Below are positions 1 through 64,000 of a stretch of DNA of 64,000 nucleotides, one piece after another. Under the pieces are notes generated by a model. That model made no database searches, had not been told where the DNA came from, and saw only the letters and a program-made list of their open reading frames with translations. How positions within the stretch are numbered: the stretch's first letter is position 1; each line of letters begins with the position of its first letter. The stretch lies in the NCBI RefSeq assembly GCF_024298765.1, contig NZ_CP101210.1. One strand, 5' to 3'. The position numbers and the translations under genes were made by a program. This stretch comes from Escherichia coli. GTDB lineage: Bacteria > Pseudomonadota > Gammaproteobacteria > Enterobacterales > Enterobacteriaceae.

Positions 1-129
1 GATCCGGACCTTATCTGGTCATTACCTGACGGAGAAATACGTCGCTACGACAGGCGTCAGAACATAATCTGCCGCGAGTGCCGGAAGAGTGAAGTTATGC
101 AGCGCATACTGGCATTTTATCAGGGATAA
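1..129 (+). CDS. 3' end of a hypothetical prophage protein (partial, continues left of window)
   Basis: Frame 1 is open from the window edge to TAA at 127-129; no recognisable motif. Confidence 0.25.
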   Translation, partial: DPDLIWSLPDGEIRRYDRRQNIICRECRKSEVMQRILAFYQG

Positions 130-190
130 TGTTAGATATTTTAGACGTTACTAGATTAAAAAGCATTAGTTCAGGAGTGAATTGACATTC

Positions 191-433
191 TCATTTTTCA
201 TGGCACAGGGTAGATCTGGCGTGGTTGTCCGCTTTGTGCCAACAGCGGACGTTACTAACGAAACTGTGAGTTAAAAACGGGAGCTGGTCACCTCCATCCC
301 GCGAAATGGAATTCAAAAATGCCCTCATGTACGGTACTTCTAGTCTGATGTGAGCATTTTCGTGGATTTTTTCGAGCCACTCCAACGAATGATTACATTC
401 AGTTTCGGGCACTAAAACGTCATAAATCCGCAA
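191..433 (-). CDS. hypothetical protein (80 aa)
   Basis: ORF in the six-frame track; no recognisable family; may be spurious. Confidence 0.2.
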   Translation of the reverse strand: MRIYDVLVPETECNHSLEWLEKIHENAHIRLEVPYMRAFLNSISRDGGDQLPFLTHSFVSNVRCWHKADNHARSTLCHEK

Positions 434-662
434 GTTGAGGAGTAGCGATCAGCCAATTGGTTAAAAAACAGCTTTAATTCCCTTTTTCAAGCAGGCTCCT
501 TGTCGCACGTCTGGTGCATCCAATTCATTTCAGTTACCCTGATGCCATACTGGCACGGACTAGCTCTCTTAATTGGCGCTGGTTTGTTAACCTTGTCCGC
601 TGTCGGGTCTTTGTAAGTTGTAATTCCTAAACTAGCATAATTTTATTATAAGGCCTCTTACT

Positions 663-1688
663 ATGCACATTTTATCTGTTTCAAAAAAGGAAGTTGGAAG
701 AGCTGGGGATAGATTAGTTTCTCAGTTTGGTACAGGTGAAAAATATAAAGAGGAAGATGTACAAATTCTTCATGAGTGGAGGATGTTGCATTTATATCCT
801 TTAAGTAAAATACAATTTTATATGGAAAGAGAGGCTATTTCCTTAAACAAAAATGCGTTACTATCCTCTAGAATTAAGAGGATGCCTTCCATTGTTACTA
901 AGCTTTCTAGATTTCCTGATATGAAGTTAAATAAGATGCAGGATCTTGGTGGGTGCCGGGCTATTTTAAATAATCTGGATCAAGTGTATGATTTAGTTAA
1001 TAAAATAAAATCATCTAAATTCTCACATGAACTAGTTAGAATGGATGATTACATGATAGACGTGAAAGATTCTGGTTATAGAAGCTTTCATATGGTCTAT
1101 TCATTCCAAAATAAAAAATTTCCATCTTTAAATGGGTTGCGCATTGAAATGCAAATAAGAACAGCTATTCAACATAGCTGGGCTACAGCAGTTGAAATGG
1201 TTGGTTTGTTTCGAAAGGAATCATTGAAATCTGGTTTTGGTGATGCAAGATGGCTTAGGTTTTTTGAATTGGTATCAGAGCTTTTTTATAAACTTGAGTA
1301 TGAAAAAGAACCATCTGGGAGTTATATAAAAATATCAGAAGAATTAAGTTATTTATCCGTCGAGTTGAATGTTTTCGATATATTAGCTGCTTACAATGCC
1401 GTAGTTAGCCATATTGAGGGTAGCAAAAAATATGATAAAGGACTTTGCATAATTGTTGTTGATACCATAAAGCGGAATATAAATATAAAGAGCTTCGAAA
1501 ATCACAATCATGCGAAGGCGGCAGAAGCTTATGTCGAGTCTGAAAAATACTGCGCGGAAAATAAAGGCTGTGAAGTGGCTATGGTTTCTGTTAGTTCAAT
1601 TAGTGAATTAAAAAATGCATATCCTGCTTACTTTTTAGATACGAAAACTTTTTTAAATTATCTCAGTAGGTATGTTTTTATAAAATAA
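663..1688 (+). CDS. RelA/SpoT-domain nucleotidyltransferase (small alarmone synthetase-like, toxSAS/CapRel-like) with fused C-terminal domain of unknown function
   Basis: 341-aa ORF. Synthetase-fold motifs visible in the translation: RIKRMPSIVTK (RxKxxxSxxxK), DLGGCRAI (DxxGxR), GYRSFHMVY (compare GYQSLH of Rel enzymes), EMQIRTAIQHSWA (E-x-Q-I-R-T...H). About 140 aa of C-terminal extension without a recognised motif. Visibly AT-rich relative to flanks. Confidence 0.7.
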   Translation: MHILSVSKKEVGRAGDRLVSQFGTGEKYKEEDVQILHEWRMLHLYPLSKIQFYMEREAISLNKNALLSSRIKRMPSIVTKLSRFPDMKLNKMQDLGGCRAILNNLDQVYDLVNKIKSSKFSHELVRMDDYMIDVKDSGYRSFHMVYSFQNKKFPSLNGLRIEMQIRTAIQHSWATAVEMVGLFRKESLKSGFGDARWLRFFELVSELFYKLEYEKEPSGSYIKISEELSYLSVELNVFDILAAYNAVVSHIEGSKKYDKGLCIIVVDTIKRNINIKSFENHNHAKAAEAYVESEKYCAENKGCEVAMVSVSSISELKNAYPAYFLDTKTFLNYLSRYVFIK

Positions 1689-2121
1689 AAAATGTTATCT
1701 GGAGTGGTCTGAATTCTACTAACTTAGTTTTTTCAGACCGCTTCTGACCACAATGGCCTGTGAGGTTCTGCTGCTAGTCAACATAAAATAACAAAGCCGG
1801 CAGGTGGTGGTTGTTGTAAAGTTATTCAATGACATTCATGGAGGCTTAAGCGAATTATTTGTCCCTGGTCGGTATGGTGGCAACAGCTTGTTGCGAGAAT
1901 TTGGCTAATTTGGACTGACTTCCGCTCCTTGCTCAAAGCGGACTAGAAGGTTAGCTTGTGTCGGACTTTGCGTATTAAAAGAAGTGCTGGTGGTGACTAG
2001 TGGTTGAGCCCCATTTCCACAGAAAAAATCAGAGAAACTATACCCAATAGTTGTATTGAATCACTGACGAGACAGCCTCATATTCATCAGGACTGGTGTA
2101 CGTCCAATACAGGAGGTTGTG

Positions 2122-2211
2122 GTGCTGGTTCTCAAATGTGCGCTGGCTATTACGGCTGTAATGGCGATTTATTGTCTTGCTATTGTTCTTATGGATCGCC
2201 TTTCTGACTGA
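2122..2211 (+). CDS. small hydrophobic peptide (29 aa, GTG start), candidate membrane/toxin-like peptide
   Basis: AGGAGG at 2111-2116, 5 nt upstream of GTG at 2122; translation VLVLKCALAITAVMAIYCLAIVLMDRLSD, stop TGA 2209-2211; one predicted transmembrane helix. Too short for the ORF track. Confidence 0.3.
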   Translation: MLVLKCALAITAVMAIYCLAIVLMDRLSD

Positions 2212-2422
2212 TTTCATATTGGCGAGGTAAAGGTAGTTAAGTAGAATGGCTGCGGGTGCTTGAGGCTATCTGCCTCGGGCATGAACACCAAAGGCAGATA
2301 GAGAAAAGCCCCAGTTAACATTACGCGTCCTGCAAGACGCTTAACATTAATCTGAGGCCAATTTCATGCTAGACACATGTAGGTTAGCCTCTTACGTGCC
2401 GGAAGGCAAGGAGAAGCAGGCT

Positions 2423-2578
2423 ATGAAGCAGCAAAAGGCGATGTTAATCGCCCTGATCGTCATCTGTTTAACCGTCATAGTGACGGCACTGGTAACGAGG
2501 AAAGACCTCTGCGAGGTACGAATCCGAACCGGCCAGACGGAGGTCGCTGTCTTCACAGCTTACGAACCTGAGGAGTAA
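2423..2578 (+). CDS. hokD: Hok-family type I toxin HokD (RelF)
   Basis: Translation MKQQKAMLIALIVICLTVIVTALVTRKDLCEVRIRTGQTEVAVFTAYEPEE matches HokD as I recall it; the track ORF 2366..2578 extends 19 codons upstream in frame. Confidence 0.8.
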   Translation: MKQQKAMLIALIVICLTVIVTALVTRKDLCEVRIRTGQTEVAVFTAYEPEE

Positions 2579-2646
2579 GAGACCCGGCGAGGGAGAAATC
2601 CCTCGCCACCTCTGATGTGGCAGGCATCCTCAACGCACCCGCACTT

Positions 2647-2678
2647 AACCCGCTTCGGCGGGTTTTTGTTTTTATTTT
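2647..2678 (+). terminator. intrinsic terminator downstream of hokD
   Basis: GC hairpin AACCCGC-TTCG-GCGGGTT followed by a T-run. Confidence 0.6.
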
Positions 2679-2794
2679 CAACGCGTTTGAAGTTCTGGAC
2701 GGTGCCGGAATAGAATCAAAAATACTTAAGTAGCGCGCAGGGATAAGAGGGATGGTCCCTTAAAGGGGAGAGCTAATTATCCGGAAGGATTCTG

Positions 2795-3046
2795 ATGATG
2801 AACATCGAAGAACTGCGTAAAATTTTTTGTGAAGATGGCCTCTATGCTGTGTGCGTTGAAAATGGAAATCTTGTTAGTCATTACCGCATTATGTGTTTGC
2901 GAAAGAATGGGGCTGCGTTAATTAATTTTGTGGATGGTCGAGTGACAGACGGATTTATCTTGCGCGAAGGTGAGTTTGTCACTTCATTACAGGCACTGAA
3001 AGAGATCGGAATAAAAGCAGGCTTTTCAGCTTTTGCAGAAGAATAA
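2795..3046 (+). CDS. rem: prophage protein Rem-like (83 aa)
   Basis: 83-aa ORF at the position and size of Qin rem, between hokD and ydfU; assigned by synteny and length. Confidence 0.5.
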   Translation: MMNIEELRKIFCEDGLYAVCVENGNLVSHYRIMCLRKNGAALINFVDGRVTDGFILREGEFVTSLQALKEIGIKAGFSAFAEE

Positions 3047-3112
3047 ACTCATCTACAATCTTGCGCGGGGCTGAACTCCCGCTGAGTAACACCGTGCCAC
3101 CGGAGAAAACCG

Positions 3113-3391
3113 ATGGCACGCAACGTAAAATATTACAATTCTGATAATTCGCCCGTTCTTGCCTGCACGCACGGGCGGTATTCTCACGCATTCAAGTCTG
3201 AATGGTTCCAGCACCCTCCATGCACTGCAGAACAGGCCGAATGGCTGATTCATTCTTACTGCAGGCGCGGGTTCGAGGTTAAGAAAGCTCTCAGTCTCGA
3301 CTATCGGCACTGGATAATCTCTGTCAGGCTGCCTTATTCCGAACGCCCACCACGTGCGTCCCGCACTTTCCAGCAACGGATCTGGAGGTAA
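3113..3391 (+). CDS. hypothetical protein (92 aa), overlaps the start of the ydfU-like ORF in another frame
   Basis: ORF with GGAGAAAACCG ahead of the ATG; non-repetitive, protein-like composition; ends inside the 5' end of the next ORF. Confidence 0.35.
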   Translation: MARNVKYYNSDNSPVLACTHGRYSHAFKSEWFQHPPCTAEQAEWLIHSYCRRGFEVKKALSLDYRHWIISVRLPYSERPPRASRTFQQRIWR

Positions 3392-4442
3392 CGTGCGGGT
3401 ATTACTTAGACCTGTTCTGGTGCCTGAGCTTGGGCTGGTGGTCCTTAAGCCGGGCCGTGAATCCATACAGATATTTCATAATCCTCGAGTGCTGGTGGAA
3501 CCGGAACCAAAAAGCATGCGTAATCTGCCATCCGGAGTCGTTCCTGCCGTTCGCCAGCCGCTGGCGGAAGACAAAACATTGCTGCCGTTTTTTAGTAACG
3601 AACGGGTGATTCGTGCTGCTGGCGGCGTTGGCGCATTGTCTGACTGGCTATTACGTCATATTACATCCTGCCAGTGGCCTAATGGCGATTACCATCACAC
3701 TGAAACAGTCATTCACCGTTATGGTACCGGCGCAATGGTGTTGTGCTGGCACTGCGACAACCAACTGCGTGACCAGACATCGGAATCACTGGAGCTGCTT
3801 GCTCAACAAAATCTGACAGCATGGGTGATTGACGTCATCCGTCACGCAATAAGCGGTACGCAGGAGCGGGAATTATCTTTGGCTGAATTATCCTGGTGGG
3901 CGGTCTGCAATCAGGTGGTGGATGCACTACCTGAGGCTGTATCGCGTCGTTCGCTGGGATTACCAGCGGAAAAAATCTGCTCGGTGTACCGCGAAAGCGA
4001 CATCGTACCGGGAGAGCAGACCGCCACCAGCATATTGAAACAACGCACAAAAAATCTTGCACCGTTGCCTTACGCCCACCAGCAACAAAAACCACCACAG
4101 GAAAAGACGGTGGTAAGCATCAACGTTGATCCAGAGTCTCCGGAATCTTTCATGAAGCTGCCTAAACGTCGCCGCTGGGTTAAGGAGAAATACACTCGTT
4201 GGGTTAAGACACAGCCGTGTGCTTGCTGCGGTATGCCAGCCGACGATCCGCATCATCTGATTGGTCACGGGCAGGGCGGAATGGGAACAAAAGCACATGA
4301 TCTCTTTGTGTTGCCTTTGTGCAGAAAGCATCACAACGAGCTGCATACGGATACAGTGGCATTTGAAGAGAAGTATGGCTCCCAACTGGAGCTGATATTT
4401 CGTTTTATCGATCGCGCGCTGGCAACTGGCGTACTGGCGTAA
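3354..4442 (+). CDS. ydfU: YdfU-like prophage protein with C-terminal Cys/His HNH-like motif
   Basis: Large ORF upstream of the Q gene as in Qin; C-terminus CACCGMPADDPHHLIGHG...LCRKHHNELH resembles an HNH/zinc-binding nuclease motif. True start uncertain (first 50 aa are low-complexity; an internal Met at 3516 is possible). Confidence 0.5.
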   Translation: MRPALSSNGSGGNVRVLLRPVLVPELGLVVLKPGRESIQIFHNPRVLVEPEPKSMRNLPSGVVPAVRQPLAEDKTLLPFFSNERVIRAAGGVGALSDWLLRHITSCQWPNGDYHHTETVIHRYGTGAMVLCWHCDNQLRDQTSESLELLAQQNLTAWVIDVIRHAISGTQERELSLAELSWWAVCNQVVDALPEAVSRRSLGLPAEKICSVYRESDIVPGEQTATSILKQRTKNLAPLPYAHQQQKPPQEKTVVSINVDPESPESFMKLPKRRRWVKEKYTRWVKTQPCACCGMPADDPHHLIGHGQGGMGTKAHDLFVLPLCRKHHNELHTDTVAFEEKYGSQLELIFRFIDRALATGVLA

Positions 4443-4455
4443 GTGGAGAACGAGC

Positions 4456-5208
4456 ATGAACCTTGAAGCCTTACCAAAATATTACTCCCCAAAATCTCCA
4501 AAATTGAGCGATGACGCTCCAGCGACAGGCACCGGTTGTTTAACAATTACGGATGTAATGGCAGCGCAGGGGATGGTGCAGTCGAAAGCACCACTTGGGT
4601 TGGCCTTATTTCTGGCAAAAGTTGGTGTTCAGGACCCTCAGTTTGCGATTGAAGGCCTGCTAAATTACGCGATGGCACTGGATAACCCGACATTGAACAA
4701 ATTGAGTGAAGAAATCCGGTTACAGATTATTCCTTACCTCGTGAATTTTGCCTTTGCTGATTACTCCAGGTCTGCGGCAAGTAAGGCTCGCTGTGAGCAT
4801 TGTTCAGGTACGGGATTTTATAATGTATTGCGCGAAGTGGTGAAACACTACAGACGCGGGGAATCTGTAATCAAGGAAGAATGGGTGAAGGAACTATGTC
4901 AGCATTGCCATGGTAAGGGCGAAGTCAGCACAGCGTGCAGAGGGTGTAAGGGTAAAGGGATTGTTCTGGATGAAAAAAGAACCCGGTTTCATGGCGTACC
5001 GGTATATAAGATTTGTGGGCGTTGTAATGGAAACCGATTTAGTCGTTTACCGACCACGCTGGCACGACGTCATGTCCAGAAGCTGGTACCAGACCTGACC
5101 GATTATCAGTGGTATAAGGGGTATGCGGACGTCATTGATAAACTGGTAACAAAGTGCTGGCAGGAAGAAGCATACGCGGAAGCGCAATTGAGGAAGGTGA
5201 CGAGATAA
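4456..5208 (+). CDS. quuQ: late-gene antiterminator Q-like protein with DnaJ-type CxxCxGxG zinc-finger repeats
   Basis: 250 aa, matching the length of Qin Quu[25 protein letters not shown] motifs; immediately upstream of a late promoter/terminator pair. Confidence 0.6.
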
Positions 5209-5239
5209 ATGATTTTTGCTGAAGATGGCGACATGATGT

Positions 5240-5268
5240 TTGCATTTTTCAAAAAACATGGATAAGAT
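5240..5268 (+). promoter_or_regulatory. candidate late promoter (PR'-like): -35 TTGCAT, 17-bp spacer, -10 TAAGAT
   Basis: TTGCAT at 5240-5245 and TAAGAT at 5263-5268, 32 nt after the Q stop codon. Confidence 0.45.
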
Positions 5269-5314
5269 TCTCTCAACGATGGGCTTTGTGTATCCGACGT
5301 TTAGAAAAAAGTAG

Positions 5315-5340
5315 AAAACCCGCTTATAAGCGGGTTTTTG
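5315..5340 (+). terminator. intrinsic terminator (tR'-like) downstream of the candidate late promoter
   Basis: AAAACCCGC-TTATAA-GCGGGTTTTT hairpin with T-run. Confidence 0.6.
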
Positions 5341-5883
5341 TGCTTTAAATGGGGCAATAGAGATATTGAATCTCATCCCGGGATAAACATTGGCAGTTGA
5401 AGGTCCACGCGAACCATTTATCCGGCAAAATTCCACGCGTAATCCTGTGGTAATTTCTTCTGCATCTCGAAGATTGAGAGCTGAAACGTGAAGCTGGGCA
5501 TCGATACGCCATCGGATGGGAATATAAGACCTTTGCTGCTTTTGTAGTCAAAGTTTTTGACAATTCCTGTCATTTTAGGGGACAGAAAAACTCCTTAATA
5601 CTGATAACCTGGTGCACCATACACACGTTCCTGGAGAAAACTACTTTTTTGATAGGGTTGAAGGTGGCTGGATGTCTAAAATAAACATTGCTTCATATGT
5701 TCAACTATGAGTTAATGACTGCGTCGGTTTGAAGAACAGACGATATACGAAGTAGTTTACTAAAGCAGTTCTCATTTCAGGTGTTATTCACTTATTCCTT
5801 CTTTGAGTCTCTCCAATTAAGTACGAAGTCGTTTCTGTTATGCAAACCATTTATGCCGAAAGGCTCAAGTTAAGGAATGTAGA

Positions 5884-6099
5884 ATGTCAAATAAAATGAC
5901 TGGTTTAGTAAAATGGTTTAACGCTGATAAAGGTTTCGGCTTTATTTCTCCTGTTGATGGTAGTAAAGATGTGTTTGTGCATTTTTCTGCGATTCAGAAT
6001 GATAATTATCGAACCTTATTTGAAGGTCAAAAGGTTACCTTCTCTATAGAGAGTGGTGCTAAAGGTCCTGCAGCAGTAAATGTCATCATTACTGATTAA
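5884..6099 (+). CDS. cspB: cold-shock protein CspB-like
   Basis: 71 aa [64 protein letters not shown]...; RNP-1-like KGFGFI motif; long upstream leader typical of csp genes. Confidence 0.8.
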
Positions 6100-6380
6100 A
6101 ATTCATCGCTCGTCTGTATACGATAACGAAGAAGGCTGATGCCTGAGTAGAGATACGGACAGAGTAGTGAATATTGGATCTCTTTAATAAAAAGTAAGGA
6201 GGTCCAATACATGAAACAATGGCCAGCATATTTGGCAAAATCTTAATCAGGAAAAGTATGCTAACCATTGTGGTGAAGTGCAGGTTTGCTGCATGAATAG
6301 TTTTACAGCAGAAGCTAACTGCTGGCATGGCAAAACAAAGTGCGTAAGTGGATGACTCCCACAAAAAGCACCACAATCTC

Positions 6381-6405
6381 AAACCCGCTCAGGCGGGTTT
6401 TTTAT
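6381..6405. terminator. GC hairpin with flanking A/T runs (possibly bidirectional terminator)
   Basis: AAACCCGCTCAGGCGGGTTTTTT between cspB and the minus-strand small ORF. Confidence 0.4.
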
Positions 6406-6462
6406 TATCTGCTTTAAATATATTATTAAAATATAAAAAATACTTGTTACTAATAAAATCAA

Positions 6463-6633
6463 TCAGGCTACAGCTTTAAGATTTGTCTGGAATACTTTGT
6501 TGCAATGAGGGCAGATCAAAAGGGCACCTTTTTGTACTCTTGAAAAACTGTGTTCTGACTCTTGGGTGCAGTTTGGGCAGGAACATTTAACGAGATAATT
6601 ACGGCGTGATTTTGAGTCTTTACGTTCTGACAT
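6463..6633 (-). CDS. small zinc-ribbon protein (56 aa from internal Met)
   Basis: CSCPNC...CPHCNK four-Cys ribbon with a basic N-terminus; AGGAAA ahead of the Met at 6633. Confidence 0.35.
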   Translation of the reverse strand: MSERKDSKSRRNYLVKCSCPNCTQESEHSFSRVQKGALLICPHCNKVFQTNLKAVA

Positions 6634-6852
6634 AGGCTTTTCCTGTATAAATGGCCGTATACAGTACACTAAATATGAAAACATTTCTCGTATTATTATT
6701 TTATATATGACTTTCTTTCAAAATAATTACTCACATTTTTAATGTGTATGTTTCTTTAGCGCCGTTGAGAACAACGTGTGCTGTCAAAACTACCCCGTAG
6801 ACTCCGATCTTTTCAAACATATTGCACCATCCGTGTACATCGGGGTGAGGAT

Positions 6853-7068
6853 ATGAAATCAATGGATAAGTTAACAACAGGTGTTGCCTATGGCACATCG
6901 GCGGGTAATGCTGGTTTCTGGGCATTGCAGTTACTCGATAAAGTAACTCCGTCACAGTGGGCTGCAATCGGTGTGCTGGGTAGCCTGGTTTTTGGCCTGC
7001 TGACGTATCTGACAAATCTTTATTTCAAGATTAAAGAAGACAGGCGTAAGGCTGCGAGAGGAGAGTAA
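6853..7068 (+). CDS. essQ: holin (lambdoid S-like, dual-start MKSM motif)
   Basis: 71 aa from ATG 6853 with GGTGAGG upstream; dual-start MKSMDKL, a hydrophobic helix region and a charged C-terminus; directly upstream of ydfR and the lysozyme. Confidence 0.7.
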
Positions 7069-7072
7069 TCCA

Positions 7073-7380
7073 ATGACTCAAGACTATGAACTGGTTGTGA
7101 AAGGAGTCCGTAATTTTGAGAATAAAGTTACGGTAACTGTAGCCTTACAGGACAAAGAACGCTTTGACGGTGAAATTTTTGACCTGGATGTCGCCATGGA
7201 CCGTGTTGAAGGAGCTGCGCTGGAGTTTTATGAGGCAGCAGCCAGAAGGAGCGTCCGGCAAGTCTTCCTGGAAGTAGCAGAAAAATTGTCAGAAAAAGTT
7301 GAGTCTTATCTGCAGCATCAGTACTCCTTTAAGATTGAAAATCCTGCCAATAAGCACGAGCGTCCTCATCATAAATATCT

Positions 7381-7384
<4 letters not shown>
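7073..7384 (+). CDS. ydfR: YdfR-like prophage protein (103 aa)
   Basis: ORF between holin and lysozyme, as in Qin; stop overlaps the lysozyme start (ATGA). Confidence 0.5.
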
Positions 7385-8408
<1,024 letters not shown>

Positions 8409-8771
8409 GGTAATATTAAATCGGAACATTTACATCGCGGAATGTAAAATTTAAATAAAAAGGACTCTTCCATGAGCCAAAATTCCTGAAATCTTAAGGG
8501 TAAGATAAAAGGTCTTAATCAGAATGACACGTTTTATTAATAAATAAAGCTATTCTTTCATTGCTGTGTTTTTCTTTACAAAAGTAATCCTTGCTATGGG
8601 TGGTTAATCATGCGTTAATGGTGTTCTGGTTTGTTACAAATTTATCTGAAGCAGTCATTTTTATAATTTTATTATTTGTACCTCTTGAGATTTCCTTGTT
8701 GGTTTTTCTCTCTGATATTTTTTTTTCGGACCATTCTGCCCAAGGGCTAATTTCTTCAAAAGGTAATAATT

Positions 8772-8984
8772 ATGTCTAACAAAATGACTGGTTTAGTGAA
8801 ATGGTTTAACCCTGAAAAAGGTTTTGGTTTCATCACGCCGAAAGATGGCAGCAAAGATGTGTTTGTCCATTTCTCAGCAATTCAGAGCAACGATTTCAAA
8901 ACATTAACTGAGAATCAGGAAGTTGAATTTGGTATTGAGAACGGACCTAAAGGTCCTGCCGCTGTTCATGTAGTGGCGCTTTGA
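8772..8984 (+). CDS. cspI: cold-shock protein CspI-like
   Basis: 70 aa [70 protein letters not shown]. Confidence 0.8.
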
Positions 8985-9015
8985 GGTAGACAATATTACA
9001 AACCATATTCACTTT

Positions 9016-9183
9016 AGATGCCCGTGTTGTCATGGTTCCCAGTATAGAACATCATCTTTTGATGTTTCTGACATGAATCCTTTCGGGGCAAAATGTATCT
9101 TTTGTAAATCAATGATGATTACATTTGATAATATTTCACAATACTTAAATGCCAGCCGTCTGTCGTTGGATTTAAAAAAGTGA
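9016..9183 (+). pseudogene. YnfN-like small zinc-ribbon ORF without a canonical start codon
   Basis: Open frame encoding ...RCPCCHGSQYRTSSFDVSDMNPFGAKCIFCKSMMITFDN...; no ATG/GTG/TTG between the upstream TAG (8971) and the first Cys codon; followed by a strong terminator. Confidence 0.3.
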
Positions 9184-9187
9184 AAAT

Positions 9188-9213
9188 GAAGGCTCCTTCG
9201 GGAGCTTTTTTGC
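9188..9213 (+). terminator. intrinsic terminator
   Basis: GAAGGCTCC-TTCG-GGAGCTTTTTT. Confidence 0.6.
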
Positions 9214-9255
9214 TTGGTGTCTATTCGATGGATACTCACATACTACGGTAACATC

Positions 9256-9486
9256 ATGAAAAAAATCATAGTTTTTTTTAACTCTGAACCAGCAGTGGTA
9301 GTGTCAGCGATGACTGGAGTTAACACCATCATGCGTGAATATCCAAATGGCGAAAAAACACACCTTACTGTAATGGCCGCAGGGTTTCCATCTCTGACCG
9401 GAGATCATAAAGTCATTTATGTAGCCGCGGATCGACATGTTACTTCAGAAGAAATTCTGGAAGCAGCAATAAGGCTCTTGAGTTGA
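9256..9486 (+). CDS. hypothetical small protein (76 aa)
   Basis: ORF from ATG 9256 (MKKIIVFF...); no recognised motif. Confidence 0.3.
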   Translation: MKKIIVFFNSEPAVVVSAMTGVNTIMREYPNGEKTHLTVMAAGFPSLTGDHKVIYVAADRHVTSEEILEAAIRLLS

Positions 9487-9654
9487 TTTGATGCTATTGC
9501 ATTGATAATTCAGGAAAATTCTCTTTGTCTGTTTGTGTAAAATTTAGACTATCGTATGTTGATTATTGCGATGTTTCATCTTATCTTTTACACGTTTGCA
9601 CCATATAATCGACTTACTGTGTAACTGGAAAGTCATAACAGACTAAAAGAGGAA

Positions 9655-9831
9655 ATGATGAATATTGAAGACTTAAAAACAAAAGCAGAAGCAGATATTT
9701 CTGAATATATAACAAAAAAAATTATTGAACTTAAGAAAAAGACCGGGAAAGAAGTTACCAGTATTCAGTTTACCGCACGGGAAAAAATGACGGGTCTTGA
9801 AAGCTATGATGTCAAGATTAATTTAATCTGA
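9655..9831 (+). CDS. gnsB: GnsB-like small protein
   Basis: Translation MMNIEDLKTKAEADISEYITKKIIELKKKTGKEVTSIQFTAREKMTGLESYDVKINLI resembles GnsA/GnsB; AAAAGAGG ahead of the ATG. Below the ORF-track length cutoff. Confidence 0.65.
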   Translation: MMNIEDLKTKAEADISEYITKKIIELKKKTGKEVTSIQFTAREKMTGLESYDVKINLI

Positions 9832-9982
9832 TGTATTCAATAATAAAGTTTATCCATAAACCTCGTTTTTACGGGGTTTTGTTATATTTGAATGGTTCCG
9901 AATATCTAAATCACAATTGTTGATGGTTTTTATTAAACCAATGCAGTCCGGCTCAGGAGTGAGAGAAGCCGGACGTTATGGT

Positions 9983-10507
9983 TTAGCGTGGTAAGATCTG
10001 TGTAGTTTTCTGGATGCTTTCAGTAAATAGTAATGAGTTATCAAAGGCATAGTAATATCTTTGGTGTTCCTGGATATTTGTAACCCATCGGAAAACTCCT
10101 GCTTTAGCAAGATTTTCCCTGTATTGTTGAAATGTGATTTCTTTTGATTTCAACTTATTATAGGAGGTCTCTATAAGATGTTTGTTTCTGGAGAATTTAA
10201 CATTTACAACCTTTTTGAGTCCTTTTACTAACACTATGTTGTCGTTTTCTAACACAATGTGAATATTATCTGTGGCTAAATAGTAAATATAAAGTGAGAC
10301 ATTGTGACGTTTTAGCTCAGAATAAAATAATTCACAGTTTAAATCTTTACGCACTTGATCGAATATTTCTTTAAAAATGGCAGCCTGAGCCATTGGTAAA
10401 CCTTCCATGTGATACGATGGCGCGTAGTTTGCGTAACAAAGTTGAGCCTTGCTGGCATCCAGGAGGGATATGCAACCGACAGATGTATGTAAGGTCGATG
10501 TACTCAA
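9983..10507 (-). CDS. ydfO: YdfO-like protein (DUF1398 family, as recalled)
   Basis: ORF at the Qin ydfO position; true start may be an internal Met (near 10408 or 10393). Confidence 0.45.
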
Positions 10508-10593
10508 ACTTTCATACTTTTCCTCTTTTATGCAGAAAGATTTGAAGTAATATTTTAACCGCTAGATGACGAGCAAACGCATGGAGCGACAAA

Positions 10594-10800
10594 ATGAATA
10601 AAGAACAATCTGCTGATGAACTCTCGTTGGATCTGATTCGTGTAAAAAATATGCTTAATAGCACCATTTCTATGAGTTACCCGGATGTTGTAATCGCATG
10701 TATAGAACATCAGGTGTCTCTGGAAGCATTCAGGGCAATTGAGGCAGCGTTGGTGAAGCACGATAAGAATTCGAAGGATTATTCCCTGGTGGTTGACTGA
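10594..10800 (+). CDS. hypothetical small protein (68 aa)
   Basis: Track ORF upstream of the packaging genes; possibly ynfO-like but not recognised with confidence. Confidence 0.3.
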
Positions 10801-11139
10801 GCACCATAACTGCTAATCATTCAAACTATTTAACCTGTGACAGAGTCAATGTCGCATTCTGTCACTGTCAGGCTAATACAGAGCTGCAATTCAACTACTG
10901 CAATGTCCTCGTAATTAGGTGAATTTACATATCGTCCTGTTCGGATGCCGGCTGCATTGCTGAAGATGAGGCATTTATGGTTCGCATATTTTCCCCTCAT
11001 GCTCGTCAGTCCTGTGCGTAGGAAGAAACAGGACACTCACACTAATTTGTGTGGGCATGCTGTGATGTCCTTCTGAATTATTCCTATGCCATTATGTAAA
11101 GCGCTGTATCAGATGCTCGTCACGGCTGTCAGGCTGTCG

Positions 11140-11235
11140 GGTCCTCCCGGTGGGGGCCCCTGCCACGGGGCGGGAGCGTCGCGGAAAAAGGCTAGTTTTT
11201 GAAATTTCATTCGTCATCACCACTACTGTAATAGA
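11140..11235. promoter_or_regulatory. candidate cos site (cosN/cosB-like)
   Basis: ACGGGGCGGGAGCGTCGCGGAAAAAGG...TTTCATTCGTCATCAC closely resembles lambda cos (ACGGGGCGGCGACCTCGCGGGTTTTCGC...TTCGTCATAAC, from memory), just upstream of the terminase small subunit. Confidence 0.45.
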
Positions 11236-11353
11236 TTGATATTACAGTGTTTTTATTTTTGTGGTGTCGATTTTGATTGTTTTTTGTTCATCACTAACAC
11301 CGTTTGCCTAAAGTTGTTCGCAAGATGCATGTTTAAAACATTCTGGAGCGGGT

Positions 11354-11848
11354 ATGGATCGAGAGTTAAAAAATCTGACGCTGAATATCAGTCAACTGGC
11401 GGCACTGTCAGGTGTACATCGCCAGACTGCTGCGGCAAGGCTGCAAAATCTACCCGTTGCAGGGGGGCATGAAAGCAACCTCAAGCTTTATCGGGTGGTT
11501 GATATTGTGTCGGCATTTCTGGCATTACCACCGCCGGTTGCAGAAAGCGAAATGGATGCGCATGAGCGCAAAGCCTGGTATCAGTCTGAACGTGAGCGTC
11601 TTAAGTTCGAACAGGAAACGGCACAACTCATTCCGGCCAGTGATGTCAGACGGGAGTTTGCCATCTGGGCAAAAGCGGTCGTGCAGGTGCTGGAGACATT
11701 ACCGGATATTCTTGAACGTGACTGCGGTCTGCAGCCTGCCGCTGTGAGCCGTGTTCAGTCCATTATTGATGATCTGCGCGATCAGATAGCCCTGCGGGTG
11801 ACTGAAGCAGGTGCGGATGATGAGGAGGAATTACAGCAGGAGGAGTAA
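11354..11848 (+). CDS. nohA: terminase small subunit (Nu1-like DNA-packaging protein)
   Basis: 164 aa with an N-terminal HTH-like segment, immediately upstream of and overlapping (TAATG) the large terminase gene. Confidence 0.6.
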   Translation: MDRELKNLTLNISQLAALSGVHRQTAAARLQNLPVAGGHESNLKLYRVVDIVSAFLALPPPVAESEMDAHERKAWYQSERERLKFEQETAQLIPASDVRREFAIWAKAVVQVLETLPDILERDCGLQPAAVSRVQSIIDDLRDQIALRVTEAGADDEEELQQEE

Positions 11849-13950
11849 TGCTGAATCAGGAAACCGCAAAGGCAGCACGAACCGATTCAGGTTATATCCT
11901 TCGCGCACCGAGACGAATGCGGGTTGCTGATGCCGTTGCTCAGTATATGCGGGTGCCCCTGGGGGCAGGGAACTCAGTCCCGTGGGATCCGCTGGTGGCA
12001 CCGTATGTTATTGAGCCGATGAACTGCCTGGCCTCGCGTGAATACGACGCAGTGATATTTGTTGGCCCGGCACGAACCGGCAAGACTATCGGCCTGATTG
12101 ACGGCTGGGTGATTTACAACGTGATTTGCGATCCTGCTGATATGCTGATCATTCAGATGACGGAGGAAAAAGCCCGCGAACACTCCAAAAAACGACTCGC
12201 CAGAACGTTTCGCGTCAGCCCGGAAGTGGTCAGTCGCCTGAGTCCGAACAAAAATGACAACAACGTTTATGACAGAACATTCCTTGCTGGTAACTACCTG
12301 AAAATCGGCTGGCCGTCAGTCAATATCATGTCCTCATCAGATTATAAATGCGTCGCGCTGACGGATTATGACCGTTTTCCGGAAGATATTGATGGCGAGG
12401 GGGATGCTTTCTCTCTTGCCTCAAAACGTACCACAACATTTATGTCCAGTGGTATGACGCTGGTGGAGAGTTCCCCCGGCAGGGATGTGAAGGATGTGAA
12501 ATGGCGACGGACTTCACCGCATGAGGCTCCACCAACCACGGGGATACTGTCGCTCTATAACCGTGGTGATCGCCGTCGCTGGTACTGGCCCTGTCCATAC
12601 TGTGGTGAGTATTTTCAGCCCTGCGGCGATGTGGTTGCTGGTTTCCGTGATATTGCCGATCCCGTGCTGGCAAGTGAGGCGGCTTATATTCAGTGTCCTT
12701 CCTGTTCAGGACGGATTATGCCTGAACAAAAACGTGAGCTGAACGGACGTGGGGTCTGGTTGCGGGATGGTGAATCCATCAATGCGGATGGCAGTCGTTA
12801 TGGTGATCCCCGACGCTCACGTATTGCGTCATTCTGGATGGAGGGGCCGGCAGCTGCTTACCAGACACTCTCGCAACTCGTTTACAAACTGCTTACTGCA
12901 GAACAGGAATACGAGACAACCGGAAGTGAAGAAACACTCAAGACGGTTATCAATACCGACTGGGGATTACCTTATCTTCCCCGCGCCAGCATGGAGCAAC
13001 GAAAAAGTGAACTGCTTGAGCAGCGGGCAGAGCCAGTTCCTTCCCGCAGTGTGCCGGATGGCGTTAATTTCCTTGTGGCGACAGTGGATGTGCAGGCGGG
13101 ACGTCATCGCCGTTTTGTGGTTCAGGTAACGGGCTATGGCAGCCGTGGCGAACGCTGGATTATTGATCGTTACAACATCACGCAGTCATTGCGCGGTGAC
13201 AGCGACGGGGAGAGCCAGCGAATTGATCCGGCCAGCTATCCGGAAGACTGGGATGTCCTGCTGACGGATGTTTTTCATAAAAGCTGGCCGCTGGCCTCCG
13301 ATCCTTCTCAACAAATGCGACTGATGGCAATGGCGGTGGACTCCGGCGGTGAAGACGGGGTCACTGATAATGCCTATAAATTCTGGCGTCGTTGCCGTCG
13401 TGATGGCCTTGGTAAACGTATTTACCTGTTTAAGGGCGACAGCATCCGGCGCGCAAAACTGATCACCCGTACATTCCCTGATAACACCGGACGAACGGGC
13501 CGACGGGCGCAGGCCGCAGGTGATGTGCCGCTCTGGCTTCTTCAGACGGATGCACTGAAAGACCGGGTGAATAACGCGTTATGGCGTGACTCGCCAGGTC
13601 CCGGCTATGTGCATTTCCCTGACTGGCTGGGGAGCTGGTTTTACGACGAACTGACGTATGAAGAGCGGAGCAGTGACGGGAAATGGAGTAAGCCAGGTCG
13701 CGGTGCCAACGAAGCTTTTGACCTGATGGTGTATGCCGAGGCTCTGGTCATTCTGCATGGATACGAAAAGATCCGCTGGCCGGATGCACCGGAGTGGGCG
13801 AGCCGGGAAACCTGGCTGGAGTGTGTCCCGGACAGTACCGAACCGTCACCCACACCGGAACCGGTATCCACGCCTGTTAAAAAACAAAAACGGAAGAAAA
13901 CAGTAACTGACGATGTTAACCCCTGGCTGACTTCCGGAGGATGGTTATGA
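11848..13950 (+). CDS. terminase large subunit (lambda gpA-like)
   Basis: 700 aa; Walker A-like VGPARTGKT; position between Nu1-like and gpW/portal genes. Confidence 0.8.
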   Translation: MLNQETAKAARTDSGYILRAPRRMRVADAVAQYMRVPLGAGNSVPWDPLVAPYVIEPMNCLASREYDAVIFVGPARTGKTIGLIDGWVIYNVICDPADMLIIQMTEEKAREHSKKRLARTFRVSPEVVSRLSPNKNDNNVYDRTFLAGNYLKIGWPSVNIMSSSDYKCVALTDYDRFPEDIDGEGDAFSLASKRTTTFMSSGMTLVESSPGRDVKDVKWRRTSPHEAPPTTGILSLYNRGDRRRWYWPCPYCGEYFQPCGDVVAGFRDIADPVLASEAAYIQCPSCSGRIMPEQKRELNGRGVWLRDGESINADGSRYGDPRRSRIASFWMEGPAAAYQTLSQLVYKLLTAEQEYETTGSEETLKTVINTDWGLPYLPRASMEQRKSELLEQRAEPVPSRSVPDGVNFLVATVDVQAGRHRRFVVQVTGYGSRGERWIIDRYNITQSLRGDSDGESQRIDPASYPEDWDVLLTDVFHKSWPLASDPSQQMRLMAMAVDSGGEDGVTDNAYKFWRRCRRDGLGKRIYLFKGDSIRRAKLITRTFPDNTGRTGRRAQAAGDVPLWLLQTDALKDRVNNALWRDSPGPGYVHFPDWLGSWFYDELTYEERSSDGKWSKPGRGANEAFDLMVYAEALVILHGYEKIRWPDAPEWASRETWLECVPDSTEPSPTPEPVSTPVKKQKRKKTVTDDVNPWLTSGGWL

Positions 13951-14159
13951 ATCAGAATGATATTGAAGCCATGATTCAGCGTTATACGGAAGCTGAAATG
14001 GCGGTGCTGGACGGAAAATCCGTCACTTTTAATGGTCAGCAGATGACCATGGAAAACTTATCTGAGATCCGGCAGGGGCGGCAGGAGTGGGAGCGCCGCC
14101 TTGCGGCTCTGATTACACGACGACGGGGGCATCCCGGGTACCGGCTGGCGAGGTTCTGA
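13947..14159 (+). CDS. head-tail joining protein gpW-like
   Basis: About 70 aa between terminase and portal; GGAGG upstream. Confidence 0.55.
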   Translation: MNQNDIEAMIQRYTEAEMAVLDGKSVTFNGQQMTMENLSEIRQGRQEWERRLAALITRRRGHPGYRLARF

Positions 14160-15667
14160 TGGCAATTCTTGATGATGTGATTGGCGTTTTTTCACCAGGA
14201 TGGAAAGCGGCAAGGCTGCGTTCCCGAGCGGTGATCCAGGCTTATGAGGCCGTAAAAACGACGCGGACACACAAAGCCCGACGGGAGAACCGAACTGCCG
14301 ACCAGTTAAGCCAGTACGGGGCCGTGTCGTTACGTGAGCAGGCCCGTTACCTTGATAACAACCACGATCTGGTCATTGGTGTATTTGACAAGCTGGAAGA
14401 ACGGGTGGTGGGGAAAAACGGGATTATTGTCGAGCCACATCCGGTATTACGCAATGGTGCCATTGCCCGTGACTTGGCAGCGGAGATACGTACCCGATGG
14501 AGTGAATGGTCTGTCAGTCCGGAAGTCACCGGGCAGTTTACCCGTCCGATGCTGGAACGTCTGATGCTGCGTACCTGGCTGCGCGATGGTGAGGTGTTTG
14601 CCCAGATGGTTTCCGGGCGCATAAACAGCCTGACGCCTTCTGCCGGTGTTCATTTCTGGCTGGAGGCGCTCGAGCCGGACTTTATTCCCATGACCAGTGA
14701 TGAGAGCAACAGGCTGAATCAGGGCGTGTTTGTTGATGACTGGGGGCGTCCCGAAAAATATCTGGTGTATAAAAGTCGTCCTGTATCCGGACGGCAGATG
14801 GAAACCAAAGAAGTGGATGCAGAGCGAATGCTGCATCTTAAATTTGTTCGCCGTCTGCACCAGATGCGCGGGACGTCTTTATTGTCCGGTGTGCTGATCC
14901 GCCTCAGCGCCCTGAAAGAGTATGAAGATTCTGAGCTGACTGCAGCAAGGATCGCCGCTGCTCTGGGGATGTACATCCGGAAAGGCGACGGACAGAGCTA
15001 TGAAACGGATGGTAATGACAGCAAGGAGAATGAACGCGAGCTTACCATTCAGCCAGGCATTATTTACGACGATCTGAAACCCGGCGAAGAAATCGGAATG
15101 GTGAAGTCGGATCGTCCCAATCCTAACCTTGAAACTTTTCGTAATGGTCAGTTGCGTGCCGTGGCGGCGGGCAGTCGTCTGAGTTTTTCCAGTACGGCAC
15201 GCAACTATAACGGCACTTACAGCGCCCAGCGTCAGGAACTGGTTGAGTCTACTGATGGCTACCTGATCCTGCAGGACTGGTTTATTGGTGCCGTCACCCG
15301 CCCGATGTATCGTGCATGGCTGAAACAGGCTGTGGCATCCGGTGTTATCAGGCTACCCCGCGATCTTGACCGTTCTTCACTGTATACCGCGGTGTATTCC
15401 GGACCAGTGATGCCGTGGATTGACCCTGTTAAGGAGGCTGAGGCCTGGAAAATCCAGATTCGTGGTGGAGCGGCGACAGAATCAGACTGGGTACGTGCTG
15501 GTGGTCGTAATCCGGATGATGTCAAACGTCGGCGCAAGGCCGAAATTGATGAAAACCGCAAGCTGGATCTGGTATTTGATACCGATCCGGCCAGTGATAA
15601 AGGAGGCAGCAGTGCCGCAACGAAACGACAGGAGCCGCAGCACACCGACGACCAGTCCGAAGAATAA
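14159..15667 (+). CDS. portal protein (lambda gpB-like)
   Basis: About 502 aa from the ATG that overlaps the gpW stop; position and size as lambda B. Confidence 0.7.
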   Translation: MAILDDVIGVFSPGWKAARLRSRAVIQAYEAVKTTRTHKARRENRTADQLSQYGAVSLREQARYLDNNHDLVIGVFDKLEERVVGKNGIIVEPHPVLRNGAIARDLAAEIRTRWSEWSVSPEVTGQFTRPMLERLMLRTWLRDGEVFAQMVSGRINSLTPSAGVHFWLEALEPDFIPMTSDESNRLNQGVFVDDWGRPEKYLVYKSRPVSGRQMETKEVDAERMLHLKFVRRLHQMRGTSLLSGVLIRLSALKEYEDSELTAARIAAALGMYIRKGDGQSYETDGNDSKENERELTIQPGIIYDDLKPGEEIGMVKSDRPNPNLETFRNGQLRAVAAGSRLSFSSTARNYNGTYSAQRQELVESTDGYLILQDWFIGAVTRPMYRAWLKQAVASGVIRLPRDLDRSSLYTAVYSGPVMPWIDPVKEAEAWKIQIRGGAATESDWVRAGGRNPDDVKRRRKAEIDENRKLDLVFDTDPASDKGGSSAATKRQEPQHTDDQSEE

Positions 15668-15680
15668 TTCCTGGTTCAGG

Positions 15681-17639
15681 ATGCAGGCTGGTCACCAGAG
15701 TGACGCGGATATTTATATTTATGACGAGATTGGTTTCTGGGGTGTTACAGCGAAGCAGTTTATCAGTGATCTGAATGCACTGGGCGATATCACCCACATT
15801 AATCTCCATATTAATTCACCGGGTGGCGATGTCTTTGAAGGCATCGCCATTTTTAATGCGCTGAAAACACATGGAGCGTCCATTACCGTTTATGTCGACG
15901 GTGTGGCGGCGTCAATGGCGTCGGTCATTGCGATGGTGGGAAACCCGGTCATTATGCCGGAAAACACTTTCATGATGATTCATAAACCATTTGGCTTTAC
16001 GGGCGGTGATGCGGAGGACATGCGCACCTATGCCGACCTGCTCGATAAAGTTGAGGCGGTTCTGTTACCCGCTTATGCACAGAAAACCGGGAAAACCACC
16101 GATGAAATTGCTGCCATGCTGGCGGATGAGACCTGGATGTCCGGTGCCGAATGTCTGGCACATGGATTTGCTGATCAGGTAACGCCAGCCGTTAAGGCAA
16201 TGGCATGTATTCAGTCAAAACGTACAGAGGAATTTAAAAAGATGCCGGAATCCATTCGAAACATGATTACTCCGCCACGCAACAGTGCTCCACGCGTACA
16301 GGATGATGAACCTGCAGCCTCCCGGACGCCAGTGCAGGCAGCAGCACCCGTGGTGGATGAAAACAGTATCCGTGCGCAGGTACTGGCAGAGCAAAAAGCG
16401 CGTGTAAACGGTATTAATGATCTGTTTGCCATGTTTGGCGGGCGTTATCAGACGCTGCAGGCTCAGTGTCTTGCCGATCCTGAATGTTCGCTGGAGCAGG
16501 CCCGCGAAAAGCTGTTGAACGAGATGGGGCGCGAGTCCACGCCATCCAATAAAAATACCCCGGCTCATATTTATGCCGGTAACGGTAATTTTGTGGGGGA
16601 CGGGATCCGCCAGGCGCTGATGGCGCGTGCCGGATTTGAAAAAACCGAACGTGATAATGTCTACAACGGGATGACCCTGCGTGAATATGCCCGTATGTCA
16701 CTGACTGAACGGGGTATTGGGGTTTCCAGTTATAACCCGATGCAGATGGTCGGTGCGGCGTTCACACACAGTACGTCTGACTTCGGTAATATTCTGCTGG
16801 ATGTTGCGAACAAAGCCATTCTGCAGGGCTGGGAAGATGCTCCTGAAACCTATGAACAGTGGACGCGGAAAGGTCAGTTGTCTGATTTTAAAATTGCCCA
16901 TCGTGTGGGTATGGGGGGCTTCAGTGCTCTGCGTCAGGTGCGTGAAGGGGCGGAATATAAATACGTCACCACCGGAGATAAACAGGCCACTATTGCACTG
17001 GCGACCTATGGCGAGCTGTTCAGTATCACCCGTCAGGCCATTATCAATGATGATCTGAATATGCTGACCGATGTCCCGATGAAGCTGGGCCGTGCGGCGA
17101 AATCCACCATTGCCGATCTGGTTTATGCCATTCTGACGTCTAACCCGAAAATCTCCACAGATAATGTAAGTCTGTTCGATAAAGCGAAACATGCAAACGT
17201 ACTGGAGAGCGCTGCAATGGACGTGGCATCGCTGGATAAAGCCCGCCAGTTGATGCGCGTTCAGAAAGAGGGGGAGCGTCATCTGAATATTCGTCCTGCG
17301 TTCGTACTGGTACCGACGGCGATGGAGTCTGTTGCTAACCAGGTCATTCGCTCCTCAAGTGTCAAGGGGGCTGACATTAACGCCGGTATTATTAACCCGG
17401 TGAAAGATTTTGCGACCGTTATTGCAGAGCCTCGTCTTGATGATAACAGCCAGACCACCTTCTACCTGGCTGCGTCCAAAGGCTCCGATACGATTGAAGT
17501 GGCTTATCTCAACGGTGTGGATACGCCATATATTGATCAGATGGAGGGCTTCAGTGTGGATGGCGTGACAACGAAAGTGCGTATTGACGCCGGTGTCGCG
17601 CCAGTTGATCACCGCGGTCTGGTGAAATGTACGGCGTAA
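15681..17639 (+). CDS. fused prohead protease (ClpP/S14-like), scaffold-like linker and major capsid protein
   Basis: About 652 aa; N-terminal region has ClpP-like motifs (INSPGGDV..., catalytic-Ser context GVAASMASVIA); C-terminal ~350 aa reads as a major capsid protein. Confidence 0.6.
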   Translation: MQAGHQSDADIYIYDEIGFWGVTAKQFISDLNALGDITHINLHINSPGGDVFEGIAIFNALKTHGASITVYVDGVAASMASVIAMVGNPVIMPENTFMMIHKPFGFTGGDAEDMRTYADLLDKVEAVLLPAYAQKTGKTTDEIAAMLADETWMSGAECLAHGFADQVTPAVKAMACIQSKRTEEFKKMPESIRNMITPPRNSAPRVQDDEPAASRTPVQAAAPVVDENSIRAQVLAEQKARVNGINDLFAMFGGRYQTLQAQCLADPECSLEQAREKLLNEMGRESTPSNKNTPAHIYAGNGNFVGDGIRQALMARAGFEKTERDNVYNGMTLREYARMSLTERGIGVSSYNPMQMVGAAFTHSTSDFGNILLDVANKAILQGWEDAPETYEQWTRKGQLSDFKIAHRVGMGGFSALRQVREGAEYKYVTTGDKQATIALATYGELFSITRQAIINDDLNMLTDVPMKLGRAAKSTIADLVYAILTSNPKISTDNVSLFDKAKHANVLESAAMDVASLDKARQLMRVQKEGERHLNIRPAFVLVPTAMESVANQVIRSSSVKGADINAGIINPVKDFATVIAEPRLDDNSQTTFYLAASKGSDTIEVAYLNGVDTPYIDQMEGFSVDGVTTKVRIDAGVAPVDHRGLVKCTA

Positions 17640-17725
17640 ACGTCGCAGACAACAACTCTGATGGCCCGTAAGGGCTTTTTTTGTACCTGAAATCAGCCTC
17701 TGAACGGGGCTGTGCGGAGACAGTT

Positions 17726-18049
17726 ATGGCAAAGAATTTTGTAGAAGAAGGAAAAACGGTGGCGATTGTTGCCAGTGCAGCCATCAGCAGCGGAGATCTG
17801 GTGCAGGTGGGTGATGTTTTTGCGGTGGCGCTGACCGATATTCCACAGGGTGAAACAGGCGACGGCATGACCGAAGGTGTGTTTATCCTGCCTAAACTGA
17901 AAACGGATGACATGAAAACGGGTAAGAAGGTTTATCTGAAGTCCGGAAAAGTTCAGCTGACTAACAGCGGCTCTGATCCGCTGGTCGGGGTTGTCTGGGC
18001 AGATGCCGGAACCAGTGCAGAAGAAGTGCCGGTAAAACTCAATGTCTGA
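17726..18049 (+). CDS. small head protein (decoration or head-completion, lambda FI position)
   Basis: 107 aa following the capsid gene; GGAGA ahead of ATG 17726. Confidence 0.4.
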   Translation: MAKNFVEEGKTVAIVASAAISSGDLVQVGDVFAVALTDIPQGETGDGMTEGVFILPKLKTDDMKTGKKVYLKSGKVQLTNSGSDPLVGVVWADAGTSAEEVPVKLNV

Positions 18050-18317
18050 TCCCTTTTCCCGGCTGGCAGCGCGTATGGATGCGATCACGGTCAGAAAGAT
18101 GGGAAAGACAGCCTCGATTAATGATGTCGATATGGCTGTGATCCCGGACGAAACACTTGCAGAGCTGAATGCTCTGTCCGGACCTGCGGTCTCTCTGGTG
18201 GTGTTTTCTTCGGGATACCGCCCACGGCGCGGGGATCGCGTTGTTTATGACGGACAACAATGGACGGTCACACGGCATGAACGTTTTAACGGTAAGCCAA
18301 TGATCTTTATTGAGTAA
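18042..18317 (+). CDS. head-tail connector protein (lambda FII position)
   Basis: 91 aa between head and tail-completion genes. Confidence 0.45.
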   Translation: MSDPFSRLAARMDAITVRKMGKTASINDVDMAVIPDETLAELNALSGPAVSLVVFSSGYRPRRGDRVVYDGQQWTVTRHERFNGKPMIFIE

Positions 18318-18328
18318 AGAGGTGTGGG

Positions 18329-18907
18329 ATGAAGGGGCTTGAGAATGCCATCCGCAATCTGAACAGCCTTGATACCCGTATGGTGCCACAGGCCAGCGCA
18401 TGGGCGATAAACCGTGTGGCACAGAAAGCGGTCTCGGTTGCCACCCGGCAGGTTGCCGGGAATACCGTTGCGGGAGATAACCAGGTGAAAGGGATCCCCC
18501 TGAAACTGGTACGTCAGCGTGTCCGGGTGTTTAAAGCCAGTCCGTCAGGAAAAATGACGGCCAGGATCCGCGTTAACCGGGGCAATCTGCCCGCCATTAA
18601 GCTGGGGACAGCCCGGGTCAGACTGGCCCGGCGTGGTGGAAAACTGCAGTACCGTGGCAGTGTGCTGAAGGTGGGTAAATATCTTTTCCGGGATGCGTTT
18701 ATTCAGCAACTGGCGAATGGTCGCTGGCATGTGATGCGGCGTATTGATGGCAAAAATCGTTACCCCATTGATGTGGTGAAAATCCCGCTTTCCAGACCGC
18801 TGACACAGGCATTTGAAGATGCCCGCGACCGCATCATTGCTGCGGAAATGCCGAAACAGCTGGGGTATGCACTGAAACAACAACTGAGGTTATGGCTGAC
18901 CCGATGA
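18329..18907 (+). CDS. tail completion protein gpZ-like
   Basis: 192 aa, same size and position as lambda Z. Confidence 0.6.
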   Translation: MKGLENAIRNLNSLDTRMVPQASAWAINRVAQKAVSVATRQVAGNTVAGDNQVKGIPLKLVRQRVRVFKASPSGKMTARIRVNRGNLPAIKLGTARVRLARRGGKLQYRGSVLKVGKYLFRDAFIQQLANGRWHVMRRIDGKNRYPIDVVKIPLSRPLTQAFEDARDRIIAAEMPKQLGYALKQQLRLWLTR

Positions 18908-19305
18908 ACCGACATACACAAATCCGCCAGGCCGTACTGGCACGCCTTCGGGAACAGTGTGGAGACAGCGCCACGTTTTTTGACGGGCTTCCGGCATTTA
19001 TTGATGCGCAGGAACTGCCTGCCGTGGCGGTGTGGCTGAGTGATGCTCAGTACACCGGAAAAATGACGGATGAAGATGACTGGCAGGCTGTTCTGCATAT
19101 TGCTGTCTTCATCCGGGCACAGGCACCGGATTCAGAGCTGGATATGTGGATGGAGAGCACCATTTTCCCGGCCCTGAATGATATACCGGCACTTTCCGGA
19201 CTCATCGACACCCTGATCCCTCTCGGTTTTAACTATCAACGTGATAATGAGATGGCCACCTGGGCGATGGCGGAAATCACGTACCAGATCACGTACACGA
19301 ATTAA
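18892..19305 (+). CDS. tail terminator protein gpU-like
   Basis: 137 aa; ...ATFFDGLPAFIDAQELPAVAVWLSDAQYTGKMTDEDDWQAVLHIAVF... resembles lambda U. Confidence 0.75.
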   Translation: MADPMNRHTQIRQAVLARLREQCGDSATFFDGLPAFIDAQELPAVAVWLSDAQYTGKMTDEDDWQAVLHIAVFIRAQAPDSELDMWMESTIFPALNDIPALSGLIDTLIPLGFNYQRDNEMATWAMAEITYQITYTN

Positions 19306-19316
19306 AGGAGGTGGCA

Positions 19317-30420: not shown

Positions 30421-33381
30421 ATGGCAGTAAAGATTTCAGGTGTACTGAAAGACGGCACAGGAAAACCGGTACAGAACTGCACAATCCAGCTGAAAGCAAA
30501 ACGTAACAGCACCACGGTGGTGGTGAACACGCTGGCATCTGAAAATCCGGATGAAGCCGGGCGTTACAGTATGGACGTTGAGTACGGTCAGTACAGCGTT
30601 ATTCTGTTGGTGGAGGGATTCCCGCCGTCACATGCCGGGACCATCACCGTGTATGAAGATTCTCAACCCGGTACGCTGAATGATTTTCTCGGTGCCATGA
30701 CGGAGGATGATGCCCGTCCGGAGGCACTGCGCCGTTTTGAGCTGATGGTGGAAGAGGTGGCGCGTAACGCGTCCGCAGTGGCACAGAACACGGCAGCCGC
30801 AAAGAAGTCAGCCAGCGATGCCGGCACATCTGCCCGTGAGGCGGCAACCCATGCGACTGATGCTGCAGACTCAGCACGCGCAGCCAGCACGTCAGCCGGA
30901 CAGGCCGCGTCGTCGGCTCAGTCAGCGTCTTCCAGCGCAGGAACGGCATCAGCAAAGGCCACTGAAGCGGAAAAAAGTGCTGCCGCTGCAGAGTCCTCAA
31001 AAAGCGCGGCAGCTACCAGTGCCGGTGCCGCGAAAACGTCTGAAACGAATGCTTCAGCGTCACAACAATCAGCCGCCACTTCTGCATCCACCGCGACCAC
31101 GAAAGCGTCAGAAGCAGCCACTTCAGCACGGGATGCGTCGGCCTCAAAAGAGGCAGCGAAATCATCAGAAACGAACGCAGCCTCGAGCGCCAGTAGTGCC
31201 GCTTCCTCGGCAACGGCGGCAGCAAATTCTGCGAAGGTGGCAAAAACGTCCGAGACGAACGCCAGGTCTTCTGAAACGGCAGCGGGACAGAGCGCCTCAG
31301 CTGCGGCAGGCTCAAAAACAGCGGCTGCATTATCTGCCAGTGCCGCGTCAACAAGTGCCGGGCAGGCCTCAGCCAGTGCCACCGCCGCCGGAAAATCGGC
31401 AGAAAGTGCTGCATCGTCTGCTTCAACAGCCACAACGAAGGCTGGCGAAGCCACTGAACAGGCCAGCGCAGCAGCGAGTTCTGCTTCCGCAGCGAAGACA
31501 TCCGAAACGAACGCGAAAGCGTCGGAAACCAGCGCAGAATCCTCAAAAACGGCTGCCGCATCGTCAGCCAGTTCGGCGGCGTCATCGGCATCATCTGCGT
31601 CTGCTTCAAAAGATGAGGCGACCAGACAGGCGTCAGCAGCAAAGGGCAGCGCCACGACGGCATCCACGAAGGCGACAGAGGCAGCTGGCAGTGCGACGGC
31701 GGCAGCTCAGAGCAAAAGTACGGCGGAATCCGCGGCAACGCGCGCCGAGACAGCGGCAAAACGGGCAGAGGATATTGCATCCGCCGTGGCGCTTGAGGAT
31801 GCGAGCACGACGAAAAAGGGGATAGTCCAGCTAAGCAGCGCGACCAACAGCACTTCCGAGTCACAGGCGGCAACGCCAAAAGCCGTTAAGGCCGCGTATG
31901 AGCTGGCTAACGGGAAATACACCGCACAGGATGCAACGACAGCACAGAAAGGGATAGTTCAGCTTAGCAACGCGACCAACAGCACATCTGAAATGCTGGC
32001 GGCAACGCCAAAGTCGGTAAAGGCAGCCTATGACCTTGCTAACGGGAAATATACTGCTCAGGACGCTACGACAGCACAAAAAGGAATTGTCCAGCTCAGT
32101 AGTGCAACCAACAGCGCATCTGAAACGCTTGCCGCGACACCGAAAGCAGTGAAAGCAGCTAATGATAATGCGAATGGTCGGGTACCTTCTGCCCGTAAGG
32201 TGAATGGTAAGGCGCTTTCAGCGGATATAACACTGACGCCGAAAGATATTGGTACGCTTAACTCAACAACAATGTCATTCAGCGGTGGTGCTGGTTGGTT
32301 CAAATTAGCAACGGTAACCATGCCACAGGCGAGTTCTGTTGTTTCAATTACGTTGATTGGTGGCGCGGGATTTAACGTGGGGTCACCTCAACAGGCAGGT
32401 ATATCTGAACTTGTTTTGCGTGCAGGTAATGGTAATCCGAAGGGGATTACTGGTGCTTTATGGCAGCGCACATCGACAGGGTTTACAAATTTTGCCTGGG
32501 TCAATACATCTGGTGATACTTACGATATTTACGTTGCAATCGGAAATTATGCGACTGGTGTAAATATTCAATGGGATTATACCAGTAATGCCAGCGTGAC
32601 GATTCATACGTCACCAGCATATTCTGCTAATAAGCCGGAAGGGTTAACGGACGGTACAGTTTATTCACTCTATACGCCATCAGAGCAGTTTTATCCGCCT
32701 GGCGCACCAATCCCGTGGCCATCAGATACCGTTCCGTCTGGCTATGCCCTGATGCAGGGGCAGGCTTTTGACAAATCTGCATACCCGAAACTTGCAGCGG
32801 CTTATCCGTCAGGCGTGATCCCTGATATGCGTGGCTGGACGATTAAGGGCAAACCTGCCAGTGGTCGGGCCGTATTGTCTCAGGAACAGGACGGCATTAA
32901 ATCGCATACCCACAGCGCCAGCGCATCCAGTACGGATTTGGGGACGAAAACCACATCGTCGTTTGATTACGGCACTAAATCCACGAATAACACTGGTGCG
33001 CATACCCATAGTTTAAGTGGCAGCACGAATGCGGCTGGTAATCACAGCCATAGAGATGGCCGTCGATTTAACCCCAGTGTTTTTAAAGATACTTATCAAT
33101 ATGGTTATACAAGCTCAGGTCAAAATACCTGGGGTGTACAAGGCTCAGTAGGTATGTCTACGGGGTGGTTAGCGAATACCAGTACAGATGGTAATCATAG
33201 CCACTCACTGTCCGGCACAGCAGCATCTGCAGGTGCACACGCGCATACTGTCGGTATTGGTGCTCATACGCACTCCGTTGCGATTGGTTCACATGGACAC
33301 ACCATCACCGTTAACGCTGCTGGTAACGCGGAAAACACCGTCAAAAACATCGCATTTAACTATATTGTGAGGCTTGCATAA
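30421..33381 (+). CDS. stf: side tail fibre protein Stf-like
   Basis: N-terminus [37 protein letters not shown]... and C-terminus ...[31 protein letters not shown] resemble lambda Stf; long Ala/Ser-rich low-complexity region and tandem repeats. Confidence 0.85.
31807..32195 (+). repeat. three tandem ~129-132 bp repeats within stf (43-44 aa units, ...[41 protein letters not shown]...)
   Basis: Repeat units begin near 31807, 31936 and 32068; visible at both nucleotide and protein level. Confidence 0.7.
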
Positions 33382-33983
33382 TGGCATTCAGAATGAGTGA
33401 ACAACCACGGACCATAAAAATTTATAATCTGCTGGCCGGAACTAATGAATTTATTGGTGAAGGTGACGCATATATTCCGCCTCATACCGGTCTGCCAGCA
33501 AACAGTACCGATATTGCACCGCCAGATATTCCGGCTGGCTTTGTGGCTGTTTTCAACAGTGATGAGGCATCGTGGCATCTCGTTGAAGATCATCGGGGAA
33601 AAACCGTCTATGACGTGGCTTCCGGCGACGCGTTATTTATTTCTGAACTTGGCTCGTTACCGGAAAATGTCACCTGGTTATCCCCGGAAGGGGAATATCA
33701 GAAGTGGAACGGCACAGCCTGGGTGAAGGATACGGAAGCAGAAAAACTGTTCCGGATCCGGGAGGCGGAAGAAACAAAAAACAGCCTGATGCAGGTAGCC
33801 AGTGAGCATATTGCGCCGCTTCAGGATGCTGTGGATCTGGAGATCGCAACGGAGGAAGAAACCTTGTTGCTGGAAGCCTGGAAAAAGTATCGGGTGTTGC
33901 TGAACCGTGTTGATACATCAACTGCACCGGATATTGAATGGCCAGCCCTACCGTATGGTAAGATATATAAATTCTATAATTAG
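33381..33983 (+). CDS. tfa: tail fibre assembly protein Tfa-like
   Basis: 200 aa starting in a TAATG overlap with the stf stop. Confidence 0.75.
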
Positions 33984-34053
33984 AAGTATCTTTCCATTTA
34001 AGGCTAGGAAGGGGGGCTTGGAAAACGTAAGGAATCTCACACCGAGATTATTT

Positions 34054-34644
34054 TTATATATCAGGCGTCTGATTTTTTGCTTTAGCTCTTAAAATGGTTT
34101 GCCGCGAGGTTTTGAATTCTTGGGCAATGTCACTTATATTTATACCTGACTTAATTTGCTCTAGTACCCTCTGTATTTGTTCATCATTTAACACAGGTGG
34201 GCGACCAAATCGCTTTCCTGCGCCCCGTGCTCTTAATATCCCTGAATGAGTACGCTCAAGTAAAAGGTCTCGCTCAAATTCAGCGACTGCTGAAATTACT
34301 TGCATCATCATTTTTCCAGGTGGACTGGTCAGGTCAACGCCCCCCAATGCTAAGCAATGCACTTTGATACCTGCTTTGGTCAGTTGTTCCACCGTTTTAC
34401 TGATATCCATTGGATTACAACCGAGGCGATCCAGTTTTGTGACAATCAATGCATCACCTCTTTTCAGTCGATCAAGCAACTGGTTAAAACCAGGACGCTC
34501 ACTGGTTGCTGCTGAGCCGCTAATTTGTTCTTCAATTATTTGCTGAGATTTGATGTTAAAACCTGCACTTTCGATTTCCCGACGTTGATTTTTGGTTGTC
34601 TGTTCCAGAGTTGATACCCGACAGTAAGCATAAATTCGAGACAT
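34054..34644 (-). CDS. pin: serine DNA invertase (Pin/Gin/Hin family)
   Basis: 196 aa; N-terminal [12 protein letters not shown] with catalytic-Ser context and a C-terminal HTH; adjacent to tail fibre genes. Confidence 0.8.
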
Positions 34645-34962
34645 AGTGAGATCTTCTATACGAAATTGGTGTACATATCATAATGCATCTCAGAAAATAA
34701 TTTTGATTATTTTTGTACATATTTGTATGTACACGTTCGAAAATAAACGAATGCGTATGCAACCCCGTAATTTTGGTGAGACCCAAAATCGATTTTGTGA
34801 AAAATGGCCTTAACTCGGTTTGTTTTTCGAGTTCCGGGCGGACTCAAGGAAGAAGAATAGTGTTGCGTGTTATTTTAACCAGATTTCAAGTTGTTTGGTC
34901 GTGGAAAAGTGGAGCAAAATGTTGTTAAAGTGGAAAAATGATAAAAAAGTAAGTTTATTATA

Positions 34963-35196
34963 TTACATTTTACCATTTAAATTTTTGTTGTCTTTAAGAA
35001 CTGATATCGCTGTTTGTAATAATTCTTTGTTATCCAGCCATGACTTTTTCTTTATGTTTCCTTCAATGTAATCAAGCAATGTTCTGGTATTGATAGGTCT
35101 TCCCTGTTTTGCTACTTCCACTACAGCATCCCCTAGGATAATTCTTACTTCAGGAAGCTGCGCAGGGAACCACTTTAGGGTGTCTTTTGATTTCAT
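34963..35196 (-). CDS. ydfK: YdfK/YnaE-family small prophage protein (77 aa from internal Met)
   Basis: Position next to pin as in Qin; length from Met-12 matches the recalled 77-aa YdfK. Confidence 0.45.
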   Translation of the reverse strand: MKSKDTLKWFPAQLPEVRIILGDAVVEVAKQGRPINTRTLLDYIEGNIKKKSWLDNKELLQTAISVLKDNKNLNGKM

Positions 35197-35982
35197 GAAG
35201 ATATTCCTTAAAATATTATTGATTTTCATTGCGATATTGTATGTCTGATTCAGGATATGTTGACTTATACATCGGTTTTGTCTGGGTTATTGGATATGCC
35301 AATCCCTAATTTTATTAGAGCATGACTAAAAATGCTGAATATGATAAGGAGCGAAGTGATTATCAGTATGCTGTTCATATAGCCTCGAATTAGTAATGTG
35401 TTATATATGATATAGTTGACAATTTTTATCTTGGGTGTTCTTAAAGTTCGTAGATAAACATTGTCGTTTCAGGTATACAGGAATGCTAACAGGTGGCGGC
35501 AAAAATCAGGCGGTTTATGGCGCAAGCTGAAGTGGCAACTGCAAACTATCTTATGCAGAGACTCTACACGGATTGGGTTTAAAAGTATACATAGATAACA
35601 GTTTTTATCTGAAGAAGAAAAATATCAAGGTGATATAGCCTATATGCCTTTGATGCGGAGGAATGAATGTGATGGGAGTGATGTATCTGAATAGTTGAAA
35701 AACCGCAGACACGCCTTATGCAAGAACGTGCTGCGGTTGGCTGGTAAATTTTTCGATAGTGCGAGTATTGAATGATTTCCAGCCGTTATTGATTTTACGC
35801 GTAAATCCATGAAAAAACTACTTATCTGTTGGGGAGTTTTTTTTGGGGCATATATGGGACAGGAATCGGCCCCAGATAGACACTGAGATCGAACTTAGGA
35901 TGCTTTTTAAAAAATGCAACTATCTGAAAAAACCTAGAAAACGCCAAGGAAACCACAGGATGGGAAAAAACACCTGTGAATT

Positions 35983-37266
35983 ATGGATTTCCAGTTATAT
36001 TCGCTCGGTGCAGCGTTAGTGTTTCATGAAATATTTTTTCCTGAATCATCAACGGCAATGGCGTTAATTCTGGCAATGGGAACCTACGGTGCAGGTTATG
36101 TGGCGCGTATTGTCGGAGCATTTATTTTCGGCAAAATGGGCGACAGAATAGGGCGTAAAAAAGTGCTCTTTATTACCATCACCATGATGGGGATCTGTAC
36201 CACCTTAATTGGTGTGTTACCGACCTATGCACAGATTGGTGTTTTTGCACCCATCTTGCTGGTGACGCTGCGTATTATTCAGGGATTGGGTGCAGGTGCG
36301 GAAATTTCCGGTGCCGGTACGATGCTGGCGGAATATGCGCCAAAAGGTAAGCGCGGAATTATCTCCTCATTTGTGGCTATGGGAACTAACTGCGGAACCT
36401 TAAGCGCAACGGCAATCTGGGCCTTTATGTTCTTCATTCTCAGTAAAGAGGAACTGCTGGCGTGGGGATGGCGTATACCGTTCCTGGCGAGCGTTGTCGT
36501 GATGGTCTTTGCTATCTGGTTGCGTATGAATCTGAAAGAAAGCCCGGTCTTTGAGAAGGTTAACGACAGCAACCAACCGACAGCAAAACCTGCACCTGCT
36601 GGTAGCATGTTCCAGAGCAAATCCTTCTGGCTGGCAACAGGACTGCGTTTTGGTCAGGCAGGTAACTCCGGGTTAATTCAGACTTTCCTTGCAGGCTATT
36701 TAGTACAGACGTTATTGTTTAACAAAGCAATTCCAACAGATGCATTGATGATCAGTTCGATTCTCGGCTTTATGACCATTCCGTTCCTTGGTTGGTTATC
36801 CGATAAAATTGGTCGCCGGATCCCGTATATTATTATGAATACCTCTGCGATTGTGCTGGCGTGGCCAATGCTTTCTATCATCGTAGATAAAAGCTATGCC
36901 CCGAGCACCATTATGGTTGCACTGATTGTGATTCATAACTGTGCGGTGCTGGGATTATTTGCTCTGGAAAACATTACCATGGCAGAAATGTTCGGCTGTA
37001 AAAACCGCTTTACCCGGATGGCTATTTCAAAAGAAATTGGTGGTCTTATCGCTTCCGGTTTTGGTCCTATCCTGGCGGGTATTTTCTGCACCATGACGGA
37101 ATCCTGGTATCCGATCGCCATTATGATCATGGCATATTCAGTGATTGGTTTAATCTCTGCGCTGAAAATGCCAGAAGTGAAAGACCGTGATTTAAGTGCG
37201 CTGGAAGACGCTGCGGAAGATCAACCGCGTGTTGTAAGAGCTGCGCAACCTTCCAGAAGTCTTTAA
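35983..37266 (+). CDS. ydfJ: MFS (metabolite:H+ symporter family) transporter YdfJ, N-terminally truncated
   Basis: 427 aa starting within the conserved WYDF-like region (MDFQLYSLGAALVFHEIFFP), lacking the usual ~25-aa N-terminus; in-frame TGA 6 nt upstream of the ATG. Confidence 0.7.
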   Translation: MDFQLYSLGAALVFHEIFFPESSTAMALILAMGTYGAGYVARIVGAFIFGKMGDRIGRKKVLFITITMMGICTTLIGVLPTYAQIGVFAPILLVTLRIIQGLGAGAEISGAGTMLAEYAPKGKRGIISSFVAMGTNCGTLSATAIWAFMFFILSKEELLAWGWRIPFLASVVVMVFAIWLRMNLKESPVFEKVNDSNQPTAKPAPAGSMFQSKSFWLATGLRFGQAGNSGLIQTFLAGYLVQTLLFNKAIPTDALMISSILGFMTIPFLGWLSDKIGRRIPYIIMNTSAIVLAWPMLSIIVDKSYAPSTIMVALIVIHNCAVLGLFALENITMAEMFGCKNRFTRMAISKEIGGLIASGFGPILAGIFCTMTESWYPIAIMIMAYSVIGLISALKMPEVKDRDLSALEDAAEDQPRVVRAAQPSRSL

Positions 37267-37354
37267 ATCCTCAATCCCTTCTCTTACCGGAGAGGGGATT
37301 TTTATTCATATAACAAAACATGTAGCTTGCCATATTTATATTTAAGGAATTGTT

Positions 37355-38815
37355 ATGGGAAATAATTTGTTATCAGCAAAAGCGACACTCCCTGTTTATG
37401 ATCGTAATAACCTGGCCCCAAGAATTGTTCATTTAGGCTTTGGTGCATTTCACCGTGCGCATCAGGGTGTGTATGCCGATATTCTTGCTACGGAACATTT
37501 CAGTGACTGGGGATATTATGAGGTCAATTTAATCGGCGGCGAACAGCAAATTGCCGATTTACAACAGCAAGATAATCTTTATACCGTTGCGGAAATGTCG
37601 GCCGATGCGTGGACGGCTCGCGTCGTTGGCGTCGTTAAAAAAGCCTTGCACGTACAGATTGATGGCTTAGAAACCGTGTTGGCTGTGATGTGTGAACCGC
37701 AAATCGCGATTGTCTCTCTGACAATCACCGAAAAAGGGTATTTCCACTCTCCGGCGACCGGACAGTTAATGCTCGATCACCCGATGGTCGTTGCCGACGT
37801 ACAAAATCCCCACCAGCCGAAAACTGCAACAGGGGTGATTGTCGAGGCGCTGGCTCGCCGTAAAGCGGCAGGACTTCCCGCATTTACCGTCATGTCATGT
37901 GACAACATGCCAGAAAACGGTCATGTTATGCGTGACGTTGTCACTTCCTACGCGCAAGCTGTTGATGTAAAACTGGCACAATGGATCGAAGAAAACGTGA
38001 CTTTCCCATCAACAATGGTGGACCGTATTGTGCCCGCAGTGACGGAGGATACGCTGGCGAAAATCGAACAACTTACCGGTGTGCGCGATCCTGCGGGCGT
38101 TGCCTGTGAACCTTTCCGCCAGTGGGTAATAGAAGATAACTTTGTTGCCGGACGTCCGGAATGGGAAAAAGCGGGAGCCGAACTGGTTAGTGATGTGCTG
38201 CCTTATGAAGAGATGAAGTTGCGCATGCTCAACGGCAGTCATTCATTCCTGGCGTATCTGGGGTATCTTGCCGGATATCAGCACATTAATGACTGCATGG
38301 AAGATGAACATTATCGTCATGCAGCGTATGCCTTGATGTTGCAGGAACAAGCGCCGACGTTGAAAGTGCAGGGCGTTGATTTGCAAGATTACGCTAACCG
38401 ATTAATTGAACGCTATAGCAACCCGGCGCTACGTCATCGAACCTGGCAGATTGCGATGGATGGTAGCCAGAAATTGCCACAGCGGATGTTGGATTCTGTT
38501 CGCTGGCATCTGGCGCATGACAGCAAGTTCGATCTGCTGGCGCTGGGCGTCGCAGGTTGGATGCGTTATGTCGGTGGTGTTGATGAACAGGGAAATCCGA
38601 TAGAAATCAGTGACCCACTGTTACCTGTTATTCAGAAGGCTGTACAAAGTAGTGCCGAAGGGAAAGCGCGCGTCCAGTCATTGCTGGCGATTAAGGCGAT
38701 CTTTGGTGATGATTTGCCAGACAATAGCTTGTTTACTGCAAAAGTGACGGAAGCGTACTTGTCTTTATTAGCGCATGGTGCGAAAGCGACCGTGGCGAAA
38801 TATTCCGTGAAGTAA
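37355..38815 (+). CDS. ydfI: mannitol dehydrogenase-family oxidoreductase YdfI
   Basis: 486 aa; N-terminal Rossmann [12 protein letters not shown]; uxaB/mtlD-like family. Confidence 0.75.
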
Positions 38816-38850
38816 AAAAAGCAATGCCGCCATCGGCGGCATTCACACGC

Positions 38851-39054
38851 TTAGTTCATGCCGAGACGAATCAGGTCCAGAGGTGCCAGTTTCTCTTCAC
38901 AACCTTCAACAACTACGGTTTTTCCGCGGCGGATTTGCTCAGCGGTCAGACCTTCAGTATCAATCGACAGGATCTTGCCAGTGTGACCGGTGCCGCTAAC
39001 CATAACACGGCTGCCAGTGGTGATTGCGTTACGGTTACGATCGTAGGTCGTCAT
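38851..39054 (-). CDS. ydfZ: putative selenium-binding protein YdfZ
   Basis: 67 aa [32 protein letters not shown]..., matching recalled YdfZ. Confidence 0.75.
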
Positions 39055-39230
39055 AGGTGTTTTCTCCTTTCTGATTTACAGTCGAAGCCCACGTAACGGG
39101 CGCACTATAAATACTCCTGTCGAGTGAAATATTTTTTGTTTTTGATCAAGCTCACATCTTTTTTGATGCATGCATGAGCCATATGACGGAGGGAAAAACT
39201 CTCACCCCGGATGGGATGAGAGGAAATGAA

Positions 39231-39917
39231 TTACTCTTCGCTAAACCAGTCGCTGTTTTCCTGACGGATCTGGCGCACGGATTCGCTGATTTCCTGCAAA
39301 TGGTGCGTCATTGCACGTTCTACCGCATCGCCATCACGTTTTTGCAGGGCAGAGAAAATCTCAAGATGCTGGCGTAACAGCATTTCTGGTGGAGAAACGT
39401 GGTCGAAACTCATATAGCGCACGCGATCAACGGTCGCTTTCAGGTTCTCAATGGTATCCCACGCCAGTTGACAGTCGGCAATCTGCGTCAGGAGTTGATG
39501 GAAGTTGTCATCAAGTTCAAAAAAATCATCCAGTTGCTTGCGCTCTATGGCAATGCGTTGCTGGTGAAGATTTTGTTCCAGTTGGTAGCACTGGCTTTCG
39601 GTAATCATGCTCGCCGCCCGACGCGCCACCGCGCACTCAATGGCCTGACGGATAAAACTGCCGTTGCGCACCTGGGCCATGGAAATTTTGTTGACGTAGC
39701 TGCCACGCTGCGGACGAATTTGAATCAGGCCGTTTTCCGCCAGTTTAATAAAGGCTTCACGAACCGGCTGGCGTGACACATTGAAACGAACAGAAACTTC
39801 TTTTTCCGACAACGGTGTGCCTGGTGCAATCAGGCAATGGACAATGTCGCGACGAAGAATACGATAAATCTGCTGATTGACAGGCTGTGTGGGATTAAGT
39901 TGCGTTTCGACGGTCAT
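39231..39917 (-). CDS. ydfH: GntR-family transcriptional regulator YdfH (RspR)
   Basis: 228 aa; N-terminal winged-HTH with an FadR-like C-terminal domain; synteny. Confidence 0.75.
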
Positions 39918-40005
39918 TCGTTCTTGCTTGTGAGTGAGTTAACTGCATGAGTCTACCACTTTTTTGTGACAAGCAATAACCCGGCAGTTACGCCGGGTAT
40001 AAAAA

Positions 40006-40752
40006 TTACTGACGGTGGACATTCAGTCCGGCATAGCTTTGGGTAACCGGCATCATTTCCAGGGTATTGATATTGACGTGAGCAGGCAGCGTTGACACCC
40101 ACCAGACGGCTTCGCTGACATCTTCCGGCGTCAATGCAACGGTATTTTGATAGGTTTTTTCCGCTTTACTGTCATCGCCTTTAAAGCGGACATTGGAAAA
40201 CTCGGTGCCACCCACCAGACCCGGTTCGATGTCGGTGACGCGCACCGCCGTACCATGCAGGTCCGTACGCAGATTCAGGCTAAACTGACGAACAAACGCT
40301 TTCGTCGCACCGTAAACGTTACCACCGGCATACGGCCAGCTGCCTGCCGTTGAGCCAATGTTAATAATATGACCATGATTACGTTCAACCATACCCGGTA
40401 AGACGGCGCGCGTCATATATACCAGGCCTTTGTTGTTGGTATCAATCATCGTTTCCCAGTCTTCAACGCTGGCTTTATGCGCAGGCTCCATGCCCAACGC
40501 CAGGCCGGCATTATTTACCAGGATATCAATATTGCACCACTCGGCAGGAAGCGATGCCAGCATCTCTTCAATAGCGGCGCGGTTGCGAACGTCCAGTTGG
40601 GCGATATACAGATTATCTCCCAGTTCGTCTTTTAACTCCTGCAACCGCTCCTGGCGACGGCCAGTGGCGATAACTTTATGCCCTTGTTGAATAAAACGAC
40701 GAGTAATGCATTCACCAAAACCTGCCGTTGCTCCAGTTACTAAAACGATCAT
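40006..40752 (-). CDS. ydfG: NADP-dependent 3-hydroxy acid dehydrogenase YdfG (SDR family)
   Basis: 248 aa from MIVLVTGATAGFGE...; SDR glycine motif; matches recalled YdfG. Confidence 0.85.
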   Translation of the reverse strand: MIVLVTGATAGFGECITRRFIQQGHKVIATGRRQERLQELKDELGDNLYIAQLDVRNRAAIEEMLASLPAEWCNIDILVNNAGLALGMEPAHKASVEDWETMIDTNNKGLVYMTRAVLPGMVERNHGHIINIGSTAGSWPYAGGNVYGATKAFVRQFSLNLRTDLHGTAVRVTDIEPGLVGGTEFSNVRFKGDDSKAEKTYQNTVALTPEDVSEAVWWVSTLPAHVNINTLEMMPVTQSYAGLNVHRQ

Positions 40753-40888
40753 CTCACTGTTCCTCAACGCTTTTGTGTGTCAATAACATAGCACGTGATG
40801 CTTAAGAGCGGGTAATACTGGTTTGCAAGATTGCACTCCGTTATCAGTAAGCCTACGCTATGGAACACCTCGCGTTCAGGAGAAGAAA

Positions 40889-42934
40889 ATGACAACAATG
40901 AATCCTTTCCTTGTGCAAAGCACACTGCCGTATCTGGCTCCCCATTTTGATCAAATTGCCAATCATCACTATCGCCCGGCATTCGATGAGGGAATGCAGC
41001 AAAAGCGGGCTGAAATTGCTGCCATCGCGCTTAACCCGCAAGCGCCTGATTTCAACAATACTATTCTGGCACTGGAACAAAGCGGAGAATTACTTACCCG
41101 CGTTACCAGCGTCTTTTTTGCGATGACTGCGGCGCATACTAATGATGAATTACAGCGTCTTGATGAACAGTTTTCCGCTGAACTGGCGGAACTGGCTAAT
41201 GATATCTATCTGAACGGTGAATTATTCGCGCGGGTAGATGCTGTCTGGCAACGCCGTGAATCCCTGGGACTTGATAGTGAATCCATCCGCCTGGTGGAGG
41301 TCATTCATCAACGTTTTGTCCTTGCCGGAGCCAAACTTGCACAAGCTGATAAAGCAAAATTAAAAGTACTGAATACAGAAGCTGCGACCCTGACCAGCCA
41401 GTTTAACCAGCGGTTACTGGCAGCAAATAAATCCGGCGGTCTGGTTGTGAACGATTTCGCGCAGCTGGCAGGAATGAGTGAGCAAGAGATTGCGCTGGCG
41501 GCAGAGGCGGCTCGCGAGAAAGGTCTGGATAACAAATGGCTGATTCCGTTGCTGAATACCACCCAGCAACCAGCGCTTGCTGAACTGCGCGATCGCGCGA
41601 CGCGTGAAAAACTGTTCACTGCGGGCTGGACGCGAGCGGAAAAAAATGATGCCAATGATACCCGCGCTATCATTCAACGTCTGGTGGAGATCCGCGCGCA
41701 GCAGGCGAAACTGCTTGGTTTCCCTCATTATGCCGCATGGAAAATCGCCGATCAGATGGCAAAAACGCCAGAAGCAGCACTCAACTTTATGCGGGAAATT
41801 GTTCCAGCGGCGCGTCAACGTGCGAGCGATGAATTAGTCTCCATACAGGCGGTTATTGATAAGCAGCAGGGCGGGTTTAGCGCGCAGCCGTGGGACTGGG
41901 CATTTTATGCCGAGCAGGTAAGACGTGAGAAATTCGATCTCGATGAATCGCAGCTCAAGCCATATTTTGAATTAAACACGGTGTTGAATGAAGGTGTATT
42001 CTGGACCGCGAATCAGCTCTTCGGTATTAAGTTTGTCGAACGTTTTGATATTCCTGTCTACCATCCTGACGTTCGTGTGTGGGAAATTTTTGATCATAAT
42101 GGCGTGGGGCTGGCGTTATTTTACGGTGATTTCTTCGCCCGTGATTCAAAAAGCGGCGGTGCATGGATGGGCAATTTTGTTGAGCAATCAACGCTGAATG
42201 AAACGCATCCGGTAATTTATAACGTCTGCAATTATCAGAAACCCGCCGCTGGGGAGCCTGCGTTGTTACTCTGGGATGATGTCATAACCTTATTCCATGA
42301 ATTTGGTCATACGCTGCACGGCCTTTTTGCCCGCCAGCGTTATGCCACGCTTTCCGGCACCAACACGCCGCGTGATTTTGTCGAATTTCCGTCGCAAATC
42401 AACGAACACTGGGCAACGCATCCGCAGGTATTCGCTCGCTACGCCCGGCATTATCAGAGCGGGGCAGCAATGCCTGATGAACTGCAACAGAAAATGCGTA
42501 ATGCCAGCCTGTTCAATAAAGGGTATGAGATGAGCGAACTGCTTAGCGCCGCACTTCTCGATATGCGCTGGCATTGCCTGGAAGAAAACGAAGCAATGCA
42601 GGATGTCGATGATTTTGAATTGCGGGCGCTGGTGGCGGAAAATATGGATCTTCCTGCTATACCGCCACGCTATCGCAGCAGTTATTTCGCCCATATTTTT
42701 GGTGGCGGATATGCCGCAGGTTATTACGCTTATCTGTGGACGCAAATGTTGGCCGATGATGGTTACCAGTGGTTTGTTGAGCAGGGCGGATTAACGCGTG
42801 AAAATGGGCGGCGTTTTCGCGAGGCGATTCTTTCCAGAGGTAACAGCGAAGATCTGGAACGCCTGTATCGACAATGGCGCGGTAAGGCACCTCAGATTAT
42901 GCCGATGCTGCAACATCGTGGCTTGAACGTATAA
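40889..42934 (+). CDS. dcp: peptidyl-dipeptidase Dcp (M3 family zinc metallopeptidase)
   Basis: 681 aa from MTTMNPFLVQ...; HEFGH zinc-binding motif. Confidence 0.9.
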   Translation: MTTMNPFLVQSTLPYLAPHFDQIANHHYRPAFDEGMQQKRAEIAAIALNPQAPDFNNTILALEQSGELLTRVTSVFFAMTAAHTNDELQRLDEQFSAELAELANDIYLNGELFARVDAVWQRRESLGLDSESIRLVEVIHQRFVLAGAKLAQADKAKLKVLNTEAATLTSQFNQRLLAANKSGGLVVNDFAQLAGMSEQEIALAAEAAREKGLDNKWLIPLLNTTQQPALAELRDRATREKLFTAGWTRAEKNDANDTRAIIQRLVEIRAQQAKLLGFPHYAAWKIADQMAKTPEAALNFMREIVPAARQRASDELVSIQAVIDKQQGGFSAQPWDWAFYAEQVRREKFDLDESQLKPYFELNTVLNEGVFWTANQLFGIKFVERFDIPVYHPDVRVWEIFDHNGVGLALFYGDFFARDSKSGGAWMGNFVEQSTLNETHPVIYNVCNYQKPAAGEPALLLWDDVITLFHEFGHTLHGLFARQRYATLSGTNTPRDFVEFPSQINEHWATHPQVFARYARHYQSGAAMPDELQQKMRNASLFNKGYEMSELLSAALLDMRWHCLEENEAMQDVDDFELRALVAENMDLPAIPPRYRSSYFAHIFGGGYAAGYYAYLWTQMLADDGYQWFVEQGGLTRENGRRFREAILSRGNSEDLERLYRQWRGKAPQIMPMLQHRGLNV

Positions 42935-43298
42935 ACACCACCAATGGCTGGCCTGGATTTATCGCCAGACCAGCCTCGTTATAGCAGTAATTGCAGCAGC
43001 TGGGTGAGGGCAAACTTCACCGCTAATGCGAATGCCGTTTCGCAGTCGCCAGCAAAATTACTTTTTTTGTATACCCTTCCGTTATAATAATTTTCAAATT
43101 TATAAATCTGATTGTTCTGAAATATGTTTAAGACTCTTTAATCTTCTTCTTACTTTAGTGAGTAAAATTCTCTGAATATTTGACAGCTAGTTGCCTGATT
43201 TTAAATGCCTTATAACAATTGGCAGTATTCTTATTTGTCAATTATAAAAATAGCAACCAGACTTAATAAGTCAAACCAAACGCAATTAAGGAGTCAGT

Positions 43299-43691
43299 AT
43301 GAAATTTCAGGCCATTGTATTAGCAAGTTTTCTTGTCATGCCTTATGCGTTGGCAGATGACCAGGGCGGATTAAAACAGGATGCAGCGCCACCGCCGCCT
43401 CATGCAATAGAAGATGGCTATCGCGGAACCGATGATGCAAAAAAAATGACCGTTGATTTCGCAAAAAACATGCACGATGGCGCTTCGGTTTCACTACGCG
43501 GTAATTTGATTTCTCACAAAGGAGAGGACCGTTACGTTTTTCGCGATAAGAGTGGTGAAATTAATGTTGTTATTCCTGCGGCAGTCTTTGATGGACGAGA
43601 AGTTCAGCCGGACCAGATGATCAACATTAGCGGCAGTCTGGATAAGAAAAGCGCGCCGGCCGTCGTTCGGGTCACTCATTTGCAGAAATAA
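43299..43691 (+). CDS. ydeI: YgiW/BOF-family periplasmic OB-fold protein YdeI
   Basis: 130 aa with signal peptide; matches recalled YdeI. Confidence 0.75.
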
Positions 43692-43945
43692 AAATAAATT
43701 AGCCTGATGGCCTGAACTACTGGGCCATTAGGGTATTGGGTTATGCTATTTGTCATCCTTTTATTTACGATAATGCAGAGGTAATTTACAGAATTAAACA
43801 CTTTTTTATCCGCTGATTTTGTTTTAAATCACAATGTTATCTCAGAGATGACTCATAACTTCGGATTTCTATGAAAATATTGACGTAATTTTGCTTTTCT
43901 CTCGTTAGAATAGCGCGCACAAGGAACTGTGAAAAAGGAGTGGCA

Positions 43946-44836
43946 ATGATCAAGAAGACAACGGAAATTGATGCCATCTTGTTAAATCTCAATAAGGCTA
44001 TCGATGCCCACTACCAGTGGCTGGTAAGTATGTTTCACAGCGTGGTCGCGAGAGATGCCAGTAAGCCAGAAATAACGGATAACCATTCTTATGAACTGTG
44101 CCAGTTTGGTCGGTGGATTGATCATCTGGGACCACTCGATAACGATGAATTACCTTACGTTCGGCTAATGGATTCTGCCCATCAACATATGCATAACTGT
44201 GGTCGGGAATTAATGCTGGCTATTGTTGAAAATCACTGGCAGGACGCGCATTTCGACGCCTTTCAGGAAGGGTTGCTTTCTTTTACTGCGGCATTAACCG
44301 ATTACAAAATTTATTTGCTGACGATCCGTAGCAATATGGATGTTTTGACGGGATTGCCGGGTCGTCGGGTTCTTGATGAATCCTTTGATCATCAGTTACG
44401 CAACGCTGAGCCTCTGAATCTTTATTTAATGTTGTTGGATATTGACCGATTTAAATTGGTTAATGATACCTACGGGCATTTAATCGGCGATGTAGTATTA
44501 CGCACCCTGGCAACTTACTTAGCCAGTTGGACGCGCGATTACGAAACGGTTTATCGCTACGGTGGCGAAGAATTTATCATTATTGTCAAAGCGGCTAATG
44601 ATGAAGAAGCATGTCGTGCAGGTATCAGAATTTGCCAGTTAGTCGATAACCATGTCATCAAACATTCTGAAGGGCATATCAACATTACCGTGACTGCAGG
44701 TGTGAGTCGCGCATTTCCTGAAGAGCCTCTGGATGTGGTCATTGGAAGAGCGGACCGGGCAATGTATGAGGGTAAGCAAACCGGAAGAAATCGCTGTATG
44801 TTTATTGACGAACAAAACGTGATTAACCGAGTTTAA
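43946..44836 (+). CDS. dgcZ: zinc-regulated diguanylate cyclase DgcZ (YdeH)
   Basis: 296 aa from MIKKTTEID...; GGEEF motif (RYGGEEFII). Confidence 0.85.
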   Translation: MIKKTTEIDAILLNLNKAIDAHYQWLVSMFHSVVARDASKPEITDNHSYELCQFGRWIDHLGPLDNDELPYVRLMDSAHQHMHNCGRELMLAIVENHWQDAHFDAFQEGLLSFTAALTDYKIYLLTIRSNMDVLTGLPGRRVLDESFDHQLRNAEPLNLYLMLLDIDRFKLVNDTYGHLIGDVVLRTLATYLASWTRDYETVYRYGGEEFIIIVKAANDEEACRAGIRICQLVDNHVIKHSEGHINITVTAGVSRAFPEEPLDVVIGRADRAMYEGKQTGRNRCMFIDEQNVINRV

Positions 44837-44879
44837 GCTCCGTTTAACATTCATTGAGAAAACTGATGCTAATGTGTCA

Positions 44880-44980
44880 ACGATCCGTTATCAGTGCAGG
44901 AAAATGCCTGTTAGCGTAAAAGCAAAACACAAATCTATCCATGCAAGCATTCACCGCCGGTTTACTGGCGGTTTTTTTTC
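44880..44980 (+). ncRNA. mgrR: candidate small RNA (MgrR-like), ending at an intrinsic terminator
   Basis: Downstream of dgcZ: GTTTAA element at 44842-44847 and extended -10-like TGCTAATGT at 44866-44876, then about 96 nt to the hairpin CCGCCGG-TTTACT-GGCGG plus T-run (44952-44980). Assigned from memory that MgrR lies next to mgtS; could be only the dgcZ terminator. Confidence 0.35.
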
Positions 44981-45054
44981 GCCGTCATAAAAATCAGGCC
45001 CCTTGTACACAGTTGTAACAAGGGGCCGGTTAGGTGAGGGATTATCTCCGTTCA

Positions 45055-45150
45055 TTAGTCATCCCATTTGTGGCTGAAATACGCGGCCAGAAAACCAGAA
45101 AATAAAATTATTCCCAGTACGGCCATAAAAACATTCATATTACCCAGCAT
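45055..45150 (-). CDS. mgtS: small membrane protein MgtS (YneM), 31 aa
   Basis: Minus-strand translation MLGNMNVFMAVLGIILFSGFLAAYFSHKWDD; GGAGG ahead of the ATG; GC hairpin downstream (44997-45031). Confidence 0.75.
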   Translation of the reverse strand: MLGNMNVFMAVLGIILFSGFLAAYFSHKWDD

Positions 45151-45276
45151 TATTTGCCTCCGTTTATGGTGTGGTGTGTTTCCTCGCTTACCTTAATTTT
45201 CATCTCAATGAGAAAGATATTAGCAGAGGTAACCTAAACGAAGGCTGAATTAAATTTTTATTGTGTTCGACTTAAA

Positions 45277-46464
45277 TCAACAAAGCGCGGGCTGCCCCCA
45301 CGGTCTTGCACGAATTCCTTTTAACATAAGCACCCACGCAGCAATGATCACCAACGCTAAGATGATAAACAGCGAGAAAGGCGGCAGACTGGTAAGCACT
45401 ATGCCACTCACTAATGGGTTAATCGCCGCACCAAGCCAGCCTAAAGACTGAGCGGAAAAATAGCTGGCTTTCATTCCTGGCGGCGCAATATGGTCAATCA
45501 ACATATACTCGCCCGGCGCATAAATGATTTCACCGACAGTAAATACCGCAGCTGACATACCCCACAATAGCAGGCTGTTGCCGGAAAAAATAAAACCGAC
45601 CAGCCCAATGACGAAACAGAGGGTGCCTGCTGTCATCAGCGCGCGGATGTTAGCCGGGTTAAGTCGGCGGCCCACGGAATATTGCAACGTAACTACCATG
45701 GCAGCATTAACCGGAAGAACAACCGCAACCACCTTTTCGGCAAAATCACCATCAGCAATCACCATCACATATTGTGAAATGCACGAGGCAAATGCGCCGC
45801 TAACAAAGGAAGCCAGAAAACCAGAGCAGGTAAACCACAACAGTGCTTTATCTTGTAATAAAACTTTCGGCGACCAGGCACTGCCTGTTTCCGTGGCGAT
45901 GATTTTCTCGCTGCGCTTTACCCAAATTTGAATGAAAAGCATGGGAAACGCGGAACAGATAGCTGCCAGCCAAAAGGGCAGATTGATGCTCTGCATCACC
46001 AACAGCGTGCCGAGCGGCGGACCGATGGTCCACCCAATGTTGAGCATGGTGTAGTTGATTGAGAAGATTTTCGTTTTGCTGGTGGAGGAAAGATTGTCGG
46101 CAAACCAGGCTTTCAACACGGTAGCAAAAACGGAATAGGCGCAGTTAATAAGGGCAAAAAAGAGCACCACCAGCGTCACGTTATTCACTAAAGGAATGGC
46201 AATAAAACCGCTGGCGAAGGCGGTAATTGCCAGTAACATATAGCGTTTCTTGTCGAACTTATCCGCCAGGATACCAAAACCGAGGCTAAAAACGACGCCA
46301 ATAGTGAGCGCAATTGTCATCGCATAACCGATTAGATCGACACTCAGGCTGTACTGGCGACTCAAGTAAATGGTCATAAACGGCAGCGTAGCGCCGCGTC
46401 CGATGGTTAATAACAACGACGAGGCAAGAAGGGCGCTGGTAGAGCGTCGTAGGGATAAGTTCAT
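45277..46464 (-). CDS. ydeE: MFS transporter YdeE
   Basis: 395 aa, multiple transmembrane segments; synteny next to eamA. Confidence 0.8.
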   Translation of the reverse strand: MNLSLRRSTSALLASSLLLTIGRGATLPFMTIYLSRQYSLSVDLIGYAMTIALTIGVVFSLGFGILADKFDKKRYMLLAITAFASGFIAIPLVNNVTLVVLFFALINCAYSVFATVLKAWFADNLSSTSKTKIFSINYTMLNIGWTIGPPLGTLLVMQSINLPFWLAAICSAFPMLFIQIWVKRSEKIIATETGSAWSPKVLLQDKALLWFTCSGFLASFVSGAFASCISQYVMVIADGDFAEKVVAVVLPVNAAMVVTLQYSVGRRLNPANIRALMTAGTLCFVIGLVGFIFSGNSLLLWGMSAAVFTVGEIIYAPGEYMLIDHIAPPGMKASYFSAQSLGWLGAAINPLVSGIVLTSLPPFSLFIILALVIIAAWVLMLKGIRARPWGQPALC

Positions 46465-46658
46465 TTGTCTGTCCGGCAGTGCGTTTCGTTATGTTTTGTT
46501 TTAGAGATGTAAAGAAATAGCATGGCAAAAATCCGAAGTATAGCGACTTATTTGCGCATTAATGCCGTCGTAATCGCCGACTAACGAATCAACTGTTAAA
46601 GAAAAGTAAATTCAGCTAAGTTGATTGCTTACAAAAGATGAAATTCAGAGGCGGTAGA

Positions 46659-47558
46659 ATGTCGCGAAAAGATGGGGTGTTGGCGCTACTGGTAGTGGTC
46701 GTATGGGGGCTAAATTTTGTGGTCATCAAAGTGGGGCTTCATAACATGCCACCGCTGATGTTGGCCGGTTTGCGCTTTATGCTGGTTGCTTTTCCGGCTA
46801 TCTTTTTTGTCGCACGACCGAAAGTACCACTGAATTTGCTGCTGGGGTATGGATTAACCATCAGTTTTGCGCAGTTTGCTTTTCTTTTTTGTGCCATTAA
46901 CTTCGGTATGCCTGCTGGACTGGCTTCGCTGGTGTTACAGGCACAGGCGTTTTTTACTATCGTGCTTGGCGCGTTTACTTTCGGTGAGCGACTGCATGGC
47001 AAACAATTGGCGGGGATCGCCTTAGCGATTTTTGGCGTACTTGTGTTAATCGAAGATAGTCTGAACGGTCAGCATGTGGCGATGCTCGGCTTTATGTTGA
47101 CCCTGGCGGCAGCATTTAGTTGGGCGTGTGGCAACATCTTCAATAAAAAGATCATGTCGCACTCAACGCGTCCGCCGGTGATGTCGCTGGTAATCTGGAG
47201 CGCTTTAATCCCAATCATTCCCTTCTTTGTTGCCTCGCTGATTCTCGATGGTTCCGCAACCATGATTCACAGTCTGGTTACTATCGATATGACCACCATA
47301 TTGTCTCTGATGTATCTGGCGTTTGTGGCGACAATTGTTGGTTATGGGATCTGGGGGACGTTACTGGGACGCTATGAAACCTGGCGGGTTGCACCGTTAT
47401 CGTTACTGGTGCCCGTAGTAGGACTGGCAAGTGCGGCACTATTGTTGGATGAACGCTTAACGGGTCTACAATTTTTCGGTGCGGTGCTCATTATGACCGG
47501 GCTGTATATCAATGTATTTGGCTTGCGGTGGCGTAAAGCGGTAAAAGTGGGAAGTTAA
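46659..47558 (+). CDS. eamA: cysteine/O-acetylserine exporter EamA (YdeD), DMT family
   Basis: 299 aa from MSRKDGVLALLVVVVWGLNFVVIK... Confidence 0.85.
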   Translation: MSRKDGVLALLVVVVWGLNFVVIKVGLHNMPPLMLAGLRFMLVAFPAIFFVARPKVPLNLLLGYGLTISFAQFAFLFCAINFGMPAGLASLVLQAQAFFTIVLGAFTFGERLHGKQLAGIALAIFGVLVLIEDSLNGQHVAMLGFMLTLAAAFSWACGNIFNKKIMSHSTRPPVMSLVIWSALIPIIPFFVASLILDGSATMIHSLVTIDMTTILSLMYLAFVATIVGYGIWGTLLGRYETWRVAPLSLLVPVVGLASAALLLDERLTGLQFFGAVLIMTGLYINVFGLRWRKAVKVGS

Positions 47559-47588
47559 TAAGCCCCGAGATGTCGGGGCCAGAACAAA

Positions 47589-47807
47589 CTACATAGCGTG
47601 TTGATTATAATAGGGCACGCCGAGCGCATCCGACTTATCACTGCCAGTACCCATGTGATTTAAATCAAACGGTGGTTGTTCCTGCGATGGGGGAACAACC
47701 ACGACATTGGCACAGGAAGTAACAACCTGCTGCGTGGTTTGTTCCGCAATGCCCTGCGTGGAAAAGAGAATAAACGCAGGTGCTATTGCGGATAAAAGTG
47801 GTTTCAT
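47589..47807 (-). CDS. marB: multiple antibiotic resistance protein MarB
   Basis: 72 aa with signal peptide, downstream of marA. Confidence 0.8.
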   Translation of the reverse strand: MKPLLSAIAPAFILFSTQGIAEQTTQQVVTSCANVVVVPPSQEQPPFDLNHMGTGSDKSDALGVPYYNQHAM

Positions 47808-47838
47808 GATTGCCTCAGTGACGTTGTCACGTTATCAA

Positions 47839-48222
47839 CTAGCTGTTGTAATGATTTAATGGATGTAAAAAGCGCGATTCGCCCTGCATATTGGTCATCC
47901 GGTATTTATGCGGCGGAACATCAAAGTAATTTTTGAAGGTTCGGGTCAGAGTTTGTTGCGACTCGAAGCCATATCGTTCTGCCAGATAGAGTATCGGCTC
48001 GTTACTTTCCTTCAGCTTTTGCGCGATTTCCGTCATCTTACGGCTGCGGATGTATTGGCCTAATGAATGACCGGTTTCTTTTTTAAACATCCGTTGCAGG
48101 TGCCATTTAGAGTAACCCGAACGCTCTGACACTTTCTCCAGTGACAGTGGCGATTCCAGGTTGTCCTCGATCCAGTCCAAAATGCTATGAATGGTAATAG
48201 CGTCAGTATTGCGTCTGGACAT
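47839..48222 (-). CDS. marA: AraC-family transcriptional activator MarA
   Basis: 127 aa from [28 protein letters not shown]... Confidence 0.9.
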
Positions 48223-48242
48223 CGTCATACCTCTTTTTTTGT

Positions 48243-48677
48243 TTACGGCAGGACTTTCTTAAGCAAATGCTCAAGTGTTGCCACTTCGTCCGCCGTCAGG
48301 TTTTTTGTTAATTCTTGATGCAGGTCCTGGCCAACTAATTGATGGCATTGTTCACATATTGCCGCGCCGCTGGTGGTAAGTTTTACCAGTACGCCGCGCT
48401 TGTCATTCGGGTTCGGCAACCTTTCCACCCAGCCTTTACAGACCAGGCGATCCAGCATACGGGTCAGCGCCCCCAGGTCGACCGACAATACCTTTTTCAG
48501 TTCAACCGGAGTAATACACGCCGCGCAGCGGATAGAGCAGAGCACCTTAAACTGTGCCGCGGTAATATCCAGCGGAGACAGATACTCGTTAAGCAGGCGA
48601 TCTTTCTTCTGATTAACCATATGGATTAAGCGACCTAATGGAATAATTTCATTGAACAGATCGCTGGTACTTTTCAC
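48243..48677 (-). CDS. marR: transcriptional repressor MarR (GTG start)
   Basis: 144 aa; winged-helix repressor; start codon is GTG on the minus strand. Confidence 0.9.
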
Positions 48678-48888
48678 ATTAGTTGCCCTGGCAAGTAATT
48701 AGTTGCAAGGGATAATATTGCCCAGGCAAGTATAAGTCAAATGAATGAATTGACCGATGCCACGTTTTGCTAAATCGGTTCAAGTTTTGGTCAATGCGAT
48801 GCAAGGTTAGCTAAAGAGTGACACTTTATCGTTGTTTACCCCTTATACTTTTCGCTGATAAACCAGATACACAGGATAACAACCACCA
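48678..48888. promoter_or_regulatory. marO: marO operator/promoter region between marR and marC
   Basis: Two palindromes TTGCCCTGGCAA (48683-48694) and TTGCCCAGGCAA (48718-48729), consistent with MarR sites; marbox-like ATGCCACGTTTTGCTAAATC at 48757-48776. Confidence 0.65.
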
Positions 48889-49554
48889 ATGTTAGATTTG
48901 TTTAAAGCAATAGGCCTGGGGCTGGTGGTGTTACTGCCGTTAGCTAACCCATTAACAACTGTCGCGTTATTTCTTGGCCTGGCAGGCAACATGAACAGTG
49001 CTGAACGTAATCGTCAGTCGTTGATGGCCTCGGTGTACGTATTTGCCATCATGATGGTGGCGTATTACGCCGGGCAACTGGTGATGGATACATTTGGCAT
49101 TTCGATTCCCGGTCTGCGAATTGCAGGCGGCTTAATCGTCGCGTTTATCGGTTTTCGGATGCTCTTTCCGCAACAGAAAGCGATTGATTCACCGGAAGCG
49201 AAAAGCAAGTCGGAAGAGCTGGAAGATGAACCCAGCGCCAATATTGCTTTTGTACCACTGGCAATGCCAAGTACCGCCGGTCCGGGAACCATAGCGATGA
49301 TTATTAGCTCGGCGTCCACAGTGCGTCAGAGTTCAACCTTTGCTGATTGGGTACTGATGGTTGCGCCGCCGCTGATCTTTTTCCTGGTGGCGGTTATTTT
49401 GTGGGGAAGTCTACGCAGCTCTGGCGCAATTATGCGGCTGGTGGGTAAGGGGGGCATTGAAGCGATCTCCCGTCTGATGGGATTCCTGCTGGTATGTATG
49501 GGGGTGCAGTTTATTATTAACGGCATCCTGGAAATCATTAAAACGTACCACTAA
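48889..49554 (+). CDS. marC: inner membrane protein MarC
   Basis: 221 aa, divergent from marRAB. Confidence 0.85.
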
Positions 49555-49578
49555 AAAAGGCCCAAATGGGCCTTTCAA

Positions 49579-50769
49579 CTATTGCGTCTGTTCTTCGAGT
49601 GTCACTGGCCAGCGGCGGAAAATGATGATTGACCATATTAACGCGGCAAAGGCAGGCACCGCGCCCACATAACCAATCATCGACATTGACCAGTGCAGAC
49701 TGACCTGATTACCTACCAACGCACCCGCGCCGATTCCAATATTAAATATCCCGGAGAATAGCGCCATCGCGACGTCGGTAGCATCTGGTGCCAACGCCAG
49801 CACTTTAACCTGCATACCAAGCCCGATGATCATCATCGCTATCCCCCAGAAAATACTCAGCACCCCGAGGTGTATTTCACTGTTCGCCGCAGGTAGCAGC
49901 AGTGCCAGGCACACCAGCAACAACGCAATCGCCGTACTCACCAACGCAGACGCATACTGATTACCCAGTTTACCGAAAATCACGCTGCCAATAATGCCCG
50001 CACCACCGAGTAATAACAGTAATGCCGTGGCAAAGTTGGCGCTGAATCCCGCAATGTTTTGCACAAAAGGCTCGATATAGCTGTATGCCGTGTAATGGGC
50101 GGTGACAACCACCACAGTTAACAAATAAATGCTCATCAATGCCGGGCGGCGGAATAATAGCGGGAGGCTTTTCAGCGAACCGGAATGCTCACTGGGCAGT
50201 AAGGGAAGTAACTTAATCAGGCACAAAAGGGTGATAAGCGCCCCGATACCAATCGCGAAGAAGGTCATTCGCCAACCGAAATACTGCCCCACAATGCGCC
50301 CGAGAGGTAAACCTAAGACCATCGCCAGTGCAGTACCGGTGGCAATTAAACTCAATGCCTGTGCTCGCTTCCCGGCCGGAGCCATACGGATCGCCAGAGA
50401 CGCCGTAATCGACCAGAAAATCGCATGTGCAAAAGCCACACCAATGCGACTGATCACCAGAACGGTAAAACTCCACGATAAAAACGACAGTACGTGGCTG
50501 GCAATAAACACCACAAACAGGCAGATCAGTAATTTGCGCCGTTCAACCTGGCTGGTCATTAACATAAAAGGCAATGACATTAGCGCTACTACCCATGCGT
50601 AAATGGTCAACATAATGCCGACCTGAGCGGTTTGCATGTGAAAACTCTGCGCAATGTCAGAGAGCAGGCCAACTGGGACAAATTCGGTGGTGTTGAAGAT
50701 GAAGGCGGCGACTGCCAGCGTAACGACCCGTAGCCACGCTACTTTGCGGGAAACAGTGTTTGTTGTCAT
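49579..50769 (-). CDS. sotB: sugar efflux MFS transporter SotB (YdeA)
   Basis: 396 aa, 12-TM-like. Confidence 0.8.
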
Positions 50770-51113
50770 AACAGATTATCGGGTGAGTTGCGAAAAAGTG
50801 ATGAAATGATCTTAAAACGGTTAATGATGTGAATACAATGCATTTGTGATCTGGATCGCATTTCCATCTCTCTGACGGTTGTTCTGTCACGCATCAGAGA
50901 GTTGTTAACATCACATTTTAATGACGATCAGGAAGGGGGCCTGTTCTTCTTTTACCTGAGGTGCAATATTACGAACGGGAAAATCATCAGGAAGTGAGAT
51001 GAAATTGCTGATGCTTACTGGCGTAACCATATTTGCCCCATATAGTCATAAGTCATCGGAGCATCACTATATAGAGCATATTAGCCGCAAGAACTATCAA
51101 AAATAGCTCATTA

Positions 51114-51989
51114 CTAACTCTGTTTTGCCGAGTCAGACACATCCAGTAGTTGAATAAATGCCTCAAGCGGACGCGTTTTCGCACCGCGACGCCAGACCAG
51201 CCAGGTTGTTAACCAACGCCATTGCTCAGCTAACGGCCACGCTTCAACCTGGTGATGCCCCGGCATACTTTCCAGCATTGAGCGTGGAATAAGCGCAATG
51301 CCTGCTCCTGCGACCACACAGGCCAACATCCCGTGATACGACTCCATCTCGTGAATAGTTCCCGGAGCGGCACCGTCAGCATGAAACCAGCTCTCGAAGT
51401 GGCGACGATACGAACAATTGGCGCGGAAGGCATAAATGTTACTGCCATTAACCTGACTGGCACGGGTTACTGGCGCATGTCCTTGTGGCGTGACAATCAT
51501 CAGCTCCTCGCGGTACACCGGTATCCCGTCAATGGCAGTATGGTTAATGGGCCCATCAATAAACGCCGCATTCAGTTTTCCCTCCAGCACCCCTTCCAGC
51601 ATAGTGCCGGAAGGGCCGGTGGAAAGTGAAAACTGAATTTTGGGATAACGACGGTTAAATTCCGCCAGCATGGCCGGAATGCGCACTGCAGCGGTGCTTT
51701 CCAGCGAACCAAGAGAAAATAAACCTTGCGGCTCATCGCCAGCGACAATGCTCCGCGCTTCATCCACTAATGCGAGAATTTGTTGGCTATAGCGTAAAAA
51801 GTTATGCCCGGCAGGCGAGAGACGTAAACGCTGATTCTCGCGAATAAACAGATCAACCCCCAGTTCTGTTTCCAGCTGACGTAGACGGGTAGTGAGATTC
51901 GACGGCACGCGATGCACTTTTGCTGCAGCCTGGGTAATGCTGCCAGCTTCGGCAACCGCGTTGAACATCTCCAGTTGGGTCAGATCCAT
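51114..51989 (-). CDS. yneJ: LysR-family transcriptional regulator YneJ
   Basis: 291 aa; N-terminal HTH; divergent from sad. Confidence 0.7.
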
Positions 51990-52089
51990 AACATTCTCGA
52001 TTCGTGAATAAGTGGCTTAATATTATTCATTTTAAAGCAAGAGTAAATCTGCGTATCTTCATACCATGACTCATAAAGGAGATACCCCG

Positions 52090-64000: not shown

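Follow-up and report, generated by a model that had tools for sequence, protein, structure and literature searches.

Direct sensing of a phage protein is known in structural detail for only a small number of bacterial immunity proteins, the CapRels among them. CapRel(SJ46) is a fused toxSAS of Salmonella phage SJ46 (PDB 7ZTB and 9ERV; Zhang et al., Nature 2022 and 2024), and CapRel(Ebc), from Enterobacter chengduensis, is triggered by T7 Gp0.4 together with host FtsZ. Close CapRel homologues thus sense unrelated triggers, and they do so via the C-terminal anchor and pseudo-zinc-finger domain (pseudo-ZFD, or pZFD) (PMC13423816). Among toxSAS enzymes more widely, a pZFD that blocks the donor site through a YXXY motif is reported to go together with a tRNA-targeting enzyme, whereas in (pp)pApp producers it is the acceptor site that is blocked, by Tis1-like domains (PMC11782079). 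The CapRels that have been studied (SJ46, Ebc and Kp) are close to one another.

Here we analyse a gene near one end of a 64,000-nucleotide stretch of Escherichia coli DNA (the window). By comparing its product with CapRel and other toxSAS at the levels of sequence, profile and predicted fold, and by examining the prophage slot in which it lies across other strains, we hypothesize that this lambdoid prophage cargo gene probably encodes a member of the fused CapRel family, in which toxin and antitoxin form one polypeptide: by analogy with its relatives, an autoinhibited tRNA pyrophosphokinase whose phage-dependent release would lead to abortive infection.

The gene and its family

The open reading frame claimed by an earlier sequence-only reading is present, and the same locus is annotated in RefSeq:

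663..1688, + strand: complete open reading frame of 341 aa with an ATG start

An in-frame stop at 633 bounds it upstream, and RefSeq names the product 'RelA/SpoT domain-containing protein' (WP_000547812.1). The four motifs on which that reading was built are all in place: RIKRMPSIVTK at aa 70-80, DLGGCRAI at 94-101, GYRSFHMVY at 138-146 and EMQIRTAIQH at 162-171. Its description of the gene and flanks (about 480-2300) as AT-rich holds for the reading frame, at 32.6% GC, but not for the flanks, which at 43% (256-662 and 1689-1930) to 45.8% (1931-2408) are near the level of the adjoining phage DNA (45.9%); the entire window has 49.4%.

A Pfam profile search places a RelA_SpoT domain (PF04607) at aa 69-175 with E=1.1e-17, the check that the sequence-only reading had proposed. 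The best PDB matches in a phmmer search are CapRel(SJ46) structures 7ZTB and 9ERV, in which query residues 6-338 align with chain residues 15-370 (E=2.6e-34); RelQ and RelP come next, at only about 1e-10 and over aa 67-177 alone. BLASTP against SJ46 gives 28% identity (E=5e-40), falling to about 26% in the antitoxin part, and the C-terminal 91 aa on their own still match SJ46 residues 302-370 (E=7e-8). The AF2 model of the 341-aa protein (pLDDT 87.4, pTM 0.85) likewise retrieves 9ERV and 7ZTB as its top Foldseek matches, with alignments of about 350 columns (E about 1e-20, TM 0.70), so that the predicted fold matches these structures over the full length, including the C-terminal domain for which a structural comparison had been suggested. 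Finally, the PADLOC model PDC-S33 (PDLC04999) matches the protein with E=5.3e-119 and 396 bits, residues 4-338 aligning with positions 6-342 of a 349-position profile; CapRel(SJ46) also matches this model over its full length (290 bits), as do distant homologues.

Sequence, profile and predicted fold therefore agree with the fused toxSAS, CapRel-like reading proposed earlier, and they support assignment of the protein to the fused CapRel family as a distant relative. The gene extends a known and already characterised family for which a PADLOC model exists, and is not a new type of system. In the library searched, no paper mentions WP_000547812 or PDC-S33, and a broader search of the toxSAS and CapRel literature found no study on the clade of the window protein.

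Domain layout and functional residues

The protein can be divided, from its AF2 model and its alignment with SJ46, into the following predicted regions, in the order in which they are encoded:

663..845, + strand: N-terminal three-helix region, aa 1-61 (AF2 helices 8-24, 30-41 and 44-61)
846..1214, + strand: toxSYNTH catalytic core, aa 62-184, containing the PF04607 match; the protein's most conserved region
1215..1412, + strand: helical 'anchor' linker between toxin and antitoxin, aa 185-250 (AF2 helices 195-213, 220-234 and 237-248; aligns with SJ46 alpha7-alpha9)
1413..1595, + strand: pseudo-zinc-finger domain, aa 251-311 (beta-beta-alpha-beta in AF2; Foldseek match to 7ZTB and 9ERV)
1596..1685, + strand: switch region with the YXXY motif, aligned to SJ46, and C-terminal anchor helix (aa 328-338, AF2)

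Judged by its residues, the toxSYNTH domain (a RelA/SpoT-type pyrophosphokinase) that makes up the N-terminal two-thirds is catalytically intact. All donor-site residues are present (R70, K72, S76, K80, R83, D94, G97, R99, E162 and Q164), as is the G-loop G138-Y139, and these positions are invariant or nearly so among 110 homologues; their roles follow FaRel2 and CapRel (PMC11782079, PMC9712102). The three-helix region ahead of the core carries a family motif, W39-R40-x2-H43-x2-P46-L47, in which R40 is invariant and the rest nearly invariant in a 110-sequence alignment that includes SJ46. In related toxSAS the equivalent region has been implicated in tRNA recognition, on the strength of the FaRel2 N-terminal region (PMC11782079), and we infer from FaRel2 that aa 1-61 may have the same role.

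The C-terminal third is, from alignment and model, a helical anchor followed by a pseudo-zinc-finger domain and a conserved YXXY switch. The sequence-only reading had seen no motif in the C-terminal 140 or so residues and had allowed that they might form a distinct sensor; neither view stands. This part is a homologue of the CapRel antitoxin domain, a diverged (about 26% identical) pseudo-zinc-finger antitoxin with flanking anchor helices and no novel fold, and it contains the YXXY motif as A319-Y320-P321-A322-Y323-F324 (AYPAYF; nt 1617-1634), with a short helix at 321-324 in the AF2 model. The motif pairs with A351-Y352-P-N-Y355-F of SJ46, and overall the SJ46 residues R79, R116, Y155, A351, Y352 and Y355 correspond to R70, R99, Y139, A319, Y320 and Y323 of the window protein. 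Among 110 sequences P321 never varies and A319, Y320 and F324 hardly do (at least 90%). At position 323 a 20-sequence alignment has Y in 17 sequences and F in the other 3. At the SJ46 toxin-antitoxin interface, R116 and A351 are identical in the window protein; the other interface residues are conservatively substituted in ways common in its clade (A77 to S68, V338 to A306, L339 to M307 and A341 to S309), and A77, V338 and L339 are SJ46 positions whose mutation gives constitutive toxicity.

The pseudo-ZFD is predicted by AF2 to consist of strands 260-267, 272-278 and 303-310, the last of them preceded by a helix at 283-299, with pLDDT of 80-87 in this part. It is the presumed sensor. Its residues show the lowest identity and the highest entropy of all regions at all three divergence levels, the catalytic core and the YXXY region being the most conserved, and the same pattern, with a variable pseudo-ZFD, is described in the CapRel papers (PMC9712102, PMC11578894). 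The homologue alignment of this domain has no CxxC pairs and no conserved Cys/His set that could bind zinc; H281, H283, C296 and C302 were considered as ligands and rejected, since the histidines and C302 vary even among close homologues.

Expression signals

A promoter scan upstream of the ATG found no site and no excess over shuffled sequences, and thus no convincing sigma-70 promoter. By eye, a weak TTGTAA-19 nt-CATAAT arrangement and an AAGG ribosome-binding site can be seen upstream. Directly after the stop codon lies a strong structure:

1700..1745, + strand: stem-loop (inverted repeat; RNA fold)

The RNA fold of 1689-1760 reaches -25.1 kcal/mol (z=-5.25), a value that none of 200 shuffles equalled. 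No U-run follows the stem-loop, which may mark the transcript end or stabilise the mRNA.

A variable cargo slot in a Qin-like prophage

The gene is the only one in a strain-specific segment inserted between conserved prophage flanks, the left boundary being the end of a DUF977 gene and the right boundary the hok/sok locus. A pair of inverted repeats of one pattern stands at the two ends:

about 251..1930, no strand assigned: cargo segment specific to the strain, about 1.68 kb long, with this gene alone, where flank homology ends
228..249, + strand: left boundary hairpin TCCGCT-N10-AGCGGA, conserved in sibling prophages, with divergence immediately 3' of it
1921..1942, + strand: right boundary hairpin TCCGCT-N10-AGCGGA, which flanks the cargo in other strains as well

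Homology to strain B1.H1.18 stops at 250 and restarts at 1931, and in other genomes the left-flank matches stop at about 250-255 and the right-flank matches start at about 1918-1931. The eight kinds of slot content found among the strains sampled include, in otherwise near-identical prophages, the CapRel-like gene, DUF4209/PDC-S39, NUDIX plus HAD, relBE and unknown genes. The gene is accordingly a swappable accessory cargo of a Qin-like lambdoid prophage, and the locus is a clean natural case of a prophage hotspot whose cargo is exchanged. A 340-aa protein carried as cargo in strain IMT16316 is similar in length, but was rejected as a relative because it is unrelated to the window protein.

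The sequence-only reading placed relBE directly upstream of hokD in K-12, and this is correct: the K-12 gene order is relB-relE-hokD-rem-ydfU-ydfT, and the window shares hokD-rem-ydfU-ydfT downstream. That reading's idea of a toxin-antitoxin cassette exchange needs qualification: the gene does occupy the K-12 relBE position in a variable slot, but DNA alignment shows that the sok/mok leader of hokD, kept in the window, has been lost in the K-12 relBE arrangement, so the two do not differ by a simple swap of one toxin-antitoxin for another.

The two boundary hairpins are the only occurrences of TCCGCT-N10-AGCGGA in the 64-kb window, against 0.03 expected, and in strains IMT16316 and Ec-U11 the repeat is again found around cargo, there of an unrelated kind. 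Their significance rests on this position and recurrence. They are not supported as terminators, because their RNA folds are no stabler than shuffles (z=-1.66 and -0.55), and the heptamer GTCCGCT by itself is not enriched across the window (8 versus 6.4 expected).

Distribution and neighbours

The sequence-only reading had named a widespread annotated housekeeping gene as one finding that would overturn it. The gene was instead found in 41 of 5,426 complete E. coli genomes (0.76%), always in prophage. Identity among its 40 full-length copies in E. coli, for example those of strains 104 and A0 34/86, is 99.8-100%, which makes them uninformative on selection; strain DAX4 keeps only the last 164 nt, and another strain carries IS903B near the gene. 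It stands alone, with varied neighbours, in four unrelated contexts: the window, another E. coli prophage slot, Serratia and Klebsiella. The Serratia homologue adjoins dCTP-deaminase-family genes and the Klebsiella homologue DndB/ParB-like genes and a type I restriction subunit, so that across E. coli, Serratia and Klebsiella the surroundings are prophage moron slots and defence-type islands. No conserved partner or antitoxin gene was found in the flanks or in these homologue contexts.

Proposed mechanism and alternatives

The mechanism that we favour is modelled on CapRel(SJ46) and FaRel2:ATfaRel2. In an uninfected cell the pseudo-ZFD would fold back and insert Y320 and Y323 between R70 and R99, blocking the ATP (pyrophosphate-donor) site and leaving the full-length protein harmless. 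When a foreign phage infects the cell, one of its proteins, by itself or with a host protein, would bind the variable surface of the pseudo-ZFD and anchor and keep the protein open. The open enzyme would then pyrophosphorylate tRNAs at the 3'-CCA adenosine, with ATP as the donor, and this modification would stop aminoacylation and translation and so abort the infection.

The choice of substrate is one point at which another reading could be preferred, as sequence cannot give it with certainty and the toxSYNTH fold is common to tRNA-targeting and metabolism-targeting enzymes. The protein might make (pp)pApp or (p)ppGpp, like FaRel, Tas1 or GRel/Pag1B, and kill through nucleotide depletion or alarmone signalling; RelQ and RelP are its next-best matches, and the anti-phage toxSAS Pag1B makes pppGpp (bioRxiv 10.64898/2026.04.06.716658). 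We consider this unlikely in view of the evidence on the other side. By far the closest full-length relative is the tRNA pyrophosphokinase CapRel(SJ46), with which the N-terminal helical extension is also conserved; the YXXY lock on the donor site is reported to be specific to translation-targeting toxSAS (PMC11782079); and neither a PANGU (NAP) nor a SAH-type partner gene lies nearby in any of the four contexts. The weak match to the NCBIfam YjbM equivalog (57.6 bits, over aa 67-176) and the RelQ and RelP structures found in the PDB would further allow an ordinary small alarmone synthetase of the RelQ/RelP/YjbM kind, serving stringent-response-type regulation for host or prophage, but that score is far below the curated cut-off of 320 bits (NF053588), the similarity covers aa 67-177 alone, CapRel N- and C-terminal domains replace the RelQ/RelP oligomerisation helices, and in E. 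coli the gene is rare and always prophage-borne. This last reading is effectively refuted.

A different question is whether the gene protects at all. It adjoins another addiction-type locus, hok/sok, at the K-12 relBE position, it has no clear promoter, and the DAX4 remnant and the IS903B insertion nearby in another strain show that it is dispensable, all of which would suit a silent gene, selfish prophage cargo or an addiction and stabilisation module without meaningful anti-phage protection. Against this, a fused antitoxin acting in cis is exactly as stable as its toxin, which rules out post-segregational killing of the classical type; the characterised fused CapRels are all defence proteins (PMC9712102, PMC11578894, PMC13423816); and the Serratia and Klebsiella homologues adjoin other defence-type genes. 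Such a role therefore seems improbable to us. Still less credible is a two-gene arrangement in which the protein is the toxin and a separate antitoxin is encoded in the unannotated flanks (256-662 or 1689-1930). FaRel, FaRel2, PhRel and many other toxSAS are bipartite, and the same cargo has unannotated DNA on both sides of the gene (about 400 nt before it and 240 nt after it), but the open reading frames of these flanks are all short, begin with TTG or GTG or cross the cargo boundary, there is no adjacent annotated small gene and no neighbour conserved over the homologue contexts, and an antitoxin domain is already fused in cis.

Beyond the autoinhibited, phage-released CapRel-type enzyme that we favour, we tentatively suggest that this compact clade of CapRels may sense a class of trigger new to CapRel, either another phage protein or a phage-perturbed host factor, and that in Qin/Rac-like lambdoid prophages the slot may be reserved for the exchange of defence cargo, with the TCCGCT-N10-AGCGGA pair as its recombination boundaries. 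This combined proposal is plausible, if short of probable.

Comparison with known systems

The housekeeping (p)ppGpp synthetases RelQ, RelP and YjbM have the same catalytic fold and donor-site motifs as the window protein, but they oligomerise via C-terminal helices and have no pZFD. GRel/Pag1B of PANGU type I (bioRxiv 2026) is, like the protein proposed here, a toxSAS effector that acts against phage and has a regulatory domain at its C-terminus. Pag1B depends on a NAP activator encoded by a separate gene, assembles into tetramers, carries an acidic DNA-mimic domain and produces pppGpp, none of these features being seen in the window. PDC-S33 is a computational candidate label represented by a single model rather than a characterised system. 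PhRel/ATphRel (mycobacteriophage Phrann gp29/gp30) has a homologous toxSYNTH domain, gp29 being 26.5% identical over aa 67-259, and together with FaRel2/ATfaRel2 it follows the same antitoxin principle, a pZFD whose YXXY motif blocks the ATP donor site (PMC11782079). These tRNA-targeting pairs have separate toxin and antitoxin genes, whereas the window gene is fused and has no partner.

CapRel(Ebc) belongs to the same family and has the same architecture as the window protein. It is 70% identical to SJ46 as against 28% for the window protein, which thus lies on a much deeper branch, as placed by identities to SJ46 alone. Like CapRel(SJ46), the window protein is a single polypeptide in which N-terminal helices are followed by toxSYNTH, the anchor, the pseudo-ZFD, the YXXY switch and a C-terminal helix. 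The alignment of the two runs from end to end, and both have the catalytic R/R/Y residues and the YXXY motif, are prophage-borne and match PDC-S33. Unlike CapRel(SJ46), it is 32 aa shorter, resides in a Qin-like lambdoid prophage rather than a P1-like phage-plasmid, and lacks both the toxSYNTH loop insertion (SJ46 'DGGATNNAI') and the long pseudo-ZFD beta-hairpin (SJ46 'RNAITKNGK') that makes the capsid-protein contact in SJ46. The gene leaves current understanding unchanged while extending a known family: as far as its sequence can tell, this E. coli homologue has kept the catalytic and autoinhibitory elements while its sensor is smaller and much altered, and it therefore offers a practical test of the limits of sensor divergence and of the triggers that the sensor can evolve to recognise.

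A divergent member of the CapRel family

The gene at the centre of this analysis was proposed from sequence alone as a fused toxSAS toxin of the CapRel type. The ORF list of the window contains it, with a stop codon in frame upstream (633) and a Shine-Dalgarno-like AAGG about 10 nt 5' of the ATG.

663-1688, + strand: CapRel-like ORF, 341 codons, ATG start, uninterrupted

The ORF has a GC content of 32.6%, against 49.4% for the window; the AT-richness that had been ascribed to the gene and its flanks holds for the ORF, but the immediate flanks, at 43-46% GC, resemble the adjoining phage DNA. A very stable stem-loop at 1700-1745, 12 nt 3' of the stop codon (13-bp stem, -25.1 kcal/mol, z=-5.25), lacks a trailing U-run and may act in termination or in mRNA stabilisation.

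RelA_SpoT is the sole significant Pfam domain of the 341-aa protein (aa 69-175, E=1.1e-17), and all four synthetase motifs of the sequence-only reading were found (aa 70-80, 94-101, 138-146 and 162-171). Similarity to the housekeeping synthetase YjbM, at 57.6 bits, does not reach the NCBIfam cut-off of 320. We regard the search against solved structures as decisive for the family of the whole protein: the best matches, 7ZTB and 9ERV, both titled 'Salmonella tRNA pyrophosphokinase CapRel', align to query residues 6-338 with E=2.6e-34. Among phage genomes, tblastn matched the CapRel gene of Salmonella phage SJ46, with 98% of the query aligned at 28.5% identity, and pairwise BLASTP against this protein, CapRel(SJ46), gave E=5e-40. 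Since the alignment to CapRel runs to residue 338, the C-terminal ~140 aa are not free of recognisable motifs, as had been supposed: the last 91 residues alone match SJ46 302-370 (E=7e-8), and within them AYPAYF (319-324) aligns with A351-Y352-P-N-Y355-F of SJ46. The latter carries the YXXY motif, which plugs the ATP site of CapRel in its autoinhibited state (PMC9712102; PMC11782079).

The protein also matches phrog_4773 and, over its full length, the PADLOC model PDC-S33 (E=5e-119); as CapRel(SJ46) matches PDC-S33 over its full length too (E=7e-87), this model is in effect the fused-CapRel family. In RefSeq the protein is named just 'RelA/SpoT domain-containing protein' (WP_000547812.1), and a literature search returned no paper that names this accession or PDC-S33, and none testing the protein's clade. 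CapRel(SJ46) and CapRel(Ebc), the latter from Enterobacter chengduensis, are 70% identical (PMC13423816), against 28% for the 341-aa protein, which therefore lies on a much deeper branch. Judged by its sequence, it is a new, divergent member of the characterised CapRel family, for which PADLOC already holds a model.

Predicted structure and conserved residues

An AlphaFold2 model built from a 110-sequence alignment was confident (mean pLDDT 87.4, pTM 0.85). Beyond the catalytic core it places three long helices, a beta-beta-alpha-beta unit (strands aa 260-267 and 272-278, helix 283-299, strand 303-310), short helices near YXXY and a terminal helix at 328-338, a C-terminal topology that is the same as the anchors and pseudo-zinc-finger domain (pZFD) described for CapRel (PMC9712102). 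Foldseek against the PDB returned 9ERV_A and 7ZTB at the top, over about 350 aligned columns (E=8.5e-21 to 1.6e-19, TM 0.69-0.70), followed by RelP/RelQ at about 1e-8, for the catalytic domain only. The RMSD of the model to CapRel is large, at about 10 Å, which would fit a differing domain placement, for example if the model is closed and the crystal form open. Together with the end-to-end structure-database match and PADLOC, the predicted fold supports the fused CapRel-like reading in substance.

[quoted passage not shown] SJ46 has six interface residues at which substitution causes constitutive toxicity; the 341-aa protein is identical at two of these and conservatively changed at four.

Distribution and genomic contexts

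Of 5,426 complete E. coli genomes, 41 have the gene, every time on the chromosome, and its 40 full-length copies share 99.8-100% identity. The remaining genome, strain DAX4, has lost all but the last 164 nt, a deletion remnant (NZ_CP126343.1, 2276764-2276927), and in strain GPEC1258 (NZ_CM142782.1) an IS903B is inserted within the 3.4-kb region; these two strains show continuing decay or turnover of the cargo.

Homologues, nearly all of about 340-370 aa, occur in other Enterobacterales and Aeromonas (57-86% identity) and in Vibrio, cyanobacteria, Burkholderia and others (35-47%). A 65%-identical E. coli paralogue stands alone, in the opposite orientation, between a Q antiterminator and a holin of another lambdoid prophage. 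The Serratia homologue (66% identity; contig L012, 2845-7030) has an HxsD/radical-SAM pair on one side and three dCTP-deaminase-family genes in tandem on the other, a neighbourhood that looks like a defence island. The Klebsiella homologue is part of an island bounded by an integrase, together with DndB- and ParB-like genes and a type I restriction subunit. No neighbour is shared across these four contexts, the window included, and the CapRel-like gene is therefore a single-gene system.

A variable cargo slot next to hok/sok

Comparison with sibling prophages delimits a strain-specific segment at about 251-1930. It fills a slot of variable content in Qin/Rac-like prophages, between a DUF977 (YdaW-like) gene and hok/sok (the window compared with loci L005, L006, L007, L018, L019, L020 and L002 from other genomes).

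Content of the cargo slot
Window, 251-1930: CapRel-like gene, PDC-S33
Another strain: DUF4209 protein, PADLOC PDC-S39 match
UTI89: two hypothetical proteins
Strain 042: 326-aa hypothetical protein
Another strain: 340-aa hypothetical protein, unrelated
Another strain: 195-aa hypothetical protein
Another strain: NUDIX hydrolase (weak PDC-S07) and HAD hydrolase
K-12: relBE

Such unrelated cargo between common flanks supports the exchange at a prophage hotspot that had been proposed. Most of the cargo genes carry no defence annotation and could be defence candidates. An inverted repeat, TCCGCT-N10-AGCGGA, stands exactly at both cargo ends.

228-249: left boundary hairpin, 22 nt
1921-1942: right boundary hairpin, 22 nt

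These are the only two copies in the 64-kb window, against 0.03 expected; the pair also surrounds unrelated cargo in sibling prophages (L018, 4599-4620/6306-6327; L020, 3038-3059/4504-4525), and divergence between siblings begins exactly at the hairpins. The sequence is also present at L002 7974-7995, the right hairpin's 5' arm is replaced in two strains, and in K-12 the sequence occurs once, between flxA and ydfW. The hairpins may serve as boundary sequences for recombination at the slot.

The gene order relB-relE-hokD-rem-ydfU-ydfT of K-12 Qin, where relB-relE had been correctly placed upstream of hokD, corresponds to CapRel-like-hokD-rem-ydfU-ydfT in the window. The hokD locus of the window (2254-2578) is complete, with a sok/leader element and a 70-codon mok-like ORF overlapping hok.

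2254-2428: sok, full Rfam model match (RF01794), 117 bits (gathering score 59)

K-12 has neither the sok element nor the mok-like ORF, and its identity to the window starts abruptly at about 2409, the hokD ribosome-binding site. The proposed cassette exchange with relBE therefore stands as to position, but not as a clean swap, because the hok regulatory leader was removed from the relBE arrangement as well. Since hokD is common only from the ribosome-binding site onward, the alignment indicates that relBE-hokD of K-12 is a hok locus truncated at its 5' end and that the window has the intact form; the relBE-hokD junction occurs in 1,172 genomes and the window-type leader in about 1,854. A weak, sub-threshold Rfam match to the Hfq-binding sRNA isrK at 2587-2668 (25.7 bits; gathering score 50) is probably just the hokD terminator hairpin (2647-2664), which it overlaps.

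Other features of the window

Two cspA-type thermoregulator 5'-UTRs (5723-6146 and 8625-9011) precede prophage cold-shock genes, homologues of cspB and cspI, and the cspF homologue between these is annotated, in the identical RefSeq locus, as a pseudogene with a frameshift. Large co-oriented ORFs follow the lysis genes in a long series at about 11350-34650, encoding proteins of up to 1,137 aa and 988 aa; their size and order suggest terminase, portal, capsid and tail genes, and the prophage may be largely intact, unlike the defective Qin of K-12. Rfam further matched IS009 at 33724-33922 and, strongly, the Hfq-binding sRNA STnc560 at 44848-45061 (278 bits), in the chromosomal part.

Proposed mechanism and comparison with known CapRels

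The analysis shows the protein's architecture and predicted fold, its intact catalytic and autoinhibitory residues and hypervariable sensor domain, and a stand-alone mobile context for the gene; the steps of the mechanism are drawn from CapRel(SJ46), CapRel(Ebc) and FaRel2:ATfaRel2. By analogy with these, the C-terminal domain would fold back so that the ATP donor site is blocked by Y320/Y323; binding of a phage-dependent ligand to the pZFD/anchor surface would keep the protein open; and the open enzyme would pyrophosphorylate tRNA 3' ends, arresting translation and aborting infection. We favour tRNA over nucleotides as the target because CapRel is by far the closest relative, and because a YXXY-bearing pZFD that blocks the donor site is reportedly coupled to translation-targeting toxSAS enzymes (PMC11782079). 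The trigger is not predictable, since even CapRel homologues at 70% identity sense unrelated proteins (PMC13423816). The gene would be of use mainly in experiments on how sensor domains evolve and as an example of a cargo hotspot in prophages.

Compared with SJ46, the 341-aa protein lacks a nine-residue loop of the catalytic domain (toxSYNTH) and the long pZFD hairpin, which in SJ46 touches the capsid protein (PMC9712102). Across its family, conservation is highest in the catalytic core and the YXXY region, and the pZFD (aa 251-311) is the most variable at all divergence levels, the same pattern as in CapRel, where the pZFD sets phage specificity (PMC9712102; PMC13423816; PMC11578894).

Follow-up and report, generated by a model that had tools for sequence, protein, structure and literature searches.

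A conserved 29-codon gene for a predicted single-helix membrane peptide upstream of hok/sok at the edge of a defence-cargo hotspot in Escherichia coli prophages

Results and Discussion

The small gene and its neighbours

The window analysed is a stretch of 64,000 nt from E. coli contig NZ_CP101210.1, and the features at the locus are listed in Table 1. A small open reading frame (ORF) lies between a gene for a RelA/SpoT-domain protein (663-1688) and hok (2423-2578), where an earlier note on this DNA had placed it. Direct reading of the sequence and the ORF list both bear out the note's description of an AGGAGG at 2111-2116, a 5-nt spacer, a GTG at 2122 and 29 codons with a stop. The 29 sense codons are VLVLKCALAITAVMAIYCLAIVLMDRLSD and the TGA is at 2209-2211. 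The ORF list gives a 30-aa version that begins with a GTG at 2119, one codon 5′ of the GTG at 2122. However most homologues have no start codon at position 2119, and thus 2122 is the start of the small gene.

Table 1. Coordinates of the features around the small gene (positions in the window)
Feature	Position	Strand	Remarks
Variable cargo, 341-aa RelA/SpoT-domain protein (“toxSAS” of the earlier note)	663..1688	+	Pfam RelA_SpoT, E=4e-18
Conserved non-coding block left of the promoter	1921..2055		some lineages only; 1-nt and 14-nt indels
Putative sigma-70 promoter	2056..2084	+	TTGAAT (2056-2061), 17 nt, CATATT (2079-2084); 8/12 consensus match; predicted start near 2091
Shine-Dalgarno AGGAGG	2111..2116	+	5 nt 5′ of GTG 2122; spacer TTGTG, 2117-2121
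Small gene	2122..2211	+	GTG start, 29 codons, TGA stop; product MLVLKCALAITAVMAIYCLAIVLMDRLSD, one predicted transmembrane helix
hok promoter	2219..2247	+	TTGGCG-17-TAGAAT; begins 8 nt past the stop of the small gene
hok mRNA leader / sok antisense region	2254..2428	+	Rfam RF01794, 117 bits, E=4.9e-27
mok (from 2366) and hok (2423-2578) frames	2366..2578	+	ORF list; Pfam HOK_GEF E=3e-23; hokD in PGAP
hok terminator	about 2647..2674	+	first intrinsic-terminator-like site 3′ of the small gene

The plus strand of the window has 12 AGGAGG sequences, and five of these are followed 4–9 nt on by a start codon that opens an ORF of at least 25 codons. Apart from the small gene, the four other ORFs of this kind are genes of 232-700 aa. 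Elsewhere in the window an AGGAGG with a start codon marks only real genes, and the small ORF is beyond chance expectation.

Annotation and distribution

The earlier note had called the ORF unannotated. This is correct for the RefSeq record of this genome and for nearly all others, and RefSeq annotation of the small gene in E. coli genomes is almost never found; but it does not hold database-wide. PGAP calls the gene in strain fEC.1 as WP_000960667.1 (RefSeq “hypothetical protein”), and GenBank has entries for the same protein, ACT39199.1 from REL606 and ACT43394.1 from BL21(DE3), with the source names “membrane protein” and “conserved hypothetical protein [E. coli B str. REL606]”; hypothetical or “membrane protein” is also found in others. 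A Prokka call on pWR100, CP037924_00134, belongs to the same protein family; the pWR100 ORF is at NZ_CP037924 90908-90997, on the minus strand. These four proteins are 83-90% identical to the product of the small gene and their ORF boundaries are equal. The database entries are automatic predictions with no name, family or function attached, and the literature searched yielded no mention of the peptide sequence or of the accessions.

Of 5426 complete E. coli genomes, 1954 (about 36%) contain the region. Strains ATCC 8739, 55989 and 104 are examples with the full unit, and mEp460 and Tritos have the gene as well. Queries for the protein-level searches were the 42-aa E. albertii annotation, P0072 and P0076. 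Among 1.84 billion representative proteins a profile search gave 17 matches only, all from the same narrow family, and a scan of species-representative genomes gave three loci, one in E. albertii and the others on two short MAG contigs. The small-gene family is confined to Escherichia and Shigella.

The O157- and SCU-172-type prophages have truncated remnants in which the last 6-9 codons of the small gene are left. In addition, the small gene is absent from more than half of the genomes that have the same hok type. On this pattern of occurrence the small gene is dispensable.

Evidence for coding and selection

Conservation was followed in 22 copies chosen by DNA similarity and in 80 IMG/VR loci. 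Comparison of the reading frame across relatives had been proposed with the original observation, and the frame, the start position and the stop are retained in 21 of the 22 copies and in every one of the 80 IMG/VR loci. In intact copies the start codon is always at the position equivalent to 2122, with GTG and ATG alternating. Almost all sampled intact homologues have a Shine-Dalgarno sequence, i.e., AGGAGG, AGGAGA, GGGAGG, TGGAGG or GGGGG, and one IMG/VR locus (L050) shows ATGAGG. The motif is lost (AGAAAG) only in the frameshifted copy of GF3-3, the one decayed (pseudogene) copy, where the −35, the −10, the Shine-Dalgarno sequence and the frame are all lost together. Indels within the frame are multiples of three, consisting of two independent 3-nt deletions and one 3-nt insertion, and an 11-nt deletion has its sole occurrence at the stop codon. 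Indels of 1, 2, 11 and 14 nt are found in the flanks of the small gene.

The 48 substitutions in the small-gene frame are distributed as 23 synonymous, 25 nonsynonymous and 0 stop changes, with a null mean of 13 synonymous changes (P=0.0002); these statistics rest on about 20 haplotypes, because the family, limited to Escherichia and Shigella, is narrow and young. The remaining five frames have P values of at least 0.02 and none displays a comparable synonymous excess. Prophage copies have dN/dS ratios of 0.13-0.62, and the copy on the Shigella plasmid has 0.20. In the 200 nt upstream no frame carries a coding signal, and 1-nt and 14-nt indels occur; a coding potential of this upstream block was rejected on these grounds. 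As judged from these comparisons, positions 2122-2211 are shown to be a real, selected protein-coding gene for a predicted 29-residue peptide.

It is improbable that the small ORF is non-functional and hitch-hikes with the flank of a recombination-prone hotspot, its conservation reflecting recent common ancestry. The family is indeed young and taxonomically confined, many copies are more than 90% identical, the O157- and SCU-172-type prophages have recombination breakpoints inside the ORF, and one copy is a pseudogene. However the synonymous excess is specific to one frame, whereas the adjacent 200 nt have no frame bias and do carry out-of-frame indels. The ORF indels, by comparison, are in frame, and the GTG/ATG switch takes place at a single position. 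In addition, the copy on the Shigella virulence plasmid (pINV) has diverged like its flanks (77%), yet it has a dN/dS of 0.20 and no gaps. There is very little probability that the real gene is instead an overlapping frame, either the 67-aa plus-strand ORF at 2004-2207 or a 59-aa minus-strand ORF at 2038-2217. Both are open in the window, the minus-strand ORF is called in the annotation of phage HannyBb, and the plus-strand frame is open up to 97 codons in some loci. However the 67-aa frame is shortened to 22-32 codons in loci L008 and L007, and the minus-strand frame to 21-22 codons in L012 and L015. The 67-aa frame (forward frame 2) has 10 synonymous changes versus 12.7 expected, i.e., no synonymous excess, and its upstream part has no coding signal. 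For the three minus-strand frames P is 0.87, 0.46 and 0.02, compared to P=0.0002 for the small-gene frame, the value of 0.02 being the weak by-product that is expected of an antisense frame. Thus the 67-aa ORF, which according to the ORF list does lie in a different frame as the earlier note said, is not the gene.

Predicted peptide and family searches

AlphaFold models the peptide as a single helix from residues 2 to 29 (pLDDT 92.5). The GRAVY value is 1.74, and the Hessa sum is −2.78 kcal/mol over a 19-residue core (residues 6-24). These values support the single transmembrane helix that had been read from the composition alone, and the model shows the product of the small gene as a single hydrophobic alpha-helix whose length suffices to cross the inner membrane. 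The C-terminal half of the peptide is the most conserved, with I16, Y17, C18, L19, L23, M24 and the [D/E]RLSD tail nearly invariant. Variable positions recur at helical spacing, with a conservation moment that is weak (P=0.04).

Searches of the peptide against Pfam, NCBIfam, PHROGs and PADLOC gave nothing meaningful, with no Pfam match at E<=10, and BLASTP against Hok produced no alignment. A degenerate hok duplicate was rejected on the basis of these Pfam and BLASTP results. A lipoprotein was also rejected: residue −1 is Lys, and Cys6 is not invariant, with Gly at this place on pINV as well as in four divergent members, and Tyr in one.

The prophage hotspot

The small gene is found directly upstream of hok/sok in 87 of 92 loci, with the spacing fixed, and the most divergent members are included. 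Its stop is 8 nt 5′ of the hok −35 and 43 nt 5′ of the 5′ end of the hok mRNA. On the other side the content is variable. The 341-aa cargo protein of the window is the PADLOC candidate defence system PDC-S33, matched at full length (E=5e-119), and genes other than the RelA/SpoT cargo occupy the same position in other loci. Cargo of the hotspot includes retron-type reverse transcriptases, AbiU/AIPR, SIR2, toxSAS and several candidate defence systems. The small-gene unit is thus shown to be the conserved right edge of a defence-cargo hotspot in Qin/mEp460-like lambdoid prophages. The proposal that the ORF shares one cassette with the toxSAS gene has to be given up, since toxSAS is interchangeable cargo and the small ORF is the conserved right flank, linked to hok. 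Nothing relevant to a described hotspot at this position, or to a link between icsP and hok, was found in the literature searched.

Linkage to hok is not a constant. In I3-type loci the homology stops right after the stop of the small gene and a convergent DUF1971 gene replaces hok, and on pINV the small-gene unit is intact upstream of icsP with hok deleted. The promoter-like hexamers, the consensus Shine-Dalgarno sequence and the ORF are thereby shown to form an independent unit that can persist without hok.

Upstream region and transcription

Both hexamers of the putative promoter (TTGAAK-17-CATATT) and their 17-nt spacing are kept across at least four unrelated spacer/upstream sequences, with a consensus match that is weak. 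In strain I3 the promoter reads TTGAAT-17-TATATT, a 9/12 match. The −35 is absent in about 12 of 99 loci, and BL21(DE3) retains the Shine-Dalgarno sequence and the ORF only; microhomology at the BL21(DE3) deletion junction is unsupported by the sequence. The dRNA-seq table for S. flexneri M90T gives no start site on pWR100 at the position equivalent to the predicted promoter, and on the same strand the closest ones lie 321 nt upstream and at icsP (PMC7132871 Table S3).

The start of homology on the left side varies by locus and is at about 1921, 2042, 2056 or 2079. The −10, the Shine-Dalgarno sequence and the ORF are nearly always included, the exceptions being BL21(DE3) and the truncated O157- and SCU-172-type remnants. 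A boundary at about 1921 is seen in mEp460, Evi, Tritos, 55989 and I3. The non-coding block, which holds an inverted repeat AACTAT-ACCCA-ATAGTT (2036-2052), is missing from the HannyBb, KK05, L012 and L046 types.

RNA folds were compared with shuffled sequences for 2092-2254 (plus strand, z=0.16), 1921-2121 (plus strand, z=0.41) and 1921-2215 (minus strand, z=0.13), and none is more stable than the shuffles. In an Rfam search over the ORF nothing reaches the gathering score, the only match being a weak one to the sok model on the minus strand at 2170-2312 (E=0.24; 20.4 bits, where the gathering score is 59). These Rfam results and fold z-scores led us to reject a structured RNA or sRNA on either strand. 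The prophage Pas sRNAs (bioRxiv 10.64898/2026.05.13.724894) are unrelated to the small-gene region. A scan for antisense promoters found no conserved minus-strand site among nine divergent loci, a consensus scan being of a kind that may miss a weak or trans-encoded RNA. The search for an antisense RNA suggested in the earlier note has turned up no conserved promoter and no Rfam match at the gathering score.

No convincing terminator of the small gene's own is present between its stop and hok, so a small-gene transcript would run on into hok. A hairpin at 2146-2165, inside the ORF, was rejected as a terminator: it is weak, with three GC pairs, and is not conserved.

Comparison with known systems

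Hok/Gef (PF01848) with Sok resembles the small peptide in being a small, single-helix, inner-membrane protein, encoded on the plus strand of the same prophage segment 300 nt apart. However there is no sequence similarity between them, and the small peptide has no periplasmic Cys-containing domain and ends 5 residues past the helix. The hok locus moreover has an overlapping mok-like frame, an antisense RNA signal, a long folded leader and a fold-back 3′ element, all of which the small gene lacks. TisB and ZorO (29 aa each), DinQ, ShoB, IbsC and LdrD are similar in length and, like the small peptide, have a hydrophobic helix with short polar ends. In these toxins the 5′ UTR is long and structured, the ribosome-binding site is sequestered and there is a dedicated sRNA gene, whereas for the small gene none of the three was found.

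HK97 gp15 and T4 Imm are small phage membrane proteins that block superinfection. Proteins of the AcrZ, MgtS, MgrB and SgrT type are small inner-membrane regulatory proteins (reviewed in PMC12648545). Both groups share with the predicted small peptide a single transmembrane helix, a size of about 30-50 residues and the lack of an enzymatic domain. Regulator-like features of the small peptide are conserved residues that gather towards one end, with a weak preference for one face of the helix, and an accessory prophage site beside defence cargo. It has no sequence relationship to AcrZ, MgtS, MgrB, SgrT, HK97 gp15 or T4 Imm.

Possible functions of the peptide

The small ORF is a selected gene and part of an independent unit at the hotspot edge, and the evidence taken as a whole inclines us to the reading that it probably encodes a moron-type accessory inner-membrane protein and not a sok-type killer. 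Points against this reading are the weak promoter match, the loci that lack the −35, the reduced copy of BL21(DE3), the missing start site on pWR100, the dispensability of the gene and the narrowness of its family. Lysogens would make the peptide at a low level from its own weak putative promoter, and after induction the level would rise by way of rightward early phage transcription. The conserved C-terminal half (IYCL..LM[D/E]RLSD) may provide helix-helix or interface contacts with a membrane partner. Such a moron might, for example, serve in phage exclusion or modulate a membrane protein of the host or of a phage, rather than act as a killer controlled by a sok-type antisense RNA.

A type I toxin had been one of the readings offered in the earlier note, and it finds no positive support here, i.e., no conserved antisense promoter, no fold beyond shuffles and no family match. 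The modulator that the note named beside it is a reasonable candidate. Any small hydrophobic peptide can be toxic if over-produced, and thus a toxin role keeps some probability, though the findings do not support it. In its fullest form this explanation, which we regard as unlikely, has the peptide as a second membrane-depolarising toxin (type I, or a helper of lysis or abortive infection) that is silent in lysogens, is expressed by early phage read-through, and kills or lyses together with Hok. Size and composition are like those of TisB, ZorO, Ibs and ShoB; the linkage to hok is tight and at a fixed distance, in the most divergent members too; and the slot is rich in defence genes. The lack of a start site at the predicted promoter of the Shigella copy is compatible with expression by read-through only, and induction turns on a prophage hokW-sokW locus that hastens the release of phage (PMC8621323). 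However the consensus Shine-Dalgarno sequence is exposed, whereas type I toxin mRNAs usually sequester their ribosome-binding sites, and this counts against such a toxin. RNA structure beyond shuffles is missing on either strand, as is similarity to Hok or any toxin family. Promoter-like hexamers are conserved upstream, which would be lethal with an uncontrolled toxin, and intact copies of the gene are retained on pINV and in I3-type loci, where hok is missing. A somewhat smaller likelihood is given to the peptide being a partner of hok/sok or of the defence slot, as a membrane co-factor or immunity-like modulator that would adjust killing by Hok after induction, or as a minimal exclusion factor, or having an independent activity that would explain its retention on pINV near icsP. 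Quite doubtful is a cis-acting upstream ORF, in which translation itself matters, for Rho-free read-through into hok or for folding of a 5′-extended hok mRNA, and the peptide is irrelevant. The short distances from the stop to the hok −35 and mRNA 5′ end, the fixed spacing and the missing terminator are in keeping with a cis-acting ORF; however selection is on the amino-acid sequence, beyond a mere open frame, the ORF is retained where hok is absent, and an attenuator-like structure was not found. A leader peptide or attenuator was likewise rejected, there being no structure beyond shuffles and the ORF persisting without the downstream gene.

Small membrane proteins are systematically missed by annotation, and here a gene that about 36% of complete E. 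coli genomes carry, the laboratory strains BL21(DE3), REL606 and ATCC 8739 among them, is dropped almost everywhere by current RefSeq annotation. As the hotspot carries defence cargo with the small ORF as its conserved right border, the slot can usefully be mined with the ORF as an anchor. If the accessory membrane protein proposed here does modulate membrane integrity, phage exclusion or Hok activity, a textbook toxin-antitoxin locus would gain an added component. The constant site upstream of hok/sok and the hok-free survival on the Shigella plasmid make the gene a cheap and well-defined target for small-protein work. The copy on the Shigella/EIEC virulence plasmid is situated inside the regulatory region upstream of icsP.

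Coding evidence for a small gene upstream of hok

The ribosome-binding site, start and stop that the earlier note proposed upstream of hok are read directly from the window. AGGAGG is followed, after 5 nt, by GTG, and the 29 sense codons up to TGA translate as VLVLKCALAITAVMAIYCLAIVLMDRLSD. A mechanical ORF listing puts the start one codon upstream, at GTG 2119; many homologues have TAT, ATC, GTC or GCC there, and position 2122 is GTG or ATG in every one. AGGAGG occurs 12 times on the window + strand, five times with a start codon 4-9 nt on and at least 25 codons, and the four such ORFs besides the small ORF are genes of 232-700 aa. Thus the pattern is rare in the window and otherwise marks genes, and the signal of the small ORF is no common chance pattern there.

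Positions of the small ORF and of neighbouring features (window coordinates unless an accession or locus is given)
Feature	Position	Strand	Remarks
Cargo hotspot	130-2056		between DUF977 gene and small ORF
toxSAS gene	663-1688		341 aa; PDC-S33 match, E=5e-119
Inverted repeat AACTAT-ACCCA-ATAGTT	2036-2052		perfect
Putative promoter TTGAAT-17-CATATT	2056-2061 and 2079-2084	+	weak match, 8/12
Shine-Dalgarno AGGAGG	2111-2116	+
Small ORF	2122-2211	+	GTG 2122, TGA 2209-2211
sok model, weak match	2170-2312	-	Rfam, 20.4 bits against gathering 59, E=0.24
hok promoter TTGGCG-17-TAGAAT	2219-2247
hok leader/sok region	2254-2428		Rfam RF01794, 117 bits
mok	from 2366
hok	2423-2578		Pfam HOK_GEF, E=3e-23
isrK-like match, sub-threshold	2587-2668		Rfam, 25.7 bits, E=0.017
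hok terminator	2647-2664
cspA-type thermoregulator leader	5723-6000		Rfam, 125 bits; cut off by end of searched range
pWR100 small ORF (S. flexneri M90T)	L104 4001-4090 = NZ_CP037924.1 90908-90997	-

Homologous DNA was taken from DNA similarity in complete E. coli genomes and phages (24 loci retrieved), from peptide patterns (80 loci in IMG/VR, 3 in species-representative genomes) and from the loci of divergent proteins obtained by profile search. Because they were chosen with the peptide, the IMG/VR loci are biased to intact small ORFs; the DNA-picked set is free of this bias. Conservation of the frame across E. coli, which the earlier note named as a check, is borne out in that set: the ORF is intact in 21 of the 22 copies spanning the region, with 28-35 codons and a common start position. 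The sole broken copy, in strain GF3-3 (L111 375-550), has mutated -35, -10 and SD sequences and a 2-nt deletion shifting the frame; it is the only decayed copy seen, and all these defects are found in one copy.

The commonest peptide variant is encoded by at least nine distinct DNA sequences (20 nucleotide haplotypes). Indels within the ORF are two independent 3-nt deletions (in the KK05 prophage type and strain 41), a 3-nt insertion (locus L101) and, in one copy, an 11-nt deletion that takes away just the stop codon, so that the frame runs six codons further; the flanks have indels of 1, 2, 11 and 14 nt. In a substitution test each variant allele was counted once, the null being the same base changes re-placed at random. 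For some 20 haplotypes, possibly with a common recombination history and from a young and narrow family, the candidate frame shows 23 synonymous changes out of 48 and no stops (null mean 13; P=0.0002), with pairwise dN/dS of 0.13-0.62. The other five frames show no comparable synonymous excess, and frame bias is absent in the 200 nt upstream of the ORF (P=0.2-0.7). We conclude that 2122-2211 is very probably a protein-coding gene under purifying selection.

Two rival frames were rejected. The 67-aa + strand frame, to which the earlier note had rightly preferred the small ORF, is shortened to 22-32 codons in two lineages and lacks a synonymous excess. The minus-strand frame annotated in phage HannyBb is shortened to 21-22 codons in two other lineages.

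Linkage to hok and the adjoining cargo hotspot

Over its first 8.7 kb the window has the same sequence as a Qin/mEp460-like lambdoid prophage in E. coli strain 104, in which the order is Cro/CI, YdaT, replication protein, DUF977, the RelA/SpoT-domain protein (the toxSAS gene), 730 unannotated bases, hokD, rem, a hypothetical gene, ydfU and ydfT (Q). No part of the hok/sok locus is missing, and by its promoter coordinates the small ORF stops 8 nt short of the hok -35 hexamer. The hok terminator region has a weak isrK-like match, and a cspA-type leader precedes cspB.

In 87 of 92 assessable loci hok follows the small ORF at a fixed distance, the start-to-start distance being 298-302 nt in 86 loci and 290 nt in the remaining one, which has the 11-nt deletion. 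In two further loci hok is cut by an insertion, and in three a convergent DUF1971 gene replaces it; two more of the latter kind were found later. MLAALKGFVAILAVVAIYCLVVVLMDRLSD and ...MEGALAVVAVVGVYCLVVFLMDRLGN, which diverge most within the family, keep this place too: DUF977 and cargo precede them and hok follows directly. The comparison shows the SD and ORF to be an autonomous unit that travels with hok/sok and is able to outlive it. In the O157- and SCU-172-type prophages the last 6-9 codons are all that remains of the ORF.

In loci L018 and L033 inserted DNA breaks the hok frame at its very start, some 300 nt past the small ORF, and the hok leader and small ORF remain intact. Inactivation of chromosomal hok loci by insertions of a similar kind is known. 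Locus L102 has a second short hydrophobic ORF (2771-2854; MNWPEAFAITGVAMAIAFLVYVICRWG, 27 aa) with its own AGGAGG and ATG, which overlaps a DUF551 gene at that gene's end and is closely followed by a divergent family member and by hok.

The DNA to the left varies strongly among prophages. The toxSAS gene of the window has a RelA_SpoT domain and a full-length match to the PADLOC candidate single-gene defence system PDC-S33. Elsewhere the same slot holds genes for SIR2, DUF2326, phospholipase D, methyltransferase, acetyltransferase, QueH, HAD hydrolase, AbiU/AIPR, a retron-type RT-Toprim, a PD-T7-3-like protein, PDC-S15 (FRG domain), PDC-S39 and DUF5677. Thus, with a variable left side and a constant small ORF, the latter is the first conserved element right of a defence-cargo hotspot. 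The single accessory cassette with the toxSAS gene suggested by the earlier note has to be given up, since that gene is one interchangeable cargo in a place where other loci carry other genes. In BL21(DE3) (L010 1704-2117, NC_012971.2) the slot is "empty": a deletion puts the SD and small ORF straight after the 3′ part of DUF977. The annotated DUF977 CDS therefore overlaps the start of the ORF by 40 nt, and the promoter-like hexamers are missing. A literature search found no paper on this particular hotspot and none mentioning PDC-S33.

Expression signals

Transcripts from the putative promoter upstream of the SD would have a 5′ UTR of about 30 nt. Lineages with unrelated spacer and upstream DNA share both hexamers and the distance between them, which is the footprint that a promoter would be expected to leave, and the promoter probably belongs to the autonomous unit. 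About 12 of 99 loci have TCTCAT where the -35 would be. The most divergent loci are without this promoter, and the family members there appear to be co-transcribed with the gene upstream. A perfect inverted repeat 3 nt upstream of the putative -35 is conserved in lineages having the long upstream block and could be a regulator-binding site.

No terminator is found between the small ORF and hok. An antisense search by consensus scan gave no promoter-like site conserved on the minus strand, and neither the predicted mRNA nor the upstream block nor the full minus strand folds more stably than its shuffles (z = 0.16, 0.41 and 0.13). Over the small ORF no Rfam family reaches its gathering score; the only hit is the weak minus-strand sok match.

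A copy on the Shigella virulence plasmid

In a tblastn search of plasmids an intact small ORF, 79% identical, is found on pINV of S. flexneri, S. sonnei, S. boydii, S. dysenteriae and EIEC, in 135 plasmids with mutual identity of at least 99%. It has an ATG start, an AGGAGG SD and the product MLVLKGTLAIAAVMTIYCLIVVLMERFSD, and retains the promoter-like hexamers. The homologous fragment corresponds to window 2025-2306 (77% identity) and ends about 55 nt into the hok leader; hok is thus absent. The ORF has diverged as much as its flanks, yet it is gap-free, with dN/dS of 0.20. On pWR100 it is 260-350 nt upstream of icsP, and the M90T genome paper lists it as the Prokka call CP037924_00134 (PMC7132871, supplementary file 7). 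Thus, with an intact small gene and a hok-leader remnant, part of the icsP upstream region comes from the hok flank of a lambdoid prophage.

The nearest pWR100 dRNA-seq start sites on the same strand are 90709 and 90726 (both at icsP), and 91318, which is 321 nt upstream of the ORF; the table has none near 91028, where the putative promoter would be expected to fire (PMC7132871). These data argue against strong promoter activity, on pINV at least.

The predicted product and its possible role

The composition of a single transmembrane helix, as claimed in the earlier note, is supported by a GRAVY of 1.74, and AlphaFold predicts one helix over residues 2-29 (pLDDT 92.5). Residues 6-24 (CALAITAVMAIYCLAIVLM) have a Hessa sum of -2.78 kcal/mol. 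Among 15 peptide variants V13, Y17 and C18 are invariant, and L8, A9, I10, I16, L19, L23, M24 and the tail [D/E]-R-L-S-D nearly so. The variable positions 3, 7, 11, 14 and 20-22 follow the periodicity of a helix (conservation moment P=0.04), and conservation is higher in the C-terminal than in the N-terminal half. The membrane orientation is not fixed by the end charges. At position 6, four divergent members and the pINV copy have Gly and one has Tyr instead of Cys, and the residue before it is Lys; a lipoprotein identity was therefore rejected. Taken together, the analysis shows a selected gene for a single-helix hydrophobic peptide.

The likeness to type I toxins in the earlier note stands for size and hydrophobicity only: the peptide fails the Hok/Gef profile, and the consensus scan and predicted folds gave no clear sign of an antisense RNA or a folded mRNA. 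Small transmembrane regulators and phage exclusion proteins are alike in architecture and genomic position, but none of them is related to the peptide in sequence. We would class it as a new, so far uncharacterised family of small membrane proteins from prophages.

The peptide would insert in the inner membrane, where its conserved interface and tail may contact another membrane component. Exclusion or modulation, or some other accessory role that does not kill the cell, is somewhat favoured, because the RBS is consensus and unshielded, the promoter-like element is conserved and no antitoxin-type control was found; a killing peptide at such expression would be impossible to maintain. The main alternative, which we consider unlikely, is a killer or lysis helper made only by read-through from the early phage promoter. 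The invariable neighbourhood of hok would agree with it, as would the activation of prophage hokW reported upon induction (PMC8621323). The frame-specific substitution pattern conflicts with a hitch-hiker without function, making this quite improbable. Against a purely cis-acting upstream ORF stand selection at the amino-acid level and the survival of the small ORF where hok is gone, and this reading is similarly improbable.

Distribution and annotation

The 141-nt small-ORF region is matched in 1954 of 5426 complete E. coli genomes, 1880 of the matches covering at least 80% of it; the hok-leader type is matched in 4368. In searches of 5.8 billion clustered proteins and of 1.84 billion representatives the relatives found are all from E. 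coli or E. albertii. A literature search on the peptide sequence and accessions found no paper, and the family has so far been in databases solely as automatic "hypothetical" or "membrane protein" calls, e.g. ACT39199.1 (REL606) and ACT43394.1 (BL21(DE3)) in GenBank. PGAP hardly ever annotates the ORF ("none" in 58 of the 60 matches listed); in strain fEC.1 PGAP does call it (WP_000960667.1, "hypothetical protein"). In loci L002, L006 and L010 the RefSeq locus tags skip exactly one between the cargo or DUF977 gene and hokD (e.g. DDV95_RS16595 to RS16605, ECD_RS08065 to RS08055), which may be the trace of a feature annotated there at one time and since withdrawn.

Follow-up and report, generated by a model that had tools for sequence, protein, structure and literature searches.

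A predicted complete hok/mok/sok module around hokD in a Qin-like prophage of Escherichia coli

In Escherichia coli K-12 the toxin gene hokD (relF) is the third gene of relBEF and is co-transcribed with relBE (PMC3598666). The locus described here carries hokD with no relBE beside it, and it raises the question of whether a toxin gene has been left behind by its operon at the end of a different cassette, or whether hokD stands here as a unit of its own. The original prediction for this DNA took the first view: it described hokD as retained without its relBE partners, placed it downstream of a different toxin cassette, and left open the promoter from which it might be expressed. The antitoxin of hok is the antisense RNA Sok, and relBE are not functional partners of hokD. 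We analysed a 64-kb stretch of DNA, referred to here as the window, the sequence of which is identical to that of E. coli strain 104 (NZ_CP029164.1). That record annotates a Qin-like lambdoid prophage here, with the gene order dicB, a cI/cro-like pair, YdaT, DUF977, a RelA/SpoT-domain protein, hokD, rem, ydfU, ydfT (Q), cspB and lysis genes, and no relB or relE is annotated.

The hokD gene and the break with K-12 relBEF

The hokD coding sequence lies at 2423-2578 on the plus strand (51 amino acids and a stop codon), behind a Shine-Dalgarno (SD) sequence AGGAG at 2409-2413, and is annotated in RefSeq as HokD. Its product matches the Pfam family HOK_GEF (PF01848) with E = 3e-23 at a cutoff of 22 bits, and in pairwise alignment the DNA is identical base for base to K-12 hokD; the gene is intact, as predicted. 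Codon Tyr47 is found within a UACG sequence at 2561-2564. This is the site at which TadA is reported to edit A to I, changing Tyr into Cys, in the mRNAs of hokC, hokD and hokE (PMC12214031), and it is conserved here. Two further features of the original prediction were borne out. The 70-codon open reading frame at 2366-2578 ends in the 51 codons of hokD, and its first 19 codons form an in-frame upstream extension of exactly the length and frame proposed. Furthermore, a terminator scan found an intrinsic terminator of the hok transcript at 2647-2674 on the plus strand, in which a run of T follows a GC-rich hairpin (2647-2664).

The lack of relBE upstream also stood. When K-12 RelB and RelE were used as tblastn queries against the whole 64-kb window at E values up to 10, no relB or relE homologue was found and the best match had E = 0.094 over 31 amino acids. 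Because this search gave chance matches only, we reject the possibility that relBE is present in the window and was overlooked.

Where the two sequences part was located by pairwise alignment to K-12 relBEF, which breaks at 2408/2409. To the right, from 2409 to beyond 2800, the window follows K-12 MG1655 through hokD and its downstream region with a single mismatch at 2590; the likeness takes in the coding sequence, the 3' UTR, the terminator and, beyond these, rem-ydfU-ydfT(Q)-cspB. On the left side of the break the K-12 sequence is the 3' end of relE, and relBE occupies the region beyond, whereas the window has none; relB and relE are thus not directly upstream of hokD here, as membership of relBEF would entail. 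Megablast sets the same boundary 14 nt before the hokD ATG. Since K-12 shares sequence with the window from 2409 onward only, the relE-hokD junction of K-12 is the truncated form. K-12 is without the hok promoter, the mok start, sok (most of the sok -35 element included) and the RNA elements tac, ucb and dcb, all of which are discussed below. As relBE stands in K-12 where hok has its own leader here, K-12 hokD is transcribed from the relB promoter.

It is at this point that the framing of the original prediction has to be reversed. The whole hok leader, mok, the Sok gene and the 3' element fbi are present in the window, and it is K-12 that has the cut-down form. According to PMC12214031, which cites a 1999 survey of chromosomal hok genes, the hok loci of K-12 except hokB are inactivated, either through IS elements (in the case of hokA, hokC and hokE) or through rearrangements that remove canonical components; on that account, K-12 relBEF as a truncated form of hokD is already in the literature.

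Leader frame, antisense gene and predicted RNA switch

The predicted answer to the question of the promoter is that hokD has one of its own. A promoter scan places a putative mok-hok promoter at 2219-2247 on the plus strand (-35 TTGGCG at 2219-2224, a 17-nt spacer and -10 TAGAAT at 2242-2247), and the -10 element is kept across eight aligned hok loci, K-12 hokC included. The promoter, which is sigma-70-like, ends 7 nt upstream of GGGUGCUUGAGG, the conserved 5' end of the mRNA, from which we infer that transcription would start at the G at about 2254. The leader at 2254-2428 on the plus strand scores 117.1 bits (E = 6.5e-27) with Rfam RF01794 'sok', whose gathering score is 59. As the match is on the sense strand and spans GGGUGCUUGAGG through to the hok AUG, it covers the hok mRNA leader. 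Weak Rfam matches below their gathering scores, namely minus-strand 'sok' at 2170-2312 (20 bits), isrK, ceN48 and rnk, were treated as chance or partial resemblance.

Within the leader, a conserved SD sequence GAGG at 2354-2357 on the plus strand precedes an ATG at 2366 by 8 nt. The frame that opens there (2366-2578, plus strand, 70 codons in total) gives hokD its 19-codon N-terminal extension, which comparison with related loci identifies as the mok leader frame. K-12 annotation provides the closest model: mokC (16751..16960) and hokC (16751..16903) share a stop, and they differ by 57 nt, so that mokC is a 19-codon in-frame extension of hokC, while sokC (16952..17010) runs on the opposite strand across the mokC start. 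Among eight aligned loci of the hokD/hokC type, six have the 19-codon in-frame ATG extension behind a GAGG SD; K-12 hokC and the O157-like locus preserve the frame because a 1-nt deletion in them is offset by an insertion of 1 nt. In two plasmid copies, which carry the insertion alone, mok is therefore out of frame, as in R1. Apart from K-12 mokC and sokC, neither the mok frame nor the Sok RNA is annotated in the RefSeq records that were examined.

At the sequence level, an antisense Sok gene lies opposite the mok start. The predicted gene, at about 2374 to 2298 on the minus strand, would yield an RNA of about 77 nt composed of a 5' single-stranded tail, a long hairpin and then GGGGCUUUUCUCU. 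Both ends were placed by aligning minus strand 2425-2280 with the annotated K-12 sokC region, and the alignment takes in the promoter and the terminator with its U-rich end; the RNA finishes in the conserved GGGGCUUUUCUCU. The RNA is predicted to fold with -30.6 kcal/mol (z = -4.3). It is 77 nt long, compared with 59 nt for SokC, because its hairpin has an 18-nt GC-rich insertion. A putative sok promoter was read from the sequence at 2409-2381 on the minus strand (-35 TTGCCT at 2409..2404, a 17-nt spacer and -10 TAACCT at 2386..2381). This region is conserved with the sequence upstream of K-12 sokC; its -10 is weak, and the promoter fell below the threshold of the consensus promoter scan. A literature search under the name 'sokD' returned unrelated papers only.

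The remaining elements are those of an RNA switch; what the analysis shows are these elements, their homology and the alternative pairings predicted between them. The 5' end of the hok mRNA, GGGUGCUUGAGG (2254-2265, plus strand), is the tac element. The fbi element CCUCAACGCACCC (2628-2640, plus strand) is complementary to it, with a duplex energy of -21.5 kcal/mol. Between them lie ucb, an anti-SD box AAGCCCC (2306-2312, plus strand), and dcb, GCCUC (2387-2391, plus strand). The minimum-free-energy fold of the predicted full-length mRNA (2254-2668) has -175 kcal/mol, with z = -8.3 relative to shuffles. In this fold 2254-2265 is paired with 2628-2640 (tac/fbi) at a pairing probability of about 1, and the mok SD at 2354-2357 is masked by pairing with 2308-2312 of ucb. 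When the RNA is truncated in silico at 2625, ViennaRNA folds of 2254-2625 show a different arrangement, in which 2254-2261 pairs with 2306-2312 (tac/ucb) and 2354-2358 with 2387-2391 (SD/dcb); on truncation at 2610 the refolding is less clean. A stable 3' hairpin, GGCGAGGGAGAAAUCCCUCGCC (2586-2607, plus strand), is in these models likely to be the protective end of the processed mRNA. The tac/fbi/ucb/dcb scheme has been described for R1 hok, and the refolding modelled here is exactly that scheme (PMC9841398).

Comparison with other hok loci places the window locus more closely. K-12 hokC/mokC/sokC (gef) is of the same subtype, with a 19-codon in-frame mok and Sok over the mok start. The two share about 76% DNA identity across leader and coding sequence, and the promoter, 5' end and SD boxes are conserved. 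They differ in that the Sok hairpin of the window has the extra 18 nt and in that IS186 parts hokC from fbi just after the 3' hairpin, whereas the window locus is uninterrupted. The R1 hok/sok (parB) locus and related IncF loci also have tac, ucb, a mok SD, dcb, fbi and an antisense Sok, with the same predicted refolding. In contrast to the window locus, however, they have mok out of frame with hok, a Hok of 52 amino acids and a plasmid rather than a prophage as their carrier. Their tac and fbi differ by compensatory changes (GGCGC:GCGCC versus GGGUGC:GCACCC): the hokD type pairs 5' GGGUGCUUGAGG with 3' CCUCAACGCACCC and the R1 type pairs 5' GGCGCUUGAGGC with 3' GCCUGAAGCGCC, so that complementarity is maintained by different bases. 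Duplex energies of the R1-type loci are -20 to -23 kcal/mol in three of four cases and -14.7 kcal/mol in Salmonella pCFSAN029843_1. As tac and fbi are nearly invariant within the hokD subtype, the covariation is drawn entirely from the R1-type comparison.

Several observations on the ends of hok loci were made in the course of these comparisons. IS186/IS421 is inserted at one common point, just after the hok 3' hairpin and between …GGGGAGAAATCCC and ATAAGCGCTAACTTAAGGG, in K-12 hokC, strain PK8568 and plasmid p2018-11-1BCC_1, which makes this point a recurrent insertion hot spot. In the loci compared, the junctions lie at 370-450 in L003 and at about 760-800 in L008 and L009, and the insertion cuts fbi off from the rest of the locus. 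Two IncF plasmid hok loci, L012 (Serratia) and L013 (Klebsiella), are without the 5' tac motif GGCGCUUGAGG of the other R1-type loci; L012 has an annotated DUF5431 (Mok) frame, and both loci may be 5'-truncated or otherwise organised. In the window, the hok 3' UTR at 2587-2668, comprising hairpin, fbi and terminator, gives a sub-threshold match to the Rfam family IsrK (25.7 bits, gathering score 50, E = 0.022). IsrK is a Salmonella island sRNA, and the resemblance could reflect a hok-derived origin of IsrK, or chance.

Frequency of the module and its upstream neighbours

To set the window locus against the species, we counted the 440-bp module 2235-2674 in 5426 complete E. coli genomes, accepting matches that covered at least 80% of it. 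Leader and coding sequence are present in 4025 of these genomes, a figure that refers to leader plus coding sequence and not to strictly intact loci, as it includes loci cut by IS186/IS421 at the 3' hairpin (about 83% covered). In an evenly spaced sample of the module matches, 18 of 25 rows cover at least 98%. The K-12 relE-hokD junction was found in 1166 of the 5426 genomes, and from 4025 versus 1166 it follows that the full module without relBE is the common state. Conservation of the hok module is 95-100% across most complete E. coli genomes.

The locus is an ordinary complete copy of the well-known hok/sok system, and nothing has been lost here. The system is already known in its usual form. 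What we add are the positions of mok, sok and the structural elements, which were unannotated, together with a count that makes the K-12 arrangement the minority: the textbook relBEF is a minority, truncated form, and the window shows the full hokD module. This will be of use to those annotating type I toxin-antitoxin loci in prophages or working with K-12 hokD as a model, and means little beyond correct annotation.

The module lies in the part of the Qin-like lambdoid prophage bounded by the replication genes and the Q antiterminator, and its left neighbour sits in a slot whose content varies by genome while the 440 bp remain constant. In the window the neighbour is a RelA/SpoT-domain gene at 663-1688 on the plus strand, in K-12 it is relBE, and other genomes carry a 340-aa hypothetical protein, paa, QueH, a methyltransferase pair or a DUF4145 protein. 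The hok locus is not the third gene of the upstream cassette. The 341-aa product of 663-1688 matches Pfam RelA_SpoT (E = 4e-18) and, over its full length (residues 6-338 against 15-370, E = 2.6e-34), PDB 7ZTB, a structure deposited with the paper on CapRel SJ46, an anti-phage system in which toxin and antitoxin are fused (PMC9712102). A match with E = 5e-119 was also obtained to PDC-S33, one of the candidate defence families in PADLOC. Judged by these matches, it resembles a CapRel-like fused toxSAS. The original prediction was therefore right that a different toxin-type gene lies upstream; however, this gene is about 530 nt from the hok module and there is no sign that its function is linked to hokD.

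Directly upstream of the hok promoter there is a further module, of 315 bp (1921-2235), which is present in 1758 of the 5426 complete genomes, has no annotated feature in any of 25 sampled records, and is also found without hokD (locus L005). In its predicted fold it does not stand out from shuffled sequence (z = +0.46). It contains a 29-codon hydrophobic open reading frame, MLVLKCALAITAVMAIYCLAIVLMDRLSD, at 2122-2211 on the plus strand, with a GTG start and an SD sequence AGGAGG at 2111-2116, which ends 8 nt before the hok -35 element. This frame is intact in five diverged copies, with changes that are mostly synonymous or conservative, and may encode an undescribed small membrane protein. 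Searches of Pfam, NCBIfam and PADLOC with the open reading frames 2004-2207 and 2119-2211 gave no match. Identity of the small upstream frame with K-12 YnfS was considered and rejected by comparison.

Proposed mechanism and alternative explanations

Taking these observations together, we believe it highly probable that 2219-2674 forms a complete type I module, hok/mok/sok, which belongs to the hokD/hokC (gef) subtype, is self-contained and works as R1 does. In the model that we propose, the processing site, the two promoters and the ends of both RNAs are predictions, and the order of events is taken over from R1. First, the module's own promoter would give an mRNA of about 415 nt, which would be inert because fbi clamps tac and ucb covers the mok SD. 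As the 3' end is slowly trimmed, fbi would be lost, and the mRNA would refold to the tac/ucb and SD/dcb pairings, becoming both translatable and a target for Sok. Short-lived Sok, transcribed from a promoter of its own within the mok region, would pair with the mok start region and lead to decay of the mRNA. Once the supply of Sok stops, through loss of the element or a shut-off of transcription, ribosomes would initiate at the mok AUG. As mok is in frame here, the product would be either a 70-aa extended Hok or, if the hok SD is opened, the 51-aa HokD, and HokD would depolarise the inner membrane. By analogy, transcription, processing and killing would follow the R1 pattern, and the biological role may be prophage maintenance or phage exclusion. 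The relB-relE-hokD arrangement of K-12 would be a derived truncation from which the promoter, tac, ucb, the mok start, dcb and sok were removed.

A locus of complete architecture could nevertheless be functionally silent, a transcribed and repressed relic that causes no killing or stabilisation. A bioRxiv survey notes that post-segregational killing was not mediated by any of three hok loci from chromosomes that had been tested before, namely hokA of E. coli C, hokB of K-12 and hokC of ECOR24; intact architecture is therefore no proof of activity. The predicted sok -10 and hok -35 elements, moreover, are weak compared with consensus. However, we consider silence unlikely, given that all the known regulatory elements are present and mutually compatible, that a module conserved at 95-100% in most genomes keeps its mok frame even via compensating indels, and that in the same survey the HokD coding sequence was toxic on expression.

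Far less probable, in our view, is that hokD is a leftover third operon gene which depends on transcription from the CapRel-like gene or from the frame at 2122-2211. These two and hok do lie on one strand, co-transcription with relBE is documented for hokD in K-12 (PMC3598666), and the terminator scan gave no convincing terminator between 2211 and hok, so that read-through into hok is possible. Yet an RNA that read-through had lengthened at its 5' end would be unable to close the terminal tac/fbi clamp in like manner, and hok has a predicted promoter of its own together with the conserved 5' end that this pairing needs. The distance of about 530 nt from the CapRel-like gene and the occurrence of the same 440 bp beside many unrelated left neighbours likewise argue against dependence, and for the self-contained module.

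A further suggestion, which we think improbable, is that hokD travels with a second, undescribed small-protein module, the 1921-2235 region, and, separately, that the 70-aa long form of HokD has an activity of its own. If this were true, the product of 2122-2211 could be either a small membrane toxin of a new kind or a modulator, acting with hokD and the CapRel-like gene as a prophage defence islet. Further along the same prophage, 5723-6146 gives a strong match to the Rfam cspA thermoregulator (158.9 bits), which extends over the leader and coding sequence of the cold-shock gene cspB.

Follow-up and report, generated by a model that had tools for sequence, protein, structure and literature searches.

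Gene content and context of the locus

The window analysed here, a stretch of 64,000 nucleotides of Escherichia coli DNA, contains the nin-like region (replication genes to Q) of a Qin-type lambdoid prophage, with the gene order hokD, rem, ORF92, ydfU and the Q antiterminator. This is the same locus as rem-ydfU-ydfT(quuQ) of the Qin prophage in E. coli K-12, with 98.9% DNA identity to K-12 derivatives, the difference being that 5' of hokD the window carries a gene with a RelA/SpoT domain where K-12 has relBE. The genes considered below are the following:

2795..3046, + strand: rem, the context gene 5' of ORF92, in the same orientation (RefSeq annotation; phrog_340 match)
3113..3391, + strand: ORF92, a hypothetical phage protein of the phrog_1212 family, 92 amino acids, ATG start, TAA stop
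3393..4442, + strand: ydfU, a DUF968/His-Me finger (HNH) protein, 349 amino acids, GTG start (RefSeq WP_001696469.1; NP_416078.4 in MG1655)
4456..5208, + strand: ydfT/quuQ, antiterminator Q, the context gene 3' of ydfU, after a gap of 13 nt (Pfam Antiterm, E = 7.7e-55; RefSeq)

An earlier note, made from the sequence alone, had drawn attention to the ORF at 3113..3391 with its Shine-Dalgarno (SD)-like GGAG, to a larger ORF at 3354..4442 and to an internal ATG at 3516, all of which are present as described. In RefSeq, PGAP annotates ORF92 at exactly the same coordinates (WP_032297225.1) and, in a 100%-identical strain, in a K-12 derivative and in O157:H7, places ORF92 at 3113-3391 and ydfU at 3393-4442, with a gap of 1 nt. 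The arrangement of two genes, with the stop codon of one next to the start codon of the other, is an ordinary one that is already annotated as such in RefSeq. The comparative evidence presented below comes from a set of 39 distinct homologous loci with 84-100% identity.

ORF92 is a protein-coding gene

The length of ORF92, 92 codons, is in itself no proof of a gene because an antisense ORF of 137 codons exists at 3053..3466 and yet carries interruptions in 29 of 38 homologues, for which reason it was rejected as a gene. It is conservation, not length, that identifies ORF92 as a real protein-coding gene: the frame is intact in all 39 loci, with dN/dS of 0.19 in its own frame compared with 1.5-1.7 in the other two frames. 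The following parts can be delineated in and before this gene:

3103..3106, + strand: Shine-Dalgarno-like GGAG of ORF92, 6 nt 5' of the ATG (anti-SD duplex of -6.6 kcal/mol)
3113..3193, + strand: codons 1-27, a lineage-specific, fast-evolving N-terminal extension, predicted to be disordered (pLDDT ~50)
3194..3388, + strand: codons 28-92, the conserved core, with a predicted beta-alpha-beta-beta fold and a C-terminal PRxxxxxQQRxW tail

In the core, dN/dS is 0.10, the variable sites are distributed 13/13/41 over the codon positions, and the AlphaFold2 model reaches pLDDT >90 for residues 31-70. In codons 1-27, the variable sites number 11/12/13 per codon position and dN/dS is 1.1, that is, there is no purifying selection; this extension of ~26 residues is missing from the 66-amino-acid relatives of ORF92, and the N-terminal motif MA[RQH][ND/H]xKx[HY]N[SA][DE] is kept in relatives with 45% and 31% identity. 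Because these codons are not under purifying selection, the functional weight of ATG 3113 rests on its being the sole in-frame start, on its conservation in 39 of 39 loci and on the indels, which are in frame in those variants that carry them (90-amino-acid forms). The SD region of ORF92, GGAGAAAACCGATG, is identical in 35 of the 39 distinct homologues, with one to three substitutions in the other four. The protein is expected to begin with MARNVK....

It is very unlikely that ORF92 encodes no functional protein and is only an untranslated or translated regulatory leader, which would act, for example, through Rho-dependent attenuation before ydfU and Q. Such a role fits the strong Rho-dependent termination zone that was reported 5' of ydfU in K-12, with rem unaffected (PMC9160355), as well as the C-rich, G-poor composition of 3305-3374 (39% C, 21% G), the unconstrained N-terminal 27 codons and the absence of ORF92 from the curated MG1655 annotation. 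It is contradicted by the low dN/dS of the core, by the confident compact fold predicted by AlphaFold2 and by the protein-level homologues, with 35-50% identity, of phages from at least eight genera of enterobacteria; moreover, a regulatory role of ORF92 translation is compatible with a functional protein product too. Given the Rho zone, ORF92 could be poorly translated in the uninduced, cryptic prophage.

In the curated MG1655 record (NC_000913.3), no gene is entered between rem and ydfU (about 1644306-1644584, complement), where PGAP records annotate ORF92. The K-12 terminator interval described as 'upstream of ydfU', which is devoid of genes in MG1655, is largely filled by ORF92. Adding this ORF, which is conserved, has a core under purifying selection and carries a PGAP annotation in further complete genomes of E. 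coli, to MG1655 would close a minor annotation gap.

The start of ydfU

The codons and signals that bear on the start of ydfU are the following:

3354..3356, + strand: in-frame GTG from which the 362-codon ORF appears to begin, non-functional as a start
3384..3388, + strand: GGAGG, the Shine-Dalgarno sequence of ydfU, within codons 91-92 (TGG AGG), the final sense codons of ORF92
3389..3391, + strand: TAA stop of ORF92, 1 nt 5' of the ydfU start, read in the sequence and invariant in homologues
3516..3518, + strand: ATG encoding the internal M42 of YdfU, rejected as a start

The start of ydfU is GTG 3393, which yields a protein of 349 amino acids, and neither 3354 nor 3516. This GTG lies directly 3' of the invariant TGGAGGTAAC, which holds both GGAGG and the TAA of ORF92, so that the junction reads ...TGG AGG TAA C GTG..., with a 1-nt spacer between stop and start; both GGAGGTAACGTG at this junction and the arrangement of TAA 3389-3391 and GTG 3393-3395 are the same in all 39 homologues. 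Only 4 nt, a short spacing, separate GGAGG from the GTG, and the anti-SD duplex of -10.7 kcal/mol, which belongs to the top ~1% of the 20-nt windows in the window, compares with +0.1 kcal/mol for 3354 and -3.5 kcal/mol for 3516. In a set of 51 distinct ydfU homologues, the start falls on one and the same residue throughout, being GTG after GGAGGTAAC in 48 and ATG after GGGAGG in three. YdfU of MG1655 is the 349-amino-acid form with the same GTG start, and in a collection of 15 billion proteins this form is found on >1000 contigs whereas the 362-amino-acid form is absent. A DUF968 gene that is 54% identical and follows RusA, not ORF92, has ATG at the residue matching 3393 (MRALLKP versus MRVLLRP here). 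The phrog_96 profile, through positions 1-334, is aligned to YdfU residues 1-349, and codons 1-41 show dN/dS of 0.21 in frame compared with 0.9-4.1 off-frame. The expected N-terminus of YdfU is fMet-RVLLRPVLVPELGLVVLK.

Among the explanations offered in the earlier note was that two genes overlap, and of this the two genuine genes stand whereas the overlap does not, the genes abutting with the 1-nt spacer. The ORF at 3354..4442 (+ strand) opens with GTG, comprises 362 codons, lies in frame +1 relative to ORF92 and nominally shares with it 38 nt (3354..3391, about 12.7 codons); this apparent overlap arises because the ORF rule takes the first in-frame start after a stop, here GTG 3354. That YdfU actually starts at this codon, as a protein of 362 amino acids the first 13 codons of which overlap the end of ORF92 out of frame, is extremely unlikely. 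The GTG is indeed in frame, and the ydfU frame is open from 3318 on in 39 of 39 homologues, but an open stretch of 25 codons is expected by chance with a probability of roughly 0.3 by our arithmetic, and the GTG itself is kept in 15 of the 39, with GTC or GCC in the other 24, of which 22 have no other upstream start. Furthermore, this GTG lacks an SD sequence, RefSeq places the start at 3393, and the stretch 3354-3392 evolves with dN/dS of 0.12 when read in the ORF92 frame but of 1.5 when read in that of ydfU (a rough estimate from 13 codons only). A test for dual coding was likewise negative for ORF92 and ydfU, given that the downstream start is not conserved and that the constraint in 3354-3392 is in the ORF92 frame only. 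The earlier note had named, as the finding that would speak against its reading, homologues with one uninterrupted frame from 3354 and no upstream ORF; this is not what the homologues show, ORF92 being intact in all of them. A 362-amino-acid form would begin with MRPALSSNGSGGN, and its marker peptide would be MRPALSSNGSGGNVR.

At tight phage gene junctions, calling the longest ORF makes false overlaps, and the true start of ydfU is the SD-preceded GTG one base past the upstream stop. The practical consequences are small.

A start of the large gene at the internal Met 3516, with the biased first ~41 codons as an untranslated leader, is exceedingly improbable. The compositional bias behind this proposal was correctly noticed: V, L and P abound at the N-terminus of the large ORF, entropy within the protein is lowest over its first ~50 residues (3.40-3.43 bits for the lowest 50-residue stretch versus a mean of 3.86), and the SEG filter of BLAST masks residues 1-18 of the 349-amino-acid form. 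In addition, residues 1-54 have pLDDT <50 in the AlphaFold2 model, built from a 29-sequence alignment, although this predicted N-terminus neither supports nor refutes translation from 3393. Against a start at 3516, apart from its weak SD, stand the low dN/dS of codons 1-41, with variable sites distributed 19/12/32 over the codon positions, and the conservation of these codons in the 54%-identical homologue with ATG at the equivalent of 3393. Twelve residues in positions 1-41 are invariant among homologues down to 53% identity, the divergent N-termini of two homologues (L010 and L091) preserve MR.L..P....G.V...PG......F...RVLVE, and the phrog_96 and phrog_11007 profiles begin at YdfU residues 1-2.

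The earlier note had also considered a frameshift that joins or splits a longer ancestral gene. Under this explanation, to which hardly any probability can be assigned, ORF92 and ydfU would be halves of a split gene, or would be joined by a programmed +1 frameshift near AGG-TAA; the ydfU frame is indeed +1 relative to ORF92 and open 5' to 3318, ORF92 ends in the rare sense codon AGG, with the stop next to it and on an SD-like sequence, superficially recalling the prfB frameshift site, and one database protein (P0150) runs from ORF92 into the ydfU frame. However, P0150 is known from one 2-kb read-assembly contig, where ydfU has a further interruption, and no genuine fusion of ORF92 with DUF968 was detected in 57 clusters of the ORF92 family (HMMER, 1.84 billion representatives). 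The core family is a stand-alone protein of 66 amino acids, the neighbours of which are NinG, YbcO, RusA or an exonuclease; there are also DUF968 proteins that share the N-terminus but have no ORF92 directly 5', and re-pairing from AGG to GGU would probably be poor, with no slippery motif evident. The longer family matches, which include a 1616-amino-acid multi-stretch match, are either unrelated repeat proteins (as inspected for those of 219 and 264 amino acids) or single-contig chimeras produced by deletion or frameshift.

Proposed translational coupling at the junction

The RNA around the junction contains one further predicted feature:

3360..3399, + strand: predicted RNA hairpin in which the end of ORF92 (3360-3373) pairs with the SD and GTG of ydfU (3382-3399), minimum free energy -19.3 kcal/mol

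The predicted stability of this hairpin (z = -2.66) falls in the lowest 1.6% of the 48-nt windows over the 64 kb, and the hairpin is found in all nine junction variants, with energies from -12.4 to -19.3 kcal/mol; the fold over 101 nt at the junction is unremarkable (z = -0.27). The covariation test of the hairpin yielded no compensatory pairs, with measures equal to those of shuffled controls: the changes in the pairs are limited to two C-to-U substitutions that keep G-U pairs, and no pair is altered on both sides. Because the hairpin buries the SD and the start codon of ydfU, it suggests translational coupling. The best explanation of the locus as a whole, and very probably the correct one, is that ORF92 and ydfU are two separate, adjacent genes, with ydfU starting at GTG 3393; its translation would be coupled to that of ORF92. 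The boundaries of the two genes, the coding nature of the individual stretches, the assignment to families and the hairpin as a thermodynamic structure are established by the evidence, the dependence of ydfU translation on ORF92, like any biochemical role of the ORF92 protein, being inferred.

Under the coupled arrangement, the SD and GTG of ydfU would be paired with ORF92 codons 83-87 in free mRNA, and a ribosome finishing ORF92 would melt the hairpin, after which either reinitiation or the loading of a new 30S subunit would occur at GTG 3393, so that the synthesis of YdfU would follow the translation of ORF92. Coupled adjacent genes with termination-reinitiation junctions are exemplified by trpE-trpD and trpB-trpA and by many gene pairs of lambda and T4. 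ORF92 and ydfU resemble such pairs in having the stop within a few nucleotides of the start (TAA-C-GTG), in the embedding of the downstream SD in the upstream coding sequence and in the predicted hairpin over the downstream ribosome-binding site; unlike in the established pairs, the hairpin here is thermodynamic, with no covariation, and the dependence of ydfU translation on ORF92 is a predicted one.

The ORF92 family and its possible role

Residues 27-92 of ORF92 match positions 1-66 of the 66 positions of phrog_1212 (E = 1e-34), a full-length profile match that is confirmed by the family alignment and by HMMER. When 1.84 billion representative proteins were searched exhaustively with HMMER, the family was delineated as 57 clusters, mostly of stand-alone proteins of 66 amino acids. 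Relatives are present in phages of Salmonella, Klebsiella, Yersinia, Edwardsiella, Cronobacter and Erwinia, and the family includes STM2620.1n of Gifsy-1, mEp237_051 and Orf QD1 of N15, in which the 66-residue core is homologous to ORF92 at 35-50% identity.

Like ORF92, the other phrog_1212 members are encoded in the interval from the replication genes to Q, as a rule immediately 5' of a DNA nuclease gene. In most of the loci examined, the phrog_1212 gene and the nuclease gene 3' of it are 1-2 nt apart or overlap by 4 nt; PY54 is an exception, with a gap of 48 nt to an uncharacterised ORF. The neighbours are NinG, YbcO, RusA and an Rv2179c-like (DEDD-type) exonuclease, and the notion that the small protein is always encoded 5' of a His-Me finger nuclease was rejected because RusA and the exonuclease are among them. 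ORF92 differs from the other members in its extra N-terminus of ~26 residues and in its 3' neighbour, which is a DUF968 gene and none of the above. The resemblance to NinE and NinF of lambda is limited to size and position, these being small ORFs directly 5' of a nin-region nuclease gene; in Pfam scans to E 1, neither ORF92 nor its 66-amino-acid homologue in Gifsy-1 matched NinE (PF05322) or NinF (PF05810).

Searches of Pfam, NCBIfam and PADLOC gave no matches to ORF92, those against PDB sequence profiles gave none either (best E = 0.55), and Foldseek against viral models returned only the uncharacterised Orf QD1 of N15, itself a family member. Two phage GenBank records label ORF92 as 'Toxin to Rem', and nothing was found in support of this label. 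A literature search by K-12 coordinates and WP accession retrieved unrelated papers only, none of them discussing ORF92.

Because the position of the gene is conserved, our best guess, held with low confidence, is that the ORF92 protein is a small accessory factor of the phage recombination/DNA-junction nuclease module. It is rather doubtful, though conceivable, that phrog_1212 proteins, ORF92 included, are unrecognised accessory or regulatory partners of DNA-junction nucleases, travelling with the following nuclease gene and seemingly coupled to it, and that ORF92 translation gates ydfU and Q in Qin-type prophages. If this were the case, gating would proceed via the unmasked ribosome-binding site of ydfU and the covering of the C-rich, Rho-loading stretch 3305-3374 within ORF92.

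The YdfU protein

A phmmer search with YdfU against PDB sequences gave no match, and when the whole YdfU model was compared with the PDB by Foldseek, no match had E < 0.8, the only resemblance being a faint one to the HNH domain of Cap5. The protein matches Pfam DUF968 (PF06147) with 256.8 bits, at a cut-off of 27.8, through residues 173-359 of the 362-amino-acid translation and the entire profile (1-171 of 171). DUF968 of YdfU (NP_416078.4) belongs to His-Me finger group 7, together with YbcO (PDB 3g27), so that YdfU is, by sequence, a putative DUF968/His-Me finger nuclease of this group. The DUF968/HNH domain has been described as the C-terminal domain of YdfU (PMC5714182), and its Cys and His residues have been assigned to an HNH/zinc-finger motif (PMC5714182, PMC4118853); among 29 homologues, with identities as low as 53%, there is no variation at C276, C279, H287, H288, C310, H314 and H318.

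The two reading frames and the start of ydfU

The region around ydfU is a segment of a Qin-type lambdoid prophage, in which the following genes are arranged on one strand, with the DUF968 gene ydfU between ORF92 and the Q antiterminator gene.

Features of the segment
2254-2428, +, sok (strong Rfam match, 117 bits; overlaps the hokD leader)
2423-2578, +, hokD
2795-3046, +, rem
3113-3391, +, ORF92 (ATG start, 92 codons)
4456-5208, +, ydfT/quuQ, Q antiterminator

The DNA of 2780-4460 shares 100% identity with E. coli strain 104 and 98.9% with K-12 derivatives; it finds a match in 4925 of 5426 complete E. coli genomes, with at least 80% of the query covered in 3431.

The elements described in the earlier note are all present: ORF92 with its ribosome-binding site (GGAG, 6 nt 5' of ATG 3113, -6.6 kcal/mol against the anti-Shine-Dalgarno), a 362-codon ORF that starts from GTG at 3354, ends at 4442 and lies in frame +1 relative to ORF92 (nominal overlap, 38 nt), an ATG at 3516, and a compositionally biased beginning of the large ORF, whose first ~50 residues are V/L/P-rich, partly SEG-masked and lower in entropy than any other window of the protein. 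What fails is taking 3354, the earliest start codon of the open frame, as the beginning of the large gene. We conclude that ydfU starts at GTG 3393, separated from the ORF92 stop by 1 nt, and that the apparent overlap was created by extending the frame to its longest ORF.

This conclusion follows from the strength of the Shine-Dalgarno (SD) sequence, conservation, selection pressure, the starts of homologues, profile alignment, RefSeq annotation and protein counts. At the junction (ATC TGG AGG TAA C GTG CGG), GGAGG at 3384-3388 pairs with the 16S 3' end at -10.7 kcal/mol, a value reached by only about 1% of the 20-nt windows of the 64 kb; the 20 nt upstream of GTG 3354 and of ATG 3516 give +0.1 and -3.5 kcal/mol, respectively. 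Among 87 homologous loci, of which 80 are viral contigs and the others come from annotated E. coli and phage records, 81 span the junction and yield 39 distinct sequences of 84-100% identity. The stretch GGAGGTAACGTG is invariant in all 39, whereas GTG 3354 is found in only 15, the remaining 24 having GTC or GCC, and 22 of these 24 lack any other upstream start. Codons 1-41 of ydfU (3393-3515) have a dN/dS of 0.21 in frame vs 0.9 and 4.1 in the other frames, and for 3354-3392 the values are 0.12 in the ORF92 frame vs 1.5 in the ydfU frame; these are pooled pairwise Nei-Gojobori estimates from pairs that are not phylogenetically independent, and 3354-3392 is short, but they point clearly one way, as do the counts of variable sites by codon position. 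Of 51 distinct full-length YdfU homologues, 48 have a GTG start after GGAGGTAAC; the other three, with 52-54% identity, lie behind RusA instead of ORF92, and their start, an ATG preceded by GGGAGG, falls on the homologous residue (MRALLKP vs MRVLLRP in YdfU here). Alignment with the phrog_96 profile begins at residue 1 of the 349-aa YdfU, RefSeq places the gene at 3393-4442 in every record inspected, including MG1655 NP_416078.4, and the exact 349-aa sequence occurs on >1000 contigs, whereas a collection of 15 billion proteins does not contain the 362-aa one. The Met codon at 3516, previously considered as a start, encodes residue 42 of YdfU, and the internal-start option is refuted.

ORF92 is a gene in its own right

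ORF92 is a genuine gene. It is intact (ATG, 92 codons, TAA) in all 39 distinct loci, with a dN/dS of 0.19 in its own frame vs 1.5-1.7 in the others, and is called by PGAP as WP_032297225.1 here, WP_012304870.1 in K-12 derivatives and WP_010917803.1 in O157:H7. The phrog_1212 profile matches residues 27-92 over all its 66 positions (E = 1e-34). Among 1.84 billion representative proteins, index-free HMMER matched only 57 clusters, mostly 66-aa proteins aligned to residues 28-92, with the consensus MKxxWFxHxxxTxEEAxELxxxYxxRGVxVEKSLSxDxxxWxVSVxLPESxxxPRxxxxxQQRxW. By tblastn, relatives were detected in Salmonella phages (Gifsy-1, SPN3UB, SEN34) and in phages of Klebsiella, Yersinia (PY54), Edwardsiella, Cronobacter, Hafnia, Erwinia and E. 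coli (mEp237). AlphaFold2 models residues 28-75 as a compact beta-alpha-beta-beta unit (pLDDT >90) with a disordered N-terminus. Profile and structure searches gave no assignable function, and the one robust property of ORF92 is its place in the nin-region recombination/nuclease module, usually tight against the next gene.

Gene orders around the small gene (ORF92 homologue)
Gifsy-1 and relatives: DUF1367 - small gene - NinG - YlcG - Q
mEp237: DUF1367 - small gene - YbcO/DUF1364 - RusA
L091 (5.6-Mb genome) and related contigs L092-L094: DinI - x - small gene - RusA - DUF968 - Q
L095/L096 (metagenome contigs): RdgC - small gene - Rv2179c-like exonuclease
PY54: recombination-associated protein - small gene - uncharacterised ORF48 (48-nt gap)

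The neighbours thus vary between phages, and no genuine fusion of the ORF92 core with DUF968 was found among the HMMER matches (57 clusters; of the three long matches, those of 219 and 264 aa were inspected, and the third, of 1616 aa, is a weak multi-stretch one); therefore, ORF92 is an independent gene rather than half of ydfU. The suggestion that a frameshift joins or splits a longer gene is thereby refuted, and of the alternative of two overlapping genes, the two genes stand but the overlap disappears when ydfU is taken to start at 3393.

Several candidate fusions were rejected. The two inspected long matches proved to be unrelated tandem-repeat proteins, and the database proteins P0128 and P0129 are chimeras produced by deletion, in which ORF92 up to residue ~53 (…RRRG) runs into the C-terminus of Q (LP…) or YdfU. 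P0150 alone reads out of ORF92 into the frame of ydfU; its source is one 2-kb read-assembly contig, where ydfU carries a further interruption. In a viral contig, L061 (IMGVR_UViG_2675903352_000011), a 19-bp deletion equivalent to 3533-3551 frameshifts ydfU; together with P0128 and P0129, this suggests recurrent deletions in the prophage segment, or assembly artefacts.

An antisense 137-codon ORF (3053-3466, -) covers ORF92 and the ydfU start, but contains stops or lacks an ATG in 29 of 38 homologues and is therefore spurious. Phage records ON470583.1 and ON470619.1 label the ORF92 homologue 'toxin to Rem' (2501-2779 in locus L007); we found no supporting evidence for a toxin role or a partnership with Rem. 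In one locus (L097), the homologue directly follows hok, without rem.

The two parts of ORF92 evolve differently. Codons 28-92 are under strong constraint (dN/dS 0.10; 13/13/41 variable sites by codon position), whereas codons 1-27 (3113-3193) show no purifying selection (dN/dS ~1.1; 11/12/13 variable sites, with no third-position excess). Nevertheless, ATG 3113, the sole in-frame start, is invariant, in-frame two-codon deletions in some lineages give 90-aa forms, and relatives with 45% and 31% identity keep the motif MA[RQH]xxKx[HY]N[SA][DE]. The 66-aa relatives lack the extension, which we read as a translated, fast-evolving, disordered tail specific to the ORF92 subfamily.

Possible coupling and termination at the junction

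Like translationally coupled pairs, ORF92 and ydfU have the SD inside the upstream ORF and stop and start 1 nt apart. The sequence 3360-3399 is predicted to fold as a 14-bp hairpin (-19.3 kcal/mol; z = -2.66 vs dinucleotide shuffles; among the lowest 1.6% of 48-nt windows in the 64 kb), in which the start codon lies in a GUGCGGG segment paired with CCCGCAC and the SD in a CUGGAGG segment paired with UUUCCAG; over 101 nt, the fold is unremarkable. A hairpin is predicted in nine of nine junction variants, but comparative support is weak, with no pair altered on both sides and just two C-to-U changes that keep G-U pairs, both at synonymous third positions of ORF92. Coupling through this predicted hairpin is a reasonable proposal: ribosomes completing ORF92 would unmask the ydfU SD and GTG 3393 and supply them with ribosomes.

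In lambdoid phages, nin-region terminators act ahead of Q. A very strong Rho-dependent termination zone has been reported upstream of ydfU in K-12, with rem unaffected (PMC9160355). The interval concerned is largely ORF92, the 3' part of which (3305-3374) is C-rich and G-poor (C 39%, G 21%), and the zone is therefore placed in or near ORF92; a location between rem and ydfU fits the pattern of terminators ahead of Q. Possibly, translation of ORF92 modulates read-through to ydfU and Q.

The YdfU protein

YdfU belongs to Pfam DUF968 (256.8 bits), which is included, along with YbcO/DUF1364, in group 7 of the His-Me finger proteins (PMC5714182); for members in Gram-positive phages, a fusion of an Orf-like DNA-binding domain with HNH has been discussed (PMC4118853). 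The HNH Cys/His residues are invariant in 29 homologues, as is an N-terminal C93-x7-HH-x15-CWHC motif (H101, H102, C118-W-H-C121), possibly a second zinc site. The N-terminal half (residues 55-190) lies beyond the Pfam DUF968 boundaries; AlphaFold2 is confident for residues ~55-190 (pLDDT 75-92) and parts of the C-terminal domain, and a Foldseek search with the model found no PDB match.

Annotation and neighbouring genes

The arrangement of ORF92 and ydfU is ordinary and already annotated. Beyond this, the points that stand are the unconstrained N-terminal extension, the putative coupling and Rho gating, and the omission of ORF92 from curated MG1655, a small gap in the reference annotation: NC_000913.3 lists nothing between ydfU (1643255-1644304) and rem (1644651-1644902), where the equivalent of 3113-3391 lies at about 1644306-1644584 (complement), whereas PGAP-annotated K-12 derivatives call the 92-aa ORF in this interval.

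Just 3' of hokD, a sub-threshold isrK-like Rfam match (2587-2668, +; 25.7 bits, E = 0.009) runs up to a terminator-like hairpin (2647-2664). On the 5' side of hokD, where K-12 has relBE, a 341-aa RelA/SpoT-domain protein (663-1688, +) shows a match (E = 5e-119) to PDC-S33, a candidate defence family in PADLOC, and may be a prophage-borne toxSAS-type defence or toxin gene. Finally, cspF, 3' of Q (~5383-5585, -), is annotated in the 100%-identical RefSeq record as a frameshifted partial pseudogene and is intact in MG1655.

Follow-up and report, generated by a model that had tools for sequence, protein, structure and literature searches.

The window (the whole 64,000-nt stretch of Escherichia coli DNA that we analysed) carries a gene for a Q antiterminator of the lambda type. 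Behind the stop codon of this gene (TAA, 5206-5208) lies a short intergenic unit comprising a candidate promoter, a pause element and an intrinsic terminator, followed by an antisense remnant of cspF, by cspB and ynfU, and by a lysis cassette (Table 1). Past the lysis genes come cspI, several small genes and a plus-strand terminator at 9858-9879 (past gnsB). These are followed by terminase, portal, capsid and tail genes, all on the plus strand like those for the holin, lysozyme and Rz. An identical sequence is annotated in E. coli strain 104 with the gene order hokD, rem, ydfU, ydfT (Q), cspF, cspB, ynfU, holin and, further on, terminase; there, the Q gene product is labelled as the ydfT antitermination protein. 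The matching genome is identical to the window over positions 1-11900 and 99.8% identical over the rest. Its prophage, inserted in ydfJ, is full length and extends from the integrase gene to the tail-fibre genes.

Table 1. Features of the Q-to-lysis region, with window coordinates and the basis of each assignment
Feature	Position	Strand	Basis or remark
Q antiterminator gene (quuQ/ydfT type, 250 aa)	4456-5208	+	Pfam PF03589; homology to lambda Q
PR' -35 hexamer TTGCAT	5240-5245	+	aligned to lambda TTGACT; invariant among 19 distinct Qin-type variants
Spacer TTTTCAAAAAACATGGA, 17 nt, putative Q-binding element (QBE)	5246-5262	+	where lambda PR' has its Q-binding element
PR' -10 hexamer TAAGAT	5263-5268	+	aligned to lambda TAAATT; TAAAAT in K-12
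Predicted +1 (A5275), pause element AACGAT (+1 to +6) and GGG discriminator (+7 to +9)	5275-5283	+	equals lambda AACGATGGG
Predicted promoter-proximal pause positions (RNA of 17-18 nt)	5291-5292	+	RNET-seq pauses in K-12, 16 and 17 nt past the start
tR' intrinsic terminator: 10-bp stem, 4-nt loop, U-tract	5315-5343	+	folds; K-12 3' end
cspF pseudogene, frameshifted, 3' end deleted	5383-5585	-	RefSeq annotation of identical sequence; antisense to late transcription
cspB unit: start near 5723, cspA-type thermoregulator leader, CDS 5884-6099	5723-6146	+	RF01766, 158.9 bits (gathering threshold 78); CSD domain
Intrinsic terminator past cspB	6381-6400	+	terminator scan; second barrier for the late transcript
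ynfU	between cspB and holin	-	annotation
Lysis cassette: phage-21-type holin (6853-7068), ydfR, lysozyme rrrQ, Rz-like rzpQ	6853-8408	+	PF04971, PF07041, PF00959, PF10721

Relative to K-12, a 258-bp deletion (at window 5376-5383) removes ynfS and the 3' end of cspF, leaving the promoter-terminator unit intact beside it. Next on the plus strand, cspB is an autonomous moron with its own start, thermosensor leader and terminator. A preliminary description of this DNA had named cspB as the first gene read by late transcription. It is indeed the first sense-strand open reading frame downstream, but the antisense cspF remnant lies in between. Two full-length cspA-type thermoregulator leaders (RF01766) are found on the late strand, one before the lysis cassette (that of cspB) and one after it (8625-9011, 113.4 bits, belonging to cspI). 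In the early or nin region, upstream of hokD and rem, the window encodes a RelA/SpoT-domain protein of 341 aa (663-1688), which is absent from the stretch of K-12 Qin examined, where relBE is found instead.

Phage mEp460 and a Stx2c-converting phage carry a Q that is 95% identical and a near-identical unit, followed by different cargo: a lipoprotein-like open reading frame, a DNA methylase and tRNA-Met. The site just past the terminator appears to be a general insertion point. The unit lies within a 751-bp region (window 5150-5900) that ~30% of complete E. coli genomes carry (1643 of 5426).

The Q protein is a lambda-family member, matching PF03589 at 183.5 bits (cut-off 26.7) and, in addition, the DnaJ CXXCXGXG domain PF00684. 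BLASTP against lambda Q gives 34% identity (E = 2e-41) with one 48-aa insertion, and the comparison with the Q-lambda chains of PDB 7UBM/7UBN gives E = 5.7e-37. In Q-lambda, residues 1-44 make a torus, and the N- and C-terminal segments fold into a nozzle at the RNA-exit channel of the polymerase (PMC9388147). The N-terminal segment and a C-terminal VTR motif are conserved between the two proteins. Q-lambda reads a 13-bp asymmetric QBE with its helix-turn-helix body and a zinc arm, which contacts QBE positions 11-13 (PMC9388147). Four CxxC motifs (C113, C148, C161 and C186) are present in the Qin-type Q, and its 48-aa DnaJ-like insertion (residues ~121-168) occupies the position of the single zinc-ribbon arm of Q-lambda. 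This long form of Q is common to many phages of Salmonella, Klebsiella, Erwinia and Yersinia. Apart from this DnaJ-like insertion in the DNA-reading arm, the Q protein is not unusual. As the insertion sits in the arm that contacts the QBE, DNA recognition is not simply transferable from lambda. A Qin-type Q with a DnaJ-like double zinc finger may load with a geometry unlike that of Q-lambda.

The preliminary description had pointed to TTGCAT and TAAGAT, spaced by 17 bp, 32 nt after the Q stop codon, with a strong intrinsic terminator about 45 nt further on. Both observations hold on re-reading the sequence, as do all its other coordinates and distances: the -35 hexamer begins 32 nt past the last base of the stop codon, and the hairpin begins 46 nt after the -10 hexamer. 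As a sigma70 promoter, the site is a weak match to consensus (3/6 at -35 and 4/6 at -10, 7/12 in total), and a consensus sigma70 scan of the window does not list a promoter at 5240-5268. Taken alone, the two hexamers do not exceed what chance would give, and the case for PR' therefore rests on homology. In the 64-kb window, there is a single match to the composite lambda-type pattern TTG-N20-TAANNT-N6-AACGAT, namely this site. By our own arithmetic, an exact match to the 13 fixed bases of the pattern over 128,000 positions has a chance expectation of ~0.002, and shuffled sequences yield 0.11 matches even with one mismatch permitted. Thus, the observation stands out from chance through the composite pattern, not through the hexamers.

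Alignment with lambda makes the homology explicit. Lambda PR' reads TTGACT-TATTGAATAAAATTGGG-TAAATT-TGACTC-AACGATGGG, and the window reads TTGCAT-TTTTCAAAAAACATGGA-TAAGAT-TCTCTC-AACGATGGG. The two share the arrangement of -35, 17 nt, -10 and 6 nt, and the nine bases of pause element and discriminator at +1 to +9 are identical. The spacers, which in the window include the portions TTTTCAAAAAA and TGG, agree at 11 of 17 bases, a comparison that is approximate as far as the QBE is concerned. In lambda, AACGAT at +1 to +6 is a -10-like repeat that is re-bound by sigma70, giving the pause at +16/+17 (PMC5001585, PMC9388147), and GGG at +7 to +9 serves as the discriminator of the pause element (PMC5001585). 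Homology of AACGAT to lambda +1 to +6 places the predicted start at A5275, the same base that the preliminary description had guessed.

The window also departs from lambda in several respects. Its hexamers differ from those of lambda; the TAAGAT form of the -10 is also found in phage mEp460 and in Stx2c phages. The -35-like TTGACT element beside the lambda pause site is absent, its place being taken by TTCTCT in the window, TTTTTT in K-12 and TTTTCC in mEp460; a role for this element in lambda was reportedly described by Nickels et al. in 2002, which agrees with PMC9388147. The lambda leader, known as 6S RNA, is 194 nt long, whereas the predicted leader here is ~67-69 nt. Finally, the window has the enlarged Q arm described above and cold-shock morons between terminator and holin. 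Lambda and the window nevertheless have in common a PF03589 Q, the gene order Q, PR', tR' and late genes, a pause at about +16 to +18 (in the K-12 ortholog) and a short terminated RNA that is made constitutively.

Experimental data are available for the orthologous unit in the intergenic region between ydfT (quuQ) and cspF of the K-12 Qin prophage. This unit is near base-for-base identical to that of the window from the Q stop codon to past the terminator. The differences comprise a -10 of TAAAAT, TTTTTC upstream of +1 and another terminator loop, as well as the 258 bp of additional DNA with ynfS and an intact cspF. Furthermore, K-12 Qin is a truncated cryptic remnant, whereas the prophage of the window is full length. 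Between -35 and +1 the two alleles differ at four positions. What follows was measured in K-12 and would apply to the window by sequence similarity.

Sun et al. 2021 (PMC7876045) tabulate sigma70-affinity RNET-seq pauses together with dRNA-seq starts from Thomason 2015. Among the starts in that table, the nearest to the Qin pauses is NC_000913.2 1640446(-). The pauses themselves lie at 1640429(-), 1640430(-) and 1640433(-), with scores of 6881, 5783 and 1875, and the Qin pause ranks 4th in the distal promoter-proximal class and occupies row 12 of the full table. We converted between NC_000913.2 and NC_000913.3 with an offset of 1976 and checked it on cspB, whose start was predicted at NC_000913.2 1639739 from the homologue of the Rfam model start at window 5723; exactly this position is tabulated. 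After conversion, the tabulated start (NC_000913.3 1642422) falls on the leading A of AACGAT, which corresponds to window 5275. Thus, the start that the preliminary description had expected near 5275 is confirmed by the tabulated dRNA-seq data for the K-12 ortholog. Term-seq adds a 3' end at NC_000913.3 1642356(-), classified as "orphan" and seen in two conditions, whose flank ends in ...GCGGGTTTTGTGC (Adams et al. 2021, PMC7815308). This 3' end falls 8 nt past the hairpin stem. Together, the start and the 3' end define a 67-nt RNA, and the pauses correspond to transcripts of 17-18 nt.

Two further K-12 sites are worth recording. A second "orphan" 3' end, at NC_000913.3 1642188(-), lies 234 nt from the start and past a weak AT-rich hairpin (PMC7815308), in the segment that is deleted from the window. 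It suggests some tR' read-through, or processing, in uninduced K-12, which has no known Q expression. In the DLP12 prophage (NC_000913.3 ~577217-577290), the 2nd and 4th strongest sigma70 pause rows of the RNET-seq table (PMC7876045) lie 12-13 nt past a start at NC_000913.2 576452. That start is an A preceded by TATGCT, with a strong terminator immediately after it, and is located ~170 nt upstream of the holin gene essD. The site resembles another late promoter-terminator unit of a prophage, with nmpC and IS5 lying between it and its Q gene.

We also find that the layout of the unit is a family trait. Relatives of Q were collected from phage records by tblastn, and the DNA past each Q stop codon was read. 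We compared 17 units: those of the window, K-12, mEp460, the Stx2c phage, lambda, P22, HK97, SPN3UB, YeP1, 640R1, Salmonella SF6, a Klebsiella phage, a Proteus phage, Edno5, ST104, an Erwinia phage and a phage with a recorded Vibrio host. The host range thus covers Escherichia, Salmonella, Klebsiella, Erwinia, Edwardsiella, Proteus and Yersinia, together with the one recorded Vibrio host. A -35, a 16-17-nt spacer and a -10 are present in 17/17, and so is, 5-7 nt past the -10, a hexamer of the form (A/C)A-N-N-N-T (usually AACGAT) followed by GGG. The start lies 40-79 nt past the Q stop codon in every unit. For 12 of the 17, termination at the first terminator yields a leader of ~58-73 nt; lambda and SF6 have long leaders of about 194-199 nt. 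The unit had been called compact, and compact it is, but this does not set it apart, since a short leader is the norm for the family.

P22 (gene 23) and HK97 illustrate this point: they have a lambda-family Q, a near-lambda PR', AACGAT and a leader of ~60 nt, and are equally compact, but their Q is short (207 aa) and the holin follows within ~400 nt with no morons between. The preliminary description had instead proposed the qut regions of phages 82 and 21 for comparison, which is not appropriate. Those phages follow the same logic, in that their promoter carries a Q-binding element and is followed by a pause that depends on sigma and by a terminator. However, their Q proteins belong to PF06323 and PF06530, which are unrelated to PF03589, and no homology links Q-lambda with Q21, which binds to a tandem direct repeat in dimeric form; in phage 82 the pause is at +25. 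The window Q matches neither PF06530 nor PF06323, but only PF03589 and the DnaJ zinc-finger domain. Lambda and P22 are thus the correct comparison. We also considered whether the Qin-type Q is the "Q21" marker used for STEC and rejected this, as the Q21 primer is absent from the window, from the Stx2c-phage relative and from all loci.

Conservation at close range was assessed in a Qin-type set of 80 viral contigs, together with K-12, mEp460 and the Stx2c phage. The contig search was made with a single Q and gave only relatives whose Q is 95-100% identical. Among these units, the -35, the first 11 bases of the spacer, its TGG and the -10 (TA[A/G][A/G]AT) are near-invariant, while flanking DNA varies. 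The pause hexamer is AACGAT or AATGAT in all 78 of the 80 loci in which the unit was located, the other two being cut off or not located. Past about +16 the leader varies, as does the sequence of the terminator, but the hairpin is always kept. This combination of conserved promoter and pause element with a variable leader is as expected for a DNA site bound by protein and sigma, followed by a terminator in which only structure matters.

The terminator itself has perfect hairpin arms (5315-5324 and 5329-5338), after which the sequence continues as TTTTTGTGC (5335-5343), placing the predicted 3' end of the leader near 5343. The leader RNA (5275-5346) folds at -22.8 kcal/mol, compared with -13.5 +/- 2.6 for shuffled sequences (z = -3.58; 0 of 200 shuffles as good). 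An Rfam scan of 4400-9200 (E <= 1) finds no family for the leader; apart from the two cspA thermoregulators, it gives only sub-threshold chance matches, rnk_pseudo (27 bits) and RsmY (19 bits). The hairpin is kept in 22 related units, and three of its pairs are changed on both sides.

Taken together, these data make it very probable that 5240-5343 is a lambda-type late-gene control cassette of a Qin-family lambdoid prophage, made up of PR', a Q-loading site and tR'. The preliminary description had read the region as a Q-utilisation unit, and this reading is supported by the homology to lambda PR', by the layout shared among the 17 units and by the start, pause and 3' end of the K-12 ortholog. 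By analogy with lambda, Q would bind the spacer and read-through of tR' would depend on Q.

Could the unit instead be mainly the gene of a trans-acting small RNA, its 67-69-nt leader, with antitermination secondary or lost? StxS offers a precedent: a by-product of PR' and tR' that acts as an Hfq-dependent small RNA and that, like the leader here, is a short constitutive RNA produced by termination at tR' in the lysogen. The K-12 RNA likewise has a defined 3' end with hairpin and U-tract, the leader has a conserved 5' stem, and a node named "cspF.ydfT.IGR" appears in the Hfq RIL-seq networks. However, a RIL-seq-based predictor gives this same node a very low small-RNA probability of 0.0024 and few partners. 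StxS arises by processing of a longer leader, and it is an Hfq binder whose targets are defined, whereas the leader here has that low predicted probability. Furthermore, the leader varies freely among Qin-type units from +16 to the terminator, which argues against a conserved seed. Moreover, a small-RNA role would add to antitermination rather than replace it. We therefore consider it improbable that the unit is mainly a small-RNA gene.

A relic, in which promoter, pause and terminator still work and Q no longer antiterminates, so that late genes are silent or otherwise expressed, also appears improbable. It would fit with K-12 Qin being a cryptic remnant and with the large insertion in the Q arm relative to the studied Q-lambda. 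Our literature search on quuQ/ydfT function also found nothing specific, neither an experiment on nor a functional study of this Q. Against this, the Q reading frame is intact, with conserved torus-forming termini, and the prophage of the matching genome is full length. Moreover, mEp460 and Stx2c-converting phages, deposited as complete phage genomes, carry a 95%-identical Q with an equal PR'. An intact prophage and near-identical units in deposited phages make a relic unlikely.

The hairpin is also a good terminator on the minus strand, where the 10-bp stem (z = -3.55) is followed by CTACTTTTTT, and the terminator scan lists it on that strand only. With a T-run on this side too, the hairpin would be bidirectional. 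It is nevertheless very unlikely that it is merely the convergent terminator of cspF(-ynfS), as suggested by the K-12 genes running towards it, and that the 7/12 hexamers are a chance match with no late-control role, because the K-12 start, sigma70 pause and 3' end are all where predicted and on the strand of Q, lambda has the identical AACGATGGG, phages without cspF (mEp460 and Stx2c phages) keep the terminator at the same distance from the start (+41 to +60), and the unit is intact in the window even though its cspF is a pseudogene. A dual role of the terminator is plausible and compatible with the late-control cassette.

We propose that this cassette works as follows. Host sigma70 RNA polymerase would initiate at A5275 whether or not the prophage is induced. 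Sigma region 2 would then re-bind AACGAT at +1 to +6, along with the GGG discriminator, holding the polymerase in a pause with an RNA of 16-18 nt. In the absence of Q, the polymerase would escape and terminate at the hairpin (5315-5338), releasing an RNA of ~67-69 nt. Upon induction, Q would be made from the early rightward operon, bind the spacer DNA between -35 and -10 and engage the paused complex. As for Q-lambda, its nozzle on the RNA-exit channel would then block terminator hairpins. The modified polymerase would pass tR', the antisense cspF remnant, cspB with its terminator, antisense ynfU and the lysis genes. It would then continue past the terminator at 9858-9879 into the terminase, head and tail genes, covering ~29 kb in total.

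An additional feature of the leader concerns its 5' end. Across lambda-Q-type units, the first four transcribed bases, AACG, belong to the pause element and are complementary to a conserved CGTT ~22-28 nt downstream (window 5275-5302), so that a 5'-terminal stem can form. The same stem can be drawn in lambda, P22, ST104 and Erwinia phage 49, and in the latter two it takes the form AACA...TGTT, with both sides changed. For individual sequences, shuffle tests yield weak values (0.003-0.4), and the lineages do not count as independent. That the leader is more than a by-product (through a selected 5' stem or a StxS-like role), that the loading geometry of the Qin-type Q differs from that of Q-lambda, or both, seems to us rather unlikely. 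If the 5' stem is selected, it might shield the late mRNA of ~29 kb, or else the abundant RNA of 67 nt, from 5'-end-dependent decay; alternatively, the leader might act in trans, like StxS.

Here, we describe a very probable late-gene control cassette whose proposed mechanism is of the textbook type and which was previously unannotated. Its recognition explains three observations that K-12 data sets give only as coordinates or as "orphan", namely a transcription start, a top-ranked sigma70 pause and an "orphan" 3' end, as PR', pause element and tR' of Qin. Near-identical copies of the unit stand upstream of the cargo region in Stx2c-converting phages. We also find that cold-shock morons (cspF, cspB and cspI) with their own terminators are lodged inside the late operon. 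Given two further plus-strand terminators between PR' and terminase (6381-6400 past cspB and 9858-9879 past gnsB), late gene expression should depend on processive antitermination by Q, beyond the passage of tR', and prophage induction should co-transcribe cspB.

Follow-up and report, generated by a model that had tools for sequence, protein, structure and literature searches.

The zinc-ribbon ORF between cspB and the holin gene of a Qin-type prophage region is ynfU, a selected gene linked to cold-shock genes rather than to lysis genes

Why does a short open reading frame (ORF) with the cysteine pattern of a zinc ribbon lie against the direction of its neighbors, between the cold-shock gene cspB and a phage holin gene of Escherichia coli? 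The window, the whole 64,000-nucleotide stretch of E. coli DNA analyzed here, carries this ORF at 6463..6633 on the minus strand, from an ATG at 6633 to a TGA at 6465-6463. A preliminary description had noted a 56-aa ORF, opposite in strand to the late operon, with a basic N terminus, a CxCPxC...CPHC ribbon, and a ribosome-binding site; direct reading of the sequence, the ORF listing, and the coordinates bear out each of these points. Five of residues 1 to 11 are basic, the cysteines form C17-x-C19-P-x-C22 and C41-P-H-C44, and the sequence as read has a Shine-Dalgarno AGGA (6641..6644, −) 7 nt 5' of the ATG, with CAGGA(G/A) kept at the same spacing across 46 aligned leaders. On one side lies cspB (coding sequence 5884-6099, +), whose mRNA (5723..6146) includes a cspA-type thermoregulator (Rfam RF01766, 158.9 bits) and is convergent with the ORF. 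On the other side, by annotation and ORF, is essQ (6853..7068, +), the class II holin gene that comes first in the lysis cassette and is divergent from the ORF.

The ORF listing gives a 73-aa frame at 6463..6684 (−), in which the internal Met at 6633 begins the 56-aa product MSERKDSKSRRNYLVKCSCPNCTQESEHSFSRVQKGALLICPHCNKVFQTNLKAVA. We rejected the start at 6684; its extension is not conserved and the ribosome-binding site precedes Met 6633. The shorter start is right because MS[EG]RK is conserved there, N-terminal extensions found in some database entries are not, and strain K-12 annotates the gene at 171 nt (56 aa). The product scores 107.7 bits with Pfam PF23499 (YnfU; cutoff, 27), with residues 1 to 49 covering the 49 profile positions, and 79.8 bits with NCBIfam NF038384 (cutoff, 36). 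Curated cutoffs are thus exceeded over the full length of a protein with two CPxC knuckles and within the family length of ∼50 to 60 aa.

A 601-nt query around the ORF was present in 1,660 of 5,426 complete genomes and matched many complete E. coli chromosomes at 100% identity; among the matches listed, the annotation at the identical position is “ynfU: putative zinc-binding protein YnfU.” In strain C5 the order is hokD-ydfU-ydfT(Q)-cspF(pseudo)-cspB-ynfU-essQ-ydfR-rrrQ-rzpQ-cspI-ynfQ-ynfR-ynfN-gnsB. YnfU of K-12 MG1655 (b4776, cryptic prophage Qin) is identical at 55 of 56 residues, N6D being the sole change, and the K-12 order (cspB-ynfU-essQ-ydfR-rrrQ-rzpQ-cspI) is the same, so that both sequence and synteny identify the two genes as orthologs. 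Over the surrounding 4.1 kb, identity to K-12 is 99%; the differences lie in the allele, the host strain, and cspF, which a deletion of 258 nt compared with K-12 (at 5383/5384) truncates in the window. Strain C5 annotates this cspF as a frameshifted, incomplete pseudogene, and the deletion probably touches the K-12 ynfS region too. We conclude that the ORF, which the preliminary description had not recognized as ynfU, is this already annotated and experimentally detected gene and not a new one. The observation thus rediscovers an annotated gene and changes little in itself.

Published work on the K-12 ortholog establishes that YnfU is translated in that strain. Weaver et al. discovered ynfU through ribosome profiling in which initiation complexes are stalled (Ribo-RET) and confirmed the protein by immunoblotting of a SPA-tagged version, at the top level among all of their new small proteins. 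YnfU was also the only one of these with a recognizable motif, the two CPXC zinc knuckles; it could be modeled weakly on the PhnA-like protein PA0128, and no function was proposed. The same small-protein work detected YnfU at 37°C in stationary-phase samples. RiboReport records full ribosome profiling coverage with a start-site peak, and PIRT-seq detected ynfU independently. Later papers repeat “possible metal binding” or list ynfU among the Qin genes. YnfU ranks among the more highly expressed small proteins of E. coli that lack an assigned function, which gives the locus some value.

There are 46 ORFs of at least 30 aa in the 4.5 kb around ynfU, so ORF size proves nothing alone, and it is conservation that makes ynfU real. 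A scan of enterobacterial genomes gave one locus for each of 62 species. In 59 of these loci, the frame is intact, with a length of 51 to 60 aa; two of the others are truncated by the end of a contig, and one (L066) may carry a frameshift. Synonymous divergence is at saturation (mean pS, 0.76, against a pN of 0.18), and the median dN/dS is 0.11 for pairs with 0.1 < dS < 1.2. Loss of the frame among relatives, which the preliminary description had named as grounds for dismissing the ORF, was therefore not what we observed, and ynfU is a genuine gene under purifying selection. That it might be a chance open frame in AT-rich spacer DNA, as many ORFs of similar size arise by chance nearby, has practically no likelihood left and is already refuted by the family HMM matches, the frame kept across genera, the dN/dS value, and the published translation. 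The family is small: a word-indexed search returned 49 clusters, all from Enterobacteriaceae, and an exhaustive HMM search of 1.84 billion representatives gave just 45 clusters at an E value of ≤0.001. This last result also disposed of the idea of a larger YnfU superfamily.

The preliminary description implied a connection with the late genes, and the genomic context did not sustain it. Across the 62 species loci, we found no conserved linkage to Q, holin, or endolysin genes. An EssQ-like holin gene lies within 1 kb of ynfU in three loci, an RrrQ-like endolysin gene in two, and Q in one; even within ∼1.7 kb, lysis genes occur in only five (L016, L017, L033, L065, and L066). The conserved neighbor is a CspB-type cold-shock gene, found within 1 kb at 45 of the 62 loci and mostly in nonprophage chromosome. 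Genes ynfN (20/62) and ynfQ (13/62), frequently divergent from ynfU, also occur within this distance, and at least one of the three kinds of neighbor is present in 49 of 62. When loci were grouped by their outer flanks, 29 independent contexts remained, 22 of which have the csp neighbor. With nine csp genes per 4.6-Mb genome, the chance expectation is ∼0.5%. We conclude that ynfU travels with a csp cassette and is linked to cold-shock-domain genes, not to lysis genes.

Much of this distribution is chromosomal. Enterobacter, Klebsiella, and Lelliottia chromosomes carry ynfU homologs among ordinary metabolic and repair genes, and the more distant family members (53 to 58 aa) are stand-alone chromosomal genes without csp neighbors. 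In Lelliottia (L012 to L015, 4507-4740), a gene of the YnaE family (PF27475), to which the prophage genes ynaE and ydfK belong, comes before the chromosomal ynfU-csp pair, a further hint that small csp-linked genes move as a set. Phage records with identical or nearly identical YnfU include HannyBb, Tritos, 2H10, PhiR63_1, and PhiR42_1, and HannyBb holds the entire cspB-ynfU-lysis-cspI-ynfQ-ynfN-gnsB block at 96.5% identity. The Klebsiella phage ST13-OXA48phi12.4 encodes a 57%-identical homolog between a Q-like gene and a holin gene. Phage PHB10 has ynfU in an accessory region near the integrase, in the order ynfN-ynfU-cspB-cspF, away from the lysis cassette.

Where ynfU precedes the holin gene, as in Qin-type phages, it is one example of cargo carried between Q and the lysis gene S. 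Lambdoid cargo genes (“morons”), such as stx, are inserted between Q and the lysis cassette. Like them, ynfU is autonomous, has its own expression signals, occupies the Q-to-S slot, and serves no known need of the phage cycle. Unlike them, it faces late transcription and is mostly a chromosomal, nonphage gene in other genera. The same csp-rich cargo of Qin contains further small proteins, YnfQ/YmcF and YnfR, in the cluster cspI-ynfQ-ynfR-ynfN-gnsB, where cspI has its own full-length cspA-type thermoregulator mRNA (8625-9011, +; RF01766, 113.4 bits). YnfQ also has a Cys-rich, ribbon-like motif but no sequence relationship to YnfU, and homology between YnfU and YnfQ/YmcF was rejected by hhalign (probability, 1%). 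YnfR has been demonstrated in the literature to be induced by cold, whereas YnfU is abundant at 37°C.

The claim that ynfU is convergent with late genes held in part: the gene is convergent with cspB but divergent from essQ, and it would be head-on solely to late read-through transcription arriving from upstream of cspB. Directly after the Q stop (5208), we noted a promoter-like site, TTGCAT-17-TAAGAT (5240-5268, +), followed by a hairpin terminator, AAAACCCGCTTATAAGCGGGTTTT (5315-5338), that is strong and bidirectional. In its arrangement, the 5240-5345 stretch resembles a lambdoid late promoter, terminator, and short leader RNA, and the weak Rfam near-matches there are at chance level. If 5240-5338 does hold a late promoter and terminator, Q-modified transcription would cross ynfU head-on.

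Upstream of ynfU, a block of ∼65 nt (6634..6700, −) is kept with the gene in alignments of all genera, whatever lies beyond it. Based on this co-moving block and its own ribosome-binding site, ynfU is an autonomous transcription unit outside the late operon. The block contains an invariant GTAnnGT 28 to 34 nt 5' of the ATG (window 6661-6667; G39, T40, A41, G44, and T45) and an A-rich stretch further upstream. RNAalifold found zero pairs and no consensus structure in 46 leaders, which points to a DNA-level element, presumably a promoter or operator and maybe one of an unfamiliar type. A structured or thermosensing leader was rejected on these grounds and for want of an Rfam match; the cspA-type 5' untranslated region (UTR) model RF01766 matches cspB and cspI, not ynfU. 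TAnnGT matches a −10 element at positions −12, −11, and −7 but is accompanied by neither a convincing −35 nor an extended −10, and a canonical sigma-70 reading of GTAnnGT was set aside for lack of a clean fit.

A consensus scan placed a candidate sigma-70-like promoter, TTGAAA-18-AATAAT, at 6692..6721 (−) with 10 of 12 matches; sigma-70-like sites here are as numerous as in shuffled sequence, hence its status as a mere candidate. Genomic SELEX has placed RpoD holoenzyme and H-NS in the spacer that holds this candidate and, prior to the discovery of ynfU, credited the site TTTATA-16-AATAAT to essQ. This site corresponds to the plus-strand site at 6700-6727 of our scan. Two candidate operators were discarded. 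A 7-bp inverted repeat before the ribosome-binding site, CTGTATA-N8-TATACAG, is limited to the E. coli lineage and reads CTG-N16-CAG, not N10, so it is no LexA box; an upstream half-match to a Zur box, GAAATGTT, is neither palindromic nor conserved. On the plus strand, between the convergent cspB unit and ynfU, an intrinsic terminator (AAACCCGC-TCAG-GCGGGTTT plus a T-run) occupies 6381..6406. Its minus-strand tail is just UUUGAGAUU, so termination of ynfU transcripts there would be weak.

The spacer between cspB and ynfU also holds a structured RNA of ∼155 nt (6216..6380, +), antisense to the region downstream of ynfU, that had not been described before. The spacer block is 70 to 80% identical across genera and folds into five helices on the cspB strand; the copy at 6216..6380 scores 141 bits with a covariance model (R1). 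This model found the element in 21 of the genome loci and in 45 of 100 IMG/VR contigs that had been fetched with a 15-mer. Wherever upstream sequence was covered, the element follows a CspB-type gene of the same strand at a distance of 76 to 134 nt, usually with a convergent ynfU 27 to 90 nt beyond, and it occurs without ynfU too. Among 28 distinct sequences, 94.2% of cells were paired, with compensatory change in 15 of 33 pairs, in an alignment that had been fitted to the model; an independent MAFFT alignment gave 92.5% and six compensatory pairs. Slid controls reached 26 to 41%, no shuffle equaled the observed pairing, and G-U pairs favor the cspB strand. Rfam 15 has no family at 6216-6380, and we found nothing relevant in the literature on a small RNA (sRNA) or UTR at cspB. 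The element probably belongs to the cspB 3' UTR or is an sRNA encoded downstream.

A conserved ORF in the cspB-ynfU spacer was ruled out by indels of 1 to 2 nt. In the same stretch (6198-6247, +), a perfect Shine-Dalgarno, TAAGGAGGT, precedes by 7 nt an 11-codon ORF, MKQWPAYLAKS with its stop (6212-6247), in a region that overlaps the first RNA hairpin. This mini-ORF is lineage specific: the K-12 lineage has it, and Escherichia sp. E1V33 (L016) and other genera do not. Citrobacter amalonaticus (L070, 6255-6475) has a hairpin-like insertion of ∼65 nt between the RNA helices and still scores 137 bits with the model.

What might YnfU itself do? The AlphaFold2 model built from our alignment has four short strands, one short helix, and disordered ends (pLDDT, 72), and the predicted fold is a zinc ribbon with a single Cys4 site formed by the knuckles C19-P-x-C22 and C41-P-x-C44. 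Zinc binding is putative, being predicted from the motif, and the name carries “putative” in all sources. In the 39 sequences on which invariance was assessed, the invariant residues are C19, P20, C22, S26-E-H-S29, R32, K35, G36, L39, C41, P42, and C44. A few sequences have another residue in place of C17, which is thus probably not a zinc ligand. SEHSF forms the invariant strand between the knuckles in the model, and the basic tail (residues 1 to 12) is disordered. Residues after C44 are variable (xxLFxS), and “TNL” is confined to the E. coli lineage.

Fold and profile searches with YnfU returned generic, nonsignificant zinc-ribbon matches, none of which reached family thresholds. They give no support to the preliminary inference of a small nucleic acid-binding or regulatory protein, and the literature goes no further than “putative zinc-binding.” Foldseek against the PDB gave nothing below an E value of 0.16. 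The top neighbors were archaeal, ribosome-bound small zinc-ribbon proteins (HVO_2753/DUF1610-like; 9znf_BV, 9o17_AZ, and 9fhl_C) that share with YnfU their size (50 to 65 aa) and a single Cys4 ribbon, at 26 to 34% identity over 35 columns; their E values of 0.16 to 0.65 are nonsignificant, and they come from another domain of life. PDB sequence and profile searches gave marginal matches to Tim15 (DNL finger; E value, 0.006), L44e (0.017), and PA0128 (0.021). DNL-type fingers are eukaryotic organellar Hsp70 escorts. The DNL finger (Tim15/Zim17/Hep1, PF05180), the best PDB sequence match, has the same CxxC...CxxC ribbon and a similar S-x-H-S strand between the knuckles. We rejected it because YnfU scores 13.4 bits against a cutoff of 27 and the D-N-L motif is not conserved. 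Assignment to L44e or to the PhnA/YjdM N-terminal ribbon (PF08274; 22.4 bits against 30.8; PA0128 E values, 0.021 to 0.11) was likewise rejected, as scores fell under the thresholds. PHROGs has no YnfU family at an E value below 0.001, and PADLOC defense-protein models gave 0 families at ≤0.1.

The explanation that we consider likely is that ynfU is a translated, selected, autonomous gene, at once phage cargo and partner of a csp cassette. In E. coli it rides in the slot between Q and holin of Qin-type lambdoid (pro)phages, and its constant partner across the Enterobacteriaceae is a tail-to-tail cspB-type gene with its 3' structured RNA, often with ynfN or ynfQ. More tentatively, the protein would act stoichiometrically, its zinc ribbon and basic tail docking on RNA or the ribosome, and this docking would serve the RNA-handling function of the cspB cassette. 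Expression of ynfU may be coupled to that of cspB via convergent, overlapping transcription. This role, of a zinc-ribbon factor that binds RNA or the ribosome and is tied to the cspB cassette, is, taken by itself, a tentative proposal, consistent with the archaeal ribosome-bound ribbons at the top of the nonsignificant Foldseek matches and with the marginal match to L44e. More speculatively, ynfU, the cspB-type gene, and the ∼155-nt RNA could form one convergent module in which YnfU is a zinc-dependent RNA or ribosome binder whose level is set by antisense cspB transcription, a combination that we regard as rather improbable. If it is true, YnfU would be a hitherto unrecognized part of the cold-shock/RNA-chaperone system of enterobacteria that lambdoid phages have spread. 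The comparative context provides the first concrete functional lead for YnfU, a link to csp genes and RNA and not to phage lysis.

We hold equally live the possibility that YnfU is a protein-binding small regulator, its ribbon docking on a larger protein (an enzyme, chaperone, transporter, or polymerase) with no nucleic acid contact. Many E. coli small proteins act in this way. Against this reading, all matches, including the one to zf-DNL with its unconserved D-N-L motif, are subsignificant, and no conserved coding neighbor beyond csp, ynfN, and ynfQ hints at a partner. Very unlikely, in our estimate, is a main role in metal handling, with YnfU as a zinc buffer, store, or sensor and not a macromolecule binder. 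The “putative zinc-binding” annotation, the four invariant cysteines, and an abundance that is fairly high for a small protein would suit such a role. However, in a protein of 56 residues a single structural Cys4 site typically holds a fold-stabilizing zinc, the Zur-box half-match is not conserved, and the invariant surface beyond the ligands (SEHSF, R32, K35, G36, and the basic tail) implies a binding interface.

It is also unlikely that YnfU or its transcription controls late or lysis gene expression, as a repressor, as an antiterminator cofactor, or as an antisense, head-on brake on transcription into essQ. The opposite-strand position between Q and holin in Qin-type phages and in ST13-OXA48phi12.4 invites the idea, and the promoter-like site and terminator after Q suggest that late transcription may cross the gene head-on. 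Nevertheless, lysis genes and Q are near ynfU in few species (5/62 and 1/62 at the distances given above), homologs sit mostly in core-chromosome contexts, and in PHB10 the gene is close to the integrase with csp genes and not at the lysis cassette. The lack of a PHROG family or a PADLOC match also argues against it, and an antisense-only role would leave the strong protein-level selection unexplained.

One standard landing pad for chromosomal integration, treated as neutral (Kuhlman and Cox), is the “essQ-cspB intergenic region,” and Monk et al. (2015) used the same site for IM08B-type strains, citing Kuhlman and Cox and giving primers. The Monk arms (primers IM102 and IM106) map to 6531-6577, inside ynfU, and to 6260-6306, inside the RNA element. 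From these positions, we infer that IM01B, IM08B, IM30B, and IM93B lack window positions 6307-6530, that is, ynfU codons 35 to 56 (the C-terminal half), the terminator, and the 3' half of the RNA; this deduction covers the Monk strains, at least one published strain series. Since codons 35 to 56 are deleted, ynfU is dispensable in laboratory culture. Users of the essQ-cspB site should know that it is not empty, and the IM08B-type strains are ready-made ynfU mutants.

Follow-up and report, generated by a model that had tools for sequence, protein, structure and literature searches.

How is a protein made from a reading frame that offers the ribosome no canonical start codon? The question is raised by a short frame in the 64,000-nucleotide stretch of Escherichia coli DNA analyzed here (contig NZ_CP101210.1, hereafter the window). 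The frame encodes a protein with a CPCCHG...CIFC signature and closes with CIFCKS...LDLKK and a TGA codon at 9181-9183. Our reading of the translation from 8971 to 9183 confirmed the observation that first drew attention to it, namely that, from the in-frame TAG at 8971 to the first cysteine codon (TGC 9019), the frame lacks ATG, GTG and TTG; the 15 codons from the TAG to the cysteine are tgg cgc ttt gag gta gac aat att aca aac cat att cac ttt aga. An ATG at 9018 does lie in another frame, as had been noted, and encodes only nine codons (MPVLSWFPV-stop). The original prediction described the frame as a ynfN-like gene that either had lost its start through a point mutation or small frameshift or initiates at a non-canonical codon such as ATT 9007.

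The frame belongs to a gene that has already been catalogued under another name. A megablast search found the 271-nt region from 8960 to 9230 in 2,143 of 5,426 complete E. coli genomes, with 100% identity to K-12 derivatives such as TG1 and MC4100, and three annotated CDSs lie under the match in the K-12 records and in MG1655: cspI, ynfQ (alias ymcF, “cold shock small protein YmcF”) and ynfR. The MG1655 coordinates of ynfQ (b4724, 1638256..1638444 complement) correspond to 8995-9183 on the plus strand of the window, a CDS of 62 codons plus TGA whose first codon is ATT. K-12 also carries a paralogue, ymcF (b4723), similarly arranged 10 nt downstream of cspG. The label “ynfN-like” was therefore misplaced: the gene is ynfQ/ymcF, and ynfN is a distinct gene located two ORFs downstream (9257-9486). 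Compared with K-12 ynfQ/ymcF, the DNA, the CDS coordinates, the ATT start, the 62-amino-acid length and the 10-nt spacing to the csp gene are alike, and the gene itself shows no differences; the surroundings differ in that ynfN is intact in the window and frameshifted in K-12.

Searches with the translated product gave the same identification. It matches Pfam PF23641 (YmcF-like) with 111.8 bits and E = 1.7e-32 (gathering score, 27 bits), with residues 1-62 aligned to positions 1-62 of the 62-position profile, and 132 homologous clusters were found at E <= 0.001 among 5.8 billion proteins, nearly all of them from Enterobacteriaceae, typically 62 amino acids long and labelled as cold-shock protein or YmcF. 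Because the Pfam match is full-length and the homologous clusters number 132, the ORF is not a chance frame. The window protein has every invariant column of the family alignment, including the four-cysteine signature F-R-C-P-C-C-H-G-S-Q-Y-R...G-A-K-C-I-F-C-K. NCBIfam yielded no specific model for the product, its sole match (ECs_2282_CxxC) being weak and below cutoff. Thus ynfQ is not a new gene: it, its family and its start at ATT are already recorded in Pfam, RefSeq and the reference annotation of MG1655. We consider it highly probable that the frame is ynfQ (b4724), a functional 62-codon gene of a Qin-type lambdoid prophage that forms the second cistron of the cspI transcript and starts at AUU 8995. 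The name has a second use in the literature: VanOrsdel et al. 2018 (PMC6001520) used “ynfQ” for another ORF, which encodes 37 amino acids and lies between ydfJ and ydfK. It is apparently the ynfT of the later y-ome paper, in which the Qin-region range opens at the same coordinate, 1632890.

YnfQ is a mini-protein with four cysteines that probably binds metal. The residues that are invariant in the family alignment are F7, C9, P10, C12, G14, S15, Q16, R18, S20, D23, P29, G31, A32, K33, I35, F36, C37, K38 and M41; the block from G31 to K38 is invariant, and the C-terminal tail is variable. An AlphaFold2 model (pLDDT 73.5, a moderate value) contains two short strands bearing CxxC knuckles and a C-terminal helix. 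Foldseek returned no significant fold match for this model in the PDB; its best hits were zinc-ribbon modules (the MqsA N-terminal domain, TFIIE-alpha and eL43), all with E >= 0.6, the best having E = 0.6 and a TM score of about 0.35-0.4, and a profile search of PDB sequences gave matches at chance level only. A 2026 review (PMC13348028) reported that YnfQ fits the rubredoxin topology in an AlphaFold-3 model. Like the zinc-ribbon and rubredoxin-like knuckles of the MqsA N-terminal domain, the TFIIE-alpha zinc finger and eL43, YnfQ is predicted to carry its CxxC knuckles (C9-x2-C12 and C34-x2-C37) on short beta hairpins; unlike generic zinc ribbons, it has a predicted C-terminal helix and the family-specific invariant motifs GSQYRTS and GAKCIFCK. 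“Zinc ribbon or rubredoxin-like metal knuckle” is a reasonable description of the modeled fold.

The gene lies within a cold-shock transcript. A cspA-type thermoregulator mRNA element, comprising the 5′ UTR and the cspI coding region, was identified at 8625-9011 (plus strand) by a match to Rfam RF01766 that covers the full model (positions 1-428) with 113.4 bits and E = 1.7e-29 (gathering score, 78); the same model also matches the E. coli ymcF locus and a Citrobacter locus. From the position of this match it follows that the cspI transcript begins near 8625 and continues into ynfQ. The first cistron, cspI (8772-8984, plus strand; present in the ORF list and in the RefSeq annotation of the identical sequence), encodes a 70-amino-acid cold-shock protein and ends with TGA at 8982-8984, and AUU 8995 follows 10 nt after this stop codon. 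Two published transcriptomes agree with this arrangement: near-identical RNA induction ratios were reported for cspI, ynfQ and ynfN (PMC11228462), and cspG, cspH, cspI, ymcF and ynfQ were reported to be co-regulated (PMC11728337). We infer a role for ynfQ in cold shock from this transcript context, as a member of a cold-shock operon; the putative induction of ynfQ by cold, which its RefSeq name implies, is supported indirectly by the thermoregulator, by RNA levels that follow those of cspI and by the cold-induced protein of its neighbor ynfR.

The terminator that had been described after the frame was also found. A hairpin resembling that of an intrinsic terminator occupies 9189-9211 on the plus strand, with a stem formed by 9189-9196 and 9201-9208, a UUCG loop and a T-run of six at 9206-9211; the hairpin proper (9189-9208) reads AAGGCTCC-TTCG-GGAGCTTT and has a minimum free energy of -14.9 kcal/mol (z = -2.63). 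Four other loci, including the E. coli ymcF paralogue and loci from Citrobacter and Salmonella, keep the position of the hairpin and T-run with different stem sequences. A scan for promoter and terminator consensus sequences listed no plus-strand terminator here and reported the hairpin on the minus strand only. The terminator is probably leaky, since ynfR and ynfN, which lie downstream of it, are co-expressed. The first of these, ynfR (9186-9251, plus strand; RefSeq annotation), is an ORF of 21 codons that begins 2 nt downstream of the ynfQ stop codon and runs through the hairpin, and SPA-tagged YnfR was detected by VanOrsdel et al. 2018 (PMC6001520), at a level strongly raised after cold shock. 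At the ymcF paralogue ynfR is not conserved (there is no ATG), and in strain ST540 it is cut by a TAG and annotated as “too short”. In the window ynfN is an intact 76-codon ORF from ATG 9257 with a run of eight T at about 9272-9279; K-12 strains (TG1 and MG1655) have seven T and a frameshifted gene according to RefSeq, with MG1655 annotating the 51-amino-acid C-terminal part alone, and ST540 has the intact 76-amino-acid form. The eight-T run and the intact ynfN thus place the source of the window among E. coli strains other than K-12.

AUU start codons are very rare in E. coli. For ynfQ, an ATT initiation codon at 8995-8997 (plus strand) is given by the RefSeq and MG1655 CDS coordinates and by the aligned codons of the family. 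A Shine-Dalgarno sequence, GAGGT (8983-8987, plus strand), overlaps the cspI stop codon (tTGAGGT) and lies 7 nt upstream. The AUU is thus located where both annotation and homologues place the start, with no canonical in-frame option up to Cys9. Our survey of start codons covered 81 loci, consisting of the window and 80 loci from GTDB species representatives (of 191 confirmed), aligned on the codon eight positions before the first cysteine. The codon aligned with 8995 is ATT in 41 loci, ATC in three and ATG in 34, and each of the other three loci has an ATG displaced by one to three codons. Together, ATT and ATC occupy the aligned position in 44 loci. Because the ATG homologues carry their ATG exactly there, the family start is fixed at the codon aligned with 8995. 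The idea that initiation is non-canonical and uses an ATT was thus borne out, but the position suggested for it, 9007, was not: the codon supported by annotation, by the aligned ATG of homologues and by the GAGGT 7 nt upstream is 8995.

On the upstream side of this codon, T[A/G]AGG at the Shine-Dalgarno position is invariant in 22 of 22 aligned csp-coupled loci, and codon -4 is AAG or GAG in 37 of the 44 ATT/ATC loci. On the downstream side, codons 6-8 vary synonymously among loci (His as CAT or CAC, Phe as TTT or TTC, Arg as CGN and AGR), indicating that the stretch upstream of the first cysteine is translated, and substitutions in codons 6-12 of the family loci are likewise biased toward synonymous changes. 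Where gene callers have extended homologues upstream to a canonical codon, seven of the eight proteins have Ile opposite the start codon and the remaining one (P0115) has Ser. In two Atlantibacter loci (L040 and L064) the start reads ATT ATG, so that a canonical ATG forms codon 2. These loci may represent an intermediate state; a related locus (L072) has ATG at codon 1. In the searchable literature we found no experimental mapping of the YnfQ or YmcF start or N-terminus, or of AUU initiation for them, and the main texts of the Weaver et al. preprint and of Nakahigashi et al. 2016 mention neither ymcF, ynfQ, cspI or cspG nor an ATT/AUU start for these genes. According to Hecht et al., infC and pcnB are the only E. 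coli genes with a confirmed AUU start.

These data bear on three other ways of reading the frame. If ynfQ were a pseudogene, a zinc-ribbon gene once initiated at ATG would have lost its start to a point mutation or small frameshift and would no longer be translated. The lack of a canonical start in the frame fits this account, as do the presence of ATG at the start codon in ~40% of family members and the fact that most deposited phage records with the sequence annotate nothing there. However, ATT or ATC is kept at the aligned codon in 44 loci that include members of Escherichia, Citrobacter, Salmonella, Kosakonia, Yokenella, Trabulsiella and Siccibacter, all of which retain the full 62-codon frame and the invariant Cys, Gly and Lys residues, and the frame is intact in all 81 loci, which come from many enterobacterial genera. 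In addition, the Shine-Dalgarno sequence is conserved, the synonymous variation upstream of the first cysteine reflects selection at the protein level, and the same 5′ sequence is fixed in more than 2,100 complete E. coli genomes. The conservation of start codon, frame, motifs and synonymous variation contradicts the proposed start-codon mutation or frameshift and excludes the pseudogene reading, which we consider extremely improbable. Initiation elsewhere in the frame is very unlikely as well. ATT 9007, codon 5 of ynfQ, is in frame and near the first cysteine, but the preceding acaatattacaaacc contains no sequence resembling a Shine-Dalgarno, the ATG homologues begin four codons upstream of it, and the aligned codon is ATT, ATC, ATA, ACT or CTC in the family; because it is CTC in E. 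coli ymcF, 9007 cannot be the family start. ATG 9073, the frame's first canonical start, is where the mechanical list begins the ORF, but a protein begun there would have 36 amino acids and lack the first CxxC, dropping the invariant block of F7, C9, P10, C12, G14, S15 and Q16, and Met26 is unconserved, homologues having R, K, G or S.

An account that dispenses with a start codon altogether is that YnfQ is a C-terminal extension of CspI, produced through a +1 frameshift or bypass of the stop codon. The cspI stop lies just 10 nt upstream, and the ynfQ frame contains no stop codon from 8974 to 8995, two features in favor of a fusion. The spacing between csp and ymcF argues otherwise, as it measures 10 nt in the majority of loci, 9 nt in the seven loci of the Kosakonia group and yet another distance in L041 and L048, and this variation means that the relation between the two frames is not conserved, which excludes the fusion. 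Moreover, 34 standalone homologues that lack an upstream csp begin with ATG at this codon, and the residues encoded upstream of the ATT are unconserved, codons -1 to -3 being highly variable. We regard the fusion as hardly conceivable.

The survey also revealed an association between the start codon and the upstream gene. In 38 of the 81 loci an ATT or ATC start is accompanied by an intact csp gene ending 9-10 nt upstream, and in 36 an ATG or displaced-ATG start is found with no adjacent csp. The seven exceptions comprise six loci with ATT and no adjacent csp and one with ATG and an adjacent csp. On a neighbor-joining tree of the core codons, Fitch parsimony gave eight changes of start class and six of csp adjacency, indicating that several of the changes are independent, with the number of independent transitions being rough because the tree is based on 141 nt. 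Lineages with ATG and no csp are nested among, or sister to, lineages with ATT and csp, as in Klebsiella/Raoultella, L062, L065/73/80 and the Enterobacter group. In four aligned loci of Klebsiella/Raoultella type (L015, L023, L036 and L025), csp persists in place as a decayed pseudogene that has lost its start and acquired indels, and the Shine-Dalgarno sequence is retained ahead of an intact ymcF homologue that starts with ATG. The decayed csp copies (at about 780-1200 of each locus) were missed by tblastn and can be aligned as DNA. Some other standalone loci keep short segments resembling a csp 5′ UTR, shifted nearer the gene. Two Pseudescherichia-like loci with ATT and no csp (L013 and L033) contain an 8-codon mini-ORF, ATG AAA AAA GGA TAC TAT TAT TAC TAA, located about 19 nt upstream of the ATT and overlapping the ATT start in another frame; it is absent from the related L029. 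This mini-ORF could be a substitute coupling partner.

The association suggests that translational coupling to csp keeps the weak AUU start in use. Ribosomes that terminate on cspI, a strongly translated cistron, would be brought beside AUU 8995, through translational coupling or re-initiation, with the GAGGU Shine-Dalgarno that overlaps the cspI stop codon serving the AUU start, and YnfQ would be produced at a small, constant proportion of CspI. Loss of the csp supply would then select for AUG, and lineages without an upstream csp would have converted their start to AUG. Stated for the whole family, the start codon would act as an evolutionary switch, AUU or AUC being used only while the gene is coupled to a csp ending 9-10 nt upstream and AUG once the csp is lost or decayed. 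We put this forward tentatively and give it slightly less than an even chance. Published reporter data are relevant to it: Osterman et al. 2013 (PMC3592434) found that, at a UAA-GGU-AUU junction, re-initiation and de novo initiation contribute about equally. A version of coupling based on RNA structure is unsupported, as RNAalifold detected no conserved structure hiding the Shine-Dalgarno sequence or the ATT at the csp/ymcF junction of the 22 coupled loci, and found a 4-bp invariant helix inside csp only. This result, the seven exceptions and the shortness of the tree weigh against a simple coupling account, as does the finding that mRNAs with an AUU start do least well in the cold in vitro (PMC5499595), which sits awkwardly with a cold-shock gene such as ynfQ.

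The ATT start could also be real and yet uncoupled, serving as a throttle that keeps YnfQ low or as an IF3-dependent target as in infC, in which case the association with csp would reflect shared ancestry. The output of AUU relative to AUG, roughly 1-2% according to Hecht et al. and about 12-17% according to Osterman et al. (PMC3592434), is compatible with a throttle; IF3 discriminates against AUU, a property that infC uses for autoregulation (PMC5499595); and six loci keep ATT with no adjacent csp. This explanation nonetheless strikes us as rather unlikely, given that the association between start codon and csp repeats in several separate clades and that the in-place decay of csp in Klebsiella/Raoultella goes together with ATG.

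The arrangement at ynfQ bears some similarity to infC, in which the AUU follows directly after the thrS stop codon and the non-canonical start is phylogenetically conserved. Unlike the start of ynfQ, however, the AUU of infC is an experimentally confirmed sensor for IF3 autoregulation; there is no reason to expect autoregulation of ynfQ, and the two protein families are unrelated. If coupling to csp is correct, ymcF and ynfQ would be the third and fourth AUU-initiated genes of E. coli, with a rationale unlike that of infC, and would provide a natural, multiply replicated test case for how a non-canonical start can be maintained by ribosomes that re-initiate or are supplied locally. As the finding of a genome scan ynfQ is ordinary, since it has already been catalogued together with its family and ATT start; the link between start codon and csp adjacency may go beyond existing annotation. 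The pattern offers a cheap, testable hypothesis about coupling that permits non-canonical initiation, and we view it as a modest lead.

Gene callers routinely overlook ynfQ or assign it a wrong start. A ynfQ homologue is present in nine phage records, five of which have no annotated feature under the match, likely because gene callers ignore ATT starts. The unannotated records (H32-H35 and H37, among them Escherichia phage 2H10, mEp460_ev081 and PhiR42_1) are lambdoid and carry the homologue at 93-98% identity. Several database entries extend the homologue upstream into the csp gene.

The genes surrounding the cspI operon in the window form the standard late region of a Qin prophage together with its morons. 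Upstream lies rzpQ (7911-8408), which encodes an Rz-like spanin (DUF2514) and contains an embedded ORF in the +1 frame (8086-8358) resembling the Rz1/rzoQ lipoprotein. Downstream are a gnsB-like gene (9655-9831) and, on the minus strand, a ydfO-like gene (9983-10507).

Follow-up and report, generated by a model that had tools for sequence, protein, structure and literature searches.

The segment from 11139 to about 11294 of the window, as the whole 64-kb stretch of Escherichia coli DNA analysed here is called, is in all likelihood (roughly 85%) a genuine cos site, belonging to a lambdoid prophage of full length at the Qin locus and working by a mechanism for which phage lambda provides the analogy. 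The exact nick positions, which were placed by that analogy, are predicted with somewhat less confidence than the site itself. It is a cos of an already known kind and not a new one, as the same site is found in deposited phage genomes, some of which start there. The sole new element, and a mildly new one, is a family-wide description of the DUF1441-type cosB and of its exchange against a fixed cosQ-cosN-I2 block.

By analogy with lambda, dimers of the small terminase subunit TerS would bind the R3-, R2- and R1-like boxes of cosB, while IHF would bend the DNA between R3 and R2 and so join the two. The large subunit TerL would thereby be positioned at cosN and introduce staggered nicks 12 bp apart, predicted at 11167/11168 on the top strand and at 11179/11180 on the bottom strand, leaving 12-nt 5' ends GGGCGGGAGCGT. 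Packaging would then proceed rightwards into the head, until the next cos, through its cosQ, cosN and I2-like segment, gives the termination signal. The features concerned and the genes that follow them are listed in Table 1.

Table 1. Features of the predicted cos site and the adjoining genes (positions in the window; slashes within sequences mark predicted nicks).
Feature	Position	Strand	Evidence or remark
cosQ-equivalent GGGTCCT	11139-11145	+	7/7 vs lambda 48473-48479; packaging-termination signal in lambda
cosN-equivalent, predicted nicking site CCACG/GGGCGGGAGCGT/CGCGG	11163-11184	+	16/20 vs lambda
Predicted 12-nt 5' cohesive end GGGCGGGAGCGT	11168-11179	+	overhang inferred from sequence and phage record starts
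I2-like segment CGCGGAAAAAGGCTAGTTTTTG, cosN-cosB spacer	11180-11201	+	unchanged between the cosB types A, B and C with the same cosN
R3-like box TCGTCATCACCAC, putative TerS site	11211-11223	+	contains TTCGTCATCAC; >=90% conserved in 58 relatives
IHF-site consensus (I1-equivalent) TATCAATCTATTA	11229-11241	-	matches WATCAANNNNTTR
Inverted R2-like box, minus-strand sequence TCGACAC	11264-11270	-	motif scan and conservation
R1-like box TCATCAC, conserved TTTTTTGT just before	11288-11294	+	nearly invariant in 58 relatives
Small terminase TerS, 164 aa, DUF1441 / PHROG 141	11354-11848	+	Pfam PF07278, E=2.7e-41
Large terminase TerL, 700 aa, gpA family	11848-13950	+	GpA_ATPase and GpA_nuclease
gpW-like head-tail adaptor	13947-14159	+	PHROG 118 'head-tail adaptor', E=1.4e-37; PGAP CDS
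Portal protein, lambda family	14159-15667	+	PF05136, E=5.6e-82; PGAP 'phage portal protein'

Core of the site and ends of related phage genomes

A lambda-like cos at 11140-11235 had been proposed by a sequence-only reading of this DNA from two strings, ACGGGGCGGGAGCGTCGCGG and TTCGTCATCAC, separated by an A/T-rich tract. Both strings are present, at 11165-11184 and 11210-11220 respectively, each occurring once when both strands of the 64 kb were searched, and the A/T-rich tract AAAAAGGCTAGTTTTTGAAATTTCA lies between them. The whole functional site, running from cosQ to about 11294, is wider than had been proposed. The lambda cos junction was rebuilt from the ends of NC_001416 and compared with the window in fixed register. 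In this alignment ACGGGGCGGGAGCGTCGCGG and lambda ACGGGGCGGCGACCTCGCGG are identical at 16 of 20 positions, in register, which bears out the proposed cosN upstream of the terminase genes; the fully matching cosQ had escaped mention. The lambda bases aligned with it are those that we take to be the 7-bp cosQ of that phage. The predicted cohesive end GGGCGGGAGCGT is identical to lambda GGGCGGCGACCT at bp 1-6, the only mismatches being at bp 7, 8, 9 and 11, and the CG dinucleotides beside both predicted nicks are kept (CCACG/GGGCGG...AGCGT/CGCGG). From cosQ to the predicted top-strand nick the distance is 29 bp in the window and 30 bp in lambda, and the cos lies 186 bp upstream of TerS-TerL-gpW-portal, the same position that it occupies in lambda about 190 bp upstream of TerS-TerL-W-portal. 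The I2-like segment is partly alignable to lambda CGCGGGTTTTCGCTATTTATG.

Among lambda-like phages, the cohesive end commonly varies at bp 7-12 (at 9 and 12 in N15; at 8, 9 and 11 in Gifsy-1), its left half and the CG dinucleotides next to the two nicks are conserved, cosQ with its 7 bp is highly conserved, and lambda requires I2 for the termination of packaging (Feiss et al., 2015; PMC4669245). The window shows the corresponding cohesive-end sequence, CG dinucleotides beside the predicted nicks, cosQ and position upstream of the terminase genes. Since its cohesive-end differences are confined to bp 7-12 while the CG dinucleotides and cosQ are kept, it follows the pattern of natural variation described by Feiss et al. 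(PMC4669245). The cohesive end GGGCGGCAGCGT of Gifsy-1, whose cos was read from its record as GGGTCCT...TTACG/GGGCGGCAGCGT/CGCAGG, is identical to that of the window at 11 of 12 positions, bp 7 being the sole difference, and the cosQ GGGTCCT is present there. Unlike the window, this Salmonella phage carries a cosB resembling that of lambda, and its Nu1/gpA/head genes are of the lambda/21 type; the view that it has a DUF1441 terminase was rejected, as its record shows Nu1/21-type genes.

Records deposited by other workers end at the same place. When window positions 10900-11900 were compared with a phage collection by megablast, the linear record of Tritos (OV696610) was found to end at the base equivalent to 11167 and that of cdtI (NC_009514/AB285204) to start at the base equivalent to 11168. 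Both records open with GGGCGGGAGCGTCGCGGAAAAAGGCTAGTTTTT, which is window 11168-11200. Genome ends have been set exactly where the lambda analogy predicts, even if the start coordinates may have been chosen by homology and not measured. Three further phages, mEp460 (Mexico), phi458 (host recorded as MC1061) and vB_EcoS-569R4, have the same cosQ-cosN-cosB, and so the same cos type, with 93-97% identity across the site and terminase genes 95-99% identical to those of the window at the DNA level; mEp460 is plaque-forming. Their cosN is invariant except for bp 12 of the cohesive end, which is G in mEp460. Left of cosQ their sequence is unlike that of the window, forming a mosaic junction, and no cos annotation was found in the inspected stretches of the three records. 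The first base of the mEp460_4F5 record (LR595868) lies 5 nt to the left of the predicted nick, and 3 nt are absent from within its cohesive end (GGGCGGGAGCGCGG); this record was rejected as a determination of the end and read as an assembly artefact at physical genome ends.

A more sensitive search recovered a conserved block from about 11138, at cosQ, through cosN to about 11200 in many more phages, including Stx phages, VT1-Sakai, mEp213/mEp043, Fels-1 and a Klebsiella phage. In addition, 58 distinct close relatives were retrieved through the TerS protein, so that the footprint is unbiased by the cosN string, and their upstream regions were compared. They are mosaic left of 11139, and conservation starts at the first base of cosQ. 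In a separate alignment of 12 cos regions, registered on the cohesive end, cosQ is kept in 11. The exact cosN string occurs in more than 120 IMG/VR contigs, none of which breaks at cos; all include 70 bp or more of sequence to its left, and the majority are prophages predicted in isolate genomes. Contigs that start shortly upstream of TerS (L159, L193) were rejected as evidence of ends, their starts not lying at cos.

These data bear on the idea that the site is a chance match to lambda cos in a G+C-rich intergenic patch, the phage having pac/headful packaging or another end type. By our own binomial estimate a single 16/20 match is expected about 0.05 times in 128 kb of both strands, and the match of TTCGTCATCAC is at chance level. 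The composite lambda-derived pattern GGGTCCT-N18-26-CGGGGCGG-N6-CGCGG, however, has a single match in the window, where 100 dinucleotide-preserving shuffles give an expectation of 0.00, and the location, the conservation in more than 100 contigs, the ends of phage records and the gpA-family TerL are all concordant. Chance resemblance is effectively excluded.

Several smaller observations concern the same stretch. A short direct repeat GCTGTCAGGCTGTC at 11124-11138 abuts cosQ on its left, within the mosaic region outside the conserved block, and Tritos has one copy more. Hypothetical CDSs have been annotated across cosQ, cosN and cosB in phage records (L007, 692-817 (-); L008, 722-964 (+)), and the window has an equivalent 43-aa ORF at 11092-11223 (-); such annotations are probably spurious gene calls on a DNA signal. 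A literal literature search for the cohesive-end string returned only unrelated papers and none in a phage context.

Layout of cosB

In numerous lambda-like phages cosB is complex, being composed of R3, the IHF site I1, R2 in inverted orientation, and R1 (Feiss et al., 2015; PMC4669245), and the putative elements of the window stand in a matching order. Counted from the cohesive end, the candidate boxes lie at +44 (+), +97 (-) and +121 (+), with the IHF consensus at +62 to +74. The consensus WATCAANNNNTTR is matched once on both strands of the 64-kb window, namely between the R3-like and R2-like boxes, and an A/T tract at 11248-11260 lies on its 5' side on the same strand. The boxes, of the form TCRNCAY, are unrelated to the CGTTTCC... 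of lambda, and the arrangement is more compact, with R1 at about +121 as against about +155 in lambda.

The 12-region alignment shows which elements recur in the DUF1441 group: an element rich in CATCA between about +41 and +57, the TTGAT core around +70, an inverted box near +97 and a direct box near +121 after a conserved T-run. In most DUF1441-type members of the alignment the ATCAA/TTGAT core stays at the same place; it is degenerate in Fels-1, VT1-Sakai and Stx2_14040. Among 11 cos regions of the DUF1441 type, the motif TC[AG][ATC]CA[CT] was found on the plus strand at +41 to +51 in 9, on the minus strand at +96 to +99 likewise in 9, and again on the plus strand at +119 to +123 in 10. Altogether it has 44 matches against 3.8 expected from shuffles, a figure that is inflated and overstates the support, because the motif was picked post hoc after inspection of the same, related sequences. 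The fixed positions and the +/-/+ orientation, kept despite diverging spacers, are the more telling pointer, common ancestry contributing to this positional agreement. Among the relatives the R2-like GTGTCGA is kept while adjacent bases vary. In Tritos and cdtI the motif scan found TC[AG][ATC]CA[CT] to be wholly absent from cosB. On sequence grounds the cosB of the window would have a lambda-style layout with another specificity, in which TerS and IHF are the predicted ligands.

The sequence-only reading had offered TTCGTCATCAC as a resemblance to lambda cosB. In 41% of shuffles the two cosB regions share a 10/11 match at some position, and TTCGTCATCAC stands at +43 in the window against +67 in lambda, 24 bp out of register; homology to lambda cosB was rejected on both counts. 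The string coincides instead with the R3-like box of the DUF1441-type cosB. Separately, the exact 11-mer TGTTTTTATTT is shared by window 11248-11258 and lambda +82 to +92 (the I1 region), at nearly equal distance from the cohesive end. A match of 11/11 anywhere arises in about 2% of shuffles, and the sharing may reflect residual IHF/A-tract homology or an effect of A/T-richness.

The elements right of cosN could also be read as transcriptional control of the head operon and not as TerS and IHF sites, a reading that we consider very improbable. The region does lie upstream of the first head gene and holds a perfect 9-bp inverted repeat (11225-11233/11240-11248). Against this, promoter-like sites are at chance level and no terminator was found in the region, the inverted-repeat arms vary among relatives without compensation while the IHF consensus positions are kept, and the three-box geometry mirrors lambda cosB. 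In the 58 relatives the variable columns of the IHF site, 11233-11234, are N positions of the consensus. The repeat was rejected as a functional palindrome, there being no compensatory change among relatives, and an Rfam search of the cos region matched no family.

Terminase genes and a proposed joint exchange of cosB and TerS

TerS had been called Nu1-like in the sequence-only reading, which holds as far as a full-length gene and remote profile homology are concerned and not at the level of the family. Its only Pfam match is DUF1441, with no assignment to Phage_Nu1, and BLASTP against Nu1 gave no significant match (E=0.27). Among the PHROGs the top match is 141 ('terminase small subunit', E=1.2e-73), followed by phrog_57, the family of lambda Nu1, at 4.4e-10; conversely, lambda Nu1 belongs to phrog_57 with a secondary match to phrog_141 at 5.6e-8. 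These reciprocal cross-hits indicate that TerS is a homologue of Nu1, and on such profile comparisons a remote one only. The AlphaFold model of TerS, built on a 12-sequence alignment (pLDDT 73.8), has a strand-helix-helix-strand-helix N-terminus. As to a Nu1-style winged helix-turn-helix DNA-binding domain at that end, Foldseek against the PDB lists 6hn7_B (prob 0.93) and 7lw0_A (0.91), both Nu1-family DNA-binding domains, in the top five at a non-significant E of 0.2, and a sequence search of TerS against PDB chains gave no match.

The description of TerL as gpA-like and intact stands. Both domains are matched end to end, the GpA ATPase (PF05876, 1.3e-70, profile 2-247/247) and the GpA nuclease (PF20454, 1.1e-85, profile 1-294/294). 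Identity to lambda gpA is only 24% over 623 aligned columns (E=3e-18), and the DUF1441 type of TerS is a further difference from lambda. After the portal gene, a ClpP-like prohead protease/major capsid fusion of about 675 aa is annotated at 15612-17639 (+) (PGAP CDS in NZ_CP070071), which differs from the separate C, Nu3, D and E genes of lambda.

Comparison of cos regions with their terminases points to modular exchange. In more than 120 IMG/VR contigs at least three cosB types follow one cosQ-cosN-I2 block, and the change from one type to another falls just right of about +33. In cdtI and Tritos, which have a DUF1441-family TerS and a gpA-family TerL as in the window, cosQ, cosN, the cohesive end and the I2-like segment are identical to the window through +33; beyond about that point cosB is wholly divergent, the CATCAC boxes being replaced by CATGGCGGCGGCAGCATG, and the identity of TerS is only 42%. 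Their packaging specificity presumably differs from that of the window. In the PhiR47_1-type TerS the C-terminal half is identical to that of the window whereas the N-terminal half is divergent, as is its cosB. Such joint divergence of cosB and the N-terminal half of TerS is expected if the N-terminal domain reads cosB, the two forming a specificity pair. The putative exchanged pairs are of at least three types, the window/mEp460 type, the PhiR47_1 type and the cdtI/Tritos type.

In our judgement it is about an even bet that the DUF1441-type TerS proteins make up a set of lambda-style specificities, in which a near-invariant cosQ-cosN-I2 and a gpA-family TerL are combined with at least three swapped pairs of cosB and TerS N-terminus, the window type being defined by TC(A/G)NCA(C/T) boxes in the order R3, IHF, inverted R2 and R1. 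If this is true, these phages would offer a natural, sequence-resolved series for the evolution of cosB-TerS specificity with the cutting and termination signals held fixed. A fixed cosQ-cosN-I2 with a swappable cosB and TerS N-terminus would be a modest extension of the specificity picture drawn from lambda, 21 and N15. A non-exhaustive search found no paper that characterises DUF1441-type packaging specificities or a modular exchange of cosB.

The Stx-phage relatives 1720a-02, VT1-Sakai and Stx2_14040 have 1-2 bp fewer than the window between GGGCGG and CGCGGAAAAAGG (e.g. GGGCGGGCGGCGCGG). Judging from these sequences, they may have shorter cohesive ends or a shifted right nick.

The prophage at the Qin locus

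Several E. coli chromosomes from poultry and humans share the 5 kb of the window from 9000 to 14000 at 100% identity, FDAARGOS_1287 and APEC E956 being examples of such carriers, and at least 80% of this stretch around cos is present in 574 of 5426 complete genomes. In one of the chromosomes, NZ_CP070071, the PGAP annotation places a prophage of about 43 kb beside rspB, that is, at the Qin locus. Its order is integrase, excisionase, DicA/DicC-like regulators, Q-like antiterminator, lysis genes and cspI/ynfN/gnsB, then cos, terminase, portal, ClpP-like protease/capsid fusion, tail genes and a Pin-like recombinase. The integrase, excisionase, lysis, head and tail genes are all annotated full length, and the immunity region is DicA/DicC-like, as in Qin. 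The sole pseudogene flagged in the prophage is cspF, frameshifted and incomplete (window about 5380-5590 (-); NZ_CP070071).

K-12 Qin occupies the same locus beside rspB and has the same flanking late genes cspI, ynfN, gnsB and DUF1398/ydfO. Between ynfO and nohA it keeps GGGTCCTTTCCGGTGATCCGACAGGTTACGGGGCGGCGACCTCGCGGG, in which cosQ and cosN are lambda-identical and cosB is near-identical. There nohA, a Nu1 homologue, is followed directly by tail-fibre genes, without a large terminase or head genes, whereas the packaging module of the window is complete and different from that of K-12 Qin. The contrast with cryptic Qin that had been drawn for the packaging signals holds for the large terminase and head genes, which Qin lacks, but not for cosN and cosQ, which it keeps in lambda-identical form.

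As K-12 Qin shows, a prophage that is dead can still retain a perfect cos. The site of the window might likewise be a relic, a true cos by descent that is never cut, in a prophage that is non-inducible or unable to replicate or assemble, and kept through recent acquisition or through recombination with active phages. The Qin locus, the Qin-like regulatory and lysis genes and the frameshifted cspF would fit such an origin. We nevertheless regard it as unlikely, given that the annotation shows every head, tail, lysis, integrase and excisionase gene at full length, that each of the two terminase domains spans its profile from end to end, that near-identical cos and terminase modules are found in phage isolates, and that relatives selectively keep the consensus positions while varying at N positions. 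It is plausible that the prophage, which looks complete by its annotation, is active or can be mobilised and is not a remnant of the K-12 kind.

A prophage at this locus that is common in avian-pathogenic and human E. coli has a complete lambda-type signal beside complete terminase genes. The cos coordinates provide natural ends for orienting phage genomes of this kind and for predicting their termini, and a cos of the window type is a possible target for cos-dependent mobilisation by related phages. In the early region of the prophage, positions 663-1688 (+) encode a 341-aa RelA/SpoT-domain protein that matches the PADLOC candidate family PDC-S33 (E=5e-119) and may represent a prophage-borne anti-phage or toxin module.
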